DNA from: Ostreococcus lucimarinus
Taxonomy: Eukaryota
Length of the DNA: 64,000 nucleotides
Assembly: GCA_000092065.1 (NCBI GenBank)
Contig: CP000586.1
Strand: one strand, 5' to 3'
This document shows positions 1 to 64,000 of this stretch, piece after piece. Each line of letters begins with the position of its first letter. Position 1 is the first letter of the stretch. Made by a program: the position numbers and the translations under genes. The notes beneath the pieces were generated by a model that saw only the letters and a list, made by a program, of their open reading frames with translations, was not told the origin of the DNA and did no database searches.

Positions 1-1652
1 GCGCCGACGACGACGCGCGATCGACGCCCGAGGCGCGCGCGCGGGAGGGTAAGGGTCGACGCGTCGGCGCAACGAACTCGAGCGCAATCGTCGTCGCGCT
101 GGGCGTCGTCGCGGCGCTCGCGTGGAGGAAAGCGCGCGCGCGCGCGGCGAAAACCGACGGCGACGACGCGAGCGATCGATCGGCGCGCGGCGCGGCGGCG
201 ACGAAGGACGGGGCGAGGAAACGGTTGTCGTTCTCGGGGTCCTCGGTCGCGAGCGCGGCGGACGCGGCGGCGACGACGGACGCGACGATCGAGAGAGACG
301 AGGGCGAGCGAGGGGAAAACGCGCGCGTGGAAACGGTTGAGAATGAAAAGGCGCGACCGGCGGCGCGAGCGGTCGAGGAGAAGACGGTGGATTCGGGGGA
401 GGTGCCCAGGCCCGCGACGCCGCCGCGCGCAACGGAGCGATCGACGAGGTCGACGCCCGGGTCGCCGGCGTCTCGACCGGCTTTGAAACTGGAGGTCGAG
501 ACCGGTGCGAGTCGAGGAGCGACGTACGTGGCGTCGCTCGGGATGGATGAGTTCACCATAGGGCGCGGTAGGATGAATGGATTCGTCGTGGAGAGCTCGG
601 AGGTTTCGACCGTGCACGCCAAGGTGAGATGGAACGGCGTGGCGTGGACGATGCGGGATCTAGGTTCGCTGAATGGCACGCGCGTGAACGGAATGACGAT
701 ATCAGAGTCAGTGCGCACGCCCGGAGGGTGGCGAAAAATCACGCACGGTGATGTCATCAAGCTGGGCGAGCGAGACTCGAGTCCGCGAGTATCCGTACAC
801 TTTTTCAGAGACGTCTCGATCGAGGCGAACGCGGCGCTGGCGTTACAAGCAGTCGTTCGCGCCGAAGGATCGAAGCCTATGAAGTCAGAGGATCGAATTC
901 TTGTGGAATGCCCTCTGCGCGGGAACCCATCCGTGGGGTTATTTTGCGTTTTCGACGGGCACGGCGGGCAAGAAGCCGCGGAGCGCGCGAGGCAGCTCTT
1001 TCCGGAGGTGCTCGCGCGACGCTTGGGAGGTAAGGTTCCCGGCGGCGAGGGCGCAAGAGAACTTTTGGAGGCAGCTTTCATAGAAAGCGACGAAACAATG
1101 GCGGTAGAGTACGAAGGGTGCACGGCAAGCGTCGTATTAGTGTGGAAGAATGAGAAAACCGGTGGGTTGATGGTGCAAGCCGCAAACGTGGGTGATTCGA
1201 GTGTTGCCCTCGGTCGAGTGCCCGTACCGAAAGGACAGCACCACGGTGCAAGATATCTCACGCCCGAACACAAAGTGCGCCATGAAGAGGAGAAGAATCG
1301 TCTCAATGAAGCCGGCGCTGATTTACCACCTGAGGCTACTCGACTTTACGGCTTGGCGTTATCTCGCGCTCTCGGCGATAAATTCCTAAAGGATCAAAAG
1401 GTCGGCCTCATCGCGCACCCGTTCGTGAGTGAAGTGCTGCACATCGAAGGTAATTCGAACGACAGCGTGCTGACGATAGCGAGCGACGGGATATGGGATG
1501 TTCTCACTCCGAAAGATGTTTACGACACCATGCACGAGGCTGACGGTTGCTTACACACGTCGTGTCAAAGTTTAATCCTCAATGCGCGCCGCCGAAGAAG
1601 CGTCGACGATATAAGTATCGTCACTGTACGCTTGAGTCTCGAATCTACTTAG
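1..1652 (+). CDS. KAPP-like protein phosphatase: TM segment + FHA domain + PP2C (5'-partial; reading frame is open to the window edge)
   Basis: Frame 0 is open from nt 3. The upstream part encodes a hydrophobic segment (..AIVVALGVVAALAW..). An FHA domain follows (LKLEVETG..FTIGRG..VHAKVRWNG..WTMRDLGSLNGTRVNG). Then a PP2C domain (LFCVFDGHGG, ASVVLVW, ANVGDSSVAL, IASDGIWDV, SIVTV). The ORF-track 'M' at 225 is a TTG. The first ATG (approx. 543) lies inside the FHA domain, so the start is upstream of the window or in an upstream exon. Confidence 0.7.
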   Translation, partial: ADDDARSTPEARAREGKGRRVGATNSSAIVVALGVVAALAWRKARARAAKTDGDDASDRSARGAAATKDGARKRLSFSGSSVASAADAAATTDATIERDEGERGENARVETVENEKARPAARAVEEKTVDSGEVPRPATPPRATERSTRSTPGSPASRPALKLEVETGASRGATYVASLGMDEFTIGRGRMNGFVVESSEVSTVHAKVRWNGVAWTMRDLGSLNGTRVNGMTISESVRTPGGWRKITHGDVIKLGERDSSPRVSVHFFRDVSIEANAALALQAVVRAEGSKPMKSEDRILVECPLRGNPSVGLFCVFDGHGGQEAAERARQLFPEVLARRLGGKVPGGEGARELLEAAFIESDETMAVEYEGCTASVVLVWKNEKTGGLMVQAANVGDSSVALGRVPVPKGQHHGARYLTPEHKVRHEEEKNRLNEAGADLPPEATRLYGLALSRALGDKFLKDQKVGLIAHPFVSEVLHIEGNSNDSVLTIASDGIWDVLTPKDVYDTMHEADGCLHTSCQSLILNARRRRSVDDISIVTVRLSLEST

Positions 1653-1686
1653 GCGTGAGTCTAGGAACTTGTATTGAAATGTTCTT

Positions 1687-2382
1687 TTACAACGAATTGT
1701 ACTTTTGCACCCCCTCTCTGAGCACGTCAATCGCCTTCGTCCAGTCATCGCTTCCGAACACACTGCTACCCGCGACGATCACGTTTGCCCCCGCTTCCGC
1801 CGCGGCATCAATCGTGCTCGCCGATAATCCACCGTCGACTTGAATCTTCAACTTTGGAAACCGCTCTCGCAACCGCTTCACCTTTTCGCAGCACTCCGGA
1901 TTGAATTTCTGTCCCCCAAAGCCCGGTTCAACAGTCATCACGAGTACCATATCGCACAAACCCTTCTCAACGCTCGAATGTACCACATCTACCGCCGTTC
2001 CTGGCTTGATGGCGATCCCAACCTCCATTCCAGCCTTTCGAACTTCCTCGCACGCGCGTTCGACGCCGGCGTCCCCGTCGCACGCCTCGGCGTGAAACGT
2101 AAACATGTTCGTCTTCGCCTTGGCCATGGGCTCGATGTAGTCCAGCGGATTCGTCACCATCAGATGCACGTCGAAGTACGCGTCCGGGACGTGCGGGCGC
2201 AGCGACGTGAGCACGGGCGCGCCGAACGTCAAGTTCGGGACAAAGTGACCATCCATGACGTCCAGGTGCAACCAGTCGGCGCCGCACGCGATAACCTTGC
2301 GCGATTCGTCCGCCATGCGGGCGAAATCGCAGCTCAGTAAACTCGGGGAGATGACGGGCGCGTTGGCGTACGGCGTTGACAT
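1687..2382 (-). CDS. RPE: ribulose-phosphate 3-epimerase
   Basis: Full-length match to RPE (SPSLLSCDFA..LHLDVMDGHFVPNLTFG..HLMV..VMTVEPGFGGQKF..VDGG). The ORF-track start at 2469 is a TTG; the first ATG is at 2382 (MSTPYANAPVISPSLL). With this start there is no obvious transit peptide. Confidence 0.85.
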   Translation of the reverse strand: MSTPYANAPVISPSLLSCDFARMADESRKVIACGADWLHLDVMDGHFVPNLTFGAPVLTSLRPHVPDAYFDVHLMVTNPLDYIEPMAKAKTNMFTFHAEACDGDAGVERACEEVRKAGMEVGIAIKPGTAVDVVHSSVEKGLCDMVLVMTVEPGFGGQKFNPECCEKVKRLRERFPKLKIQVDGGLSASTIDAAAEAGANVIVAGSSVFGSDDWTKAIDVLREGVQKYNSL

Positions 2383-2521
2383 GACGACGGCGTGAGGTTG
2401 TGACGCGCTCACGCGGAGAAGTTGGTTTAAAAGTGTCGACGCCGCGAGCGACGCCAAAAAGAATATCAATGATCGCCAGCTAGGCTAAGGAATGACGACG
2501 CTACGCGCGAATCGCACCGAC

Positions 2522-3212
2522 TCACGCGATGTCTAATCGAGATCTATCTAAAAAGTTCGGATCGCGACGGAACCGGTTTTGGAATTTATCAAACCAACGC
2601 GTGAGGATGTTCACGGGAACGACCATTCGGTCGTTCGAGCTGCCTTCGCATTGAAAGCTCTGCATGAACCGAAACAAATCCTCCGCCACGCGTTTCGCGA
2701 ATGTTTCTTTGTGTTGAACCAGCGCCGCTTCCTTTTCTAACGCCGACGCCAGCGGTTCGACGCTCACGCCGACCGCGGCGGTTGGATGCGCCCGCCCGGT
2801 GGCTTCGTCCACCGGCCAACGCAGCGTGAACACGTCGCTCGGTTTAGCGTTGGCCACGCATCCGCAGTACTCCCAAGGCGCGTCTCCGGCTTTTATGTAC
2901 ATGCACAGCGCGCTATTATCATCGAGCACTGCGTTCATCGAGCGCGAAACGCGCGCGTCGTCAGTCCGTCGTCCTCCCCGCGTCGCGCGTTCGCCTCGTC
3001 GCCCCGCCCGCGCCCGCGCCTCCGGTCGCCTCGCTCGCGAATCGCCACTCACGCCGCTGCGAAGGCATGAAAAAGCACACTTCCCGACACTCGTCGTGCG
3101 CGAATCCCGCGTTCGTGAGATCCAGCGTCCAGGACGCGCCGTTTTCGACGCAGACGAAACTCTCCGAAGCCACCACGCACGACTTCTTCGCGAACACCGC
3201 GCCGAAGAGCAT
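2522..3212 (-). CDS. Hikeshi (DUF775) nuclear import carrier, two exons: exon 1 approx. 3212..3053, intron with GTGAGT donor, exon 2 approx. 2973..2522
   Basis: The N-terminal exon (MLFGAVFAKK..WTLDLTNAGFAHDECREVCFFMP) and the C-terminal part (..ALCMYIKAGDAPWEYCGCVANAKPSDVFTL..MVVPVNILTRWFDKFQNRFRRDPNF) both align to human Hikeshi but lie in different frames. A GTGAGT donor follows codon R of FFMPSQR. An in-phase AG acceptor lies at approx. 2975/2974; an alternative in-phase AG is at approx. 2996/2995. Confidence 0.65.
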
Positions 3213-3372
3213 CGTCCTCGGCGCGCGTCGACCGTCCGCGCGCGTCGAGCGATCGACGCGCGCCGCTCACGCGCGCGCTCGAGCGATGCTCTTCGGCGAT
3301 CGACGCGCGCGCGTCGAGGAGTGACGACGCGGGCGCCGCGAGTCGTCCCGCACATCGCGACGCGTCGTCGTC

Positions 3373-4023
3373 ATGCACCGCGCCGCCGCCGCCCTGCGCG
3401 TCGTCGCGCCTCGAGTCGCGACTCGAGTCGCGCGCGACGCCCGCGCGCCGTCTCGCGCGGCGCACCGCGTCGCGCCCGCGTCGTCGAGCGCGGCGAACGC
3501 GTCGACGCGATCGTGGGAGTTTCGTCTGCTGTACGACGGCGCGTGCCCGCTGTGCGTGCGCGAGGTGGAGATGCTGCGCGCGAAAGACGGCGGGAAAGGG
3601 AACCTGGATCTGGTGGACATCGCGAGCGATGATTACGACGCGAAGGAGAACGCGGGGATCGAGTACGCGGAGGCGATGAAGACGATTCACGGGCTGGACG
3701 CGGCGAATAACGTGTACACGGGGGTGGAGGTGTTCGAAAAGGCGTACAAAGCGGTCGGATTGGGGTACGTGTACGCGTTCACCAAGGTGCCGTTTTTGCT
3801 GAACGCGGCGAACAAGGTGTACGACGTGTGGGCAAAGTATCGATTGAACGTGACGTCGAGGGGGTCGCTCGCGGAACACCTGGCGGCGCGCAAGGCGCGC
3901 ATGGATGGGAAAAATTGTGACGCGTGCGAGATTAACTTCGAGACGGACGGGAGCCAGTGTGACGATGGGACGTTGTACCTCTGCGAGACGGACGAGGAAG
4001 AGGCGAAGACTGCGTCGAAGTGA
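3373..4023 (+). CDS. DCC-family thiol-disulfide oxidoreductase (DUF393) with N-terminal targeting-like extension
   Basis: LLYDGACPLC..motif and overall DUF393 architecture. The N-terminus is R/A/S-rich. The ATG at 3373 follows an upstream stop. Confidence 0.65.
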   Translation: MHRAAAALRVVAPRVATRVARDARAPSRAAHRVAPASSSAANASTRSWEFRLLYDGACPLCVREVEMLRAKDGGKGNLDLVDIASDDYDAKENAGIEYAEAMKTIHGLDAANNVYTGVEVFEKAYKAVGLGYVYAFTKVPFLLNAANKVYDVWAKYRLNVTSRGSLAEHLAARKARMDGKNCDACEINFETDGSQCDDGTLYLCETDEEEAKTASK

Positions 4024-4138
4024 GCGGCCGGCGAGACGTCTCGTACGCTCCGACTGCTTGTCGCGCAACTACGCTGTACGAAAACGCTGTACCATGGAGA
4101 ATGATATTTGTTGTTGAATATGAATATTGATTGCTTCA

Positions 4139-5593
4139 CTATTGCGCCTGACCTGCTGCCTTGGCGGCTTCTTTCGCTCGCTTCTTTTCCGCGATTTGTT
4201 GCTCCTTGAGCAACTTCTTTTGCTGCGACTTGGACATTTGTCCACCATCTTCGCCCGTTTGCGCCTTGTCTTGCTCCTTCTTCACCGAGCCCGTATCCTC
4301 GGGCGCACCGATCGCGATTCCAGGCTTGGTGTTCGCGATTGTCGCTTCGTCCAAGGCGCCGGCGACATCGCCCATGTCGCCGAAAAGGGACGCAAAGACG
4401 CGAGGCTTCGTCGACATGAACTCGTCAATCATCGCATCCGTCACCTTTGCTCTCGCGTCTTGGTGCCCTTGGCAAATCGGCACCAACGTTTCGATAAGCT
4501 TTGCCTTAATTTCTCCACTCAACATCCTGCCGCTACTGTACTCTTCGCCGATCTCAGCCAGCGCTTGGTCGTCGTCGAGGAAGAAGTTTAGCCACTTCCA
4601 GCTAATATCCGTGTCTAAATTGCCACCAAGACGCCTGTGATCCTCCACCGTGAGCTGACCACCGCTGAAAGCGTACTTGTTCACCTTGGTTTTAATTTCC
4701 TTCGGCGTGTCCGTGACGTAAATGGCGCTCGTGGCATCCGAAGCGCTCATCTTTCCGCTCTCGCCCTTCAACGCCGGGAAGAATCGAGACTCAATCAACG
4801 CCGGCTTGTAGCCACCGATGCGCGGCGCGACGTCGCGCGTCATTCGGAAATACGGATCTTGATCGATCGCACACGGAATCAAGCACCGCAAGCTCGTCTT
4901 GCTCTCGCCGAACATGTGTGGAAAGCAATCCGGAAAGCTCGGCGCCGCTTGCGTCGGCGGAAATCCAACCTGCCCAATATTCGACTCACCCGTGAATCCG
5001 AAGATCCCTTTCACTTGATTCAGCGTCACGCATTTCGCGATCTTCATCATATTCTTATAAAACGGCGTCGACATGTACTGCACGTCTGAAAAGATGAACG
5101 TTCGCTTTGGATCGAATCCGCACGCGATGATATCCTTCGCGTTCTCCCTCGCCAACCTCCCGCACTCCTCCAGACTCAAATCCTTCCACAAAAACTTTTC
5201 ATCGTCCGTCAACTGAATCACCAACGGCACCTTGAACGCGTCTTGCAACCACTTCGTGAATTGAAACGGAATCAAGTGTCCCAAGTGCAACGACTCGCTC
5301 GACGGTCCGCGTCCCGTGTACAGATAAAACTTTTCACCCCTCTCGTACGCGTCCAGGATCAAATCCAGCTCGCGATGCGCGAAGAACATCCCTCGTCGCA
5401 GGAACGGATGCGCCTTTCGTCCCGTGACGCGCTCGACGCGCTCGATCATCTCCCGGTCGATCGTCGAGCATCCAAAGTCGCGCACGAGTTTGTCGTAATC
5501 GATGCCGCCGCCGTCTTTTCCCTCGACGTCCCACGGCGTGACGACCTGCTCCGTCGCCGTCGTCTCGCGCGCGTCGTCCTCGACGTCCGTCAT
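4139..5593 (-). CDS. WARS: tryptophan--tRNA ligase, cytoplasmic type, with Lys-rich C-terminal extension
   Basis: Near-colinear match to eukaryotic TrpRS ([32 protein letters not shown]). The start is taken at ATG 5593 (MTDVEDD..); an alternative is ATG 5656. Confidence 0.9.
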
Positions 5594-6080
5594 CGCGTCA
5601 CCGCTCGCGCGCCGTCGACCGCGTCGCGCTCTGTCGACCGCGCGCCGTCGTTCCATCGCGTCGTTCGCGCCGTCGGCGTCGCGCGATCGTCCCGGCACTC
5701 CGCGCCTCGGCGCCGTCGAGGCCGCGATGAAGGAGCTCGTCGGGCGCGTGGCGTCGAATAAGATGATGAAGACGGTCACCGTCGTCGTCGAGCGGTTGTT
5801 CAGGCACCCGCGGTTCAAGCGCTACGTCAGGGCGAGGAAAAAGTACGCGGCGCACGACGAGGAGAATCGATGCAACCCGGGGGATTTGGTGCGGCTGCGA
5901 CACTCGAGACCGCTGAGCAAGACGAAGCGGTGGGTCGTGGACGAGATCGTGCGAAGAGAGCGGCAGTTCGATCGGGAGGCGGTGAACGCGGCGGTGAAGG
6001 AGCGGGTGGTGGCGGAGAAGCGAGCGAGGGCGAACGCGGAGAGAGGGTTCGCGGGCGCGGCGGCGGAGAGCGAGATTTAG
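5502..6080 (+). CDS. organellar (bacterial-type) ribosomal protein S17 with R/S-rich presequence
   Basis: Core [71 protein letters not shown] matches uS17. An upstream in-frame ATG at 5502 adds a presequence-like extension. The alternative start at ATG 5727 would give no presequence. Confidence 0.7.
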
Positions 6081-6184
6081 CGTAAGTCGAGGTAGAGGCG
6101 CGCGCGCGATGTAATGAATGAAAGATCGATGTAGAGTGAATGATGACGCGATGCTTGCGTTACGCGCCGCTAATGGGTTTGGTG

Positions 6185-7921
6185 CTACGTCAAGTACACG
6201 ACGACGTCTTTGCGTCGCGCCATGCCGACGGGGAGGTGGGCGACGACGCGCGTGCCGTTTTCGAGAAACTCTTCGCTCTCGACGAATCCGGTTCGACGAA
6301 TTTCGCCGATTAAAGCGCCGCGTTCGTACGGTATGAGCATTTCGCATCGGCTCAACGTGCGCTTTTTGATGATTTCGACGATTTTGTCCTGGAGGGCGTC
6401 CAATCCTTCCCCCGTGAGCGTGCTGACGACGACGGCGCCGGCGTCTTCGGCGGCGATTTCGATTTCGAGACGTTCCTCTTCGTCGAGGACGTTGTCGATT
6501 TTATTCCACACCAGAAGCTGAGGGATTTCACCAGCGTCGAGTTCATCGAGAACGCTGTCCACCGTGCTCATGTGAGCCTCGGAGAGATCAGAGCTGATGT
6601 CGACGACGTGGAGAATCAACGACGACTCGAGAACTTCCTCGAGCGTCGCTCGAAACGCGGCGACGAGTTGCGTCGGGAGTTTTTGAATGAAACCGACCGT
6701 ATCCGTCATGAGCACCGTCATCCCATTCGCAAGTTCGAGGCGACGAGTCGTCGGATCGAGCGTCGCGAAGAGCTTGTCCTCCGCCAATACCTCCGCATTC
6801 GTCAATTTGTTGAGCAACGAACTTTTTCCGGCGTTTGTGTATCCAGCCAGCGAGACGATGGGCACACGCTCGGCCTTCCGTTTCTGTCTATACTGCTCGC
6901 GGTGCGTCCGCATGCTCTCGATCTTCGCGTTGAGTAACGACTTGCGCTCGCGCAACAAGCGCTTGTCGATCTCAATCTGTTTCTCCCCCATACCCTTCAC
7001 CGCCCCGCTTCCGCTCTGTCGCTCGAGATGACTCCACATCTTTGTCAGGCGCGGCATCTCGTACTCGAGCTGCGCCATCTCCACCTGCAGCTGACCTTCC
7101 GCGGTTTGCGCGCGCTGTGAAAATATATCCAGAATCAACGCCGTCCGATCGCAGATTCGCACTTTTGAACCGAGCTTACGCTCTAAATTTCGCGCTTGCT
7201 TCGGCGACAACTCGTCGTCGAAAATCACAATGTCCACCGCCGCGGCGTCTACGCGGAACCCGTTTCGCCTATCTCGACTTCTCTCCTCGTCCTCGTCTTC
7301 GTCCTCGTCATCCTCCCAAAATATCTCATCGTCTTCGTCGTCCTCGCGCTCGTCGTCGTCCTCTTCATCCGCCTCCATCGCCCGCGGCAATCCGCACATT
7401 TCGCGCAACTCGCCGATTTTCCCCGATCCCAAGTACGTCGCCGGCGCCGGCCCTCTCGCCAACCGCTGCGTCATCCGCCCCACCACCTCGCACCCCGCGG
7501 TGTTCACCAACCTCTCCAACTCATCCAGCGAGTCCTCCAGATCAAACTCTCCCGCGCTTTCGTACGATCGATTCTTCCCCGCGACGCCGACGACGACGAC
7601 GCGCTCGGGTCGCGCGTCCCACCCCCACAAATCTTCCCTCTCCCGTCCCGCGCCCACCGTCGCGTCCGTCGCGCTCGACGCGTCGATCGCCAGCGTCGTC
7701 CCTCGCGCGCCGTGTCGTCGCTCGATGATCTCCTCCCAGGACATTCCCGCGAGCGCGTCGTCGTCGTCGTCGTCGTCGTCGCCGAAAAAGCGCGCGTCGT
7801 CGCCATTCGCGCGCGCCGTCGCGTCGCGTCGCCGTCCGCGCGCGTCCCGTCGCGCCGGACGTCGACGGCGCGCTTCGGACGTCGTCGCCCGCGTCGCGCC
7901 GCGCGCGACGGCGCCGCGCAT
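6185..7921 (-). CDS. hflX: GTPase HflX with long acidic insertion
   Basis: HflX N-domain ([29 protein letters not shown]) and G domain ([21 protein letters not shown]). The ORF-track start at 8110 is a TTG; the first ATG is at 7921. There is an acidic insert [31 protein letters not shown]. Confidence 0.8.
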
Positions 7922-7988
7922 CCCGCGTCGCGCCGCGTCGCCGCGTCGGCGAGTGACGGGCGGCCGACGCGCCGCACGTCGACGCGCG

Positions 7989-9161
7989 ATGGACGCGCGC
8001 GACGGGACGCGCGCGGACGACGACCGAAGCGCGCCGTCGACGTCCGACGCGCCTTCTTCGCGCGCGCGGTGGTCGGGCCTCGCGCTCGCGCAGGTCTGCG
8101 CCTTCGTCAACGCCGTCTCGGCCGCGTCGTCGACCGCGCTCGAGCGCGCGGGGGCGACGATGCCGGCGTGGCAGACGACGTTCGCGTACGCGCTCGTCGG
8201 GACGTGGTACGGGGGGCGGTTTTACGCGCGCGCGCGCGATGGGAAGGCGCGCGGGCGCGACGCGCGGCGACTGGGCGCGTACGCGGCGTGCGCGTTCGCG
8301 GACGTGCAGGCGAATTACTTCGTCACGCTGGCGTTTCGGTACACGTCGATGACGAGCGTGTCGCTGTTGGACAGCGCGACGATACCGTTCGCGATGGCGC
8401 TGTCGACGGCGTTTTTGGGGGCGAGGTACGCGAGGACGCACGCGGGCGGCGCGGCGATCGCGTTCGCGGGGCTGGCGGCGTTGGTGCTCGGCGACGCGTC
8501 GGCGGAGGCGACGGGGGGAGGGACGAACAGGGCGCTCGGGGACTTTTTAGCCATCTGCGCGGCGGCGATGTACGCGACGTCGAACGTGCTGGTGGAGGCG
8601 TTTCTGCGGGACGCGGACAAGGTGGAGATTTTGGCGCACGTCGGCGTGATGGGTTTCGCGATTAGCGGCGCGCAGTGCGCGTTATTAGAGGGGATGAAGA
8701 TCACCCAGCTCAAAGCTCTGGGAGCGATGGGCGTTGGCTTCTTCGCCACCTACGCGCTGTCGCTGTTCGTCCTGTACACCTTCGCCATGGACGTCCTCGA
8801 GCGGTGCGGCGCGTCGGCGTTCAACGTGAGCATGCTCGCGAGCGACGTGTGGAGCGTCATCCTTCGACTCATTTTCTTCGAAGGCTTCGCGTCTTTCTCC
8901 GCCGTCATCGCCTTTGGATTCGCGTTTTTGCTCGTCGCCGGTGGGATATGCGTGTTCGCCTACGCGGGCGACCCTTCGATCGACCCGTCGTCGTCGTCGT
9001 CGTCGCTCGAAATCGCCCCCGACGACGACGACGTCTCGTTCGTCGCGCGCGTTCGTCGATTCTTCATCCCCGACGCCCGGGCGAGGCCGTACGCACCGAT
9101 GCCCACGGACGACGCCCGCGCGTCAAACGTCGACGTCGAGCTGACTCCGATGCGCGAATAG
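7989..9161 (+). CDS. solute carrier family 35 member F (SLC35F1/F2-like) transporter
   Basis: Multi-TM protein with SLC35F-like motifs ([34 protein letters not shown]..). The start is the ATG at 7989. The upstream part of ORF 7230.. is the antisense of the HflX acidic tract (poly-Ser) and is rejected. Confidence 0.7.
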
Positions 9162-9314
9162 CGACGATTGTGATTGTACCGTAGACTGTTTCGACTCGAC
9201 TCGGCGCGACGCCTCGAGCCAACCGACGTCGCGAGTCATCCATCTGATCGAACGATCGTCCCGCACACCGCCGCGTTCGGCGCGCGTTCGCGCCCATCTC
9301 GCGCGTCCGCGAAG

Positions 9315-11306
9315 ATGCCCTCGCGACGCGCGTCCGCGCTCGCGCGCGCGTCGCCGATCGCCGCGCTCGCGACGCTCGCGACGCTCGCGCGCGCCGACCA
9401 AACAATCCAGCGCGCGCACAAACTCGACGACGAGTTCGCGTCGAGCGCGATGCTGAGGTGCGAATCGTGCGCCGCGGTGACGCACGCGTCGATGGTGCAC
9501 ATCGACCGACTCAAGGCGCGCAAGATGGCGATGATGGGGTCGAGCGAGGTGGGCGACGGGGAAGTGGATTGGGCGGAGGCGTGCGAGACGCGCTTCGCGG
9601 CTGGGAGCGCGCGGTACGGATACAAGACGGTCGCGAACGAGACGCACATCGTCGGACCGGGAATCGATGTGTTCGCGAGCGTGGATGGAAAAGTGAGGGA
9701 TCGCGAAGGGGTGACGACGCAGCTGTACGCGAGGTGTAAGGCGTTGATGTACGAGTTGAACGATTTCAGCATCGCGGAGACGTACGCCGAGGCGGAGGCG
9801 GCGGTGGAAAAGTCGGGCGCGAAGGGCGCGGAGAAGCCGACGGCTGTGTTCATGAAGTTGTTAGACAAGAATTGCGTGGAAAACGTGAAAATGTGCGAGA
9901 GTGTCGATTGGTTCAAGGATGCGTTGTCAAAGTCGTTAGAGGAGTCGACGGAAGCGGCGACCGCGGCGGCGTCTGAACTGTCTAACGCGACGGTGGATGA
10001 GAATAACCTCGTAAACATCACCTTGGCCAATGAAAAGTGCAACAACGAGGATGACGAGCGCGCTATTTCTATTTCTTCCGCAGCGTGTGATGTACTCGTG
10101 AGAGAGCTTTTAAAGAAGGGTGACGAGAATACGAGAGCCTTTCACAATTTCACCGGCGAGGCGACAAAGTATGAAAAGCTCCTCGAGCGCGGCGGGGAAA
10201 AAAAGCTCGACGACGACGATGTGGACAAAGATGGTGATGTCCATGAGCTGTACGCGGATGCCATGTTGAATGCATCACAGATTAAAGCAAACATAACTCT
10301 GGCACGCGCAGCGGGCTACTTTTCGAGCGCGTTGGACATCGATTCCGAAAACTACGCCGCACGACACAATCTCGCCTACGCGTACAAGAGCGCCAAGAAC
10401 TGGACCGCGGCGAAGGATCACTTGTACATCATTGTCGCGAGTGAGCGTGCGAATGATATGGCGAGTGAAACGCGCGCCGAAAGTTTGAAGCTTTTATGTG
10501 AAGTCGAGTTCCACGATAAAAACGTGACTGGCGCCCTCAGCGCGTGTCGAAAAGGTGTCGAGTTGGACCAGTACAATTTCCACACCCTTCGGCTTTTGGC
10601 ACAAATTCACGTCGTTCGTTTCTTCGACGAGGTCGAGGCGATTCGTGCGACTGATGAAGACGATGTTCAAGAAGAGAGACAGCACAATATCGCGCACGAG
10701 CTCGTCCAAGCGCTCGATTTGTTCACGCGAGCCTTGGTCCTCAATCCGGTGAAGAATGAAATCGCGCAACTCGGCATGACTATTTATTTCTTGCAAGCGG
10801 CGCAAGACGCCGCTCTCAAGAAGCTCACCCGCGAGCAGCTTCAGGTACTCAAGAACGCTCGTCACTTTTGCTCGCGCAGCGGTACAGACGCGGACAGCGC
10901 GTGCGCAGACATGCTCGAACTCGCGGGTCAACACATGTTCGAAAAAGGCTTCATCGCCATCGGCAACGACGCCCTACAAATGGCGCTCGTCCTCGACAAG
11001 GCGCGCACGCAGCTTTGGTCCAGCCTCGGCTACGGTTTTATGACCATCGGCAAATTCAAACTCGCCAAAGTCGCCTTCGACAAAGCCAAAGAATCCGACG
11101 AAACCTTCACCCTTTCCTCCACCGTCGAAGACCTCTTCCGGCGCGGCGTCGACTTTGAGACCAAGCTCGACGAAGACCGCGCCACGGCGTCCGCGTCCTG
11201 GACCGAGAACCGCCGTCCGAACAAAGACGAGCGCGCCGAGCTCGCCAAGGAAGTCACCGCCAAGCTCGGCGCCGTTCGCGGCGTCGCCAAGCACGACGAA
11301 TTGTAA
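9315..11306 (+). CDS. secreted protein: signal peptide + Canopy/DUF3456-like saposin-type Cys domain + TPR repeats
   Basis: The signal peptide MPSRRASALARASPIAALATLATLARA is followed by cysteines spaced as in CNPY proteins (CESCAAV..EACE..YG..CKALMYE..CVENVKMC). TPR-like repeats follow. The family assignment is tentative. Confidence 0.5.
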   Translation: MPSRRASALARASPIAALATLATLARADQTIQRAHKLDDEFASSAMLRCESCAAVTHASMVHIDRLKARKMAMMGSSEVGDGEVDWAEACETRFAAGSARYGYKTVANETHIVGPGIDVFASVDGKVRDREGVTTQLYARCKALMYELNDFSIAETYAEAEAAVEKSGAKGAEKPTAVFMKLLDKNCVENVKMCESVDWFKDALSKSLEESTEAATAAASELSNATVDENNLVNITLANEKCNNEDDERAISISSAACDVLVRELLKKGDENTRAFHNFTGEATKYEKLLERGGEKKLDDDDVDKDGDVHELYADAMLNASQIKANITLARAAGYFSSALDIDSENYAARHNLAYAYKSAKNWTAAKDHLYIIVASERANDMASETRAESLKLLCEVEFHDKNVTGALSACRKGVELDQYNFHTLRLLAQIHVVRFFDEVEAIRATDEDDVQEERQHNIAHELVQALDLFTRALVLNPVKNEIAQLGMTIYFLQAAQDAALKKLTREQLQVLKNARHFCSRSGTDADSACADMLELAGQHMFEKGFIAIGNDALQMALVLDKARTQLWSSLGYGFMTIGKFKLAKVAFDKAKESDETFTLSSTVEDLFRRGVDFETKLDEDRATASASWTENRRPNKDERAELAKEVTAKLGAVRGVAKHDEL

Positions 11307-11363
11307 TCCAACATCCCCCCTCGCCCGCCCACGAGTCGCGTCACTCTGCGACGCACTCGAGCG

Positions 11364-12638
11364 ATGTCCCGCGCGCGCGGCGTCTGCGCCTTGGTCCTCA
11401 TCGACGACGGCGCCGCGACGACGCGCGACGCGGACGTGCCCGAGGAAATCATCCTCCAGCGCCTGCGCGCGTCGAGCGAGGACGACGACGGCGCGAGCGA
11501 CGACGACGGCGACGACGACGACGGGGTGCCGGGAATCCTCTCCCCCCCGTCCGCGCGCGACGTCGTCGTCATCGGACGCCAAAAGGGCGTCGTCGACCAC
11601 GCGATGGACTGCGCGAGCATTCCTCTGCTGCTCAGTCGCAAACACGCCGCGATGACGTGCGACGGCGCGGCGCATTACGTGCGAGATTTAGCGACGACGA
11701 ACGGGACGTTCGTGAACGGGTCGAGGATCGACGCCAAGGTGGACGTCGCGCTGAAAGACGGGGACGTCGTCGCGTTCGGAGGGCCGCGGTACGTGGCGCG
11801 GGATAGCGGTCGGTTGGCGAACCCGTTTCGGTATCGGTACGTGCGGTTGGAGCGCCCGGGGGTCGACGCGAGGAGCAAACGGCTGCGAGCGAGCCAAGAG
11901 AACGACGCGGCGAGAGAGGCGTTCGGGTCGCAGGGGGCGCAGTTGAGCCAGGTGTATCAGGCGGTGCAGGCGAGTCAGACGAGCGAGAGTTATGAGGAGT
12001 TGGATGATATGCTGAAAGCGCGGTTGAGGTCGATGTTCGATGGAGAGGTGGACTTCGCGCAGGCGTGCGCCAAACGGTACTTTGGAGTGGCGACGCCGAC
12101 GGCGTCGCCGAGTAAGTCTACGGGTAAGCGTAAGAGCGTGGGTCAAGCGACTCGAAGTGCGCCGAGTTCACAAGATCCTGATGCGGACGATGGGCTGCGA
12201 GATAAGCTCTCCGAGCTCGTTCTCGAACGCTTGCGAGACAGACCGGCGTGGGTGGAATCTGAACTCAAGTGCGCGATATGCCGCGAATGGATGACACTTC
12301 CCCACGCCTTGATCACTTGTGGACACCTCTTCTGCCTCGAATGCATCGACAATTCGTTTTGTCACGCCTACACGTGCCCGTGCTGCCGTTCGCGTCCGAA
12401 CGCGCCGCGTGAGCTCCTCTTCACGCCGTCGGCGCTCGCCGACAGACTCCTCGACAAATACGTCATACCAACCCTCACCACCAAGGAACTCCTCGACCGT
12501 AAGGCGAAGGAACAGAACGCCGTTCAAGCTCGCAAGAAACGAGTGAAACGCGCCGCTGAGGTCTCCATGCGCGTCGGCACTCTCTCCACGGTCTCCGTGC
12601 AAGAGACGCAGTCGGCGACGCCGCGAAGCGACGCGTGA
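11364..12638 (+). CDS. FHA + RING-finger E3 ubiquitin ligase (RNF8/CHFR-like)
   Basis: N-terminal FHA (VVVIGRQKG..HAAMTCDG..LATTNGTFVNGSRI). C-terminal C3HC4 RING (CAICREWMTLPHALITCGHLFCLECI..CPCC). Confidence 0.75.
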   Translation: MSRARGVCALVLIDDGAATTRDADVPEEIILQRLRASSEDDDGASDDDGDDDDGVPGILSPPSARDVVVIGRQKGVVDHAMDCASIPLLLSRKHAAMTCDGAAHYVRDLATTNGTFVNGSRIDAKVDVALKDGDVVAFGGPRYVARDSGRLANPFRYRYVRLERPGVDARSKRLRASQENDAAREAFGSQGAQLSQVYQAVQASQTSESYEELDDMLKARLRSMFDGEVDFAQACAKRYFGVATPTASPSKSTGKRKSVGQATRSAPSSQDPDADDGLRDKLSELVLERLRDRPAWVESELKCAICREWMTLPHALITCGHLFCLECIDNSFCHAYTCPCCRSRPNAPRELLFTPSALADRLLDKYVIPTLTTKELLDRKAKEQNAVQARKKRVKRAAEVSMRVGTLSTVSVQETQSATPRSDA

Positions 12639-12850
12639 CGCCGCGTGCCCTCGTCGCCCAGGTCCCGCGCCCGAAAACGTCCGCGGTGGACCGCTTAGCC
12701 TTCTTCAATTCGTGTTCACATTCTTTCATCACCGGCGCGGCGCTCGCGGGTTTGTAATTAATCTTCGCACGTGCGCTCGCCGCAGAGGTCCCAAGAGTCT
12801 TGGCCAAGACCCTACTACCATCGTGACCTCGCGACCTCGCGGTCGGCCAT

Positions 12851-12882
12851 CCCTCTCTCTTTGACGCAAGAACGAAGACAAC
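12851..12882 (+). promoter_or_regulatory. pyrimidine-rich (TOP-like) 5' leader of RPS23
   Basis: ccctctctctttgacgcaagaacgaagacaac lies immediately before the ATG. Pyrimidine tracts like this are typical of ribosomal-protein mRNA leaders. Confidence 0.4.
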
Positions 12883-13896
12883 ATGGGGTGCGTGCGACAT
12901 CGCGATCGAACGACGCGACGAAACAAATCACCGACCATCGCGCGCGCGCGTGCGCACCGACGCGGCGTAGCGCGCGCGTCCGCCGCTCCGCCGCGCGGTC
13001 GATCGACGCAACCCCAGCGGGCGATCGATCGCGCGGTGGAAACGCGCGATGTGCGCGTCGACGACGGCGTTCGAGCGGTCATGGACGCGATGCTCGATGC
13101 GTGAAGATTCCACGCATCGTTGAATCGCGTCGCGATGCGCGTCGAGGGTTCGCGCGCGCGTCCGTGGGCGCGCGAACGCTGGGCGCGCGCGTTTAGGGCT
13201 TCGCGCTCGCGCGTGGGGGCTTCGCGCGCGCGCGCGACGCCCGGCGCGGTGATTGGGACGCAGTGACCGCACGATCGATTAAAACACCACGCGATCGCCT
13301 CGTTTCGTTCGGCGTGCGCGATGACTGACGGTGCGCGTCGACGCTTTCGCACGTTTGCAGTAAGACTCGTGGTTTAGGGGCTGGCCGTAAGTTGCGCATT
13401 CATCGCCGCGAACAGCGATGGGCCGACAAGGATTTCAACAAGGCGAACTTGGGTTCTGAGTGGAAGAAGCCGTTCGCTGGTTGCTCGCACGCCAAGGGTA
13501 TCGTCTTGGAAAAGATTGGCATCGAAGCGAAGCAGCCGAACTCTGCTATTCGTAAGTGCGTGCGAGTGCAGCTCATCAAAAATGGCAAGAAGATTGCGGC
13601 CTTCGTCCCGCGCGATGGTTGCTTGAACTTCACCGATGAAAACGATGAAGTCCTCATCGCTGGTTTCGGTCGTAAGGGTCACGCTGTTGGTGATATTCCG
13701 GGTGTGCGATTCAAGGTTGTCAAGGTTGCCGGTGTGTCGCTCAACGCGCTCTTCAGAGAGAAGAAGGTACGTCGTCGCTTTGGCTCTCGCGCGCTCAACG
13801 GTTGTTCGCCGCTCGTCTTTTTCGAAACGGAGATGTATGACCAAGATACTGACGCAAAGATTTTTTTACGTGTAACAGGAAAAGCCGCGTTCTTAA
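12883..13896 (+). CDS. RPS23: 40S ribosomal protein S23 (uS12); three exons 12883..12887 (ATGGG), 13361..13766, 13879..13896
   Basis: Exon 2 encodes [53 protein letters not shown]. The N-terminal 'MG' is supplied by ATGGG followed by a GTGCGT donor at 12888. The first acceptor is ..cgtttgcAG at 13359-13360. Exon 2 ends at a GTACGT donor at 13767. Exon 3 begins after a poly-T..taacAG acceptor at 13877-13878 and encodes EKPRS*. The spliced product is 142 aa, as expected for S23. Confidence 0.85.
12888..13360 (+). other. RPS23 intron 1 (approx. 473 nt, GTGCGT...CAG)
   Basis: Bounded by the micro-exon ATGGG and in-phase exon 2. Contains a perfect 8-bp hairpin (gatgcgtg/cacgcatc) at approx. 13096..13118. 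Confidence 0.75.
13767..13878 (+). other. RPS23 intron 2 (112 nt, GTACGT...T-rich..AG)
   Basis: Removing it joins ..FREKK to EKPRS-stop, restoring the conserved S23 C-terminus. Confidence 0.75.
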
Positions 13897-14061
13897 ACGT
13901 TTGGACGTCTTTTGACGATGGAATGGATACGAACACGACAATAGTTAGACTCGCGACCGAGGGAAGCTTTGTTAATGCAAGTCAAGTCTTGGTTGGTTAT
14001 GAAAAATTCGCTAATGCTATGAAAGACTCGTCTTGGCGTGGACCAAGCGTCGACGTCATCT

Positions 14062-15138
14062 CTACGCCTCCATCGCGTCGTCAGCACTGTCGAGAGCAGT
14101 GCTGACGTGCACCATGAGCACCTCGCGGTGCTTGTCGACGACGACGACGAGCGATTCTGGAGGAGGGTCCACGTAAAGCCCTGGCAAGTACGCCTCGTAC
14201 GCGGGCATGAAACGATCGACAAAGTCTTTCACCTGTGAATCGTCCAGTCCCCCGTTCGCCTTTCTCTCGGCTTCGAGTCTCCAGTCGTACACCCACGCCG
14301 GGTCGTCCACCTTGAAGATGATCCACCACGCGACGTTATCTGGTCCCCAAAGCGCCGCCTTGTATTCCTTCAATCGCTCGTTAACGACCACTAAATCGGG
14401 ATTAATCGCACGCGCACGATCGGATTCGATAGGTTCGAACCCGAGCATCCATCCTTCCAAGAGCACGACGTCGAGAGGCGCCGATACACTCTCCCACTCG
14501 CTCTGCGGTTTGCGATCGCCCCTCCCGTCTCGAGCGAGCTTATCGTATCTCGGCGCCAGAAACTTTGACGTCTCCCCGTCCGAATCGTTGATTCGCGCTA
14601 AAGATTGAAGAGATCTCGATCCGAGCGCTAAATCATGCGTTCCCGCGTTCCCTCTGTACCGCAACATCGCGTTTCCGGGGTTTGCCTCGCCCAGCGCCGC
14701 CTGGTCCTCGTACGCGAGATAAAAGTCATCGATCGACAGCGTCACCGCCGTCACGTTCCCCGACTCATCCGCCGCCGAATCATCCAAAAACTTCTTCGGC
14801 GTCGCCTTTATCATGTCCACTATCGTCCTCGTCAGCGTCGTCTTCCCGCATCCCTGCGGCGCGCTCACGCCGACCACCATCGGCTTCGGCGTTCGCCCCT
14901 CCCTCGTCGTCCCCGCCTTTCGCCTGTGCATCCTCAGCCGCTGCACCACCTCCTCGTACACCGGCACGTAATATCGATACACCCTGTTCCTCGCCGCCTC
15001 CTCCGCCGTCTCCGCGTCCTCGCTCGCGCTCAGCTCGCGCGCGTCTCTCGCGAGCGCGCGAAACAGTCCCAGTCCCACCTCGCGCACGTGCGCGCGCCAC
15101 GCGTCGTCGCTCGCGTCGCTCGCGTCGTCGCCCGCCAT
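14062..15138 (-). CDS. GLYK: D-glycerate 3-kinase (plant/algal GLYK family)
   Basis: Colinear match to plant GLYK ([83 protein letters not shown]). The ORF-track start at 15237 is a GTG; the first ATG is at 15138. Confidence 0.75.
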
Positions 15139-15508
15139 CGGATCCCGTCCCTCGCGTCGCTCGCGCCTCGCCCCCGTCGCCGCGCGCGCGCGCGTGCCGT
15201 CGTCGTCGTCGTCGTCGCGCGCGCCGCCGACGCCCACTCCCGGGTCTTCGCGGCCGTCGCCGATTTTTTACGTGTAGCATCGCTTTTCGCGCGTTTGGGC
15301 GAATCGACGCGTCGAATGCGTGTCGAGACGCGCGCGCGCGCGAAATCCGATTCGTATAGGCAAACAGTTGACGATCGCGGTCGGTCGGTCGACGCGCGGA
15401 TGCCGCCACCGCTGGCGCCGGATCGACGCGACGCCGGATCGTCGTCGTTCGCGCTCGACACAGCGCGACGGCGACGCGGCCCGCGCGAGCGACGAAACGA
15501 CGCGCGCG

Positions 15509-16642
15509 ATGACGACGCGCGCGATCGGCGCGCGACGCACCGCGACGTCGCCGCGCGCGACGACGACGGGCGCGACGACGACGACGGTTCGAAATCATCG
15601 ACGGGCGCGCGCGCGCGGACGATCGACGACGACGACGACGCGGGCGCGGGAAACGTTCGAGGGAGAGATCATCGACGGTGAGTACTCGGACGCGGTGACG
15701 ACGGAGGAGGAGGCGACGGCGCGGGCGGGAGGAAGCGCGGCGCGCGCGAGCGGGCTGGCGAGCGGGCTGGCGAGGCTGGACGCGCTGAGCGAGGCGATGG
15801 GGGCGGTGTACGCGACGACCGGGGACGTCGTGGACGTCGGGGGGTCGGGAGACGAGGACGCGCGCGATGATGACGCATCGGCGGTGTCGCTGGGCGTGAT
15901 CGACGTCGGAGCGGGCGGGGAGATGGCGCGGCAGCGAGACGTGGAGACGGTGCAGCTCATCAAGTGCAAGTTTCAAATGCGCAGACAGATGGCGTTCGGG
16001 GAGGAACTGCGGTTGGTCGGTTCGCACGCGAGCATGGGGGCTTGGGATATGACGAAGTCGCTGACGCTGACGTGGGGCGAGGGCGACGTGTGGACTTCGG
16101 ACGACGTCGAGTTGCCCGTGGACGGGGTGTTCATTTACAAGTACGCCGTCGTGCCCGCGGGACAGCCGGAAATCGTGACCGAGTGGCAGCAAGGAAACAA
16201 TCAAGTGCTGACGCTCACGCCGGACGATCTCCCGCGATTGTGGGTCACGGATAACTGGAGCGGGAACCCGGACATGGCGAGCGTGTTCCGCGAGGGCGGC
16301 GAGGCGTCGAGCAAGGAGAGCCGTCTCATCAACCGCGTCAAGGCGGCGGACGAGCGCGTCAAGGTTGCCGAAATCGAGAACAAGGCGTTGAAGGGTGATT
16401 TGCAGCAGATGACGATGCAAGTGAACGCGCTCCGCGAAGAAGCGCGCTTGGGTGCGAACGTGCGCATCGCTCTCAAAGAACAACTCAGAGCAGAGCAGCG
16501 TCGTTCAAACGTTTTGGGCAGTCAAGTCGACGCGTGGAAAACAAAGTTCCAGCAACTCACCGACGGCACTCCGAGCAAGAGCGCCGCCGAAGCGCCTCCG
16601 GACGCCGCGCAAAAGAGCGCGAACAAGGGCAAAACGCGCTGA
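15509..16642 (+). CDS. CBM20 starch-binding-domain protein with C-terminal coiled coil and T/R/A-rich N-terminal targeting-like region
   Basis: CBM20 signature (VQLIKCKFQMRRQMAFGEELRLVGSHASMGAWD..LTWGEGDVWTSDDVELPVDGVFIYKYAVV). The C-terminal half is heptad-rich. The ORF-track start at 15320 is a GTG; the first ATG is at 15509. Confidence 0.6.
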   Translation: MTTRAIGARRTATSPRATTTGATTTTVRNHRRARARGRSTTTTTRARETFEGEIIDGEYSDAVTTEEEATARAGGSAARASGLASGLARLDALSEAMGAVYATTGDVVDVGGSGDEDARDDDASAVSLGVIDVGAGGEMARQRDVETVQLIKCKFQMRRQMAFGEELRLVGSHASMGAWDMTKSLTLTWGEGDVWTSDDVELPVDGVFIYKYAVVPAGQPEIVTEWQQGNNQVLTLTPDDLPRLWVTDNWSGNPDMASVFREGGEASSKESRLINRVKAADERVKVAEIENKALKGDLQQMTMQVNALREEARLGANVRIALKEQLRAEQRRSNVLGSQVDAWKTKFQQLTDGTPSKSAAEAPPDAAQKSANKGKTR

Positions 16643-16771
16643 ACGGCGACGCCCGTCGTCCATTGATACTCCCGACGCGACGTCGCGTCGGGCGCCGCTG
16701 TATTATCGCGCGCGCGAAGGAAGATTTTTTGCAATGCGAGATTTTATTTCGTTTCAACGCGCTACGTCGCG

Positions 16772-17728
16772 TCACGCGAGCTCTTTCAGTATGCTCAAGC
16801 ATTCGCGTTGGTACCCGCCCCCGAACATCACGTAGTGGTTCAAATAATGGTAAAGTTTGTACATCTTGGCGCGTTCTTCGAAACCGGGCGCCTTTGGGAT
16901 TTTCGCGTGGTACGCCTCGTAAAACGCGGGCGTAAATCCAGCGCACCAAGACATCCCGAAGTCCGCCTCGTGATGGCCGTAATACACCGCCGGGTCGAAG
17001 ACGCTCGGCTTTCTCCCCACGGTTCCTATGTTGCCGCTCCAGAGGTCGCCGTGCAAGAGCGACGGTTTGATCTCTCCGCACGCGCTAAACATATCAGCCA
17101 GCCTTTTATCGACCACTTTCTCCGCTAACTGGGTCAGCGTGGGATCTCTCGCGAGTCGAATCATGTGCATCAAGCGCTTATCGCGCCAAAACTCCAACCA
17201 CGACTCCGTCCACTGGTTTGGCTGCGGCGTCTCGCCTATGGTGTTATTCCGCTCAAATCCAAACTTCCCATTTCGCGCCTCCTCGTGGCTCGGCGTCGCC
17301 GCGTGCATCGTCGCCAGCGCGTTCCCGAACTCGCCCTGATCTCCTCGACCGCCGAAGTTCAGGTACTCCATCGCGATCGCCGAGCGCCATCCTCGCGCGC
17401 CCTCCGGCGCGCCGACGACGCCGTACACCTCCGGCACGACGAACGCGTTCGTCGCGCGCAGCGCCCGCAGTCCCGCGGCCTCGCCCAGGAACATCTCCGC
17501 GTCCCTCGCCGACGTCTTCGCGAACGCGCGTCGTCCGTCCGCGCACGTCGCCGTCGCGAACGTCGCCCACTGCGAGCTCCCCGCCGGGACGACGTCGACG
17601 ACCTCGCACGCGAGCTCGCGCTCGAGCCAGGACTCGAGCGCGTCGCGCGCGCGCGCGTCGCGCGCGCGTCGCCGTCTCGGCGCGCGCGCGCGCGCGACGC
17701 CCGGCGCGGGCGTCGCCGCGAGCGCCAT
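16772..17728 (-). CDS. fructosamine-3-kinase family protein (protein-ribulosamine 3-kinase-like)
   Basis: FN3K-family motifs (LLHGDLWSGN, FDPAVYYGHHEADFGMSWC, YKLYHYLNHYVMFGG). ATG at 17728. Confidence 0.8.
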   Translation of the reverse strand: MALAATPAPGVARARAPRRRRARDARARDALESWLERELACEVVDVVPAGSSQWATFATATCADGRRAFAKTSARDAEMFLGEAAGLRALRATNAFVVPEVYGVVGAPEGARGWRSAIAMEYLNFGGRGDQGEFGNALATMHAATPSHEEARNGKFGFERNNTIGETPQPNQWTESWLEFWRDKRLMHMIRLARDPTLTQLAEKVVDKRLADMFSACGEIKPSLLHGDLWSGNIGTVGRKPSVFDPAVYYGHHEADFGMSWCAGFTPAFYEAYHAKIPKAPGFEERAKMYKLYHYLNHYVMFGGGYQRECLSILKELA

Positions 17729-17785
17729 TCGAGACCGTCGCCGTCTGCCGTTCGTCGAGCGAACGGCAGACGGCGCCGCGCGACG

Positions 17786-19039
17786 ATGGAGGCGACGCGC
17801 GCGCGCGCGGGCGCGCCGACGCGACGCGCGACGGCGTCGTCGACGGCGCGCGCGCGCGCGCGGGACGCGCGACGACGACGACGCGCGCGCGGGACGACGG
17901 CGGCGTTCGCGAGCGACGCGAACGTCGAGCGCGCGATGCCGACGCCGACGGAGCGCGCGGGAGCGATGGAACGAGACGCGCGGGAAACGCGAGGGCGACC
18001 GCGCGCGGAGACGCTCGTGGACGCGTTCGAGTCGCTGCCGAGGGAGGAGCGCGTGCGCCTGGTCGAGCGGTACGTCCTCGGCGACGCGGACGACGTCGAG
18101 GCGCCGGCGGTGGCGATCGATGGAGCGGCGGCGATCGGAGGCGCGATCGCGCGCGATGTCGAGCGCGAGGACGAGGACGCGGCGCGCGGGATGACGGAGG
18201 AGGAATTGGCGGATTTGAGAGACTTTGGACCGAGCGAACGCGCGCGGGGCGACGCGCTCGGCGAGGACGCGTTGGTGGATAAATGGCGCGAGATTTTCGG
18301 GGAAGATCCACCGGAGAATAATGGAGGCGGTGTTGATGATATATTAGGCGCGGACGACGGCGCGTTCGGCGGTGGGGTGCTGGAAGAAGCGCGGAACGCG
18401 GCGACGAGACGCGCGTATGCGGCGGAGCGCGGATGGAAAAAGTTGGTGAACAAATTCGGTAGGCAAGGCGCCATCGTCGCCAGTGGCTTCGCGAGCGTGA
18501 GCGTGGTGGCGGTGTTGAGCGCGCTGTTCGCGACGTCGAACGCGGACGCGAAGTCAAAGGTCAAGGATGAGGCTGGCGGCGTCGCGCCCGCGCTCGAGAG
18601 CGAAGACGACGCCGTCGCCGGCGACGTCAAAGCTTTCGTCGAGCCAACGCGACGCGAAGCGCCGGCACCCGCTCCTGGGGGCGTGCTATGGGAGCGCAAA
18701 GTCATCGTCGACGATGACGATGCCTCGCCGTCGTCGTCGTCATCTTCGGCGAGTAACGGCGTACTGTGGACGAGGCGGAGCGACGAAGAGCGTCGCAAAC
18801 CTTCGGCGCGCGATCGCATGGGGGTTCCCACGGCGACGTTCGATGACAGAAATAGAGATCGGCGTGGGAGTGAGCCGCCACCACAAGTCATATGGACCCG
18901 CAAGAACGATCCAGAGATCGACGAGCTCGATGAAGATCCGCAAGAGCGCTCGCCGCCGCGCCGCGCAAGCGAGGCGTTGGACGACAACCTGGAAGATCTT
19001 CGTGCGTTCCGCCGTCCCGATCGAGAGTCGCCGCGATGA
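17786..19039 (+). CDS. hypothetical protein; R/A-rich N-terminus, one TM helix, three V[LI]W[ET]R[KR] motifs
   Basis: Long ORF in a frame distinct from the antisense FN3K gene. It has a real-looking mixed composition downstream (GWKKLVNKFGRQGAIVASGFASVSVVAVLSALFATS; GGVLWERK..NGVLWTRR..QVIWTRK). No family recognised. Confidence 0.35.
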   Translation: MEATRARAGAPTRRATASSTARARARDARRRRRARGTTAAFASDANVERAMPTPTERAGAMERDARETRGRPRAETLVDAFESLPREERVRLVERYVLGDADDVEAPAVAIDGAAAIGGAIARDVEREDEDAARGMTEEELADLRDFGPSERARGDALGEDALVDKWREIFGEDPPENNGGGVDDILGADDGAFGGGVLEEARNAATRRAYAAERGWKKLVNKFGRQGAIVASGFASVSVVAVLSALFATSNADAKSKVKDEAGGVAPALESEDDAVAGDVKAFVEPTRREAPAPAPGGVLWERKVIVDDDDASPSSSSSSASNGVLWTRRSDEERRKPSARDRMGVPTATFDDRNRDRRGSEPPPQVIWTRKNDPEIDELDEDPQERSPPRRASEALDDNLEDLRAFRRPDRESPR

Positions 19040-19139
19040 GTCGATCGAAGAATTAGTGTACCGAGTTAGTCATCTGTAAACCGTTGTGATTCAATACAAA
19101 GCAATTCAATTCTATTTATTGGCTGAAACAGTCACTACG

Positions 19140-19763
19140 CTACATCCCGAGTCTCGCCGCCGCTTTATTCTCCTCAGGAACCTCGTGATCTTGCGGCTGT
19201 GCGCTCGACTCGTACACCGCGGTGACGACCATATCTCTATCGTGCCCCGTCCCTTCACCTCGCAAACCGATGTACCAAATCTCCGTCTCGCCGTCGTCGT
19301 TGAAATTCGCCGGAAAATAAAGCGTCACGCTCGCCGTCGCCTGCCAACTCGCCGCCTCCGTCGTGTACTCCAGCACCCCGTCCTCATCGACGGTCAAATC
19401 CCATTTCTGCGTCGGCGTCTTCCTGCTCGCGTTCATCGCGTCGATGTCCCGTCGATTCGCGAACGCCCGCATCTCTCGCGGCGCTCGCCCGTCCGCGCCG
19501 CCGAGCACCATCACCCCTCGCAGCTTCACGTCCGTCGTGAACGGAATCCTGATCACCAGCTCCCCGTCGTCTTCGCTCACGAGCGCGCGCCCCGTGCGAT
19601 CGTGTCGTCGCTCCCACGCGCGAATCACGCCCGGCGCCGCGTCGTCTTCGCGCGCGTTGAACGCCGTGACCGCCGGGACGTCGACGAACGCGTGCAGCGA
19701 CGCGTTCCCGCACGTCGACGCGTCGCAATCGTGATCGTGCGCGCAGCACGCGTCGGGCGACAT
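19140..19763 (-). CDS. PITH domain protein (PITHD1-like)
   Basis: N-terminal Cys/His cluster (CCAHDHDC) and PITH-domain similarity (IPFTTDVKLRGVMVLGG..EMRAFAN..IWYIGLRGE). ATG at 19763..19761. Confidence 0.75.
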   Translation of the reverse strand: MSPDACCAHDHDCDASTCGNASLHAFVDVPAVTAFNAREDDAAPGVIRAWERRHDRTGRALVSEDDGELVIRIPFTTDVKLRGVMVLGGADGRAPREMRAFANRRDIDAMNASRKTPTQKWDLTVDEDGVLEYTTEAASWQATASVTLYFPANFNDDGETEIWYIGLRGEGTGHDRDMVVTAVYESSAQPQDHEVPEENKAAARLGM

Positions 19764-20199
19764 GTCTCTCGCGCGCCGTCGCGCGCTCGTCGTCGCCGTC
19801 GCGCACTGCGGTCGCTCGGGACATCGCTCGCGACGCCGCGCGCGTCAAAACTCGCCTCGCATGGCGTCGCGCGACGGCCGCGCGCCCGGCGCGCTCCGCG
19901 CCGTGTTCGGCGGTTTCGCCGGCTCCGTCGCCTTCGTCGTCGGCGGGTTCGCGACGATCGCGGCGACGACCACGGCGGCGTCGCGCGCGCTCGTTCGGCG
20001 ACGGCGAAGGGCGCGAAACGCGCGCTGCGCGGCGTGCGCGGGAGGGAAGTTTGTGAGGTGTCGCACGTGTCGAGGGAAGCGCGCGATCGAGTGGCAACCG
20101 CTGGAGGCGCCGACGGTGGATCGGCTGTGCCTGTGCCCGACGTGTCAGGGGACGGGGATGGCGAAGTGCTTGAACTGTCTGGGCGACGGGTTGATTTAG
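19762..20199 (+). CDS. small DnaJ-type zinc-finger protein (BSD2-like CxxCxGxG repeats) with transit-peptide-like N-terminus
   Basis: CAACAGGKFVRCRTCRGK and CPTCQGTGMAKCLNCLGDG motifs. The start is either ATG 19762, whose first two bases overlap the PITH start codon on the other strand, or ATG 19861. Confidence 0.5.
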   Translation: MSLARRRALVVAVAHCGRSGHRSRRRARQNSPRMASRDGRAPGALRAVFGGFAGSVAFVVGGFATIAATTTAASRALVRRRRRARNARCAACAGGKFVRCRTCRGKRAIEWQPLEAPTVDRLCLCPTCQGTGMAKCLNCLGDGLI

Positions 20200-20228
20200 A
20201 TCGATGTAGAGGCGCGCGGGCGCGCGCG

Positions 20229-20251
20229 TGTAATAGTGTAATAGTGTGTAA
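20229..20251 (+). promoter_or_regulatory. three tandem TGTAA motifs (green-algal-type polyadenylation signal) between convergent genes
   Basis: tgtaatagtgtaatagtgtgtaa lies 30 nt after the stop of the 19762..20199 gene. Similar TGTAA motifs lie shortly downstream of the stops at 6080 (6110), 12638 (12753), 19039 (19075), 53840 (53848, 53881) and 62480 (62525). Confidence 0.4.
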
Positions 20252-20258
20252 CATTACG

Positions 20259-22052
20259 TCATTGCTTGACCGCGGCTAAGGTAACGGCGTGCTTGGTGCG
20301 GTCGTACATGCGCCTGAGCTCGACCTCGGCTTCGTCGGTCCACGCGCCCCAGCGCCCGATGCTCTGGTGGCGCTTCCACTTTTGTTCTTGGGCGAGACGA
20401 AGGGTGTGCGCGTCGCCCACGCCCGAGGTGAAGAGCAGGAGAGTGTTCGAGGGTAACTCGTCCCAGATCTCGCCCACGATGGTGTCGAGACGTTCGAGCG
20501 CTTCTCGGCGAGTCTTGTCGGCGACGACGCGCTCGTCGTCGCTCGGCTGCGTTTCGCGAGCGTGCGCCCGCTGCGCCTCGGCGGAGAGTACTTTGCTGTA
20601 CTCATGCAGGTGACCAAAGACGGCCACCTTGTTGAGTGGCATCGGCGTCTTCACGTGCGCTATGATTGCGTCTTTCACTTCGTTGTCGTCGTTCGCCTCG
20701 ACAACGCGAGCGCTTCCCGCGGGTAGTCGTCGACACAACGCGGGAGAGTCCACCATCACGCACTCCACTTTGTGTGTCGATAACACGTCGAACACGCCAC
20801 CACCATCGGTCGCGACTTCACCAAACGATGGACCGTTTATGAACTTCAACAAAGCTAGTTCCATCGTCGCTCGCGCATCCGCGACAGAATCGTGCGAACC
20901 TTCTTGAATTTTCCTCCCGAGGTAGCGTTCGGTGAGAAACCGCAACGCGTTGCGATAAGGCGCGCCCTTTTTGTGTGGATACAGAGCGCACGTATCGATG
21001 ACGTTCGCGTGTATAATTTTCAATCGCTGCAGATCGTTTTCCAGTGAGTGACCGATCAAAATCGTTTCGCAAGGAATCATCTCCAGAAGTTCGCGCTGGA
21101 CGTCTTGCAGCGTCGTCTGCACGCCTTCCATCTGCTCCGCCGTGATACCGCTGTGCTCGGTGTTGTAATTCGTGATCTCCGTCGGTGGTTTAACCAATTT
21201 ATCGTACACTATCTCTCCGTCTTCTTTGACGACCGAAATCCGCGTGAGCTGCAAACCTTCCGCGGTGTAGCAAAACTCGCAATCGAGCGCCAAAAAGGCG
21301 TAATAACCAGATCCTCTCGCGATTCCGCCGCCTGCAGGCTGCGTCGCCACAAATCCATCATCTAATTCTAAACTACCATCCTCTTTGAGCGTCGGGAGCG
21401 GGTAAACCATGTCGCTCATGTCCCCCGGACTCAAAACGAAGCGCGACGGCGCGTGCGCGAAGACGCGCTTGCACAAATCCTTCGCCTTCGTGCTCGCCTT
21501 GAACTTTTTACTTTTGTTGCCATTCCCATCCTGACCGTTCTTCCCGTGCACCGAATACATCAACGCCTTACAAAGCGTCATCCCAACCGCCGTCGGGCTC
21601 TCGCAAATCGTCCTCAACCCCTCCCCGAGCTCGCGCTTCATCCGCGGGCACGTCGTTGCGCCTTCGTCGCACCATCTCGCGTGATCCAACCCCGGCGCCA
21701 GAATCATCACCACTCGATCGATCAGCGGTTTATTCCTCACAAACGCCCATCGCGGATTCACGCACTCCTTCGCGCTTTCCGGCAGCAGCGTCCACAGCGC
21801 CAGCTCGTGCGCGTGCGCCAGCTTAAAGTTGTTCGCGCACTCCCGCTTCACGCGCGCCTCCGCTCGACCGTCGACGCCGTAAATCTCCGCCCGCTCGCGC
21901 ACCGACAGCTCGTACGCCTCGCGTCGGTCGACCGCGTCCTCGCGCATCGCCGCTTCTTCGCTCGACGACGTCGTCGCGTCGTCGTCGTCGTCGTCGTCGT
22001 CGTCATCAATTCGCGCGCGCTTTTTCGACTCCATCTCGTCCTCGACCGTCAT
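20259..22052 (-). CDS. RNA exonuclease (REXO1/Rex-type DEDDh 3'-5' exonuclease)
   Basis: DEDDh exonuclease domain ([46 protein letters not shown]). The start is taken at ATG 22052 ([11 protein letters not shown]). The upstream part of the long ORF lacks an ATG and overlaps the DDX6 5' region. Confidence 0.75.
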
Positions 22053-22482
22053 CGATTCGCGCGCGCGCGCGCCCGCGACGCCCGCGCGCGACGCTCGTCC
22101 CTCCGCGCGCGTCCCACCGCGCGCGCGACGTCGCGACGTGCGGCGTCGCCGCCGCGCGCCGCGCGCGTCCCGAACATCACACTCGCGCGCGGTGCCAGTG
22201 GCTGAAACGCGCCTGCGACGCCGACGCGCGTCACAATTCAACGCGCGACGACGCTCGCGATGCAGGGCTACGGGTACGGGTGCGTCAGCGCGCGATGCGG
22301 CGATATATTGGACGCGCGATCGCGCGGTGCGCGAGGGCGATGACGCGTCGCGCGCGACGCGACGCGCGGCGATCGAGGACGATCGAGGCGATCTCGGGAT
22401 TTGGCAGAATTTTGGGGTTCTCGAACGCGCGGGAACGCGGGAAACGCGGGACGCGCGTCGAACGGATCGAACGCGCGGTCGG

Positions 22483-23811
22483 ATGGCGGTGAGAGACGGT
22501 GATGACGCGTCGTGGGACGTCGCGAGATCGAGCGCGAAGACTGACGAGACGATGGGATGGAACGAACGAACGCGCAGGGCGCCCCCGCCGCAGCCGCAAC
22601 AAAACGGAAACTGGAAGGACACGCTCGCGTTGCCGCCTCGAGATGAGCGGTATCGCACGGAGGATGTCACGGCGACGAAAGGAAATGAGTTTGAGGATTA
22701 TTTTCTCAAGAGAGAGCTCCTGATGGGGATCTTTGAAAAGGGTTTTGAGAGACCTTCGCCGATTCAGGAGGAGTCGATTCCCATCGCGCTCACGGGACGA
22801 GACATTTTGGCTCGGGCAAAGAATGGGACGGGGAAGACGGCGGCGTTTACTATTCCCATCCTCGAGAAGGTTGATACCAGTAAGAATATCATTCAAGCGG
22901 TCATCTTGGTGCCGACGCGCGAGTTGGCGCTGCAAACGAGTCAAGTCGCAAAGGAACTCGGAAAGCATTTGGGGGTCGCCGTCATGGTTACCACAGGAGG
23001 TACTTCTTTGAAGGATGATATCATGCGTTTGCACCAGCCGGTGCACATCGTCGTCGCGACCCCTGGTCGTCTCGTCGATTTGGCGAGTAAGAGCGTGGCT
23101 AAATTGGGCCAAGCTACGATGCTCGCCATGGATGAGGCCGATAAGCTCCTTTCACCCGAATTCCAACCCGTCATCGCCCAAGTGATCAACTTCATGGCGA
23201 AGAACCGACAAATATTGTTGTACTCCGCCACTTTCCCGGTCACGGTGAAGGACTTCAAGGACAAGTATTTGCGTAAGCCTTACGTTATCAATCTCATGGA
23301 AGAGCTCACGCTGAAGGGTATCACCCAATACTACGCCTTCGTCGAAGAAAAGCAAAAGGTGCACTGCTTGAACACCCTCTTCAGCAAACTTCAAATCAAC
23401 CAATCCATCATTTTCTGTAACAGCGTCACTCGCGTAGAGTTGCTCGCTAGGAAAATCACCGAACTTGGATATTCTTGCTTCTACATTCACGCCAAGATGA
23501 TTCAGGCGCACCGCAACCGCGTCTTCCACGACTTCCGCAACGGCGCTTGCCGCAACTTGGTGTCGTCGGATCTCTTCACTCGCGGTATCGATATTCAATC
23601 CGTCAACGTCGTCATCAACTTCGACTTCCCGAAGAATTCTGAGACGTACTTGCACAGAGTCGGTCGATCCGGCCGTTTCGGTCACCTGGGCATCGCCGTG
23701 AATCTTATTACTTACGACGATCGCATGAATTTGTTCCGCATCGAACAAGAACTCGGAACGGAGATTCAACAAATCCCTTCCCAGATCGATCCATCAAAAT
23801 ACTGCCGATAA
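22483..23811 (+). CDS. DDX6: DEAD-box ATP-dependent RNA helicase DDX6/Dhh1
   Basis: Near-identical blocks to human DDX6 ([93 protein letters not shown]). Confidence 0.9.
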
Positions 23812-23940
23812 TTTCATAACACGACGAATCATTCGTGCAAATGATTAGGCAGATAACAACTGCTTCGATAGGTTAGCTTAATAATGGTGAGTGGCGAATG
23901 ATGAACGCTCGCGCGAGGGCGCGGCGTCTTATCGTACGTG

Positions 23941-23998
23941 GGTTTCCTTCTGGGACGACACAGTTTTTTATGGTGCGTTCCATCTCACGAAGGAAACC
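23941..23998. other. 10-bp perfect inverted repeat (ggtttccttc ... gaaggaaacc) hairpin in AT-richer convergent intergenic region
   Basis: Stem arms flank a 38-nt loop. It lies 130 nt downstream of the DDX6 stop. Its role is unknown (3'UTR structure or small RNA). Confidence 0.3.
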
Positions 23999-24460
23999 GA
24001 CGTTGTAGCATAAACGCAAAGTGGCGATGGAGAACCAGACGGGTTTGTTCTCGGAAATACACAAAATACCTCGCGTCGCGTCTCGCGCGTGGGGGCACAA
24101 AACGAAAAAGACGGCGCTGTCTCGCTCTGAGACTGCGCCGGCACGAATGGATTGAACCATCTCTGTGTCTCATCGAGACGTCGCGGAGTCAATCCAAACA
24201 AGCGAAGATATTTTCTCGCTCCATGATACGCCAAGGATAATTACTTGGCGACGTTCGTCGACGAGCGCCTCGCGTTCGTCGCGCACTCAAGATGCGCCGC
24301 CCCCGTGGCGTCGTACCCACTTTCACGCCTCTTCGTCTGTACGGACATCTTTCTGAGGTTACATGGCAGCCTTTGGCTTAGCCTTTACATACATACACAG
24401 CTAGTGCGCACTCGAATAGACGCGAATAACATCGCGGAATGATTTGTAAGCGACGTTATA

Positions 24461-24498
24461 TACTACAATGACTCTACCATACTACAATGACTCTACTT
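24461..24498. repeat. tandem duplication (approx. 19-nt unit tactacaatgactctac) spanning the stop codon of the Myb-like gene
   Basis: tactacaatgactctac-cat-actacaatgactctac. The TAG stop of the minus-strand ORF lies inside the second copy. Confidence 0.7.
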
Positions 24499-25296
24499 GT
24501 TCCGCCCGGCGAAAATCGCTTCGCCCGACGGAGTCAGACGCCACGAATCATCTCGCAGCAAACCTCTCGGAATGATGATATGTCGGTACGCGGCCGAACA
24601 TTGATAACCGACGCGCCCGGGAATGTAAGACGCGAACAATCCCCACTTGTCGCCGCAGCCGTACTGTTTCGCCACCTCGACGAACCGCTCGATTTCGCCT
24701 TCATCCCAGTCTCCGTTGCGCTGCTCTTCTCCGCCAGTGTGCCGGTAAAAGTACGCGTTGGGATTCTTATACAGCATTCGCCTCGCGTGATCTCGAGCTT
24801 GTTCGCCCTTTCCGGGCCTGCGGTCTCCCGAGCCACCACCGTTTAGCTCCCAAGCCTTGTTCGCATTCTCCGCGATGCCGAGTCGGATTCGTTCTGTTTC
24901 CTCCACCCAACCGTGGAACCCTCCGACCATTTTCGGGCCAGGTTCGAGTCCATGCATCGCGCAGTACTCGTCGCACGTCAAGTGGCACTCCAAAGCCTCG
25001 TCGATTTCTCCCTTGGGCTTATCATCTTCGCCAATTTCCACCCATCGCCCCTTCGAAGACTCGCCTCGCATTCTTGCGCTTCGTCGCGTCGGCTCCGCCG
25101 GCGTCTCCTCCTTCTTCTCTCGTCTCTTTCGCTTCGAGTCCTTCGCCTCGCCCGCGGATTTCTCTAGCGCATCTTTCGATTCGCGCACTTTCAGCGACGC
25201 CAACAATTCGTTGTTTCGTCGCACGCGCGCCTGTTTCGTTCGTCGACGCGCTTCGTCAGTCTGTCCGCGCGACGACTTTGAATTCAAATCATTCAA
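24493..25296 (-). CDS. SANT/Myb-like domain protein with K/R/E-rich N-terminal region; start codon unresolved
   Basis: Myb-like domain (RRMLYKNPNAYFYRH..WDEGEIERFVEVAKQYGCGDKWGLFASYIPGRVGYQCSAAYRHII). The ORF-track 'M' is a TTG preceded seven codons upstream by an in-frame TGA. The first ATG is at 25071. Confidence 0.4.
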   Translation of the reverse strand: MNDLNSKSSRGQTDEARRRTKQARVRRNNELLASLKVRESKDALEKSAGEAKDSKRKRREKKEETPAEPTRRSARMRGESSKGRWVEIGEDDKPKGEIDEALECHLTCDEYCAMHGLEPGPKMVGGFHGWVEETERIRLGIAENANKAWELNGGGSGDRRPGKGEQARDHARRMLYKNPNAYFYRHTGGEEQRNGDWDEGEIERFVEVAKQYGCGDKWGLFASYIPGRVGYQCSAAYRHIIIPRGLLRDDSWRLTPSGEAIFAGRNK

Positions 25297-25654
25297 TCGC
25301 GACGTCCACGCACCTCACGCTCGCGTTCGTAATCCGTCAACTGCGACGATCGAACCGGCGATTTCACTAAGTTTTCCCGAGACGTCGCGCGCGCGTCGAC
25401 GCGCGCCAGTTCCACCGTTTCCACCGACGTCGCGTTCGAATTCGGTTTCGAGCTGTCGCCCTCGAGTCGTCGCGTCGCCGTCGGTTTCGACGCCGATTCC
25501 GGGGGCACCGCGCCGTTGATCTCGAAGAACGCCTTTCGCCGCCCCGGCGACGCGGTCGCGTTCGCGCGCGAAGGCATCTCGCGCGCGCGAGACGCGTCGA
25601 GGTGTGCGGTTGTCTGCTGCGTTCCTACGGTTGTTACAATGCGCCTCGGCGATG

Positions 25655-26614
25655 CTATTCATTACTAATTTCCGCCTCCGCGGCGTCGCCGACGGCGCTG
25701 TCGTTGAGCGCGCAACACGTGACGGCTTTGTGATGACCGCTGTACACGCGAATGGCTTCGCCCGTGGAGCAATCCCACAGGCGCGCGGTGGTGTCCGAAC
25801 TCGCGGTGACGAGATAGGCTGCGTCGACGCTAAAGACACAATCCCACACCCAGCGCTGATGACCCTCGAGCACGCGCTCGAGCTTGAACCCATCTAAATT
25901 CCATAGTTTGACCGTCTTATCGCTCGACGTCGTGGCGAGTAAGCGACAATCCGGGGAAATTAAACACTTTAACACGTACCCGTTGTGCGAGTTGAGCTTG
26001 TGCAACGGCTCAAAATGCGCCGTCGTCTTCGACCCGGGCTGTAATTTCCACACGTAACACGTCCCTTTACTATTTCCCGCCACCACCATGGACCCATCGC
26101 CCGCGACCGTGAGCGATTGCACCGCCGTTCCTACCTCTGGCACGAGTTCGCACGAGCACGCGTTCGCCGTCAAATCCCACACTCGAATGTTCCCATTCTG
26201 ATCCGCGCTCATCAGCTCCGTCCCGTTCGGATGCAACACCACGCTCGTCACCGCGCCTCGACTCTCGTACTCTCGCTGATACCCTCCCGCGCGCAAATCC
26301 CAAATCTTCACCGTCCCGTCCTCGCTCCCCGTGTACATCCAGCTCCCGTGCGGCTCGAATCCCACCGCCGTCACGTTCCCCGTGTGTCCATCGTACGACG
26401 TCACCGCCTGCGGGTTCGACGCGTTCACCTCGAACAACCGCACGTGCGGATTCCCCGCCGCCGCGAGGTATCGCTTGTCCGGCGTGATCTCCAGCTTGTT
26501 CACCTGCGAGTCCGCGTACTGCAGCGTTCGATAGCACACCCCGCGCGTCGCCTCCCAGAACCGCACGGTGTGGTCGTATCCCGCCGTCGCGAGCACGACG
26601 CTCGGCGTCGGCAT
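25655..26614 (-). CDS. LST8: TOR complex subunit LST8 (WD40)
   Basis: Strong identity to mLST8 from the N-terminus ([56 protein letters not shown]..). ATG at 26614. Confidence 0.9.
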
Positions 26615-26964
26615 CGCGTCGAGCGCTCGGCGTCGCGCTCGGCGTCGTCCGTCGCGTCGCGCTCGCGACGCGACGCGCGACGTCGACGCGACGCGCGGCG
26701 TCGCGGATTCGCGGCGACGCGCGACGCGACGCGCGTCGTAAAAAAACGCCGGTCGCAAAAAAACGCGCGTTTAAGCGTGTAGATTACCTTTCAACGCAGA
26801 GACGATCGCATTCGCGATGGCGCACTGTTTATGCACACGGCGCGCGAATGACTCGAGCCGGCGGCGCGCCGGCGACGGATGACGGCGGATGGCGACGGCG
26901 CGCGCTTTATCCGACGCGCGACGGGACGGCGACGACGCGAACGACGCGCGCGAACGACGACGCG

Positions 26965-28587
26965 ATGGCGGACGAAGACATGGAGGCGCTCGAGCGCATG
27001 ATGGCGGCCATGGAGGCGAAGGAACGCGAGGCGGTGGACGACCACGTGACGAGTCGGTTTCCGAAGATGCGCATCGCGTGGGAGGCGAACGCGATCGAGG
27101 GCGGCGCGGACGCCGTCGTCGTCGCGGGATGCGCGCCGATCGACGTCGGCGGTGGACGCATGAAAGAGTTCGCCGGACACGCGTTTCACGAGCTGGCGCG
27201 GATGAAGAGTGGGTTGAGCGCGGTGTGCGAAGTCAAGCTGGCGAAGAAGGCGTCGATGGCGGCGCTGGACGAGGAGGCGATGGATGACTTTGTGGATTTT
27301 GATTCTCCGGAGTTTAAGATGAAAAAGACGAAGCGACGAGGGAATAAGGAGTTTGGTGATCACTACGGCGCGTTGGGGTTGGCGACGAAGCGATACTTGG
27401 CGACGAAGGAGGAAATTCTTGAAAAGCATCGCTGGTTGACGATCGCGTTGCATCCGGATAAGCGCGGGGTGGCGCAAGTCGACGCCGTCGAAGCCGAGCG
27501 CATTGAACAGCGCTATAAGGCTGTCGTGACGGCGATGGAAGTCTTGACGGATAAGGCGAGAAGACGGGAGTTTGATTCCGTCGATGCGCCGGATTACAAG
27601 TTCCCATCCTCGTGCGAAGAGGGTGAGTTTTTCGAGACCTTTATGCCGCACTTTCACTTGTTGTCTCGCTTTAGCGAAACCAAGCCGGTGCCGATCTGTG
27701 ACGACCCGGATGCGCCGTATGAAGACGTGCGTAAACATTACATTTTCTGGGCGGCGAAGTTCAATTCGTGGAGAGAATTCCCGCACGAAAAAGAAAACGA
27801 CACGGAGACGGCGCACGACCGCGACCATCGTCGTCAAATGGAAAAGGAAAACAGATCCCTTCGCGCCGAATCGAAGAAGAAGGAACAAGCTCAGATTCGT
27901 GCTTTCGTCGAGGCCGCGCAAAAGTACGATCCTCGATGCATCAAGCAACGCGCCATTGAAAAGGCTGCGCGCGATGCGAAGAAGATGAGCCGCAACAATA
28001 GCGCCCGCCAGCTCGCCGAAGAGGACGAGAAGGCCAAGGCTGAGGCTGAGGCCGCCGCGAAGGCTGCAGCCGAAGCCAGCAAGGCCGACAAGGCGAACGC
28101 GAAGAAGGAGCTCGAAAAACTGAAAAAGGCGCTCCGTAAAGAAAAACAGCGACTTCGAGCGATCGGCGCTGTCGCGGAAGGCTGGGTAGATTACCCTGGC
28201 GACGGCGAGCTCGAGAGCCTGTGCGACGCATTGACTATCGATCACGCCAAGGAATTGAAGACGCTGTTGGACGCCGCGATGAACGGCGACGACGTCAAGG
28301 GTCCATGGGACGCCACCGCGTGCGTCCTCGCGTGCTTGGTCTTGGCCAAGGGTGGCGACTGGCAAGCAAAGGCGGATGAAGCCGCCAGCCGCCGCGCTGA
28401 GAGAGAGGCTTCCGACAAGGTTGGCGGAGCGTGGGGCGCCGACGAAATCACCGAGCTCGAAACGGCTACGAAGCAACTGTTCCCGTTGGGTACCATCAAC
28501 CGTTGGGACTCCATCGCGGCTCACATGGCGAGCGCGGGCAAGCCCCGCACCGCGATGTGCTGCATGACGAAGTCTCGCTCGATGTAA
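26965..28587 (+). CDS. DNAJC2: DnaJ homolog subfamily C member 2 (zuotin/MPP11; Volvox GlsA-like): J domain + zuotin homology + C-terminal SANT
   Basis: J domain (DHYGALGL..HPDK). Lys/Glu-rich zuotin region. C-terminal SANT-like GAWGADEITELETATKQLFP..RWDSIAAHM. Confidence 0.85.
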   Translation: MADEDMEALERMMAAMEAKEREAVDDHVTSRFPKMRIAWEANAIEGGADAVVVAGCAPIDVGGGRMKEFAGHAFHELARMKSGLSAVCEVKLAKKASMAALDEEAMDDFVDFDSPEFKMKKTKRRGNKEFGDHYGALGLATKRYLATKEEILEKHRWLTIALHPDKRGVAQVDAVEAERIEQRYKAVVTAMEVLTDKARRREFDSVDAPDYKFPSSCEEGEFFETFMPHFHLLSRFSETKPVPICDDPDAPYEDVRKHYIFWAAKFNSWREFPHEKENDTETAHDRDHRRQMEKENRSLRAESKKKEQAQIRAFVEAAQKYDPRCIKQRAIEKAARDAKKMSRNNSARQLAEEDEKAKAEAEAAAKAAAEASKADKANAKKELEKLKKALRKEKQRLRAIGAVAEGWVDYPGDGELESLCDALTIDHAKELKTLLDAAMNGDDVKGPWDATACVLACLVLAKGGDWQAKADEAASRRAEREASDKVGGAWGADEITELETATKQLFPLGTINRWDSIAAHMASAGKPRTAMCCMTKSRSM

Positions 28588-28718
28588 GCAGGCCGCGCTC
28601 GCTCGCGCACACAATTCTTTCCCAGACATTTCTGGCACCTAAACACACACAACGCAAATAACACTAGCTACTTACTTACATGCAATCCACTGTTGATATT
28701 TCGCTATCGTATTACACT

Positions 28719-31700
28719 CTATGCGTCGCTCACCTTGACCGGCAAAAGTCGCCCGACGACGAGCGAGCCGTCGCCGCATCGTTCAGACACAAACATGGAA
28801 TTTTCTGCGTCGCTCCCTTCGGGGGTTTCAAACTTCAAGAGATGATGCGTGCCCGCGAAGTCGGCCCAAAGCGCATTTGGTATCACGTTTCCATCGCTTG
28901 CCGTCACTAACGCCCATTTACCCTCGCCCCAAGGAGTCGCCAATTTCCCAGCCTCGAGGAACTTCATCCCCGGCGTGCCGGCCCAGGACCACTCGCGCTC
29001 TCGCTCGTTCGAAATTTTGGACGCGAGCTCGTGTGATTCAATCGCACTTTTCGTCGGCGCTGACGTCGGTACAGCACAGAGCGCGATCGACTCTTCGCCC
29101 GAGGTTTCAACTCCGGTACCCGCCGCCCACTTCATGAAAGGAACTCGTGACTTCTGTACCTCGCTCGACTCGCCGCTCTTCAGCGCTTCGTAATACGCGT
29201 ACGTATCTCGCATTCGTTCCACATCGCGAACGTGGTAGCTGAAATCAACCGTGATTGGCACATGTTTTGCCATAGCTTGGTCTTTGCGCATGAACAAGAA
29301 GACTGTCTTTGAATTGGCAAAACACAGATAATTGAGCGTTCGCCGGAGGATGCCGACGGCGACGACGTCGCCGTACGATGGGAAGAAGACCGCCGCGTTG
29401 AACACATCTTGCTCTTGCGCCACCGAAACGTCGCCCTTCATGGCGGTCAAACGAGTGGCCATTCGTTCTGCGAAAGCGATAGATTCTTGGGTCGGGGATA
29501 GTCTGAAAAATCCAGCATCTGAGCTCACCACTCGACCGCCGTGCAAGAATCGACTCCAATCCATGGTAGGATCGTCGACGACGTGGTCGTATCCGTACGC
29601 AGAAGCATCGTCCCAACCATCGCTCGCGGACTCCAAATCAGAATCTCTGTAAAAGAATTTCGAAGGGTCATCAAGCAAGACGACTCGCGGATCGACGAAG
29701 ACGACTCCGTGACCGTCTCGAAGAACGGCGTGAATGGCGTACCATTTGAGAGCAGCTTTCGAGAGCGGAGTCTTTTGCGACTTGCGGATCACAGTGGCGA
29801 GTCCGGCATCCCTCGCCGCTTTCGCGATGCTCTCATCATCTGTGACGACCATAGCTCGCTTTATCAATCTATTCTTCTCGATGCCGTGCTCTAGGAACAA
29901 TCCAAACACTTCGGAGTCTTTGGCGTCCGCGACGACGATCATGGCATCGCCGTGCTCATCGAAAGTCAACTTGCTAGAAAGCACATCGCAGATTTCCTTC
30001 ACAGTTTTCCTCAACTTTGAATCACTCCGGCACACACGCTCACTATCGCTGATGACGTGCAATTTTCGATCGAGTTTGTCCACTTTTCCATCCCACGCCG
30101 TCATAGGTTCGCACGTCTTTGCGCCCGCGCGCCCTTTCGTCCACGTCTTGCTTCCGATGAATCCATCATTAATGCTATGCAAGTGACCAGACTCCAGTTG
30201 AATAATAGACTTCAAGCCCTTATCGCAGCCAGTGATGCAGTCGAGCGACGACAACGGTGCGTCCTTGGTGTAATACGCGTGAACGAGCTTGATTTTGTTG
30301 TCCTTGTCCGTGTGATAGTTCGCGTGCATCGCCACCGGGCGATGATTCTCTCGCTGTAAAGGCTTCGAGTGACGAATGATTCGAAACATGACCTTGCTGT
30401 TCATGAAGCAAAACGGATCCATGACTCGCACTGTCGCCCCTGACGTCATGTGCGCGTCGCGACTCGCGAACCAGAGCTCAAGATTGTACCCGCTCTGGTC
30501 CCACAACTCTTCCGTTGCCAAGCGATGCGCCATGATTTTCATCAACCGCAAACTTGCTTCAGTGGCGCTCACGTACCACATGCCGCTATTGAGCGCGGCA
30601 ACGCGAAATGATCCAGCGCGCCGCCGAGCCTCACCGAACGAAACATCGTCGATAGGCTGTAAGAATCCATTGGCTGAATCATTATCGAAGCCATCACTCA
30701 TGCTTTCGATGTCGCTGTCGCGGTACAAGTAATCGAATGGGTTCTGCTGATACGTGACGTCTGTGTCGGTAAGCAGCACAGAACATCCTACGGCGACGAA
30801 CTCTTGAATCAAAGCAAACTTCTTCGCGCTCACTTTGTGATTACCCATCACGGGATCTTCGTGAAAGTAATAGGGCACGCCCAGCTCATCCAAACGCTTT
30901 GTCAGCGGCTCGTCGAGCGCGATGACGAGAAAGTTTGGAACTTTCAACGCGATGAGCATTTCCAAGAATGGCGTCAAACCAGGCGCTTGCGAGTTCGCCA
31001 CCGCGGCTAGTACTTCTCTGTTTTTCGCCACTCGTCGCAAAACTTCGCAAAGCGCCTCGCGTCCGTCGCAGTTCTGAGGCCACTCTTCAGAGTCGCGCGG
31101 AACGATGAAATCTAACGAGCGCGCGGAACCCCATATCCGTCTATTAATTCGCTTCGGTTCACACCTGTTCGGTCTTGAGTCATCCACGACGAACGCATCC
31201 GTTCTGCGCCCATTGATCGCTCGAAGCGCGAACGGTTCCATGAACGATGGCGCCGCCGCGACGTAGGAATCTTCGCTCGATGCGGCGGACGCGTTTGACG
31301 TTCGCTCTTCATTTCGTCGCTCGACGTGCGACGTGACCGTATCTGAAATGACCCGTGATGATGGCGATGGCGGTGGTGGCGACGGTAAAGGCGACGGCGG
31401 TGGCGGCGGTGGCGAGTTTTCCACCGGCGGTGGCGGCGGTGGCGGCGGTGGCGAGGTTTCCACCGGCGGGTCATCGTCCACGTGGACTTCGCGAAGTCGC
31501 GGCGATTCCTCCACCGCCGCGTTCGCCTCCTCCGCCGCTCGATCGCGTCTCTCGATAATCTCCTTCACCTCCGCGTCCACTCGAACATCCAACTCGCGTT
31601 TCACCATTTCGTCCCTCGTTCGTGCGTCGCTCGCCGCGCCCGCCATCGGTTCCCCCCTCAAAAGCGCCCCCCTCGTCGGATTCAATCGATACAAATCCAC

Positions 31701-31787
31701 CCGCAACAGCGCGACGAGCGCGCCCAACGCGATCCCTTGCGTCAACACCCGAACCGCGCGACCCCGTCGCGTCGTCCAAAACGCCAT
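28719..31787 (-). CDS. type II membrane glycosyltransferase with two nucleotide-diphospho-sugar transferase (GT77-like) domains and a Pro-rich (SPPPP/extensin-like) stem
   Basis: Signal anchor (MAFWTTRRGRAVRVLTQGIALGALVALL). Stem PPPPPPPPPVENSPPPPPPSPLPSPPPPSPSS. Two repeats resemble the PF03407/GT77 fold (..VLLTDTDVTYQQNPFDYLYRDSDIESMSDGFD.. and ..VVFVDPRVVLLDDPSKFFYRDSDLESASDGWD..). The ORF-track start is a GTG; the first ATG is at 31787. Confidence 0.65.
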   Translation of the reverse strand: MAFWTTRRGRAVRVLTQGIALGALVALLRVDLYRLNPTRGALLRGEPMAGAASDARTRDEMVKRELDVRVDAEVKEIIERRDRAAEEANAAVEESPRLREVHVDDDPPVETSPPPPPPPPPVENSPPPPPPSPLPSPPPPSPSSRVISDTVTSHVERRNEERTSNASAASSEDSYVAAAPSFMEPFALRAINGRRTDAFVVDDSRPNRCEPKRINRRIWGSARSLDFIVPRDSEEWPQNCDGREALCEVLRRVAKNREVLAAVANSQAPGLTPFLEMLIALKVPNFLVIALDEPLTKRLDELGVPYYFHEDPVMGNHKVSAKKFALIQEFVAVGCSVLLTDTDVTYQQNPFDYLYRDSDIESMSDGFDNDSANGFLQPIDDVSFGEARRRAGSFRVAALNSGMWYVSATEASLRLMKIMAHRLATEELWDQSGYNLELWFASRDAHMTSGATVRVMDPFCFMNSKVMFRIIRHSKPLQRENHRPVAMHANYHTDKDNKIKLVHAYYTKDAPLSSLDCITGCDKGLKSIIQLESGHLHSINDGFIGSKTWTKGRAGAKTCEPMTAWDGKVDKLDRKLHVISDSERVCRSDSKLRKTVKEICDVLSSKLTFDEHGDAMIVVADAKDSEVFGLFLEHGIEKNRLIKRAMVVTDDESIAKAARDAGLATVIRKSQKTPLSKAALKWYAIHAVLRDGHGVVFVDPRVVLLDDPSKFFYRDSDLESASDGWDDASAYGYDHVVDDPTMDWSRFLHGGRVVSSDAGFFRLSPTQESIAFAERMATRLTAMKGDVSVAQEQDVFNAAVFFPSYGDVVAVGILRRTLNYLCFANSKTVFLFMRKDQAMAKHVPITVDFSYHVRDVERMRDTYAYYEALKSGESSEVQKSRVPFMKWAAGTGVETSGEESIALCAVPTSAPTKSAIESHELASKISNEREREWSWAGTPGMKFLEAGKLATPWGEGKWALVTASDGNVIPNALWADFAGTHHLLKFETPEGSDAENSMFVSERCGDGSLVVGRLLPVKVSDA

Positions 31788-32070
31788 CTTCGAATCCCTC
31801 GCGCTCACTTTTTCGATCCCAGCTCTCGCGCGATCCTCGTCCCGAGTTCAAACGCCAAGTCCACCGCCGCGTCGCTCGCGCGCAGCGTCCCCGCGCACAG
31901 CGTTCGCGCCGTCTCGTCCCGTATCCTCTCCGTCCTCACCTCGATCACCCCGTGCTTCGCACCGATCGACACGCACACCGCCGTCGCACCCAGCGTGTAC
32001 AGCGTCGAGCTCAGCGCGCCGCGCATCAACCGCGATCGTTTCCTCGTTCGTTATCGTCGCGTCGACGCTG

Positions 32071-32090
32071 AATCGAATCGAATCGAATCG
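32071..32090. repeat. (AATCG)4 microsatellite
   Basis: aatcgaatcgaatcgaatcg in the divergent intergenic region. Confidence 0.9.
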
Positions 32091-32228
32091 AGCTTTTCGC
32101 GCGCGCTCGCGTCGCGCGCGCTCGCGTCGCGCCGTCGTCGCGCGCGTTCGCGACTCGAGTCGCGGTCGCGCGCGTCGGTCTCGCTCTTCGCGCGCGCGCG
32201 TCGCGGTGTCGCGCCACTGCTCGACGCG

Positions 32229-32981
32229 ATGCCGACGACGACGACGACGACGCGCGCGCGCGCGACGACGGCGCCGCGCGCGCGCGCGAAGACGATCGGC
32301 CGCGCGACGACGCGCGATGGGACGACGCGGTGCGGCGCGACGCGCGCGCGCGACGCGCGCGACGACGCGGTGTCGCGAAGACGCGCGCTGGCGCTCGCGT
32401 GCGGCGCGGTCGTCGCGCGGCCGATCGTCGCGCGCGACGACGCGGCGCGCGCGATGTTCAACGCGGACCTGGATAAACCCATCGAGGACGGGCCGCGCGC
32501 GATCGCGACGACGCTCGCGGCGAAGGCGGCGCTCGCGGACGTGCTGGCGCAGAACGACTTGTTTAGGGACACGTGCGAGGCGCCGGTGTTCGCGTGCGAT
32601 TTGAGCCAGTTGAACGTGAAGACGTCGAGCCGGGTGAGCGGACCGCTGCGACGGTCGTTGCCGACGCTGAGCGAGATGTACGGGGCGGACCCGTACGCGG
32701 TGGATTCGGTGCTGCAAAACGTTTCGACGCTCGAGGCAATTTTTAAAGCCAACAACGCGAGAGTGAAGGTGGATTTCAAGGGAGGGCCGGAGATGATTGG
32801 GTTGATTAATCAAGGGTTGGAGGAGTTGTATAACGATTTGCCCGCGGATGCGCTCGCGGCGGGACGGGCGGTTTTCGAGGCGTGCGATTTGGCGGTCGAC
32901 GCCACGGCGGAGGGAGATTTGGAGTGCCGCATCGCTCGCGCGGTGTCGCAGAACAAGCGTCCGAGCGGTGGGCAGTCTTAG
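32229..32981 (+). CDS. hypothetical chloroplast/thylakoid-lumen-type protein with twin-arginine-like signal
   Basis: MPTTTTTTRARATTAPRA.. transit-like region. Then RRRALALACGAVVARPIVA (RR motif + hydrophobic + AxA). Then a soluble domain of unknown family. Confidence 0.4.
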   Translation: MPTTTTTTRARATTAPRARAKTIGRATTRDGTTRCGATRARDARDDAVSRRRALALACGAVVARPIVARDDAARAMFNADLDKPIEDGPRAIATTLAAKAALADVLAQNDLFRDTCEAPVFACDLSQLNVKTSSRVSGPLRRSLPTLSEMYGADPYAVDSVLQNVSTLEAIFKANNARVKVDFKGGPEMIGLINQGLEELYNDLPADALAAGRAVFEACDLAVDATAEGDLECRIARAVSQNKRPSGGQS

Positions 32982-33087
32982 ATTTTTGGGGTAAGCAGCA
33001 TTCGTAGGCGTAGTGATGATGTTATTTTTGTTTAATATTTTGTTTTATTCGAATGCCTCAATCGACGAGCGCTCTTCAATCGACCCG

Positions 33088-34587
33088 CTACGCGACGGTA
33101 TAACTCGGCTTTGACAAATTGATGACCGTCGACTTGACCTTTGTCATGACGTTGATGCTATTGGTGATGCCTTGACTGCCGATGCCGGAGTCCTTAACGC
33201 CCTGAAACGGAAAATGGTCGGGCCCGCGCGCCGGCGGACCGTTGATTTGCACCGTGCCCGTTTCCATGGCGTCAGCCATCTGAATGGCGCGGTCGATGTC
33301 CTTTGTGAAGACGCATCCTTGCAAACCGAATCTCGACTTGTTTACGAGTTCGAGTGCTTCGGCGTCAGATTTGACGCGCACAACGGGGAGCACGGGACCG
33401 AACGGTTCTTCCCAGCAAATTTTCATATCGTGCGTGACGTTGTCGATCAAAAGAGGCCAGATCAAGTTGTCCTCTCGCCGCCACTCTTGGCAAAGCCTCG
33501 CGCCTTTGCTCTCTGCGTCGACGACCAAGGATTGAATGAAATCGGCTGAGCTCTTTGACACGACCGCAGTGATCGTGGCGTCGTCTTCTGGTTGACCAAC
33601 AGTCATCTTTGCGATTTGTGCGTTCACCTTGCTAAGCAATTCATCGGCTACTTCTTCGAACACGGCGACGAGTTTCACCGCCGTACATCGTTGGCCGCTG
33701 TACGAGAAACCACCCTTCACGATGCTCTTCGCCGCTAAGTCCAAGTCGGCGTCGGGTAAGACGATGCAAGCGTCTTTACCGCCTAGTTCCGTTTGCAAAG
33801 CCACCATGCCCGCCTTTTGGGCGACGCGGATCCCAGTCTCGCCGCCCGTGAACGAAATCGCGTTGACTTCGGGATGCGTCGTGAGGTAGTCGCCGATTTC
33901 CCCGCCTCTTCCAGTCACCGCCTGGACGGTCCCGGCGGGAAATCCAGCCTTGAGGAAGCACTGAATCATGTGCAAAGTCGCCGTGCACCCTTGCGTCGGT
34001 GGCTTCACCACCACCGTGTTCCCCGCGATGAGCGCCGGCGCGATCTTTGAAACGCACAGGTTCACGGGGTAGTTGAAGGGCGGTATGCACAGGATGATCC
34101 CCACCGGAACCTTGCTCGCCATGCACAGCTTAGTGCGGTCGTTCCCCGGAAAACTATCGCTCATCAAAAGTTTCCCCTCCCCGAGCAATCTCACCCCCTC
34201 CTCGGCCGTGTAGTCGATTAAGTCAGCCGAGCGTTCTACCTCCACGCGCGCGTCCTTCGCCCCCTTCGCGACTTCCAAAACCAACGCCTCCGCCATCTCT
34301 CCCGCGTTCTCTCGCATCAGCGTCGCCGCTCGATGCAACAGCGCCGCTCTCGCGTGCAACGGCGTCCTCTGCCACGTCCTCTGCGCCTCTCGCGCCTTCG
34401 CGAACACCTCGTCCACCTCGCTCGTCGTGCACGCCTGAAACCGATTCGCCGGCGCGTTCGCCTTGCTCGGATTCAGCGCCTCGCACGTCGATCCCGACGC
34501 CGACGTCCGCCACGTCCCATCGACGCTGTATCGCATCGCCCGCGTCGTCGCGTCCCGCACGTCGTCGTAGAAGCGCGCCGTCGACAT
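33088..34587 (-). CDS. GAPN: NADP-dependent non-phosphorylating glyceraldehyde-3-phosphate dehydrogenase (ALDH11)
   Basis: Colinear, highly similar to plant GAPN (IPPFNYPVNL..VSKIAPALIAGN..KPPTQG..ELGGKDACIV..GGFSYSGQRCTAVK..EEPFGPVLPV..GTVQIN..PARGPDHFPFQG). The start is ATG 34587 (MSTARFYDD). An in-frame upstream ATG at approx. 34874 would add an approx. 95-aa R/T/S/A-rich extension. Confidence 0.9.
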   Translation of the reverse strand: MSTARFYDDVRDATTRAMRYSVDGTWRTSASGSTCEALNPSKANAPANRFQACTTSEVDEVFAKAREAQRTWQRTPLHARAALLHRAATLMRENAGEMAEALVLEVAKGAKDARVEVERSADLIDYTAEEGVRLLGEGKLLMSDSFPGNDRTKLCMASKVPVGIILCIPPFNYPVNLCVSKIAPALIAGNTVVVKPPTQGCTATLHMIQCFLKAGFPAGTVQAVTGRGGEIGDYLTTHPEVNAISFTGGETGIRVAQKAGMVALQTELGGKDACIVLPDADLDLAAKSIVKGGFSYSGQRCTAVKLVAVFEEVADELLSKVNAQIAKMTVGQPEDDATITAVVSKSSADFIQSLVVDAESKGARLCQEWRREDNLIWPLLIDNVTHDMKICWEEPFGPVLPVVRVKSDAEALELVNKSRFGLQGCVFTKDIDRAIQMADAMETGTVQINGPPARGPDHFPFQGVKDSGIGSQGITNSINVMTKVKSTVINLSKPSYTVA

Positions 34588-35059
34588 CCTCCTCGCGCGT
34601 CCCTCGTCCGGCGGCGCGCTCGCGACGACGCCCCGCGCGTCGCGCGTCGCGAGCGTCGCCGAGCGCGCGCGCGCGAGCGTTCGTGCGATGCGCGCGCGCG
34701 TCGACGCCGTCGTCGCCGTCGTCGTTCGCGCGTCGGCGCGCCGTTCGCGTCGACGTTTGACGATCGAGAGGGGCCTCGCGACGAAAAAGCGCGCGGGACG
34801 AAAACCGTAACTCTGACCGAGACGCGTCTCGTGCGGCAAGGTCAAGGAATCTTTCGAATGTCGTACGTACGTCATGCAGTCTTTGGCTTGCGAGCCTTTT
34901 TTGGTCTTATTTACTCGCGATCGACGCGATGGACGCGACGGCGCGACGCGACGGTAACAACGAGCGCGCGATGAAAAAACGGCTGGAGAAACGCACGATT
35001 CGTGGAAACGCGAAACGACGCGCGGGAGAGCGCGGCGGCGCGGGAGAGCGAGATCGACG

Positions 35060-36445
35060 ATGAAGACGGTGGCGAGAAAAACGTCGGTGTGGTCGAACGC
35101 GCTCGCGGCGAGCGCGACGGTCGCGGACGCGACGACGGCGAGGGACGACGCGCGCGCGAAGGGTGCGAGTTTTGAGGCCCGAGGGGAGGACGAGGAGGCG
35201 CGCGTGCGACGGGCGGCGAGCGAATTGCGGGTGAAGTTGCTCGATGAGATCGTCAGAGGGGCGGCGAAGCGCGAGCCGAGCGATGAAGACGGGGTGAGGG
35301 GGTCGGAGGATGCGGACGCGCGACGAGCGAGACGCGCGGGGCGAGACGCGTTTCTCGCGGCGACGGCGAAGGATGGAGACGAAGACGAGGACGCGATCGC
35401 GCGGATGCGCGCGGCGGTGAATTTCGTCATGGGATTTTGCGCGGAGATTTTGCAACCGAGCGATGACGGCGGTTCGCCGGCGGTGATGCCGCCGCTCGGG
35501 ACGCACGTCATTCTACGCGCCGACGTCGAGGCTGAAGGCGAGCGAAGCGTGTACTTTCAAGAGCAATGTTCTTACGATTTCGACGAAATACGCACCGCGG
35601 ATCACTTCATCGACTATGAACGACAGTTTGTTCACGCGAGCGCCAAGGTTCAAACCGCGCCGCGGGTGTCAACATCCGGGTCTGTGATCGACGTCCACTT
35701 CGATTTGCCGAAGCCGAGCGACAGTTCGACCACGAACAATATTCGAGAAGGGAACTTTGTCGAAGTGCGCGGATGCTCTGGCCACCCGGATTACTTGGGA
35801 CGGCGAGGCGAATGCAACAACAGTGGGGAAGTGTTTGAGTTCAATTTACCGTCGCTTCGCATCTCTGGTCTCGGTCGAGCGTACCCCGTCGCCGAAATCG
35901 TAGGCGAAGTGACTGTTCGAGGTTGTACGTCGGGATTGAAAACGTCGCTAAAGTTTCGACCGTTCGACGTGGAAACGTCGCCGTCGTTTCGAAACATCGT
36001 CAGCGGAACCATGGTTCGAAATAACACCGAGGTCAAACGATTGATTCTCGGCACTTGGGACACGCGGGTGTTGCTCGGCTGCATTTGCGAGGATCGTGAC
36101 TCGCTCGACGACGTCTTGCACGCCGCGAGAGATTTCAAAGTCCCTCCGTTGACGACGGCGACGGGAGTCCGAAGTTTACTCCAAGCTCTCGAATCACCCG
36201 GAAGTATGTCCAACAAAAGACTATGGCAAACCATCGTGGAGGCGCTGCGCGTGGCGAATTTACACGAGCCTGAACGCTCCGTCGTGCAAGAAGTGCTCGG
36301 CGAACCGGCGACGGCGACGCGCGAGAAAATTGAAGAGGGCTCGACGATGGCTTATGAGCTCGCGGTCATAGTGGCGAACTCGCCTCCGCCGGATGCACCG
36401 CCGCCTTTACCCAGATACTGGTCTCCGCGAACGAAAAAGAATTAA
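35060..36445 (+). CDS. hypothetical protein
   Basis: Long ORF with non-biased internal composition (EGNFVEVRGCSGHPDYLGRRGECNNSGEVFEFNLPSL..). No confident family. Confidence 0.35.
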   Translation: MKTVARKTSVWSNALAASATVADATTARDDARAKGASFEARGEDEEARVRRAASELRVKLLDEIVRGAAKREPSDEDGVRGSEDADARRARRAGRDAFLAATAKDGDEDEDAIARMRAAVNFVMGFCAEILQPSDDGGSPAVMPPLGTHVILRADVEAEGERSVYFQEQCSYDFDEIRTADHFIDYERQFVHASAKVQTAPRVSTSGSVIDVHFDLPKPSDSSTTNNIREGNFVEVRGCSGHPDYLGRRGECNNSGEVFEFNLPSLRISGLGRAYPVAEIVGEVTVRGCTSGLKTSLKFRPFDVETSPSFRNIVSGTMVRNNTEVKRLILGTWDTRVLLGCICEDRDSLDDVLHAARDFKVPPLTTATGVRSLLQALESPGSMSNKRLWQTIVEALRVANLHEPERSVVQEVLGEPATATREKIEEGSTMAYELAVIVANSPPPDAPPPLPRYWSPRTKKN

Positions 36446-36447
36446 AA

Positions 36448-37359
36448 TTACACGTAGCGCCGAAGATTGCAAGCAAACCTTCCCTCTTTTCTCGCGGGTT
36501 GGATATCCACCACCTCCAAGCGACCTTTCCCGCGACACGAAACGACGTCTCCAGCGCTCAGATCGTACCGTCCCTTCTTCACCTCCTTCCAATTCACCTT
36601 GACGTCTCCAGATTCTACGTGCGCGACGAATTTCGATCTCGACATCCTAAATCCCGCGCTCCCGAGAGCGTCCAATCTCGTGCTAGACTCGGAGGAGAAA
36701 ATGTCCTCCACCTTTGGTTCGGGAACTTTTAACTCCGACGCGTCCACCTCGCGGGCTTCTACCTTCACCGTTCGCACCGAAGTCAACGCCGTGCTTAAAA
36801 ACTCAGCCATCTCGGGCGACACCATCACGTCGGCGCCCCGCTCTCCGGTGACGACGATGTCTCCGACTTTTTCTCGTTTAATGCCAGTTCCCAGAATTGC
36901 GCCTAAAAAATCTCTATGCGTCGCGGCGTCGAACATAAAATTCCCCTGCACCCTCAACACGCGCACGGTGTCGCGAATCTCCTCCTCATCGACGCTGTCC
37001 GCGCGCGCGATCGTCGCGCGTCGTCGCTCCGCGGACGCAAAGCCGCCCCACGCTCGAACTTCCACTTCGTCCCCACACACCGCGCGCACCGCGTTCTCCA
37101 CCGAATGCAGCGCGCCTGGGTCGAGAAACTCGATCGTCTCCACCGTCCATCGATCTCGCACGCGCTCGGCGCGCTCGACGGCGCGTTTGACGACGTCTCG
37201 GTGCTCGGGCTCGGCGTGACGCAAGATGACTTCGACGTCGAGCGGCGCCGCGCTCGGCGTCGAGATGCGCCGCGCGCGCGCGCGCGAAGTCGGCTGCGAC
37301 GTTCCCGCGCGAACGAGCGCGCGCGCGAGCGGGGCGTGGCGCGCGACGACGCCGCGCAT
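36448..37359 (-). CDS. S4 RNA-binding-domain protein (YlmH-like, probably organellar)
   Basis: C-terminal S4-like domain (FRMSRSKFVAHVESGDVKVNWKEVKKGRYDLSAGDVVSCRGKGRLEV). The ORF-track start is a GTG; the first ATG is at 37359, 67 nt downstream of the upstream gene's stop. Confidence 0.55.
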   Translation of the reverse strand: MRGVVARHAPLARALVRAGTSQPTSRARARRISTPSAAPLDVEVILRHAEPEHRDVVKRAVERAERVRDRWTVETIEFLDPGALHSVENAVRAVCGDEVEVRAWGGFASAERRRATIARADSVDEEEIRDTVRVLRVQGNFMFDAATHRDFLGAILGTGIKREKVGDIVVTGERGADVMVSPEMAEFLSTALTSVRTVKVEAREVDASELKVPEPKVEDIFSSESSTRLDALGSAGFRMSRSKFVAHVESGDVKVNWKEVKKGRYDLSAGDVVSCRGKGRLEVVDIQPARKEGRFACNLRRYV

Positions 37360-37426
37360 CTCGAAGTGAGGACGGACCGCGACGACGCCGGGACAACGCG
37401 CGATGATTACATTAAATAGTGATCGC

Positions 37427-38788
37427 TCACGACACGTTCGGGGCGGTGTTGAGACGAACGACGCAATCGTATACCTCAGCACCGAGACGCCGAGCGTTGA
37501 TCTCGCTCTTGACCATGGCTAAAGAGAGGACGTCCACGCCCGGTGACATGTACGAGGCGGCGTTCCAGTTGGATTCGAGCGAACGACCCATGCCGTCGAG
37601 GACGACGAGCCAATCGTTTTCGCGCACGCTGGCGCCGTTGACGTACGAAGCGAGATCTTGGGAGACCCTGGAAAAGTCGAGCAGGGTGGAAGTGGCGCCG
37701 GAGGGTAAGCATTGGACTCGGCCCTCGTCGACGAGCGCGCGCAGGGTGTCGTCGGATTTGACGCACGAGGACACGAACCGGCGCAATTCGTCAAACGTGA
37801 TGTCGTTCAACGCCGCGGTGGTGTTCGCCACGAGCGCGACGTGGGTGTCGGCGTTCAAGGATGCGAGGTAACGCGCCAAGAGAACCATGCCCATGGTGTC
37901 GGCGCCCGCGTTATCGCAGAAAATCAACACGCGCTTCCACGGCGCGCCGCTTCGCAAGCGCGCGTCGATTTCTTCAAAACTATCAAATTTCCACCCACTC
38001 TCCGGTCGTAACACCTTCTCCTGTGCCTTGGCAAACGTCGCAAACAGTTGGCTGGCGTCCAAGTTGAATCGTTTCTGCTCGTCCTCGGGGTAGTCGCACA
38101 CCGCCTGCTCGGTGTCGCAAAACGCCACGTTTTGCACCGCCGCCGCCGCGCCGGCGTCGAATAGATTACCCGCCAGCGCCGCTTCGATCACCAAACGCAA
38201 CCGCCCTCGCGCATCGCTCACACCATCCACCGCTCGACACATCTCCGGATACAACGCCAAACAAATCTCGTTCTCGTTCGCCTTCAACCCCATAAACATA
38301 TCCTCGAGCCCGCACGATCGAAGCAGGCGCTCCTTCTCCTCCACCATATCCATCAGCGTGTCCCCGACCCCTCGCGCGCTCGCCACGCCCTCGTCCCGCT
38401 CGATCGCGGATAATAAATATTTTTCGTACGCCCTCTCGAACGCCTCGTACTTTTCGATGTAGGACGCGTCTTCGTTCAGGTGCGCGCGCGTTCGCTCCGC
38501 GTTCGCCACGTGACTCGGAAACTGTCCGAGCAGCAGCGCCACCCACGCCTCGCGCGCGTCTCGCGAGCGCTCGCACGCGTCGCACACGCCCGGCGAGACG
38601 TGTGAGTACGCTTTATCGGCGCTCAGCAGCGGCAGCGGGGTCGTGCGCGCGTCGGTCGCGAGCGCTCGGGACTTTATCCAGCGAGCTCGGGACGGCGAAC
38701 TCGACGTCGACGACGCGCGGTGCGTCGCGCGTTCGCGTCCGTCGCGCGCGAGAGCGAGCGCGGAGGATTGGTTCGCGAGCGCGCGCAT
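37427..38788 (-). CDS. DUF89 family protein (ARMT1-like damage-control phosphatase fold)
   Basis: DUF89-like core (KRVLIFCDNAGADTMGMVLLARYL..HVALVAN..). ATG at 38788. Confidence 0.55.
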   Translation of the reverse strand: MRALANQSSALALARDGRERATHRASSTSSSPSRARWIKSRALATDARTTPLPLLSADKAYSHVSPGVCDACERSRDAREAWVALLLGQFPSHVANAERTRAHLNEDASYIEKYEAFERAYEKYLLSAIERDEGVASARGVGDTLMDMVEEKERLLRSCGLEDMFMGLKANENEICLALYPEMCRAVDGVSDARGRLRLVIEAALAGNLFDAGAAAAVQNVAFCDTEQAVCDYPEDEQKRFNLDASQLFATFAKAQEKVLRPESGWKFDSFEEIDARLRSGAPWKRVLIFCDNAGADTMGMVLLARYLASLNADTHVALVANTTAALNDITFDELRRFVSSCVKSDDTLRALVDEGRVQCLPSGATSTLLDFSRVSQDLASYVNGASVRENDWLVVLDGMGRSLESNWNAASYMSPGVDVLSLAMVKSEINARRLGAEVYDCVVRLNTAPNVS

Positions 38789-38851
38789 GGTGACTCGCGA
38801 GGACGCGCGCGCGTGTGAGGCGAAGTCGGCGAGCGGGACGGCTTGGTGCTG

Positions 38852-39901
38852 CTATTGCAAAGCGCCGATGACTTGCTGGACCACGAGGCGCTTGATCGTG
38901 ATGGCGACTATGGCGAAAACCAGCGCCCAAGCGGTGGTATCGAGTTGTTGCTTCGTTTTCGCGAGCTCTTGCGCGCGGCGCGCGAGGCGATCTTCGCGTT
39001 CGGTTTCGTTCGGCGGCGTCACGGGTCGCGGCGGATCCTCGTCGTTCTCGTCCTCGCGCTCGTCCTCGCGCTCGTCCTCGCGCGCGACGTCTTCGGCGCG
39101 CATCGCGCGCGACGGTTCGACACCCACATCGTTCCCATCGTCCCCTTCGACCGTCGAGACGTCGTCCTCGGACGCGCGCGAGCGTAAACCACCCTCCGAA
39201 GTCGCTTCGTCTTCGACGTCGTCTTCGTTCGCGTCGTCGTCTTCGATCGCGTTCTCCGACCGCGCCCCACCCTCGCTCGCGCTCGCCCCATCGTCTCCCG
39301 CATCCTTCACCGATTCCATCGCCATCACCGCCTCCATCCTCGCCAGCATCCGTTCGTGCACGCTCGCGCTCAGCGCCCGTCGCTTTTCGTTTCCGTGCGC
39401 AAACGTCGGCTCGCTCGCTCGCCAGCTCGCCTCCGCCAGCTCTCGCCTGACGTCGTCGCTCCAATCCAGCGATCCCACCGCGCCCTCCGGCGGCGTCGGG
39501 AAAAACGCCCGCATCGCCGTCAGCGCCGCCCGTATCGACCAGCTCGGCTGCCACTGCTTCGGGTGATGCTGCGAGATGCTCAGGCAAATCTTCGTCCCCG
39601 TCTCGAATCGTCCGTTCGCCGTCAGCAGCACGAACGACGGCGGCTTGAACGGGTACTCCGGCGGCAGCAGTATCCGTCCGTGGTATATCCCGCGCTCGAA
39701 CGCCGTTCGCGGCGGTCCGAAGACGGCGAAGTGAAACTCGAAGATGTCATCCTCGCACGGCTCGGCGATGAACGCCTCGAGCGCCGTCGCCTCGGCGCGC
39801 AGTTCGCGGATCTCGCGCAGGATGCGCTTGACGCTCGGCGTGTTGGCGTTGAAGCGCGCCGCCGTCGAAGACGCGGACGACGTCGAGGCGTCGACGGACA
39901 T
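38852..39901 (-). CDS. UBC6: ubiquitin-conjugating enzyme E2 J (UBC6-type, tail-anchored)
   Basis: UBC fold matching UBE2J (SVKRILREI..HGRILLPPEYPFKPPSFVLLTANGRFETGTKICLSISQHHPKQWQPSWSIRAALTAM). C-terminal TM (WALVFAIVAITIKRLVV). ATG at 39901; an in-frame upstream ATG is at 39952. Confidence 0.8.
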   Translation of the reverse strand: MSVDASTSSASSTAARFNANTPSVKRILREIRELRAEATALEAFIAEPCEDDIFEFHFAVFGPPRTAFERGIYHGRILLPPEYPFKPPSFVLLTANGRFETGTKICLSISQHHPKQWQPSWSIRAALTAMRAFFPTPPEGAVGSLDWSDDVRRELAEASWRASEPTFAHGNEKRRALSASVHERMLARMEAVMAMESVKDAGDDGASASEGGARSENAIEDDDANEDDVEDEATSEGGLRSRASEDDVSTVEGDDGNDVGVEPSRAMRAEDVAREDEREDEREDENDEDPPRPVTPPNETEREDRLARRAQELAKTKQQLDTTAWALVFAIVAITIKRLVVQQVIGALQ

Positions 39902-39950
39902 CGACGCGCGGCACCGTGACGCGCGGGACGGTGCGACGCGAGCCGACGTC

Positions 39951-41204
39951 ATGGCGACCGCCGACGCGACCGCCGCGGCGCCGCGCGCGGTCGGGGAGAT
40001 CGTCCGCGGCGTCGTGCGCGCGGTGCGCGCGTTCGGGGTGTTCGTGCGCGTCGACGGCGACGACTCGGGGAAAGACGCGCTGATGCACCGGGACGACTGC
40101 GGGAACGACGCGACGTTCTCGCGCGACGACGACGACGAGGCGATAAAACACGCGCTGGAGTACTTTTATCCGGTCGGACATCGCGTGTGGGGGAAGGTGA
40201 CGAGCGTGAGGGAGGACGAGAGGAAGCCGGGGACGTGGAGGGTGGCGCTGGACGCGAGCGTCGTGGACCAGGCGACGGGGGAGGATTTAGATCCCACGGG
40301 AGCGAAGACGCGGGAAAAACGAGGCACGAGGGACGGTGATCGACGCGCGGGAGGCGCGGGGGCGGATGGTGGGGCGCCGAGGTTCGGGGGGGGCGGGGGG
40401 GGCGGCGGCGGACCGGCGTTTCATCCCGAGTTGCACAAGGTGTACAGAGGTAAGGCTCGAACGGTGAAACCGGTGGGGGTGTTCGTCGATATTCGAGGGT
40501 TTCGTCGCGGTGGATTAGTGCACCGGACGCAGATCTCGCAGTATTTGGACGTGCCCAGGGACGTGGATGACGAGGAAAAGATTCGCGTCATTTCCGGCGT
40601 CGTGGCGGAGGGCGACGACGTTTGGGTCAAGGTCGTGGACGTCGAGACCACGGACGGGGCGCCTCCTCGCGTGAGTTTATCGATGAAGAACGTGGATCAG
40701 GGCAACGGCGAGGATTTGGATCCGAACAACTTGAATTACGAACCGCCGTTTCGCGGCGGCGGCGGCGGCGGCGGCGGCGGGTATCGCCCCGTCGGCGCGG
40801 ATGCAGGGCAAACGGTGCAAGCGGGCGCGATCCGTTGGGGACATCACGCTGGCGATGTGAAACAATACGGCAGCGGCGGGAAGCAGTATGAACTTCTCCT
40901 CGAAGGCGAGGGAGACGTCATCGGCGGGAACGAGGACGCACCGCCCAGCGGTTTGAGATTCGGCACTGGTGACTTTGTCAGTCGACTTCGCGCCGCGGGT
41001 GGCTCGCCCACGCGCGTTCGCGATGGTAGCGATCGGGATTTAAAGAAACCGAAGAAGGAGAGGAAGGAAAAGAAGGAAAAGAAGGAGAAAAAGAGTAAAA
41101 AACACAAAAAGTCTTCGAGAAAGCGCAGTCGACGCGATTACTCGAGCGACGATTCGTCTTCGAGCGACTCGTATTCCCGCTCTCGTTCTCCACGACGACG
41201 ATAG
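39951..41204 (+). CDS. ZCCHC17/pNO40-like nucleolar S1-domain protein (two S1 domains, Lys/Ser/Arg-rich tail, no zinc knuckle seen)
   Basis: The second S1 closely matches pNO40 and the DHX8 S1 (GLVHRTQIS..VWVKVVDVE..VSLSMKNVDQGNGEDLDPNN). The first S1 is a more divergent copy ending VDQATGEDLDP. The tail is KKPKKERKEKKEKKEKKSKKHKKSSRKRSRRDYSSDDSSSSDS. Confidence 0.65.
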   Translation: MATADATAAAPRAVGEIVRGVVRAVRAFGVFVRVDGDDSGKDALMHRDDCGNDATFSRDDDDEAIKHALEYFYPVGHRVWGKVTSVREDERKPGTWRVALDASVVDQATGEDLDPTGAKTREKRGTRDGDRRAGGAGADGGAPRFGGGGGGGGGPAFHPELHKVYRGKARTVKPVGVFVDIRGFRRGGLVHRTQISQYLDVPRDVDDEEKIRVISGVVAEGDDVWVKVVDVETTDGAPPRVSLSMKNVDQGNGEDLDPNNLNYEPPFRGGGGGGGGGYRPVGADAGQTVQAGAIRWGHHAGDVKQYGSGGKQYELLLEGEGDVIGGNEDAPPSGLRFGTGDFVSRLRAAGGSPTRVRDGSDRDLKKPKKERKEKKEKKEKKSKKHKKSSRKRSRRDYSSDDSSSSDSYSRSRSPRRR

Positions 41205-41296
41205 AATAGATGTTCGTAATAAATCAGATTCACGTTGAACTTTGCGTTGGTGCAGCTATTGCTACTTCGCACCATGCGTCCTAAACGCGCGTCCCA

Positions 41297-41992
41297 TCAA
41301 AGCTCTTGCTTGGCCGCTTTCTTCGCTTTCGACCTTCGCTCCTTCTTCTTGGGCGGTTCAACTCGTTTCGACTCCTTCTCTTCGTCGTCGTAGAAATCGT
41401 GATCTTTAGGCTCTTCCTCGGAGAAGTCAACGGATTCATCGCACGCCTTGGAGACGTTGCGACACAAAAACTCCTCGACGTTCGACTCCGCGTCCAATCT
41501 CTCCTCGAGCACGGCGGCCTGCAACGCCTCCTCCGACTCCTCGATCACGCGGTGGCAGTACCCTAGAATTTCCGTTTTCATCTGCTTCCCTCGCGCGTGA
41601 CGAATCTTCTTCACCGGATTCGGCGGGATTCGCCACCGATTCGTTTCCTCGTGGAGCTGATACTTTCCCACCCTGCTCGGCTCGTCGCAGACGCCGTCGA
41701 GCAGCTCGACGAACCGCAGCTCGCTCACTTTATACGAGATCCTCTTGCCGTATCGGCGCCCGCGCGAGTCCAATCGACCGCGCATGTCCACGACTTTCCC
41801 GTCCGCGCTCTCGGCGTCTTCGCGCAGGGCCTTGGCGAGGGATTTACCGACGGCGCGGCACGCGCTGCACTTCGCTTCGATGGCTTCGGCGGTCGACGAC
41901 GCGCGCGCGACGACGAGGGCGAGCGCGAGCGCGAGCGCGAACGCGCGCGCGCGGAGCGATCGCGATCTCGCGCGGGGCGCCGACGCGCGCAT
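41297..41992 (-). CDS. Canopy (CNPY)/DUF3456 saposin-like ER protein with signal peptide
   Basis: Signal peptide (MRASAPRARSRSLRARAFALALALALVVARA). Conserved CNPY cysteine pattern (CSACRAV..ELLDGVCDE..YCHRVIEESEE..FLCRNVSKACDE). C-terminus ..KQEL. Confidence 0.55.
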   Translation of the reverse strand: MRASAPRARSRSLRARAFALALALALVVARASSTAEAIEAKCSACRAVGKSLAKALREDAESADGKVVDMRGRLDSRGRRYGKRISYKVSELRFVELLDGVCDEPSRVGKYQLHEETNRWRIPPNPVKKIRHARGKQMKTEILGYCHRVIEESEEALQAAVLEERLDAESNVEEFLCRNVSKACDESVDFSEEEPKDHDFYDDEEKESKRVEPPKKKERRSKAKKAAKQEL

Positions 41993-42153
41993 GGTGTAAA
42001 CGCCGCAGCGCGCGGACGCGCGCGGACCAGAGAATGAGGGCTCGATCGAAGCATCTTGCGCGCGGAGACTAGGGGTACGTCGGAGATTGTACAACCGCGA
42101 ATGTATATTAAGAGCGTGCGGATACTTGCGTGCTACTGCTGATGCTAGAAAGG

Positions 42154-45100
42154 TTAAATATTTGCGTCGGGCGCAGACGCAGCCGCGCGGGCTCGCCGCG
42201 CGCGGAATCGACGCTGAAGTTTTAAGACGACGAGCATGACGCTCATGGAAATTGGCTTGCCGTCGAGATCAAACAATTCGTTCTCGTCGCCTTCTTCTGC
42301 GATTTCCATCTCGCGAATGGACGCAAAAGAGTCCCCGCGAAGTTCATCGGCGGCTTGTTCTTTGCGAGAAAGTTCTCTGACGAGAGTCGCTCTTCGACGG
42401 ACTTTGTTTCGAAGTCTCAAGAGAGAAGCCCGTTTGGCGTTTCTCCGATCCTCCTCGAGTTCGCGGCGAATTTCGAGCGGGAGGTAGTTGAGATCCACAC
42501 CCATAGCCTTGGCCGTAAAAGCCTGCAAGAGCTCGGTGTAATGAAGAAACCTCGACCCTCCTTGTAGATTGAGCGATCGAACGTGGTTGAGCATGCCCAA
42601 GTCAGTGACGCGCTTGCCCTTCAAACCCAATGGTTTTGGCGTGGCGAGAATGATGGCCTTTACGTCGATCGCGCTGACGAAACCGGTGAGATCTGGGTCG
42701 AACTTTTTCCAAACTCTGCGGAAAGCCTTGACGTCTTCAGGAGTCACGTTCTCATTCTCAGCTTCCTTTCTACTCATCGAATAGTTATCGAGCACGACAG
42801 CGATGAGTAAGTTGAGAATAATGAACGAAGAGAAAGCGACAAAGCTGACAAAGTAAACTGGAGCGACGGCGGTGCCGCAACACGTCCCGATGGCGCAATC
42901 GAAAGAAGCGTCGCAGTTTTTCTTGTTCATGCAATCATTCATGATCTCTTGCCACCCCTCGCCGGTCAACATCCGCAAAAGCGTGGAGAGGGAATTTCCA
43001 AAAGTTTTGAAGTTTGCGTGCCTATTGAGCGCTTCGCCATACGCGAGACGCCCGAAGACTTGTGTGCCTAATATGGCGTATATAAAAAACAGCAGCGCCA
43101 ACAACAGAGATATGTTGCCGAGCGCAGGAATTGTCATCACCAGCGTCTGGAACAACGTGTTCAATGATTTCCACTTTTTCACCATACGGAAAACTCTGCA
43201 GATGCGCAGAGCGCGGAACGCGCTAGATCCCGTTCCCGACTGCAAAATTGCACCCAAGATGGACGTTACGACGATGATAAAGTCGAACACATTCCAACCG
43301 GATGAAAAGTAACGTCGCGGGTACAGCGCGCCAATTTTCATCATCGCTTCAACTGCAAACGCAGCCGTGAAGATGTAGTTCAACACATCCAATGCAAACT
43401 TCTTTGAGGAGCTGTCGTGATCCGTCTCCGTCATGAGCACCACGGTGTTAATGAAGATGATAACCATGATGCTCGCATCAAATCTTGTGTCGTTGATCAA
43501 TTGGAAGAGCTTTGCGCGCCACTTTTGATGAGGCGGTCTTCTGAAAAATGATTGTCGAGCGGTGAAGTTCCTGTTGCGCTGCTGAGCAACCCACCTTGCC
43601 TGTGACTCGCTCATAATGGTGCGCGTCAGCGACGTCGTCGATATCTTCAAAAAGTTGTCGATGACGATACCGATGCACATATTGAACAAGAAGAAGTTCG
43701 ACAGAACGATAAAAATGAGGAAATACCACGTCGCGACTGGAGTACGATCTCGCACGGGCGCCACATCCGTGCCCACGGCGTCAGCTGCGTTGAACATAGT
43801 CACTGTCCACCCTTCGCCAGACGTCGTCTCAAACAACGTGAGCATTGCTCGTGGGAAAGAGTCAAAGTTGCTGTCAGCACTCTCCCAATCTCGAGTGACA
43901 TAAACCGCAGATGTGTAGCTGCCAGTGCATGCAGATTCGGTCGTTTTGGTGTAGTCGTTGCACGAAGACGTTATGACATCCCAAGTCCGCACACTCGTGC
44001 CGTTTGACCAAGAATCGACGCACGCCGATTTAGTGAGAATCGTGGGATCGGAGCAACTTTTAAACTTACCCATGAACAACGACATTCCTGCGATAGCAAA
44101 TATGATCCACACAATCAACGATACCAGAAGCACGTACACGAGACTCGGAAGCGATGCAATGAGCGCGTTGATTACCACTTTTAACCCTTGTACTCGCCCG
44201 AGAAGTCGAAGCGGTCGCAAAACGCGCAAAGTACGTAACGCACGAACCCATTTAAGATCCGCGCTGGATCCGAGACCCATACCGAGCAATCCGAAAAACA
44301 CGATAGTGCCATCGAGAACGTTCCACGGGTTCTTCAAGTACGAGTACTTATCGGCGTTGAACATGCCTAACGCGATCCACTTCATCAACAACTCCACCAC
44401 AAATGCAGAAGTGAAACAGTAATCAAGAATTTCTGCTCTCTCCTCAAAGTTTGGATTGTCCATATTCTCTGGCGTCTCCCAACACATGGTTATACTCGAG
44501 GCAATGATCAACATAAGAATGAACCAGTCAAATCGCCTGTCGTCCGCGATCGCGAAGCACGCTTTACGGACTGGGTGCGATGGCTTGAACAATCCAAAAA
44601 AGCTGCTTTGTTCAAACTTAGTGAGCGGAACTTTACTAAGCGCCCCTGGCTGCTTCTTCTGCATGTCCTTCGGACTCATAATGACGCTGGTTGTCTCAGC
44701 GCTACTTTCTTCCTCAATCATCTTTCTGGCTCGCTGCAATCTCAAATTTTCAACTTTAGCCGCTGCTTTTCTCTTCTCTCTCTTCAGCAATTCGTGGGCA
44801 AAATGTGCAAATCTCGTCGCAGTTTGGGATGGCTCATTATTTGCGCTATCATTCGACTCACGACTACGGACACTGTCCGATTTAGTCATTCGCATCCCAG
44901 CAAACACGCCAAAGATACTTTGTTTCTTCGCAGCCCTACTCTCTTGCAGTTGCTCTTGCAGGACTTCTTTGCGATTGTCAAAGTTGCTCAGCAAGATGGC
45001 GATGAGCGAGTTGAGAATGATAAAGTCGCCCAGAATGAGGACGACCACGAAATACAGAAGAGCGACTTTCGCGGTGGTGAACATGGTGTCATACATCACT

Positions 45101-47601
45101 AATGGCCAATCCTCGTGCGTGATGACTTGCACGACAGTAATAATAGCGTTGTTGAAGGTGTCAAAGTTCGACCGCGGCTTTGGGTCAATCTTACAGTAAT
45201 TGCCGCCAAAAAGTTGCATCCCGACGAGCGCAAAAATCAAAACAAATAGACACAAAATCGCTAGAAAACTCGATAAATCGACCAGAGTCTTCCAAATTGT
45301 TTTAAGCGTGCTCTGTAGAGACTGCCACGTTCGCATCAACTTGAGGATTCGGAAAACTCGGAGCGCGCGAAGGACGGTGAATTTTGACTTGCCTTCACCT
45401 CCATTCAAGCCGAGTTCAATACAAGACACGAGCACAATCCCCGCATCCAACCAATTCATGCGATCACGCACGTACTCAGGTATACCAAGCGCTACGACTT
45501 TAATCAATAATTCAAACATGAAAATCGCAGTAAACGCCAGATTCGCGTTTTCCAGCGCCTCTGAGTAACTGTTAGACATGCCGTCGTATTCCATCGCGAG
45601 CACGAGTGTGTTCAACAAAATACTGAAGTTGATGACCATGAAGAAAAAATCACCATCCACGAACTTCCGCGCACGTGGTTGTACGAAGTTCTTTATTCTG
45701 ACGAGTTGCGTTTTGATCCACTCGAGAGTTTGACTGCGTTTGTGGCGCACGACGGACGCGCTCATTGCTTCTCCTAACCCGTCATTCGTGGCACTTTCTG
45801 AGCGTGATAGCGCCTGGATAGCTCTTTCGAAGGTGGAGAAGCTCCCACTCGAGACTCTTTGCAACTCATCCATAATATTCGCGTCGTAAACCATGGTGAT
45901 GATGGCGAGTGCCAAGTTCAATATCACGAACGATCCAAAAAATATCACGGGCAGGAACCACATCACGACCGCAGGCGATACTGAATCTATGAGGTCTAAC
46001 ATCACGGGCGACCAATACTCGAGGGTTATCGTCTGGAAGATCACGAGCCAAGACCACCAGACGCTATCGAAACTCGCGTATCCATAGTTTGGATTTTCGT
46101 GATCTAAACACTCTTGGCCGCTGGGGCACTGCCACGCGGCTTGGGCGGTGGTTCCACATGCTTGATCTTCGTTCTTTTTCAGCAAAACTGCGTCACCAGA
46201 AGCGCGTTTGATGCATCGTACGTATTCTTGCGCCGTGTAACTCTCGCACGGCACGCTTGGCGGAAGTACATCGAAGCACCGTGTTCTCATCTTTCCGGCA
46301 AAGAACTGCACGCCAATGATACCGAAAATGCAGAAGAATAGCAAAAAGAATACAATCACGTTCGCAAGAAGTGGTAGAGACTTCAACATTGTCTCGATCA
46401 GCAATCGAAGCGATGGGAACATGCTAATCGTTCGCAGCGGACGCAGAATTCGCACTGTTCTTAAGGTGGACACGTTTGACCCCATATCGCCTGGCAGGAG
46501 GGCGACGACGGACACGATGACAATGCCAAAGTCCATCACGTTCCACGAGTCGCGTAAATACGCCCCCGAGTTTTTTGTATTCAATTTACCCACCACACCG
46601 AACGCTATCATCTTCAGCAACGCCTCGAGGGTGAATAAAATAGTGAACGTGAGTTCGCTCCGCTCCGCCGCGTCGTTCCTCGCCCCTCGCGTGGCAAACT
46701 GCCCGCACCCTCTACCCTCCAAGCGCTCGGGTTCGCTGAGGCACAGCAAAATCGTATTCGCAGCGATAATCAGCAGTACGATCCAATCAAACTCGTGTCT
46801 CTCGACGAGCTGAATGCAAAACTTGCGAATCGGGTTCTCCGCCCCGAACACCCCGAACGACTTTTCAGCGTAAATCTTCCCACTCACTCCCACGACTAAG
46901 CTATCCTCGCCCTCGATCGACGCATTTCCCGACGCTGACTCTTGCCTCGCCGCACTCACGTTCGCACTTCGTTCTTTCCCACTCTTCGTGTGTTCGCCCA
47001 AGCGATGATAAATGTCCACCAATTGTTCGCCTCGTTCGTCTCGCTCGCCGTCGTCGTCGCTTGAGTGGGAATCTCTCGCCCCGTCCCGATCGATGCCGTA
47101 ATACGATCCATCATCACCATCACCCTCATCGTCGGAATCGTCGCTCGAGCACGGCGCCGGTCCCGCGCGCGTCGCCGCTCCCGCGCGCCGCGTTTCGTCC
47201 TCCGTCTCGCGCTCGCCGCTCGAATTCCCATCGCTCGAATCCGCGCTCCCGTGTCGCATCACCAGCTCCGCGAACGCGACGGACGACAGCGACGCCCCCC
47301 CGCTCGCGCGTCTTCGTCCCTCGCGCGCGTTTTGCGACGCATCGCGCGCGACGAACGCACCGATCGTCCCCGCGCGTCGTGCCTCCGAATTCGCGTTCGC
47401 GTCGTCGTCGTCTTCATCGCGCGCCCTCGCGCCGCCGCGCGCGTCGCGCCGCCGCGTCGGCGCGTCGCCGGAGTCCGACTCCACGCCCCACCGGCTCGGC
47501 GCCATCGGCATCGCGCGCGGCGCGCGCGCGCGTCGTCGTCTGTCGGCCGGGGCGGCCGGTCTCGTGTCGCAGCGGTAAAAAACACGGACCACGTCGCGCA
47601 T
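42154..47601 (-). CDS. four-domain voltage-gated Ca2+ channel alpha subunit (Cav-like, EEEE selectivity filter)
   Basis: Four homologous 6-TM domains with arginine-ladder S4 segments (RTVRILRPLRTI; LRALRVFRILKLMR; VRALRTLRVLRPLRLL; RALRICRVFRMVKK). Pore loops TLEYW / THEDW / TSGEGW / TGEGW give Glu in all four domains. There is a C-terminal IQ-like basic motif. The ORF-track start is a GTG; the first ATG is at 47601 and the true start is uncertain. Confidence 0.85.
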   Translation of the reverse strand: MRDVVRVFYRCDTRPAAPADRRRRARAPRAMPMAPSRWGVESDSGDAPTRRRDARGGARARDEDDDDANANSEARRAGTIGAFVARDASQNAREGRRRASGGASLSSVAFAELVMRHGSADSSDGNSSGERETEDETRRAGAATRAGPAPCSSDDSDDEGDGDDGSYYGIDRDGARDSHSSDDDGERDERGEQLVDIYHRLGEHTKSGKERSANVSAARQESASGNASIEGEDSLVVGVSGKIYAEKSFGVFGAENPIRKFCIQLVERHEFDWIVLLIIAANTILLCLSEPERLEGRGCGQFATRGARNDAAERSELTFTILFTLEALLKMIAFGVVGKLNTKNSGAYLRDSWNVMDFGIVIVSVVALLPGDMGSNVSTLRTVRILRPLRTISMFPSLRLLIETMLKSLPLLANVIVFFLLFFCIFGIIGVQFFAGKMRTRCFDVLPPSVPCESYTAQEYVRCIKRASGDAVLLKKNEDQACGTTAQAAWQCPSGQECLDHENPNYGYASFDSVWWSWLVIFQTITLEYWSPVMLDLIDSVSPAVVMWFLPVIFFGSFVILNLALAIITMVYDANIMDELQRVSSGSFSTFERAIQALSRSESATNDGLGEAMSASVVRHKRSQTLEWIKTQLVRIKNFVQPRARKFVDGDFFFMVINFSILLNTLVLAMEYDGMSNSYSEALENANLAFTAIFMFELLIKVVALGIPEYVRDRMNWLDAGIVLVSCIELGLNGGEGKSKFTVLRALRVFRILKLMRTWQSLQSTLKTIWKTLVDLSSFLAILCLFVLIFALVGMQLFGGNYCKIDPKPRSNFDTFNNAIITVVQVITHEDWPLVMYDTMFTTAKVALLYFVVVLILGDFIILNSLIAILLSNFDNRKEVLQEQLQESRAAKKQSIFGVFAGMRMTKSDSVRSRESNDSANNEPSQTATRFAHFAHELLKREKRKAAAKVENLRLQRARKMIEEESSAETTSVIMSPKDMQKKQPGALSKVPLTKFEQSSFFGLFKPSHPVRKACFAIADDRRFDWFILMLIIASSITMCWETPENMDNPNFEERAEILDYCFTSAFVVELLMKWIALGMFNADKYSYLKNPWNVLDGTIVFFGLLGMGLGSSADLKWVRALRTLRVLRPLRLLGRVQGLKVVINALIASLPSLVYVLLVSLIVWIIFAIAGMSLFMGKFKSCSDPTILTKSACVDSWSNGTSVRTWDVITSSCNDYTKTTESACTGSYTSAVYVTRDWESADSNFDSFPRAMLTLFETTSGEGWTVTMFNAADAVGTDVAPVRDRTPVATWYFLIFIVLSNFFLFNMCIGIVIDNFLKISTTSLTRTIMSESQARWVAQQRNRNFTARQSFFRRPPHQKWRAKLFQLINDTRFDASIMVIIFINTVVLMTETDHDSSSKKFALDVLNYIFTAAFAVEAMMKIGALYPRRYFSSGWNVFDFIIVVTSILGAILQSGTGSSAFRALRICRVFRMVKKWKSLNTLFQTLVMTIPALGNISLLLALLFFIYAILGTQVFGRLAYGEALNRHANFKTFGNSLSTLLRMLTGEGWQEIMNDCMNKKNCDASFDCAIGTCCGTAVAPVYFVSFVAFSSFIILNLLIAVVLDNYSMSRKEAENENVTPEDVKAFRRVWKKFDPDLTGFVSAIDVKAIILATPKPLGLKGKRVTDLGMLNHVRSLNLQGGSRFLHYTELLQAFTAKAMGVDLNYLPLEIRRELEEDRRNAKRASLLRLRNKVRRRATLVRELSRKEQAADELRGDSFASIREMEIAEEGDENELFDLDGKPISMSVMLVVLKLQRRFRARRARAAASAPDANI

Positions 47602-47809
47602 CGGATCGCGTCGCGACGCGCGTCGCGGCGTCGCGCGCTCGCGCACTCGCGCGCGCGCGAACGCGCGGAACGACGCGGGAGAGGCGTTTACACCGCGCGA
47701 AGACGCGCGAGACGCGCGAAAGCGGCGCGCGAAACGGTGAAGACGAACGAGTCGAACGAATCTCCGCGCGGGTGGTTGAAAACGCCGCGACGAGGACGAG
47801 GCGCGCGCG

Positions 47810-48658
47810 ATGACGACGCCGCGCGCGCGAACGGAGCGACGGGAGGGATCGCCGCGACCGTCGACGGCGCAGAGTGAGGCGAATCAGCGAACGCCGCACG
47901 GAGGAAGGGCGCTGTCGGAGGCGTACTTCGCCACGGGGGCGACGGCGTTTTTGGAGCGAGCGCTGACGCGACGCACGGGGGCGCACGCGGCGACGACGGT
48001 CGGGACGTTTCATCGAGGAAAACGAGGGAAGGGGGGGGTGAGAAGACGACTGGGAGGTGCGACGACGTCGACGGTGGGCGATGCGCGCGGTCACGGGGGC
48101 GGGGCGCGGGAGGTGGTGCGCGTGCGATGGGACCCGGAGAATCCGTACGCGGCGACGTTCGGCGAGCTGTTGGACGTGTTTTGGGATAGTCACGATCCCA
48201 CGCACGCGCCGATCGATGATTTGCACGCGAGCGTGGTTTTTGTGACGAGCGAAAGCCAGCGTGAGGAGACGCTGCGGAGCATCGAACAGAAGACCGACGC
48301 GTATCGCGACGCGGACGTGCTCACGCGCATGGAGTCGGCCGTCGACTACAGATTTACGGAGGCGCCGGAGCGATTTCAAAGAAGGTTGCAGCGCGCGAGC
48401 GAAGACGAGGGCAGTAGAGAGGGATCGATGCGAAACGGCGGCAGCGCGCGATCGTCGATGGATGAGCGCGGGAGCCCGAATGGAAGTACGAGCGAAGCAT
48501 CGCAAAGCACGGATGCACCGCAAAGAACGAGAACTCTTTTGGGTTCGGTGAACGCGACGCTTCATTGGGCGGTGGATTGGACGAAAGTGATCGCAGTGCA
48601 CGGGGCAGCGTATTTAGTTCGAGGCGGCGCCGAAAACGAGCGCAAGACTCCGAGATGA
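47810..48658 (+). CDS. MsrA-fold protein lacking the catalytic cysteine (peptide methionine sulfoxide reductase A-like)
   Basis: Aligns to MsrA (AYFATGATAFLERAL..VVRVRWDPENPYAATFGELLDVFWDSHDPT). The GCFWG active-site motif reads GATAF, so the nucleophilic Cys is absent. Confidence 0.55.
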   Translation: MTTPRARTERREGSPRPSTAQSEANQRTPHGGRALSEAYFATGATAFLERALTRRTGAHAATTVGTFHRGKRGKGGVRRRLGGATTSTVGDARGHGGGAREVVRVRWDPENPYAATFGELLDVFWDSHDPTHAPIDDLHASVVFVTSESQREETLRSIEQKTDAYRDADVLTRMESAVDYRFTEAPERFQRRLQRASEDEGSREGSMRNGGSARSSMDERGSPNGSTSEASQSTDAPQRTRTLLGSVNATLHWAVDWTKVIAVHGAAYLVRGGAENERKTPR

Positions 48659-48737
48659 TTTCTAGAACTTTTGGAATGACATCACAACGACTTTGACGCG
48701 CTACGCACTCTCACTACGACGCACTCGCACTCTCATT

Positions 48738-51700
48738 TTATATCGCGACGGATCGAACTTGTTCGAGCTTCTTTAGAATTTCGCCCGGCGTACGATCCAT
48801 TTCTTCCGCGATTCTCCGTTGAACGTCAGCCGGTAAAGCGCCGAACTGCTCGCACAAGTCACCGTCGATGACATTTTTGACCGGCGCGTAGTACGACCGG
48901 AATGCCATGTGGTCGCGCCCGACTATGGATGGCGCTTCCTGGCGCATGTGCATTTCTAAATGAGTGAAGAACTCGATCTCCGATCGAGAGCTGAACGGTA
49001 ACAAACATCCGATACCGCCCATGAAAGTGCCGTACATGATGATCTCGATCCCTCCCGGTTGTAGTGCGCCCTTCGTGAGCGCGCACACCGTCTCCCCGAT
49101 GTATGTTTGCGCAGAGGTTTCAGACTTGTTCGGCGCACCGTTCAATACACCTTGCGAATAAATGTTCTTACCGCCTGTGGGGTCATCGTCCATGTCCTCA
49201 CTGACATCCTTCGGTAGGCGATTGACGAAAATATTCCCAAACTTATCCGCACCGGCGAGTGTATCGTAATCTAAAGGCAGCGTCGCCGTGATGTATCGCG
49301 GCTTCGTGTCGTCGGCAAAGATGTATATACTACCCTCATCCGCCTTGTACTTGACGTAGTGAATAGACTCCTGCACGTCACCGACGTATATTCTATCTCC
49401 CGCCGCGTGCAGAGTGGTGATGAAGTTTGGAAAGTTCCTGTTCTCAACCTTGCGCAAGAGTTTCTTCTTACCGTAGTCGTAAATGCGCAACGAATTGTTC
49501 ACGCCCGCCAGCAGGTGACCTTTGTATCCACACAACGCCCCGACCGGACCATCCGTCGGGGTGGAGTGCACCAAATTGAGCGTCCTACCATCGTTACCGT
49601 ATCTGTACAAATGGATGAAACCACCATCGCAGTTGCGCGGCGCAAACGTGAGGTTCACCGCCGTACCGACGGCAAGGAGTAACTCATTCGGGCCTGTCAG
49701 GAAGACGTGGCACAAACTGAGCGCGGCTTCACTCTTGTGTAGCTCCAGCACGAACGTCGATTTCGCCTCCTTAGGATCGACGATTCGTACGCACGCCGCC
49801 CACGTTCCAGGCGAGCTCTTCGGCGCGCCAAACTGTTCGACGGGTAGCATCTTTGCTTCCTCCTCGTCTTCGTCGTTCGTTTCGGGCGCTTCGTCTGCGG
49901 GCGTTGCTTCGGGACCTTCGCGTTCGCCGACTGGAACCGTGCACTGGTCACTTTCGATCAGCGCAACCATCTTCGTATCAGGATTGGCGCTCATCGCGCG
50001 CGGAGTGTAACGGAGCTTGACCGTGGTCTGGTTGAAGTTTTCGCCCAAACGCTCGATGCTCGCGATGCGTAACGTCTGGTTTGAAATCGCCACGACGCCT
50101 TCGGGGCATTGCTCGCTGTTGAACGAACACACCTCTTCCAGCGGGACGTACGAAATTGGTGCGAGCACGAACGTTCCCTTTTCAGAGTATCCCAACCAAG
50201 GTCGAGATGACAACGCGACGAGAGCCGGAGCGCCACGAACGCTTGTACGAACAAGCTTCGGCGCACGAGCGCCTAAAAAGCGCATGCGCATATCACTCAG
50301 TTGTCCAGAAACTTGATCAATCGTCGCACGTATCAAAACGCCATTCGCCATGCCCACATTGAGCAACAAACCACCTTGAGTGGACTCCGTACCCGCGGTT
50401 TGGAGGACCAACAAGCTGGACGGCGCCGAGCCCTTGAGCGCTTGCACGGCTAACGTTTGCAAGCAGTCATCCGGGTTGAGGCTCATGACGCGCACGGTGC
50501 CGTCGTACGAACCCATGGCGAGGAATCTATTTCTCAGCGCACCCTCAGGAACCGGACCGATATCCAAACACGCAATGTCGCCGCTAGTCTCCAGCTTTTC
50601 AACTTCAATGAGTTGACCGGCCGAATCTAACTCAAAGTAAATCACTTCGCCGCCGGTGAGCGCGATGACAACTTGCTTGCTGTTGCACGTGCACTTTGAG
50701 ATTTGCTTGCGTCCAGGAGTGCGCCACTCATTGATGCGCTTATCCGCCTTGATGTGGCGCAAACCGCCCGGATGAATCTGAAGTAAAGATTCATCGCTCA
50801 TGAGACACGCCTGAAGCGTCGTCGTAGTTCCTAAAATCCCGCTGTCGTTCACTTCACTGACGGTGTCTCCGATGGACAATACCAGCGTTGCGTTCAAGAA
50901 CGAGACGATGATATACGAATCATACTCTTCCGACGAGCTCTTCTTCACCGTGAAGATGGCGTTCGGCTGGCCCGGAAGTGGGCTCATCGCCAATTCGTTC
51001 ATGGCGATGCCTTGCCGCAAAATGCGAAGCGATGAACGAGCGCCAGTTCCGCAAAGCGTGTACAATTGTGGCATTTCCTCTTCCGTCAAGTTGTGTGCCT
51101 GCATGTCTAGCACAGGACACAAACTATCTATAGTATCGATCGTGTATAAGTTGGTCAAAGGTCGCGGGTCGAAGAATACGGGCTCGTAGCCTTCCTCCGT
51201 TTCCATGAGCGATGCCGAGCTGCTTTCAACCGCGTCATCGTCGCCAATGCCGGCAAACTGATACAGCGCGTGATTTCCGAATTCACTCGCCGCGAACAAG
51301 AAACCAGTCTTCAACACGCACAAGCTTACACACGGGGGAATAGTGTCAAAATACTTCACTTTGACTTCACTCACTGTTTCCCCGGAGTAGTCGATGGTGA
51401 GTTTGTAAATGTCCCCGTACTCTGACTGCGCCAAAAAGAAGAAAGAATTCTTCGATCTGTGGCTCGCGGAGGACACAATCAACACCCCTCGATCAGCCGC
51501 CAAAGAATTTCGACGCGGGATCACCGCCCGAACTTCGTCGTGGTTCTGATGTCTGTAAATGACAAAGTTTTCGCAGCACACCAAGACACCACCCGGACCG
51601 TCGCTTCCGCCTGGCACGGGAATCAAATGGTTTGCGCCGTTATCGATCGGCTCGCTCCACTTGCGTACGACGTGGTTCAAACCTAAATCGAGTTCGTAGT

Positions 51701-52328
51701 ACGTCAAATGCTTCTGCGCCTCCGCCACGGCTTCGCCACTCGGGTCTGCGTCCGCATCGCCGTAGTCCAACTCGATCGCCGCGAAAATCGGATTGTCCAA
51801 TCCGCAATCTAACGCGCACATGTGAAACACGATCGTGTGCGACTTATTCGCCTCAAGCGGTGATGAAATAGTCAAGTTTGCCTCATTATCTCTGTTCATC
51901 ACGTACACCAGCTTATTCTTCTCCACCGCGCCCAGACAAATGGCTCGCCCCTTTGGGTCCGCGCACAAAAACTGCCCCGGCACGATCCTTCGGCATCCCG
52001 TCTTCCCATACGTCTCCTGATGCACCTTCACGAACGCATTCTTTTCCTTATCAAACTGCAGCACCACCACCCGACCGCTGTCGCTTCCGAGGACGAGATA
52101 ATCTCGATTCGCTCCCGCCAGGCGCAGCGTCGCGATCGACCGCGCGATCCCGAACGCCTCCACGCTCGTCACGCTCTGCACCCGTCCGCTCTCATCCGGT
52201 CGCAGCAGCTCGACGACCTTATTTCGCAGCACCACGATCTCCTGCGCCTTGCTCGCGCTGAAGTTTCCGTACACCGCGGCGTTGATTCCGCTCGACTTCT
52301 GCAGCGTGAGATTGTACAAGTGCACCAT
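48738..52328 (-). CDS. SF3B3: splicing factor 3B subunit 3 (SF3B3/SAP130)
   Basis: Colinear similarity to SF3B3 from residue 1 (MVHLYNLTLQKSSGINAAVYGNFS..EIVVLRNKVVELLRPD..GCRRIVPGQFLCADPKGRA). The length (1196 aa) fits. Confidence 0.9.
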   Translation of the reverse strand: MVHLYNLTLQKSSGINAAVYGNFSASKAQEIVVLRNKVVELLRPDESGRVQSVTSVEAFGIARSIATLRLAGANRDYLVLGSDSGRVVVLQFDKEKNAFVKVHQETYGKTGCRRIVPGQFLCADPKGRAICLGAVEKNKLVYVMNRDNEANLTISSPLEANKSHTIVFHMCALDCGLDNPIFAAIELDYGDADADPSGEAVAEAQKHLTYYELDLGLNHVVRKWSEPIDNGANHLIPVPGGSDGPGGVLVCCENFVIYRHQNHDEVRAVIPRRNSLAADRGVLIVSSASHRSKNSFFFLAQSEYGDIYKLTIDYSGETVSEVKVKYFDTIPPCVSLCVLKTGFLFAASEFGNHALYQFAGIGDDDAVESSSASLMETEEGYEPVFFDPRPLTNLYTIDTIDSLCPVLDMQAHNLTEEEMPQLYTLCGTGARSSLRILRQGIAMNELAMSPLPGQPNAIFTVKKSSSEEYDSYIIVSFLNATLVLSIGDTVSEVNDSGILGTTTTLQACLMSDESLLQIHPGGLRHIKADKRINEWRTPGRKQISKCTCNSKQVVIALTGGEVIYFELDSAGQLIEVEKLETSGDIACLDIGPVPEGALRNRFLAMGSYDGTVRVMSLNPDDCLQTLAVQALKGSAPSSLLVLQTAGTESTQGGLLLNVGMANGVLIRATIDQVSGQLSDMRMRFLGARAPKLVRTSVRGAPALVALSSRPWLGYSEKGTFVLAPISYVPLEEVCSFNSEQCPEGVVAISNQTLRIASIERLGENFNQTTVKLRYTPRAMSANPDTKMVALIESDQCTVPVGEREGPEATPADEAPETNDEDEEEAKMLPVEQFGAPKSSPGTWAACVRIVDPKEAKSTFVLELHKSEAALSLCHVFLTGPNELLLAVGTAVNLTFAPRNCDGGFIHLYRYGNDGRTLNLVHSTPTDGPVGALCGYKGHLLAGVNNSLRIYDYGKKKLLRKVENRNFPNFITTLHAAGDRIYVGDVQESIHYVKYKADEGSIYIFADDTKPRYITATLPLDYDTLAGADKFGNIFVNRLPKDVSEDMDDDPTGGKNIYSQGVLNGAPNKSETSAQTYIGETVCALTKGALQPGGIEIIMYGTFMGGIGCLLPFSSRSEIEFFTHLEMHMRQEAPSIVGRDHMAFRSYYAPVKNVIDGDLCEQFGALPADVQRRIAEEMDRTPGEILKKLEQVRSVAI

Positions 52329-52565
52329 CGTTCAGCGCCCCGTTCGGTGCGTCCCCGCGCGCGTCGTTCGGTGCGTCCCCGCGCGGACGTTCACCCGTCG
52401 CGCGTTCGCGTCCGCGCGCCGAGGCTTGCGGCGATCGAGCGTCGCGCGCGTCGCAATGCGGTCGGGCGCATCCGATTTGTGACCTAGGCAAAGGCGGCTC
52501 GCCGCTCGACACAGCGCGACGCGCGTCTCCGACGCGCGCGCGCGAGCGAACGCGTCGAGACGGCG

Positions 52566-53840
52566 ATGTCGCGCGTCGTCGCGCGCGCGCTGGCGAGCGG
52601 CGGGCGATGCGCGCGCGCGACGACGATGGATGCGCGCGCATGGCTTTACGCGTCGACGACGGGACGCGTTCAAACGCGCGCGCCGGGGGCGATCTCGGCA
52701 ATCGCAGCGGTGCGAGAGGTGATGTGGACATCGAACGCGACGTACGCGACGCTGGCGAGGGATAAGCCCGGGAAAGGGAAGCGACAAGGGACGAATTATG
52801 GGATGGGGGACTCCATCTTGAAGCGCGGCGGCGGCGACGCGCGAGGGGAGCCGGGACGCGAACGAAGCGCGGTGAAGGGAGTGATGGATGTCGTGGGGGA
52901 TGAAAATGATGTTGTCGTGGACGCGGATGATTCGGGAGGCGTGCCGGCGGAGGGGACGAGCGCGTATGATTACATGTTGCCCGTGCGCGCGTACTACGTA
53001 GGGAGTACAATCGACGTGCGTGCGTTGGCGAAGCAAATGCCGGCGTATCCGAAAGAGTTTAATCGCGAAGGAGTGATCATACGAATGTCGCCGAAGAAAG
53101 TGGCAGAGTTACCGAGCATCGATGGCGACGCCCCGATACCGCCGGAGATGTTGAGTCGGTATTTGGTGGTGTTTAAGTTCGGGAGCGTGGTGTTTTACAA
53201 CATGGGGCACAAGGAGCGGGAGGAGTGTTTAAAGCTCGCGAGATCGTTCACGTCGACGCCTCTGGCGGTGCCAATGACGGATGATTATCGAGTCGTTGTC
53301 AGACCGACGCTCACGGACTGGGCGAGCCTAGAAAGCGATCATATTGTTCTGAAGAGGATGGATATAAACAACATTAGTGTCATCTCGAGCGTGCTGGCAC
53401 AAACTGTCGCGCTGGAACACTACGAGCAAAAAGTGGACGGGATGGTTGAGATTTTTAGTAAATTGAACAAGAGCACGGAGTTGACAGGGGACCTGAACAT
53501 TAGCAAGAAGCGCTTGTTCTCGTTAGTCGCCGAGAACAACAACACGCTGACGGAGTTAATTACGAAACTCGGTTTGTTGGGACGCTCCGACACCGCTTGG
53601 CAATACGCGCAGTATAATATTGTCTGGGAAGGCTTGCGTCAGGATTTCGAGCTCGAAGATAGGTTTCAAGATTTGGATTACAAGCTCAATCTCATTCAAA
53701 CCCAAGTGAAATTCTATTTGGAGATTCTACAGAATCGAAAGAGCGACGCGCTTGAGTGGATCATCATCGTACTCATTTCACTCGAGATTTGCGTCTCGCT
53801 GTACGACATGGCGGACAAAATTCCCCCAATTCCATGGTAG
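52566..53840 (+). CDS. RMD1/DUF155 family protein (probably mitochondrial)
   Basis: DUF155 core in the C-terminal half (..VLKRMDINNISVISSVLAQTVALEHYEQKVD..LIQTQVKFYLEILQNRKSDALEWIIIVLISLEI). Confidence 0.7.
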   Translation: MSRVVARALASGGRCARATTMDARAWLYASTTGRVQTRAPGAISAIAAVREVMWTSNATYATLARDKPGKGKRQGTNYGMGDSILKRGGGDARGEPGRERSAVKGVMDVVGDENDVVVDADDSGGVPAEGTSAYDYMLPVRAYYVGSTIDVRALAKQMPAYPKEFNREGVIIRMSPKKVAELPSIDGDAPIPPEMLSRYLVVFKFGSVVFYNMGHKEREECLKLARSFTSTPLAVPMTDDYRVVVRPTLTDWASLESDHIVLKRMDINNISVISSVLAQTVALEHYEQKVDGMVEIFSKLNKSTELTGDLNISKKRLFSLVAENNNTLTELITKLGLLGRSDTAWQYAQYNIVWEGLRQDFELEDRFQDLDYKLNLIQTQVKFYLEILQNRKSDALEWIIIVLISLEICVSLYDMADKIPPIPW

Positions 53841-53886
53841 CTGTTGTTGTAAATTATTTGAGCCACCGGCACGGTATATGTGTAAC

Positions 53887-55134
53887 TTAGTACTGCCGCG
53901 CCAAAAAGTCTTCGAGCTCCCTGTCCGCGGCAGCGTCGGCAATTTCGTCTGCGTTTGACCCTTTCCTTTTGACCTGCTTCGCCGGCAAATTTGATCGAAA
54001 CATGATAGGTTTTCCTGTCTTTTTATGAGCCGGCGCGCGCGCTCGTTCGAGCGAGCGCTGAAACCTCAACTCTTGCTCACGCTTTTGTTGACGTGCGCGT
54101 TCCTCTCGAGCCAAACGCCTACGCTCCTTTTCCTTTCGCTTTTCCAAATCAGCGACGATGTCTGGCGGTAACGTATCGATCGTCGCGAAATACTCTTCCA
54201 TTTTTGCTTCGATATTTGTCAACATTTGCAAAACGCTGATGCTCGGGTCGTAGTCAAACCCACAATCGACGTAGACTTCTGTGACACGCTTGGTCAATTC
54301 CTTCAGCTCGTTCTCGATCTCGTCTTCGTCGCCCGTATCGCCGCTCGTGAGCTGCTTTGACAATCGCTCGCCCTTACGTTCCTCCGCGTCGATTGCTTCT
54401 TGTAGTTGCTGGATTTGTTCGCGCAATGCGGTCATCTCCGTCTCCATTCGCGTCTTCGTGCTGGTGTGTTTAGATTGGACGGTTTGAAGCATCTCCTCCG
54501 CCTCTCGAACGCTCTGAATGAGAAACAAATTTTGTTCCTCCAACGCCGCAAAGGCGCGCAAAAGCTGCTCAGGCTGCGTGAAATACATCGGCGCATTGTC
54601 TTTCGCGTGCTGTTCGAACCACTCGCTCGGCGTCAACGCGTCCAAAAACTCCTTATACTTGTAACATTCCTTCAACTTTTCCTCCTTTCGATTCAGCTCT
54701 TGCGTCGCGCTCGCGATGTCGTTTTGCAAGCGTTTCATCTCCTTCATCTTTTCATGTTTCGCCCGCGCCTCGCGCTCCGCCGCGCTCACCGCTTCGCGCA
54801 CTTTCGCATCGTTATCCTTCAAAAATTCATCGAACCGCGCGTGATCCTCCTCGAGCATGCTCTCAGATTTCTTCAACGCCTCCTCCCGTCTCGCCGCCTG
54901 CGCCTCGAGCTTTCCAATCTCCTTCAACTTGTTATCGATGTCCATCTGCACCAAGAATATCTCCCGTTTCCGCGCCACGAACGCGCGCACCGATTCTCTT
55001 CCGTCCACTCGCGTCGTCTTCACCGCGCGCGCCGTCGCGCTCTCGCCGGGCACGATCGCGCGCGCGTCTCCGTCCACGCGCGCGATCGACGTTTCGTGTC
55101 CCCGTCCCGCGACCGTCCCGCTCGCGCGCGCCAT
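53887..55134 (-). CDS. coiled-coil protein, DUF4200-like (CCDC42/CFAP73-family, putatively flagellar)
   Basis: REIFLVQMDIDNKLKEIGKLEAQAARREEALKKSESMLEEDHARFDEFLKDNDAKVREAV matches the conserved DUF4200 N-terminal block. The remainder is heptad coiled coil. Confidence 0.45.
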   Translation of the reverse strand: MARASGTVAGRGHETSIARVDGDARAIVPGESATARAVKTTRVDGRESVRAFVARKREIFLVQMDIDNKLKEIGKLEAQAARREEALKKSESMLEEDHARFDEFLKDNDAKVREAVSAAEREARAKHEKMKEMKRLQNDIASATQELNRKEEKLKECYKYKEFLDALTPSEWFEQHAKDNAPMYFTQPEQLLRAFAALEEQNLFLIQSVREAEEMLQTVQSKHTSTKTRMETEMTALREQIQQLQEAIDAEERKGERLSKQLTSGDTGDEDEIENELKELTKRVTEVYVDCGFDYDPSISVLQMLTNIEAKMEEYFATIDTLPPDIVADLEKRKEKERRRLAREERARQQKREQELRFQRSLERARAPAHKKTGKPIMFRSNLPAKQVKRKGSNADEIADAAADRELEDFLARQY

Positions 55135-55324
55135 CGCGCGTCGTCCGCCGCGCGCGCGCGCGAACGCGCGTCGTCGTCGCGCGCGTCGTCCGAGTCGTGC
55201 GCGCGTCGTCGTCGCGCGTCGTCGCGGTCGTCGCGCGTCGCGCGGCTATTTTTGACGACTCGACGAATGTCACCATCGCGATTCGCGATGTCACCGACGC
55301 CCGCACACGACGACGCCGCGCGCC

Positions 55325-58300
55325 ATGTCGCGCGTCGACGGTGGCGCGCGCGCATCGCGCGTCGACGGCGGCGCCCGCGCGGCGCGCGCGCGGCCCGGCG
55401 CGCGCGCGCGCGCGAGAACGCCGGCGGCGACGGCGACGTCGCGCGCGCGTCCCGACGCCCGCGCGCGCCGCGCGCGCGCGCGCGACGTCTCGCGATGCGC
55501 CGCGCGAGACGTCAAGTTTTGCATCGATCGCGGCGGCACCTTCACGGACGTCTACGCGGAGATCCCGCGCGAGGGCGACGCGGGAGAGGTGGCGTTCGTG
55601 ACCCTGAAGCTGCTGAGCGAGGACCCGGCGAACTACGCGAGCGCGCCGAGGGAAGGCATACGACGCGTGCTGGAGACGGTGCACGGACGAGAGATAAAAA
55701 GAGATGAAAAAGTACCGACGGAAAGGATCGAATGGATACGCATGGGGACGACGGTGGGGACGAATGCGTTGCTGGAGAGAAAAGGCGCGGCGACGGCGTT
55801 GGTGACGACGCGCGGATTCGGAGACTTGTTGGCGATCGGAAATCAGGCGAGACCGGATATATTCGATCTCGCGATCGAGCGACCGGGGGCGTTGTACGAG
55901 CGCGTCGTGGAGGTGGACGAACGCGTGCGAGTTTTAGGGGAGGGGGAGCGCGCGCGAGGCGCGAGCGTCGTCGGCTCGACGGGGGAGACGGTGGAGATAT
56001 TGAAACCTTTGGATGTGGAGTCGCTTCGCCCGCGGTTGCGGGCGCTTTTAGACGACGGTATCACGTCTATATCAGTCGTGCTCTTGCATTCGTACACGTT
56101 CGATGAGCACGAACGCGCAATCGGCGCGTTGGCGCGCGAGATGGGATTCCAGCACGTCGCGTTGAGCAGCGCGCTCGTGCCGATGGTGCGCGCTGTGCCG
56201 CGAGGGCACACTGGGTCGGTCGATGCGTACTTGACGCCGTGCATTAGAACGTATATCGACTCCTTTCTGGACGGTTTCGACGAAGGCTTGCGCGACGTCA
56301 AGGTTAGTTTCATGCAATCGGACGGCGGGCTCACGCCGGCGGACAATTTTAGCGGCTATCAAGCCATTTTGAGTGGTCCCGCCGGTGGAGTCGTTGGGTT
56401 CGCTCTCACGACGAGCGCGGCGTTACGCGACGATGGCGACGACGGACGAACACCCATCATAGGCTTCGACATGGGTGGTACGAGCACGGATGTCAGTCGT
56501 TACGATCCGCGGGGCGGGTACGAACAAGTCACAGAGACGACGACGGCGGGCGTCACAGTGCAAGCGCCGCAATTAGATATCACGACCGTCGCCGCCGGTG
56601 GTGGTTCAGCCCTAACATTTCGTTCGAGGACGTTTTACGTTGGCCCAGAAAGCGTGGGATCTCAACCAGGTCCGGTGTGTTATCGCAAAGGAGGCGCGCT
56701 CGCCGTCACAGATGCGAACTTGGTCCTCGGGCGCATCCTCCCAGAATATTTCCCAAAGATATTCGGCCCGAACGAAGACGAAGCGCTGGACTATGAATCC
56801 TCTTACAAGGCATTTGAAGAAGTCACGGCGCGTATCAATGCCGAGACCGGAGAGAGTTTATCGGCTGAAGAGGTTGCGATGGGATTCTTGCGCGTCGCCA
56901 ATGAGGCAATGTGTAGGCCGATTCGCGAAATCACGGAGAGCAAAGGGTACGAAATTTCATCCCACGTTCTGGCCGCTTTCGGCGGTGCTGGACCGCAGCA
57001 CGCATGTGCAATCGCGCGCGATCTGGGAATGTCTACCGTCTTTGTACACAGATTTTGTGGTATTCTCTCGGCATACGGCATGGGCCTTGCCGACGTCGTC
57101 GCCGAGTCACAAGCTGCGTGCGCTGCGAAGTATGAAGACGCACAAGGATTGAAGCGAGCGATGGACGATATGATAGCACTGAAAGAAAAAGTGATATCGC
57201 AGCTCATTTCAGACGGACAGTTCGAAGCGAGTGCGGTGCGATGCGAATGCTTTCTCAATTTGAGATACGATGGCTCCGACACGGCTATGATGGTGCCCGA
57301 ACCAGACGATGGCGACTATGCGAAGGCATTCCGTGAACGCTTCGTGCGCGAGTACGGATTCGATTTAAAAGGGCGAGCATTACTGATAGATGACGTACGC
57401 GTGCGCGGAGTCGCGAATAACTCGCTGCTTACGCGCTTGCCCATCGCGTGCTGCAAACCGGGTGAAAAGCCGATTGCGAACACGAAAACGCGCGTCTACT
57501 TTGAGAACCTTGGTTGGTGCGAGACGCCGGTGTTTCAATTTGAAAGTTTGCTCGGTGGAATGTCCATTGAAGGACCTGCGATCATCATGAATGGGACATC
57601 GACGTGCGTGATTGAGCCGATTTGCGTCGGTCACGTGACAACGTACGGCGACTTGAAAATCACGGTGCCAAACGTCAAAGAGCAAAATGAAACCGTCGAA
57701 GCCGATTACTCTCGTGCCGATGCTATTTTGATTTCGATCTTTAGCAACAGATTTATGGGCATAGCCGAGCGCATGGGCCGAACGTTGCAACGCACAAGCG
57801 TGTCGACGAACATCAAGGAGAGGCTCGATTTTTCGTGCGCCATTTTCGGGCCAGACGGCGGACTTGTCGCGAACGCCCCGCACGTTCCGGTGCACTTAGG
57901 CGCAATGTCCTCGACCGTTTCTTGGCAACTCGAACACTGGGGATTTGACGGTTTGCACGAAGGCGACGTTCTTGTGACCAATCATCCACGTGCAGGTGGT
58001 AGTCACTTGCCTGACATCACCGTGGTCACGCCTGTATTCCGAGACGGGAGAATCGTGTTCTTCGTCGCCTCGCGAGGACATCACGCCGATGTCGGCGGTG
58101 CGACTCCAGGATCGATGCCACCATTTTCAAAAACAATCGCAGACGAAGGTGCCGCCATAAAAACGTTCAAACTCGTCGATCGTGGCGTGTATCAAGAGGA
58201 AGGCATAATCAAACTGCTGACAAAGCCAGATACTGGCAGTCGCGGTACGCGCAAGCTTGCCGATAACTTGAGCGATTTGAGCGCACAAGTTGCAGCGAAT

Positions 58301-59314
58301 CAGCGAGGCATTTCACTTTTGAACGAACTAATTGACGAGTGTGGGCTGGGTCAGGTACAGGCGTACATGAATCACGTACAAGACAACGCTGAGCTTGCTG
58401 TTCGCGACATGTTGAAAACTGCGGCGCAAAACGTCATTGACAATGCCACTCGTCTGGGCGCACAAGTGAACGGCGATAAAGTTACTCTCAGAGCACTCGA
58501 TAAAATGGACGACGGAAGCGAGGTGTGCTTGACGTTGACTCTTGACGCTGCCCATGGTACTGCTGATTTCGATTTCTCCGGCACGTCTCCCGAAGTGTCA
58601 GGAAATTGGAACGCGCCGCCGGCGGTGACAAACGCGGCGGTTATTTACAGCATTCGTTGTCTCGTCAAACAAGAAATTCCACTAAATCAAGGTTGTTTGA
58701 AACCAGTGACGATATCCGTGCCCAACGGATGCTTTCTTTCGCCCTCTGAGGATGCGGCCGTCGTCGGCGGAAACGTCCTCACGTCTCAGCGTGTGACAGA
58801 TGTCTGCCTCGCCGCATTCGGGGCTTGCGCGAACGCCCAAGGATGCATGAATAATTTGACGTTTGGCGATGATAACTTTGGGTATTATGAAACCATCGGT
58901 GGTGGCGCGGGTGCGGGGCCAGACTTTAACGGTGCTTCCGCGGTTCAGTGTCATATGACGAACACAAGAATTACAGATCCAGAAATTTTGGAGCGGCGAT
59001 ATCCAGTCATATTGCGCGAGTTCTCTATTCGTCAAGGCTCTGGCGGTGATGGAAATACGAAAGGTGGCGATGGAATCGTTCGTGAACTTGAGTTCCTGAA
59101 AGATGTCACCGTGAGTGTGTTGTCTGAACGGCGTATTTTTGCCCCAAAAGGTTTGGCGGGAGGCAACGACGGCGCACGCGGAGTAAACTCGCTGCGTCGC
59201 GTGAACGGCGAAGTTGTTGATTTAGGAGGTAAAAATTCCGTGCAAGTCTCCGCAGGCGACGTGTTAAGGATAGAAACGCCAGGCGGGGGTGGATATGGCA
59301 CGAAAATGAGTTGA
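55325..59314 (+). CDS. OPLAH: 5-oxoprolinase (ATP-hydrolysing), hydantoinase A/B fusion
   Basis: FCIDRGGTFTDVYAEIP.. begins as OPLAH does. The protein is 1329 aa with hydantoinase A and B regions throughout. The N-terminal approx. 60 aa are R/A-rich and contain a direct 9-aa repeat. Confidence 0.9.
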   Translation: MSRVDGGARASRVDGGARAARARPGARARARTPAATATSRARPDARARRARARDVSRCAARDVKFCIDRGGTFTDVYAEIPREGDAGEVAFVTLKLLSEDPANYASAPREGIRRVLETVHGREIKRDEKVPTERIEWIRMGTTVGTNALLERKGAATALVTTRGFGDLLAIGNQARPDIFDLAIERPGALYERVVEVDERVRVLGEGERARGASVVGSTGETVEILKPLDVESLRPRLRALLDDGITSISVVLLHSYTFDEHERAIGALAREMGFQHVALSSALVPMVRAVPRGHTGSVDAYLTPCIRTYIDSFLDGFDEGLRDVKVSFMQSDGGLTPADNFSGYQAILSGPAGGVVGFALTTSAALRDDGDDGRTPIIGFDMGGTSTDVSRYDPRGGYEQVTETTTAGVTVQAPQLDITTVAAGGGSALTFRSRTFYVGPESVGSQPGPVCYRKGGALAVTDANLVLGRILPEYFPKIFGPNEDEALDYESSYKAFEEVTARINAETGESLSAEEVAMGFLRVANEAMCRPIREITESKGYEISSHVLAAFGGAGPQHACAIARDLGMSTVFVHRFCGILSAYGMGLADVVAESQAACAAKYEDAQGLKRAMDDMIALKEKVISQLISDGQFEASAVRCECFLNLRYDGSDTAMMVPEPDDGDYAKAFRERFVREYGFDLKGRALLIDDVRVRGVANNSLLTRLPIACCKPGEKPIANTKTRVYFENLGWCETPVFQFESLLGGMSIEGPAIIMNGTSTCVIEPICVGHVTTYGDLKITVPNVKEQNETVEADYSRADAILISIFSNRFMGIAERMGRTLQRTSVSTNIKERLDFSCAIFGPDGGLVANAPHVPVHLGAMSSTVSWQLEHWGFDGLHEGDVLVTNHPRAGGSHLPDITVVTPVFRDGRIVFFVASRGHHADVGGATPGSMPPFSKTIADEGAAIKTFKLVDRGVYQEEGIIKLLTKPDTGSRGTRKLADNLSDLSAQVAANQRGISLLNELIDECGLGQVQAYMNHVQDNAELAVRDMLKTAAQNVIDNATRLGAQVNGDKVTLRALDKMDDGSEVCLTLTLDAAHGTADFDFSGTSPEVSGNWNAPPAVTNAAVIYSIRCLVKQEIPLNQGCLKPVTISVPNGCFLSPSEDAAVVGGNVLTSQRVTDVCLAAFGACANAQGCMNNLTFGDDNFGYYETIGGGAGAGPDFNGASAVQCHMTNTRITDPEILERRYPVILREFSIRQGSGGDGNTKGGDGIVRELEFLKDVTVSVLSERRIFAPKGLAGGNDGARGVNSLRRVNGEVVDLGGKNSVQVSAGDVLRIETPGGGGYGTKMS
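55328..55381 (+). repeat. 27-nt direct tandem duplication in OPLAH 5' coding region (SRVDGGARA x2)
   Basis: tcgcgcgtcgacggtggcgcgcgcgca / tcgcgcgtcgacggcggcgcccgcgcg. Confidence 0.7.
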
Positions 59315-59353
59315 TTGTGATGAAGAATTGTTTTATAAAAATACATGTCGGGG

Positions 59354-60748
59354 TTACTCCGGAAGCGCCGTGCCTCGTTCCAGATTCGCCTTGATTTCCT
59401 TCGAGTATTTGTCGTAACTCTTCGCGAGCATTTTGTTGAACCGGTCGTTTCTGACGTTGATACCGTCGACGTCCTTTGCGGCGTGAGTCTTTTTTTCATG
59501 CGCCTCGGTTCTCTTGCGTTGCGCTGCGGAGATGCCTTGGGCTAAACGATCAATCGCATCTTGTGACGGCTTGTTCGTGTTGTGGTAAATGCTATCCGCA
59601 CCGCGATAAAAGTCCGGCACGCGCGCTTTTTGCGCTTCGTAATCACTCATATCGATTACCGCGTTGGCTCGCTCTCGTTCGTAGTTGGCGTATTGGCGCT
59701 CGGCGCTAAACTGTCCGGCGTCGCTGGGATCATACGTCTGCTTCTTTTTCCCTTTCTTACGACTCGCCTGTTCCATCGTCGCAGTGAGATGAATGGCGTT
59801 CGGATCGATACCTTGCTTCACTAGTGAGTCCGTGCGAGACTTATTCGAAGCTTCTCGAATCTTCCGCTTCTGTGCGTTGGCGTATTCGTCCGGCGCGTCG
59901 ACGCGCTTCTTCTCCTCCACCACCGCCGCCTGATTTTTCTTTCGTCCTTCGTTCAGCTTGAGCCGCAACTCGAAAAGCTTGCGCTGCTTCGCAGACATTC
60001 CAGCCGTAGGATCGACTGCGTCCGCACCTAAATGTTCCTCCACTACACCACCCGTCGCCGCGGCGCGCGCGGCCAAGGCTTCGGCCTCTGCCGCCGACTC
60101 CTTCAGGCGCCGCGCGGAAGCCGCGTCGGGGTTCTCTGCGCCCACCATTCGCGCTTCTTTATCCGCCAACCGCCTCTCAGCCGCTGCTTTAGCTAAGATT
60201 TCTTTACCAGCCTCCGTGAGTTCCTCTTCCTCGATCAGTTCCGCCGCGATCTCCCCGCACTCGACGATTTTCACCGTCTCCCTCGTCTTGCCCGACTTGG
60301 ACCCGCACGCCTCCACTCGTCGCACGACGTCCATCCCATCCACCACCGATCCGAACACGACGTGTTTCCCATCTAACCAAGGCGTGTCTCCGGTGCATAT
60401 AAAGAACTGCGATCCATTCGTGTGCGGTCCGGCGTTCGCCATGGACAACGTCCCCGCCCCCGCGTGCTTGAGCGTGAAATTCTCATCCCGAAATTTCGGC
60501 CCGTACACCGATTCCCCTCCCGTGCCGTCGTGATTCGTGAAGTCCCCGCCCTGAATCATAAAGTTCGGTATCACTCTGTGGAACGTGCTGTCGGCGTACG
60601 ACAGCCTGTGTCCGCGCTCGTTCGCGCAGAGCTGTCGGAAATTCTCACAGGTTTTCGGCACGACGTCGCTTCGGAGCTCAATCGTGATCCTCCCGACGCG
60701 TTCGCGACCGATCGCGACGTCGAAAAAGACGCGCGGCAGCGGCGACAT
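59354..60748 (-). CDS. cyclophilin-type peptidyl-prolyl isomerase fused in frame to full-length splicing factor SYF2
   Basis: N-terminal CypA-like PPIase ([71 protein letters not shown]). A linker follows. The C-terminal part is colinear with SYF2 ([92 protein letters not shown]). There is no stop codon between the two parts. The ORF-track start is a GTG; the first ATG is at 60748. Confidence 0.75.
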
Positions 60749-60885
60749 CGCGTTCGCTTCGGCGCTCGGCGCGACTGAACCTCGCGCGCGCGTCGCTTTG
60801 ACGCGCGTTCGGTGCGCGGCGACCGCCGCCACGAGTGACACGCCATAACGCGCCGCACCGCGCGCGCCGCGCGTCGTTCGTCGCC

Positions 60886-61488
60886 ATGGGTAAAAATCGC
60901 TTGAAAACCAAGCAATTCGCCGCGGTGAAGCGGATGATTAACCCGAAAGACATCGCCAAGCAGCGCAAAGGCGCGGACAAGTCGGGCGAATCGAACAAGC
61001 GGAAAAACAGAGACGAAATCAAACTCAAACGCGTCGAAACGCAGTCGAGCGCGCTGTTCGGGAAGTACAACGCGCTGCTGAAGCCGCCGTATAACGTCAT
61101 CGTCGATACGAACTTCATAAACTTCAGCATCAAGAATAAGATCGATCTGATGAAAGGGATGATGGATTGCCTGTACGCGGAGTGCGTGCCGCACATCACG
61201 GATTGCGTCATGGCGGAGCTGGAAAAGCTTGGACAAAAGTATCGCGTCGCGCTGCGAATCGCGAAAGATCCAAGATTCGAACGGTTGCCGTGCTCGCACA
61301 AGGGAACGTACGCGGATGATTGCATATGCGAGAGGGTGCGACAACATCGATGTTACATCGTGGCGACGTGCGACACGGATTTAAAGCGACGCATTCGGAA
61401 AATTCCAGGGGTGCCGATCATGTTCATGGGGAATCATAAGTACACCATCGAGCGATTGCCGGACGCGGGTGGGATCGGGAACTCGTGA
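60886..61488 (+). CDS. FCF1: rRNA-processing protein FCF1 (PIN domain)
   Basis: Highly similar to human FCF1 ([89 protein letters not shown]). Confidence 0.9.
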
Positions 61489-61583
61489 GCGAGTTGGACG
61501 TCGTTTCGAGTAGCTTAGCTTTTGTACATCATCGTGTGATAACATCGTCGAGCGGGCGGTTGGCGCGCGCCACTGCGAGCCGC

Positions 61584-62480
61584 ATGTTCCGAGACGACGA
61601 CGACGACGGCGAACGCGCGCGCGAGGCCGCCGTCATGCGCCAGCGCGCGTATCTCGCCGAGCTCGACGCGCAGTTGGCACATAAGCGCGAGTTGGCGCGA
61701 CGAGACGCCGTCTTCGGCGACGCCGCGCCACACATCCATCGCTCGCACGAATTTCAATATCGCGCGGCGTCGGCGTCGTTATATTCGGACGACGGCGAGA
61801 ACAGACGATGGGAGAAGACGAGGGAATTGGCGTCGTCGCGAAGCGTGGCGCCGCGCGGGATGGTTCGCGAGAACGACGACGACGGTGGCGCTGAGGCGGC
61901 GGAGCGAGAGTGCCGACGAGAGAAGGCGCAGCTGCGAGAGGCGTTGGAGCGGCAAATCGAAGCGAAGCGACTTGAGCGCGAGCGCGAGCGCGCAGCGCGG
62001 GCTCGAGCGGAGGAAGAGGAAGAACGCCGTTTGCGCGAAGAGCAAGCCGAGTTGACTCGACGGTTTGAACGACGTCGGCGGTTCGGTTTGGCGGATGGTT
62101 TAGCGGATGATTTGCACGACGCGTCGTTGAGCGCGAGCGAGGGTGGTTCTGGCGCATCCGGCGCGACAAACGTCATGAATGCGGCTTCGAATGGTGATGC
62201 GTTCGAGTTTATCAAAGTAGAGTCGACGTTCGTGGAGTTGTCGCGAGACGACGAAGAATCCGACGCCGACGAAAAATCAAAGCCGCCGGAGGTCATTCAC
62301 TCGCCGCCGCCGCGGCAGCTCACGGTGGTGGAAACAGTGATGACGGAACCGGCGAAACCGTCTCCGGCGAACAAGACAGAAGACGAAAGTGATGACGACG
62401 AACCATTACTGCGCCAAGGATCTGTGAAAGCCATGGCGAAAATGTGGGATACGCCGGTGAAGTCAAAACGAGCTCCGTAG
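61584..62480 (+). CDS. hypothetical acidic coiled-coil protein
   Basis: ORF with E/R-rich coiled-coil (EKAQLREALERQIEAKRLERERERAARARAEEEEERRLREEQAELTRRFERRRR) and an acidic tail. The first ATG is at 61584; the ORF-track start is a GTG. Confidence 0.35.
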   Translation: MFRDDDDDGERAREAAVMRQRAYLAELDAQLAHKRELARRDAVFGDAAPHIHRSHEFQYRAASASLYSDDGENRRWEKTRELASSRSVAPRGMVRENDDDGGAEAAERECRREKAQLREALERQIEAKRLERERERAARARAEEEEERRLREEQAELTRRFERRRRFGLADGLADDLHDASLSASEGGSGASGATNVMNAASNGDAFEFIKVESTFVELSRDDEESDADEKSKPPEVIHSPPPRQLTVVETVMTEPAKPSPANKTEDESDDDEPLLRQGSVKAMAKMWDTPVKSKRAP

Positions 62481-62602
62481 CATAGAATTAGCGATCAAAC
62501 GAACGACTCACTACTGACTAGCATGTGTAAATTACAACGACCGAACTGGAAACGAAGCTATCGCGAGCGTGACATCGAGTCCGGCGCGACTTCATGACGC
62601 TC

Positions 62603-63826
62603 TCAATTCTCTCGCTCGCAAGTGCAATGCGGGCAGTTGTGCAGCTTTTCGTGAATGTAGCAATCGCAAGCGAAGCAAAACACGTTAGAACACTGCTCAC
62701 ACTTGGATGCTGGATCTGTTTGCTTGATAAGCGCGAGGCATGCTTTACACTCCAACACCTCCTTCGCTGAAGCCTCGTCGCGCGTGTACTCCTTGAACGG
62801 GGCGACGGGAAACAGGTGATGGTACGATCGCGCGAGATGTGGTGACGACACGAGCGTCAAACGACACACCGCACACTGCGAAGGAAGTTCATCGATTCTC
62901 CCAGAGCACCTAGGACACACGTATTCACCCCCCGTTCCGACCACGAGCGCGTCCTTACTCAAGTGCTTCTTTTGCGGAAATCCCATTTGTACCAAGCTCG
63001 ACTTCGTCGCGTCTTCGGGGAGCGGCGGCGGCGGTGCGTGCGCCATGATTAAATCATCCAAATGGTCGGCGTTTAAGCTCACCCCGTACGTTCCTCCAGT
63101 CTCCTCTGTCAGCCGTCGACTGACGTGAAGCTCCGCCGCCACGGCGACGACGCTCACGCGCACCTTGGCCGCCTTCGTCGCCGCGATCTCTGTCCACACA
63201 TTTCCAGGATCACACGTCGACAACGAACTCACGATATAGAGCACCTCACGACTTCCGTACGACGGAATCGATTTCAACGACGTCCTCGCGACGTTTAGCG
63301 TATTTTGCAAACTAAAATCCCCGCTCGCGTCCAGCGCGTTTCTCAGCGCCGCCGCGTGCGCCTCCGGACTCCCGCTCAGCTCCGTCAACCGTTCGGCCAC
63401 CCCATTCCTCGCGACGATGATCCCCAACTGCGATAGCGGATTCTGATTGAAATATTCCCGTATGAACGACGTCGCGCACTGTCCGACCACGCTCAACCGG
63501 TTCGGTCGAAAGTCTTCCTCGTTCGCCGCCCGCGACAGATCGACCACCACGTACGTGAACCGAATCATTCCCTTCGCCGCTCCCGCGCTCGTCGCGAGCG
63601 CCGCCATCTTCGCGCGCCGTTCGCGCGCCTTGGCCGTCTGCGCCTCGCTCGTGACGCGCAGGCGTCCCGTCACCGGGTCTTCCTCCAAGTCTTCCCACGC
63701 CCGTTCGCTCTGGTACTTCTTCTCCCACGCGCGCAGCGCGCGCTGGGCGTCCTCCGCGTCGACGTCGTCGTCGTCATCGTCTCCGTTCGCGCCCTCGGCG
63801 CCGTACGCGGCTTCAACCGACGTCAT
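62603..63826 (-). CDS. GTF2H2: general transcription factor IIH subunit p44 (SSL1/GTF2H2)
   Basis: vWA-like domain (FTYVVVDLSRAANEEDFRPNRLSVVGQ..FIREYFNQNPLSQLGIIV..LSGSP). C-terminal C4 and RING-like zinc fingers (YVCPRCSGRIDELPSQCAVCRLTLVSSPHLARSYHHLFPV..CFACDCYIHEKLHNCPHC). Colinear with human p44. Confidence 0.85.
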   Translation of the reverse strand: MTSVEAAYGAEGANGDDDDDDVDAEDAQRALRAWEKKYQSERAWEDLEEDPVTGRLRVTSEAQTAKARERRAKMAALATSAGAAKGMIRFTYVVVDLSRAANEEDFRPNRLSVVGQCATSFIREYFNQNPLSQLGIIVARNGVAERLTELSGSPEAHAAALRNALDASGDFSLQNTLNVARTSLKSIPSYGSREVLYIVSSLSTCDPGNVWTEIAATKAAKVRVSVVAVAAELHVSRRLTEETGGTYGVSLNADHLDDLIMAHAPPPPLPEDATKSSLVQMGFPQKKHLSKDALVVGTGGEYVCPRCSGRIDELPSQCAVCRLTLVSSPHLARSYHHLFPVAPFKEYTRDEASAKEVLECKACLALIKQTDPASKCEQCSNVFCFACDCYIHEKLHNCPHCTCEREN

Positions 63827-64000
63827 CGCGCGCGTCTATGCGGCAGACGGCGACGGCGAGAGCGAAACAATCGGCGAATGACGGGCGCGCAGTCCGCGTC
63901 GAACGCGTTCAAGGTGCGCGCGATCGCGCGATGCGTCGCGACGCGCGGGCGTCGCGCGCGCGCGCGCGCTCGACGCGCGCGCTCGACGCGCGACGCGGCT

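What the first reader, a model, noticed from the sequence alone, without database searches (positions are those of the whole stretch)
47810..48658. MsrA-fold protein whose GCFWG catalytic motif reads GATAF (no nucleophilic cysteine)
The alignment to MsrA is clear on both sides of the active site, but the catalytic Cys is replaced, as read directly from the codons gcc acg ggg gcg acg gcg ttt. This could be a catalytically inactive MsrA paralogue. It could also be a sequencing or assembly error, or an unusual start/splice that changes the N-terminal region.
Basis: seen in the sequence. Interest (0 to 1): 0.5.

Follow-up and report, generated by a model that had tools for sequence, protein, structure and literature searches.

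The report
Cysteine-free MsrA-fold protein in Ostreococcus
This gene of the tiny marine green alga Ostreococcus lucimarinus encodes a real, evolutionarily maintained relative of the protein-repair enzyme MsrA. It has lost the catalytic cysteine and most of the old active site, so it is almost certainly not the enzyme that public databases call it.

Summary

It is not an error or a pseudogene. The Ala is invariant in 11 orthologues, down to about 40% identity, including O. tauri. All sit in the same roughly 20-kb syntenic block. The motif codons show synonymous changes, dN/dS is about 0.15-0.2 in the core, and one orthologue is a complete MMETSP transcript.

Beyond the Cys, the methyl-pocket Phe and Trp, both sulfoxide-binding Tyr and the YHQ wall are replaced. 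Only the Glu94 equivalent (E101) remains. The remodelled cleft and a new N-terminal TPHGGR motif are the most conserved segments. A conserved, moderately hydrophobic C-terminal helix suggests a tail anchor.

Best reading: a non-reductase, repurposed MsrA-fold binding module, probably membrane-tethered. Ostreococcus keeps a separate selenocysteine MsrA.

Land-plant MSRA5-type proteins also lack the Cys (GSFW). They keep the rest of the site and are the most distant relatives tested. I therefore rate this a new variant of a known kind, of moderate interest.

The parts
47810..48658 (+). Complete single-exon gene for the 282-aa Cys-free MsrA-fold protein (O. lucimarinus XP_001418218.1 / A4RYT6), stop codon included
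   Evidence: ORF list. Exact match to the NCBI and UniRef entries. Pfam PMSR hit.
47888..47908 (+). Family-specific N-terminal motif R-T-P-H-G-G-R (residues 27-33), absent from canonical MsrA
   Evidence: Residues 27-36 are among the most conserved segments of the family, with mean column identity 0.85. The motif is present in frame upstream of the truncated gene calls in L013 and L015.
47927..47956 (+). F-A-T-G-A-T-A-F-L-E (residues 40-49), the remodelled counterpart of the MsrA active-site motif F-G-x-G-C-F-W-G-V-E
   Evidence: Alignments A1 and A4. T42 and A44 are invariant in 11 orthologues. The motif codons differ synonymously between species.
47939..47941 (+). Codon gcg = Ala44, at the position of the catalytic Cys/Sec of MsrA
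   Evidence: Sequence read, alignments, and the model in which helix alpha1 starts at residue 45.
47909..48406 (+). MsrA-fold domain (residues ~34-199)
48020..48106 (+). Basic, Gly/Arg-rich variable loop (residues 71-99). It replaces the MsrA loop that carries Tyr82 and contains a conserved RRR.
   Evidence: pLDDT below 50. Mean column identity 0.43, but R79 is invariant. Net charge +6.
48110..48112 (+). Codon gag = Glu101, equivalent to the catalytic Glu94 of E. coli MsrA and Glu55 of C. oremlandii MsrA. It is the only retained active-site residue.
   Evidence: In the ungapped phmmer alignment, query 74 pairs with chain 28 of 4w8c, which puts E101 opposite E55; for 1ff3 only the range end-points are given (query 94 opposite chain 87), which implies E101 opposite residue 94 if that stretch is ungapped. 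The residue is E or D in most orthologues but T or M in the P0005-7 group.
48407..48538 (+). Ser/Gly/acid-rich, probably disordered linker (residues 200-243) with conserved RASED...GS and SPNGS patches
   Evidence: pLDDT 28-35. Column identity 0.35 and dN/dS about 0.5.
48539..48622 (+). Conserved C-terminal helix (residues 244-271; W253-x-x-D-W257-x-K259-V-x-x-V263-H). It is followed by R/K and a 4-11 residue tail, and is a candidate tail anchor.
   Evidence: Predicted helix 244-278. W257 and V263 are invariant and K259 nearly so. The Kyte-Doolittle 19-residue maximum is 0.75 here and 1.7-2.0 in O. tauri, P0006, P0007 and P0015. The hydrophobic moment is low.
47647..47809 (.). 163-bp divergent intergenic region shared with the voltage-gated channel gene (start codon at 47646 on the - strand). 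It presumably holds the bidirectional promoter.
   Evidence: ORF coordinates. The same head-to-head arrangement is seen in every orthologous locus. Promoter function is inferred and was not tested.

Best explanation
The gene encodes a functional but non-reductase derivative of MsrA, that is, an MsrA-fold pseudoenzyme.

Shown:
- It keeps the MsrA alpha/beta fold.
- It has Ala in place of the nucleophilic Cys/Sec and no cysteine anywhere. It therefore cannot form the sulfenic or selenenic intermediate, or the recycling disulfide, on which MsrA chemistry depends.
- The methyl-binding Phe and Trp, the two sulfoxide-oxygen-binding Tyr and the YHQ wall are also replaced.
- The replacement residues are themselves strongly conserved.
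- The gene is a single-copy orthologue under purifying selection in Ostreococcus and related picoalgae.
- The organism has a separate Sec-MsrA.

Inferred:
- The remodelled former active-site cleft (FATGAxAFLE, WDPxNPYA, HDP..., APERxQRRL) together with the new TPHGGR motif now forms a binding surface for some other ligand or protein partner.
- A flexible Ser/acid-rich linker and a moderately hydrophobic C-terminal helix tether the domain to a membrane as a tail-anchored protein facing the cytosol. There is no N-terminal targeting sequence.

The partner is unknown.
For: - Missing Cys and active site. The score is far below the TIGR00401 equivalog cut-off, 29.3 against 108.1 bits.
- Real and maintained:
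  - The exact protein is found in NCBI, ENA and Logan on many contigs.
  - Eleven orthologues, including O. tauri XP_003079840.2, have invariant T42 and A44.
  - All lie in the same block: ARMT1 - UQ_con - S1 - DUF3456 - channel - X - RSE1 - DUF155 - DUF4200 - hydantoinase.
  - The motif codons show synonymous substitutions.
  - dN/dS is 0.16-0.21 for the core and 0.18-0.22 for the motif region in the comparisons with the window (0.48 for L005 against L006).
  - A complete MMETSP transcript belongs to one orthologue cluster.
- The remodelled cleft is the best-conserved part: mean column identity is 0.85 for residues 27-36 and 37-50, against 0.60-0.76 for other fold segments.
- C-terminal helix.
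- A separate catalytic Sec-MsrA exists in both Ostreococcus species: PMC2375036 Table 2.
- Precedent for Cys-less MSRAs raising the same question in plants: PMC6162775, citing Le et al. 2018.
Against: - No activity, localisation or interaction data exist for this protein or any orthologue.
- The tail-anchor inference is weak for this species. Its Kyte-Doolittle maximum is 0.75 and its Eisenberg <H> is 0.31, below usual transmembrane thresholds. The helix also carries conserved D/E, K and H and has low pLDDT. It could instead be a protein-interaction helix.
- Strong conservation of the remodelled cleft fits a new catalytic activity as well as it fits binding.
- The Glu94 equivalent is retained in most members.
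- The active-site equivalences rest on alignments and on a predicted, not solved, structure. The position of the Tyr82 equivalent differs between alignments (G83, D91 or T66), although none of these is Tyr.
Confidence: 0.6

Rival explanations
1. Neofunctionalised enzyme. The remodelled cleft (T42, E49, H59, E101, H128/D129, the Arg cluster and H30 of TPHGGR) catalyses a different, non-thiol reaction on the MsrA scaffold.
For: The former active-site elements and the new TPHGGR motif are the most conserved parts of the family. Glu101 is retained. Purifying selection on residues 27-70 is as strong as on the core in the comparisons that involve the window.
Against: No recognisable catalytic or cofactor motif was found; Pfam and NCBIfam report only PMSR/MsrA. 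A candidate His/Asp cluster (H132, D136, D137, H139) is not conserved in O. tauri or in the P0163 and P0018 groups. Glu101 is T or M in the P0005-7 group.
Confidence: 0.17
2. Dominant-negative substrate competitor. Like the role proposed for land-plant Cys-less MSRAs, it binds Met-S-sulfoxide-containing proteins without reducing them and so modulates Msr activity or reads the oxidised state.
For: Plant MSRA isoforms without the catalytic Cys are known and their function is debated (PMC6162775; Le et al. 2018). The competition model is recalled from that abstract and could not be read here. The fold and the Glu94 equivalent are retained.
Against: The MetSO-binding determinants are gone. Phe52 is Thr/Asn, Trp53 is Ala/Val, Tyr82 is not Tyr in any alignment, Tyr134 is His/Gly/Asn/Pro, and YHQ is RFQ. 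Plant MSRA5 proteins keep all of these residues.
Confidence: 0.1
3. Decaying pseudogene or functionless relic of an MsrA duplication.
For: It has lost every cysteine and most catalytic residues. The loop 71-99 and the linker 200-243 are low-complexity and fast-evolving, with dN/dS 0.4-0.6.
Against: The ORF is intact in all 11 orthologous lineages, down to ~40% identity. dN/dS is 0.15-0.2 in the folded parts. There are 32 invariant columns, including the replaced motif. An orthologue is transcribed. The genome is very compact and leaves little room for dead genes: 163 bp and 79 bp of intergenic spacer.
Confidence: 0.05
4. Sequencing or assembly error, a mis-called start or splice, or a recoded Sec codon hides a normal GCFWG/GUFWG site.
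For: None found. The ORF is GC-rich and repetitive, which can provoke errors.
Against: The same residues are found in independent assemblies and species, with synonymous differences. There is no in-frame TGA and no Cys codon. Other frames encode Arg-rich nonsense. An in-frame stop lies upstream of the ATG. The ORF equals the RefSeq model.
Confidence: 0.01

Closest known systems
Canonical MsrA, peptide-methionine (S)-S-oxide reductase (PF01625, TIGR00401). The nearest solved structures are the Clostridium oremlandii Sec/Cys MsrA (4LWJ, 4U66) and poplar MSRA (2J89).
   Different: It has no Cys or Sec. Phe52, Trp53, Tyr82, Tyr134 and the YHQ wall are replaced. There is a 3-residue NPY insertion after WDP, a longer basic loop, a new TPHGGR N-terminal motif, and an extra linker plus hydrophobic C-terminal helix. 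It scores 29 bits against the 108-bit TIGR00401 cut-off.
Land-plant MSRA5-type MSRAs without the catalytic Cys (Le et al. 2018, Protoplasma 255:1741, cited in PMC6162775; database examples P0186 Brassica, P0218 Ricinus, P0286 Phoenix, P0301 Cicer, P0280 Vitis)
   Same: They are MsrA homologues that lack the nucleophilic Cys yet are conserved across species, alongside active MSRAs in the same genome. The same open question about biochemical function applies.
   Different: Plant MSRA5 has a single Cys-to-Ser change (GSFWRSE). It keeps Phe, Trp, GY(A/S)GG, HAES and QYRS, has an N-terminal hydrophobic signal-like sequence and a different C-terminal helical extension. These are the most distant MsrA relatives tested against the Ostreococcus family profile, at 24-29 bits against 43-71 bits for all other MsrAs tested. 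The two losses therefore look independent.
Ostreococcus selenoprotein MsrA (one gene each in O. tauri and O. lucimarinus; Lobanov et al. 2007, PMC2375036)
   Same: Same organism and same fold family. It is the presumed functional MsrA of the cell and a possible parent of the duplicate.
   Different: It carries Sec at the catalytic position and lies elsewhere in the genome.
Tail-anchored membrane proteins
   Same: It has a single C-terminal helix, followed by basic residues and a tail of 4-11 residues. It has no N-terminal signal. A flexible linker separates the helix from the folded domain.
   Different: Hydrophobicity is marginal in O. lucimarinus. The helix also carries conserved D/E, K and H, which is unusual for a simple anchor.

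Membership tests
MsrA (peptide-methionine (S)-S-oxide reductase, EC 1.8.4.11) | MsrA alpha/beta fold | tested here: met
MsrA (peptide-methionine (S)-S-oxide reductase, EC 1.8.4.11) | Sequence-family membership: Pfam PF01625 gathering score | tested here: met
   33.9 bits against a cut-off of 23.7, E=4.6e-8. Only profile positions 45-147 of 153 are matched, so the N-terminal active-site part is not.
MsrA (peptide-methionine (S)-S-oxide reductase, EC 1.8.4.11) | Equivalog-level match (NCBIfam TIGR00401 cut-off) | tested here: not met
   29.3 bits against a cut-off of 108.1.
MsrA (peptide-methionine (S)-S-oxide reductase, EC 1.8.4.11) | Nucleophilic Cys (or Sec) in the GCFWG motif at the N-terminus of helix alpha1 | tested here: not met
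   Ala44 (gcg, 47939-47941) occupies this position. The protein has no Cys codon and no in-frame TGA. Ala is invariant in 11 orthologues.
MsrA (peptide-methionine (S)-S-oxide reductase, EC 1.8.4.11) | Hydrophobic pocket for the epsilon-methyl group (Phe52, Trp53; E. coli numbering, residue roles from established literature) | tested here: not met
   Thr45 and Ala46 here, and Asn/Cys and Ala/Val/Gln in orthologues.
MsrA (peptide-methionine (S)-S-oxide reductase, EC 1.8.4.11) | Sulfoxide-oxygen ligands Tyr82, Glu94 and Tyr134 | tested here: not met
   Only the Glu is kept (E101). The Tyr82 position is G83, D91 or T66 depending on the alignment, and never Tyr. Tyr134 is His139.
MsrA (peptide-methionine (S)-S-oxide reductase, EC 1.8.4.11) | Recycling Cys for regeneration by thioredoxin or glutaredoxin | tested here: not met
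   There are zero cysteines in the 282 residues.
MsrA (peptide-methionine (S)-S-oxide reductase, EC 1.8.4.11) | Met-S-sulfoxide reductase activity | not testable with these tools
   This needs an enzyme assay or genetic complementation.
Land-plant MSRA5-type Cys-less MSRA | GSFW motif: Cys-to-Ser with the rest of the active site retained | tested here: not met
   Five plant MSRA5 proteins show GSFWRSE, GY(A/S)GG, HAES and QYRS. The window protein has none of these.
Land-plant MSRA5-type Cys-less MSRA | Closer sequence kinship to MSRA5 than to Cys-bearing MsrAs | tested here: not met
   The family HMM gives 24-29 bits to MSRA5 and 43-71 bits to all other MsrAs tested. BLASTP gives 34-41 against 46-58 bits. 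Caveat: the comparison set of the other MsrAs was drawn from the family's own best hits.
Land-plant MSRA5-type Cys-less MSRA | N-terminal hydrophobic signal-like sequence | tested here: not met
   Plant sequences start with a hydrophobic stretch. The window N-terminus is charged, variable in length and absent in several orthologues.
Tail-anchored membrane protein | One sufficiently hydrophobic helix within about 30 residues of the C-terminus | tested here: inconclusive
   The helix spans ~244-271 and lies 11-12 residues from the end. The Kyte-Doolittle 19-residue maximum is 0.75 here but 1.7-2.0 in four orthologues. Eisenberg <H> is 0.26-0.63 with low moment.
Tail-anchored membrane protein | No N-terminal signal or other transmembrane segment | tested here: met
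   No other hydrophobic segment exists. The next-best Kyte-Doolittle window scores 0.65, at residues 34-52 inside the fold.
Tail-anchored membrane protein | Post-translational membrane insertion and membrane localisation | not testable with these tools
   This needs fractionation or imaging.

The most novel reading that the evidence does not exclude
The MsrA scaffold has been re-used in Ostreococcus-type picoalgae for an entirely new job. On this reading it is a membrane-tethered receptor or enzyme whose remodelled cleft (FATGAxAFLE with TPHGGR and the Arg cluster) recognises a ligand unrelated to methionine sulfoxide. One conceivable partner is the four-domain voltage-gated cation channel transcribed divergently 163 bp away. 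That would make it the first neofunctionalised MsrA-fold protein.
Probability: 0.2. Interest if true: 0.6.

Novelty: new variant of a known kind. Interest (0 to 1): 0.38.

Why it matters
1. Annotation. UniRef and JGI pipelines name this protein and its orthologues 'peptide-methionine (S)-S-oxide reductase / MsrA'. The sequence cannot support that chemistry. Counts of Msr capacity in picoalgal genomes and marine metagenomes are therefore inflated.

2. Biology. It is a second and, by the sequence scores, apparently independent case of a conserved MsrA homologue without its nucleophile. It is far more radically remodelled than the land-plant MSRA5 type. This suggests the MsrA fold can be recruited for non-redox roles.

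3. Tractability. O. tauri is genetically manipulable and has a tiny genome with a single orthologue. The open question 'what do Cys-less MSRAs do?' (PMC6162775) could be tested there directly.

The finding does not overturn anything and the function remains unknown, so its interest is moderate.

Tried and rejected
- New metal site. H128, D129, H132, D136, D137 and H139 look like a His/Asp cluster in O. lucimarinus. H132, D136/137 and H139 are not kept in O. tauri or in the P0163 and P0018 groups, so I dropped the idea.
- Functional link from gene neighbourhood. The head-to-head pairing with the voltage-gated channel is conserved, but so is the whole ~20-kb block of ten genes. The pairing therefore carries no specific information. 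I keep it only as the speculative reading.
- O. tauri Cys at +1 (FATGACQF). It is unique to that species and so is not a family feature.
- Literature. Searches for 'MsrA' with 'pseudoenzyme', for 'MsrA-like' and for 'A4RYT6' found nothing. Le et al. 2018 and Lee et al. 2009 are not held, so the plant precedent is cited through PMC6162775 and my memory of the abstract.
- AFDB Foldseek search. I wanted organism names for structural neighbours, but the library was unavailable.
- Taxonomic breadth. The full-library HMMER profile search found only 6 family representatives plus fragments among 1.84 billion representatives. Only O. lucimarinus and O. tauri carry organism names. I could not establish whether Micromonas or Bathycoccus have the gene. 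Locus GC of 0.53-0.60 does not decide it.
- Bait sequence. The plant MSRA5 bait was reconstructed from memory and used only to fish out real database proteins. All conclusions use the returned sequences.
- Other motif-less hits. Many non-family hits without GCFW turned out to be N-terminally truncated fragments, not Cys-less proteins. Only P0087 (GSFW) and P0041 (GSFR) look like genuine substitutions.
Full report
**1. What is in the sequence**

The window is nuclear DNA of the picoalga Ostreococcus lucimarinus CCE9901. The translation of 47810-48655(+) is identical over all 282 residues to XP_001418218.1 / ABO96511.1 / UniProt A4RYT6. NCBI calls it 'predicted protein' and UniRef auto-names it 'peptide-methionine (S)-S-oxide reductase'. 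Window GC is 0.60.

The codons at 47930-47950 are gcc acg ggg gcg acg gcg ttt, which is A41-T-G-A44-T-A-F47. There is an in-frame stop upstream of the ATG. There is no internal TGA that could be a hidden selenocysteine. There is no Cys codon anywhere, and the other two frames read Arg-rich nonsense. The protein therefore has zero cysteines.

**2. Is it really MsrA-like?**

Yes.
- Pfam PMSR (PF01625) is matched at E=4.6e-8, 33.9 bits against a gathering score of 23.7. Only residues 95-196 are matched, which correspond to profile positions 45-147.
- NCBIfam's equivalog model TIGR00401 gives 29.3 bits against a cut-off of 108.1. The protein belongs to the homologous superfamily but falls far short of being a typical MsrA.
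- phmmer finds PDB MsrA chains, best the Clostridium oremlandii enzyme at E=4e-6.
- An AlphaFold2 model built on alignment A1 has pLDDT 81-92 for residues ~31-70 and 100-190. It is disordered at 1-28, 72-97 and 199-261.
- In Foldseek the 40 best PDB hits are all MsrA.

**3. The active site**

The profile and phmmer alignments do not reach the N-terminal motif, so its equivalence had to be argued separately. MAFFT alignments with Cys-bearing MsrAs pair F40-A-T-G-A44-T-A-F-L-E49 with F-G-A-G-C-F-W-G-V-E, with F40, G43 and E49 conserved. The model places strand 36-41 and then a helix beginning at residue 45. This is the beta1-alpha1 junction, where MsrA carries its nucleophile (established structural knowledge). 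Ala44 therefore sits where the Cys or Sec should be.

The damage goes well beyond the Cys. Numbering is for E. coli and N. meningitidis, and the residue roles come from the published mutational and structural work of the Branlant and Boschi-Muller group, recalled rather than re-read.

| MsrA residue | Role | Window protein |
|---|---|---|
| Phe52 | methyl pocket | Thr45 |
| Trp53 | methyl pocket | Ala46 |
| Tyr82 (VGYxGG) | sulfoxide-oxygen ligand | G83, D91 or T66, depending on the alignment; never Tyr |
| Glu94 | catalytic acid | Glu101, retained |
| Tyr134 (QYRS) | sulfoxide-oxygen ligand | His139 |
| Y-H-Q wall | cleft wall | R-F-Q |

The Glu equivalence is solid for C. oremlandii: the ungapped phmmer alignment puts E101 opposite C. 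oremlandii E55. For E. coli it follows from the 1ff3 range end-points (query 94 opposite chain 87), assuming no gap between them. With no thiol or selenol, no methyl pocket and no recycling Cys, the MsrA mechanism is excluded. That mechanism runs through a sulfenic or selenenic intermediate, a disulfide, and reduction by thioredoxin.

**4. Not an error and not a pseudogene**

The word-indexed search and the exhaustive HMMER profile search of 1.84 billion representatives recover a small, tight family.

| Member | Identity to the window protein |
|---|---|
| P0001 | 99% |
| P0002 | 87% |
| P0003 | 77% |
| P0005, P0006, P0007 | ~52% |
| P0162, P0015, P0163, P0164, P0165, P0018 | about 34-49% |
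| P0016 = O. tauri XP_003079840.2 / A0A090M2B3, named 'Peptide methionine sulphoxide reductase MsrA' | 42% |

Identities come; sequences and names.

Every member that could be placed on a long contig lies in the same gene order: ARMT1-like, UQ_con, S1, DUF3456, four-domain ion channel, this gene, RSE1/SF3B3, DUF155, DUF4200, hydantoinase. They are therefore orthologues at one locus.

In a clean alignment of 11 non-redundant orthologues there are 32 invariant columns, including T42 and A44. The N-termini of two mis-called genes were first restored from in-frame upstream sequence. G43, A46 and F47 each have one exception.

The motif is kept through synonymous changes: GCC/GCG, ACG/ACC, GGG/GGA, GCG/GCA, TTT/TTC and TTG/CTT.

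Nei-Gojobori dN/dS values:

| Region | dN/dS |
|---|---|
| Fold core, residues 100-199 | 0.16-0.21 |
| Motif region, residues 27-70 (comparisons with the window) | 0.18-0.22 |
| Motif region, residues 27-70 (L005 against L006) | 0.48 |
| Variable N-terminus, loop and linker | 0.3-1.1 |

The exact window protein is found on 9 contigs, and a 282-aa cluster member on 471 contigs, from NCBI, JGI, ENA and Logan assemblies. A member of the P0163 cluster is a complete ORF in an MMETSP transcriptome, so at least one orthologue is transcribed.

**5. What is conserved instead**

Mean column identities:

| Segment | Mean column identity |
|---|---|
| Residues 27-36, new motif (R/L)TPHGGR | 0.85 |
| Residues 37-50, beta1 plus the former active-site motif (consensus E-A-Y-F-[AS]-T-G-A-N-A-F-L-E) | 0.85 |
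| APERxQRRLxRA | 0.79 |
| WDPxNPYAxTF...FW | 0.76 |
| HDP...AS | 0.75 |
| Loop 71-99 | 0.43 |
| Linker 200-243 | 0.35 |

In MsrA these conserved elements line the catalytic cleft. The cleft has therefore been rebuilt and then frozen, not abandoned. That is the main argument that it still binds something.

I looked for a replacement chemistry. A His/Asp cluster (H132, D136/137, H139) is present here but is not conserved in O. tauri or in the P0163 and P0018 groups. Nothing else resembles a known cofactor or catalytic motif.

**6. The C-terminus**

After the fold comes a Ser/Gly/acid-rich, low-confidence linker (residues 200-243). It is followed by a predicted helix at 244-278 with a conserved pattern: W-x-x-(D/E)-W-x-K-(V/I)-x-x-V-(H/D). 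W257 and V263 are invariant. Then come R/K and a tail of 4-11 residues.

The Kyte-Doolittle 19-residue maximum is 1.7-2.0 in O. tauri, P0006, P0007 and P0015. It is only 0.75 in O. lucimarinus. Eisenberg mean hydrophobicity is 0.26-0.63 with a low hydrophobic moment of 0.09-0.37.

There is no N-terminal hydrophobic or transit-like sequence. The N-terminus is charged and of variable length. The simplest reading is a moderately hydrophobic tail anchor with a cytosol-facing domain. The evidence is inconclusive for this species, and the conserved polar stripe could instead mediate protein-protein contact.

**7. Comparison with what is known**

Ostreococcus has a bona fide MsrA. Lobanov et al. list one selenoprotein MsrA in each of O. 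tauri and O. lucimarinus (PMC2375036, Table 2). MSRA selenoproteins are also reported in Mamiellales (PMC7539508). The window gene is thus an additional, divergent family member.

Cys-less MSRAs are not unprecedented. [quoted passage not shown] It cites Le et al. 2018, Protoplasma 255:1741. I could not read that paper.

To compare directly I fished real plant MSRA5 proteins out of the database with a bait sequence and aligned five of them. They read GSFWRSE, a Cys-to-Ser change only. They keep Phe, Trp, GY(A/S)GG, HAES and QYRS, begin with a hydrophobic signal-like segment, and end in a different helical extension.

Against the Ostreococcus family HMM they score 24-29 bits, whereas all other MsrAs tested score 43-71 bits. 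BLASTP gives 34-41 against 46-58 bits. The comparator set was drawn from the family's own best hits, which biases the comparison somewhat. Even so, the plant proteins never appeared among the 79 significant hits of the exhaustive search. The two Cys losses therefore look independent, and the algal one is much more radical.

Sporadic single substitutions also exist in metagenomic MsrAs: P0087 has GSFW and P0041 has GSFR.

**8. Verdict**

The error and splice alternatives are rejected.
- My best explanation is a repurposed, non-reductase MsrA-fold binding module, probably tail-anchored. My confidence that it is not a Met-S-sulfoxide reductase is about 0.9. For the binding-module and anchor parts it is about 0.45. 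Overall I put it at 0.6.
- The main rival is a new enzymatic activity in the rebuilt cleft (about 0.17). A MetSO-binding competitor (about 0.1), a functionless relic (about 0.05) and an artefact (about 0.01) follow.
- The finding is a new variant of a known kind. It is of moderate interest, with practical value as an annotation correction and as a tractable system for asking what Cys-less MSRAs do.

Noticed in passing
window 42154-47646 (-): An 1830-aa protein with four Ion_trans repeats (PF00520, E=4.6e-234), a four-domain voltage-gated Na+/Ca2+-type channel. It is transcribed divergently from the MsrA-like gene, with only 163 bp between the start codons. The pairing is kept in all orthologous loci, but so is the whole 20-kb block. 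GC drops to 0.47-0.52 inside this gene, against ~0.60 for the window.
   Followed up: partly
window 48738-52328 (-): A 1196-aa RSE1/SF3B3-type protein (Beta-prop_RSE1 1st and 2nd domains plus CPSF_A). It converges on the MsrA-like gene, and only 79 bp separate the two stop codons. This illustrates the extreme compaction of the genome.
   Followed up: partly
window 47414-48601 (-), also 47061-47877 (+): Long Arg-rich ORFs of 395, 250 and 270 aa lie antisense to, or out of frame with, the MsrA-like gene and the channel 5' region. They look like by-products of the GC-rich, GCG/CGC-repetitive sequence rather than genes.
   Followed up: no
L007 10001-10720 (O. tauri CAID01000006.2 344891-345610), protein P0016: The O. 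tauri orthologue reads FATGACQFLE. It has a Cys one residue after the Ala that replaces the catalytic Cys. No other orthologue has it. Whether it confers residual thiol chemistry is unknown.
   Followed up: partly
L013 ~9900-10000 and L015 ~9850-10000: The gene calls for P0018/P0158 and P0015/P0144 start too far downstream. The in-frame upstream sequence encodes the conserved TPHGGRR motif and an earlier ATG, so the database proteins are N-terminally truncated.
   Followed up: yes
database proteins P0087 and P0041 (metagenomic MsrA homologues): Two unrelated MsrA homologues have Ser instead of the catalytic Cys (FAAGSFWD, FGAGSFRR) while keeping much of the remaining site. Isolated Cys losses therefore occur sporadically outside plants and Ostreococcus. 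Many other 'motif-less' hits are just N-terminal truncations. Some may arise because a Sec TGA was read as a stop.
   Followed up: partly
public annotation of A4RYT6, A0A090M2B3 and the JGI metagenome orthologues: Automatic pipelines name these Cys-free proteins 'peptide methionine sulfoxide reductase MsrA' or 'peptide-methionine (S)-S-oxide reductase'. This is an over-annotation that propagates through UniRef and IMG.
   Followed up: yes

Follow-up and report, generated by a model that had tools for sequence, protein, structure and literature searches.

The locus considered here raises the question of whether a cyclophilin-type prolyl isomerase (PPIase) and the splicing factor SYF2, which in the alga Ostreococcus lucimarinus share one reading frame, are the two halves of a genuine protein or the product of an accidental join, and, in the former case, what the covalent attachment of one to the other could mean for the catalytic spliceosome. 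The window analysed is a stretch of 64,000 nucleotides of contig CP000586.1 (assembly GCA_000092065.1), to which the coordinates refer unless another locus is named. In our opinion the locus very probably represents a genuine, intron-less Cyp-SYF2 gene of the Mamiellophyceae, in the product of which SYF2 would carry a competent CypA-type isomerase into the catalytic spliceosome. The gene is an ordinary member of the already known Cyp-SYF2 family and, as a further orthologue of a fusion on record since 2009, adds little by itself; the additions of this analysis are a linker motif of the green-algal proteins and the recognition that the Syf2 chain of the spliceosome structure 8XI2 is a cyclophilin fusion, which its authors leave undiscussed.

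Two domains in one reading frame

According to the list of open reading frames and the sequence itself, the cyclophilin-SYF2 gene is one uninterrupted ORF of 464 codons on the minus strand (60748..59354), without introns. The listed ORF (59354..60841, minus strand) begins at an upstream GTG and amounts to 495 aa; from the first ATG, at 60748, one obtains a protein of 464 aa starting MSPLPRVFF and ending at a TAA stop codon (59356..59354), such that the limits proposed by the first-pass annotation, 59354-60748, prove exact. This assignment of the complete coding sequence (464 codons plus TAA) is based on the ORF list and the sequence, on Pfam and on the recurrence of the same protein on the metagenome contigs described below. 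Likewise, the order of modules that the annotation had read from the letters, a complete CypA-like PPIase followed in frame by a linker and a full-length SYF2, is borne out concordantly by the ORF, the Pfam matches and the alignments.

The sequence of the ORF contains no stop and no frameshift between the Pro_isomerase and SYF2 domains. A frameshift or short intron hidden in the linker could have separated two genes, and this region was therefore re-checked: the linker is open in the coding frame only, the other two forward frames carrying five stops each. The TGTAA motif occurs nowhere inside the fusion gene, and the PPIase domain is followed by neither a stop codon nor a poly(A)-type motif, either of which would have spoken for two separate messages. 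As judged from the Pfam E-values and from the many orthologues in which the entire ORF is conserved, chance can be regarded as excluded as the source of the two-domain frame.

The gene is tightly embedded between its neighbours. A divergent intergenic region of 137 bp (60749..60885), presumed to serve as a bidirectional promoter, separates it from the Fcf1 gene, the ATG of which lies at 60886 on the plus strand, and a gap of 39 bp (59315..59353) extends from its stop codon to that of the convergent 5-oxoprolinase/hydantoinase gene (55325..59314, plus strand). Such spacing, 39-137 bp at this locus, is very compact and typical for the genome.

Two other frames of the window deserve mention in their own right. 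Directly downstream of Fcf1 lies a Glu/Arg/Asp-rich ORF of 331 aa (61485..62480, plus strand) without a Pfam match, which is a called gene in all orthologous contigs; as listed, it starts at a GTG that overlaps the stop codon of Fcf1, with the first ATG 33 codons further in. At some distance, an ORF of 1830 aa (42154..47646, minus strand) encodes a four-repeat voltage-gated cation channel, with Ion_trans matched in four stretches (E 5e-234), and is situated in the part of the window with the lowest GC content (47-52% vs about 60% elsewhere).

The join in other contigs and in related algae

The compactness of the locus bears directly on the alternative that the join is artefactual, that is, that a small cyclophilin gene and an adjacent SYF2 gene were run together through an error in assembly or sequencing, or because a stop or an intron in the linker had been overlooked. 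With intergenic regions of just 39-137 bp an indel could in principle merge neighbours, and the low complexity of the linker points in the same direction. However, at least 24 marine metagenome contigs, assembled independently from different samples (Tara Oceans and others) and including a scaffold of 824 kb, encode the identical protein of 464 aa, and the six loci compared at the DNA level show 6 synonymous differences in total, confined to two of the six, and no others. The neighbours on those contigs are always the same, with the divergent Fcf1, the conserved gene without a Pfam match and Ssl1 on one side and the convergent 5-oxoprolinase/hydantoinase gene on the other; an orthologue with 71% identity keeps the Ssl1, Fcf1 and oxoprolinase neighbours.

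Diverged sequences tell against an artefact in the same way. Many distinct clusters in the database search, more than 20 in number, contain both Pfam domains and span 100% of the query at 45-76% identity, and more than 15 diverged orthologues read as one ORF through a linker of variable length, which contains a conserved motif; at the window locus the other frames of the linker are closed. At the level of the transcript, a complete fusion ORF of 468 aa is present on a single MMETSP transcript of Nephroselmis pyriformis, which establishes the single-ORF fusion in another alga, and the PDB contains a Chlamydomonas fusion of 563 aa. An artefact of assembly is excluded, and the probability of an artefactual join of whatever kind is negligible. 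The first-pass annotation had left room for an assembly error and for separate genes in related algae; the former is disposed of by the independent contigs and the orthologues, and the latter gives way to a fusion architecture shared among these algae.

In this context, apparently separate SYF2 genes in the databases have to be considered. Several 'SYF2 only' proteins of ~390 aa start with the last 35 residues of the cyclophilin domain. In a GC-rich, perhaps Micromonas-like, orthologous locus (L012, 1966..3777, plus strand of that contig) the cyclophilin and SYF2 ORFs lie on the same strand, the Cyp domain being broken after '...GILSM', apparently by an intron, and the frame changing inside the linker; prokaryote-style gene callers here give a cyclophilin of 118 aa and a SYF2 of 258 aa. 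Taken together, the partial Cyp domain at the start of the ~390-aa entries and the intron and frame change in L012 indicate that the 'SYF2 only' entries are truncated gene calls of the fusion, not separate genes. A further, short contig, L011, was considered as a transcript of the window species and rejected, being genomic and including part of a neighbouring gene.

The cyclophilin domain

The CypA/ABH-type PPIase domain comprises aa 5-167 (60248..60736, minus strand), as delimited by Pfam, the PDB matches and an alignment to human PPIA. The Pfam family PF00160 (Pro_isomerase) is matched at E 5.8e-50 with 170.1 bits vs a cut-off of 21.7, over profile positions 4-158 of 159, and the domain is 61% identical to human PPIA (cyclophilin A). 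All 12 of the 12 catalytic and cyclosporin-contact residues are kept (R58, F63, M64, Q66, A104, N105, A106, Q114, F116, W124, L125 and H129, corresponding to R55, F60, M61, Q63, A101, N102, A103, Q111, F113, W121, L122 and H126 of human PPIA), and the alignment to the human protein is consistent with the match to PDB 1ak4 (E 4e-65). The best PDB matches of this half are PPIF, PPIE and PPIA (E about 1e-65 to 1e-69), and the Cyp domain of PPIE scores about as well as PPIA against the fusion protein (225 bits); naming the domain after any one of the three was dropped, the scores being too close to tell them apart. The label PPIL1 is absent among the best 60 PDB matches, which include PPIF, PPIE, PPIA and unnamed PPIases. 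The Pfam scan detected no RRM domain, the protein beginning directly with the Cyp domain, and the fusion protein has no N-terminal targeting extension.

R58, F63, Q66, A104, Q114, L125 and H129 are invariant or nearly so across the fusion proteins of two alignments, A1 (16 proteins) or A2 (24 proteins), and the isomerase pocket, to judge from these residues, is intact and conserved across the family. This conservation has to be weighed against the alternative that the Cyp domain serves for scaffolding or docking without enzymatic activity, as does the inactive spliceophilin CWC27, and that the fusion is of importance for assembly, not isomerisation. Spliceosomal cyclophilins do often act as binding modules, and in the human C complex SYF2 touches PPIL1 on its back face and not at the active site. 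Yet the retention of 12 of 12 catalytic and cyclosporin-binding residues, most of them near-invariant across 16 or 24 fusion proteins, is what selection on an active site should produce, even if binding of proline without catalysis could also depend on an intact pocket. The conservation of the pocket speaks for proline binding at the least, and we consider a purely structural role of the domain unlikely.

An insertion of 6-7 residues in the 'divergent loop' (e.g. RSARTGTP, QSASSGHA; columns 61-75 of A1, aa ~46-49) is present in the close orthologues P0002, P0006 and P0010 and missing from the window protein and P0008, and thus represents an indel polymorphism between sister clades.

The linker and the start of the SYF2 module

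Between the two domains extends a low-complexity linker of 83 residues (aa 168-250; 59999..60247, minus strand), rich in Ala (25 residues) and Glu (15 residues), as is apparent from its composition and the frame check. Its length varies among the 16 fusion proteins of alignment A1, in none of which it is interrupted. The spacer of the Cyp-SYF2 proteins was reported without any conserved feature (Krücken et al. 2009, PMC2713222). The alignments A1 and A2 nevertheless reveal a conserved motif of 13 residues, aa 205-217 (60098..60136, minus strand), of which S211 never varies among the 16 proteins of A1, while R213, R214 and L215 show at least 90% conservation. The corresponding pattern [DN]-P-D-A-x-[SA]-x-[KR]-R-L is found in the fusions of green-algal type in A2, those of Nephroselmis and the Pedinophyceae among them, and not in the other members of A2; the Chlamydomonas fusion apparently carries the motif too (…DSLARLKAL…). 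Selection on the linker within the population was also considered, but the six contigs with the same protein provide 6 synonymous changes, all in the Cyp domain, and the linker is uninformative in this respect. Between the Ostreococcus-like clades, proteins identical at 70-76% imply that synonymous sites have reached saturation, which leaves dN/dS without use here.

In an AlphaFold2 model, helices are predicted at low confidence at positions 179-199 and 207-232 of the linker. For the whole protein, modelled from the 16-sequence alignment, the mean pLDDT is 65.6 and the pTM 0.35, and the model displays a β-barrel followed by long helices only; derived as it is from a shallow alignment, it is too poor for a fold search or for judging any docking of the linker.

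The first residue of the SYF2 module is Met251, and this position invites the alternative that transcription or translation starts internally, giving a free SYF2 as the main product and the fusion as a minor isoform. A Met is indeed found there in the window protein and in most fusion proteins of A2. Other fusion proteins, however, have Leu at this site, and in stand-alone plant SYF2 with ~90-120 residues upstream the position is also Met or Leu, as expected of a conserved hydrophobic residue; moreover, nine ATGs, in and out of frame, intervene between the first start and Met251, which renders leaky scanning implausible. A dual product is highly improbable on these grounds, and the Met/Leu at the same internal position of the plant proteins led us to reject Met251 as a start codon, whether vestigial or internal.

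The SYF2 module

The C-terminal module, aa 251-464 (59357..59998, minus strand), was delimited by alignment to human, Caenorhabditis elegans, Schizosaccharomyces pombe and Chlamydomonas SYF2. Within it, the core recognised by Pfam PF08231 (59378..59812, minus strand) is matched at E 1.3e-29 with 104 bits vs a cut-off of 23.5, over profile positions 3-154 of 154. The alignment to human SYF2 (5mqf_N) covers residues 10-242 of 243 (E 3.8e-22), and matches extend likewise to the C. elegans and S. pombe proteins and to residues 323-562 of the Chlamydomonas chain 8xi2_M. The module includes an N-terminal helix (27 residues) and a C-terminal segment of 10 residues, and on this sequence evidence the C-terminal half is a full-length SYF2, more than the Pfam core. 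A basic patch, RKKGKKK (aa 330-336; 59741..59761, minus strand), picked out by a regular-expression scan, is a candidate nuclear localisation signal.

Stand-alone SYF2 proteins (human, 243 aa; C. elegans syf-2; S. pombe syf2; land plants, ~308 aa) are homologous to this half over the whole SYF2 length, and share with it the N-terminal helix and the C-terminal NLERGTA motif. Unlike the window fusion, they are devoid of a cyclophilin domain; in its place, land-plant SYF2 has an N-terminal cysteine motif, HPDCxNASNPYHEC. In the sequences of this study, the land-plant SYF2 proteins P0226, P0228, P0230, P0276 and P0277 carry VHPDCxNASNPYHECxxxCF where the algae have the cyclophilin domain.

The fusion protein in the Chlamydomonas C* spliceosome

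Among the PDB sequences, the window protein is matched best by chain M of 8xi2, a 'PPIase cyclophilin-type domain-containing protein' of 563 aa (E 1.5e-101), which matches both halves of the window protein, Cyp at 5-261 and SYF2 at 230-464, and differs from it in having a longer linker (563 vs 464 aa in total). The structure 8XI2 is that of the C* spliceosome of Chlamydomonas reinhardtii, in which chain M is the authors' Syf2 (Cre01.g037400, UniProt A0A2K3E769), purified in the endogenous C* spliceosome and assigned as an NTC-related factor (PMC11833078). Since chain M is both an orthologue of the fusion and the Syf2 of these authors, the Chlamydomonas fusion has been physically recovered, as SYF2, with an endogenous catalytic spliceosome. 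Of chain M, residues 441-510 and 529-543 alone were modelled, the Cyp domain not being seen, and the word 'cyclophilin' is absent from the paper (PMC11833078). By homology and from the Chlamydomonas structure, the SYF2 module is a spliceosomal NTC-related factor of the C/C* complexes.

A family described in 2009

Cyclophilins with a SYF2 domain were defined by Krücken et al. (2009) in Apicomplexa and ciliates, with Ostreococcus tauri CAL53491 named among them (PMC2713222). These proteins begin directly with a Cyp_ABH domain and have SYF2 towards the C-terminus, the listed members being TgCyp66.2, PyCyp74/PfCyp80.9, BbCyp57.3, Tetrahymena XP_001019212 (CSY1), Paramecium XP_001423850 and O. tauri CAL53491 (PMC2713222); the name CSY1 was given to the Tetrahymena fusion gene in the Gene deFuser paper (PMC3143110). 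The window protein conforms to this layout, its single ORF comprising Cyp (aa 5-167) and SYF2 (aa 251-464), and shares with the family the type and order of its domains, an N-terminal Cyp_ABH, a poorly conserved spacer and a C-terminal SYF2. It is shorter, at 464 aa vs 508-677 aa for the full-length apicomplexan members, and its gene is intron-less. The O. tauri protein, from the same algal group, is likened to it by its described architecture. The novelty implied by the first-pass annotation, which knew of no fusion of this kind, was consequently mistaken, the architecture having been published in 2009 with an Ostreococcus protein among the examples (PMC2713222). A search of the literature on algal cyclophilin surveys for mention of SYF2 yielded nothing useful.

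A phmmer search with the SYF2 half against 1.84 billion cluster representatives gave 662 matches at E ≤ 0.001, and among the best 150 of these 662 an N-terminal cyclophilin domain is present in 34. Besides Nephroselmis, the members include Pedinophyceae sp. YPF-701 (CAG9460468.1) and, in the alveolates, Perkinsus olseni and the gregarine Polyplicarium, the latter with a complete ORF on a transcript. A neighbour-joining tree of 132 SYF2 regions did not separate a single from a multiple origin of the fusion; the labels on this tree are unreliable, many of the 'SYF2-only' entries being truncated gene calls.

Two observations touch on the wider distribution. The Cyp-SYF2 cluster P0386/P0436/P0437 holds a transcriptome sequence (MMETSP1066) of the diatom Coscinodiscus wailesii, which represents either a stramenopile fusion or contamination. 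In a survey of the Stentor spliceosome Syf2 was not found, and the 'PPIE' match covers only 54% of the query (PMC9505925); this match could be a ciliate Cyp-SYF2 fusion scored as a PPIE and a missing SYF2.

A proposed role as a tethered isomerase in the catalytic spliceosome

What could be the function of such a protein? In the mechanism that we propose, the C-terminal 214 residues would be the SYF2 of the alga, an NTC/NTC-related factor of the catalytic (C/C*) spliceosome, and the N-terminal 167 residues a putatively competent prolyl isomerase of the CypA type. SYF2 would bring the isomerase into the spliceosome on a flexible, partly helical tether of ~80 residues, and the tethered isomerase may then bind or isomerise proline-containing segments of neighbouring splicing proteins. 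Elsewhere the same role would fall to cyclophilins acting in trans, either free or anchored by an RRM, examples being rice CYP20-2 with SYF2 and human PPIE. For the window protein itself, we infer both the entry into the spliceosome and the isomerase activity there.

The family has some practical interest. Animals and land plants lack the Cyp-SYF2 fusion, and in apicomplexan parasites it has been put forward as a target for drugs; for work on a tethered isomerase, a compact alga with few introns, in which the gene is short and itself intron-less, could prove a convenient choice.

Comparison with other spliceosomal cyclophilins

The first-pass annotation had likened the fusion to PPIL1, which binds the NTC-related SKIP. 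PPIL1 (a partner of SKIP and PRP17) is a spliceosomal cyclophilin of the NTC-related group, yet belongs to a cyclophilin subfamily different from that of the fused domain, which is CypA/PPIE/PPIF-like. Moreover, the Chlamydomonas C* spliceosome holds a separate PPIL1, and PPIE is listed there as 'not observed' (PMC11833078). Since PPIL1 is kept separately, the fused domain is not its replacement, and the analogy with PPIL1 and SKIP is not apt.

A closer parallel is offered by human PPIE (CypE/Cyp33), composed of an RRM and a Cyp_ABH domain and a part of the intron-binding (XAB2/SYF1-AQR-ISY1) complex, where it sits by SYF1, ISY1 and AQR. In both cases a CypA-type isomerase is, or would be, held in the NTC/IBC region of the Bact-C* spliceosomes by a second module; the anchor of PPIE, however, is an N-terminal, RNA-binding RRM, whereas that of the window fusion is SYF2. 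All apicomplexan genomes lack PPIE-like Cyps but have SYF2-Cyps, and this absence, together with PPIE not being observed in the Chlamydomonas C* spliceosome, suggests that the fused Cyp domain may stand in for PPIE. A more far-reaching version would make the fusion the only SYF2 of chlorophytes and alveolates, the Cyp domain a stand-in of the PPIE or CYP20-2 type at SYF1/SYF2/ISY1, and the linker motif a docking element; we regard this combination as speculative and rather doubtful.

The separate-gene counterpart of the fusion is found in rice, where OsCYP20-2 binds OsSYF2 in yeast two-hybrid and pull-down assays and both proteins affect alternative splicing (PMC7483694). The Rosetta-stone link between a cyclophilin and SYF2 that the first-pass annotation had drawn from the fusion thereby gains experimental backing (PMC7483694), and the Cyp-SYF2 family may be taken as a natural Rosetta stone for cyclophilin-SYF2 cooperation, with independent support from rice. 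The rice pair comprises two genes and a non-covalent contact where the alga has a single gene and a covalent one, and CYP20-2 has roles in the chloroplast as well.
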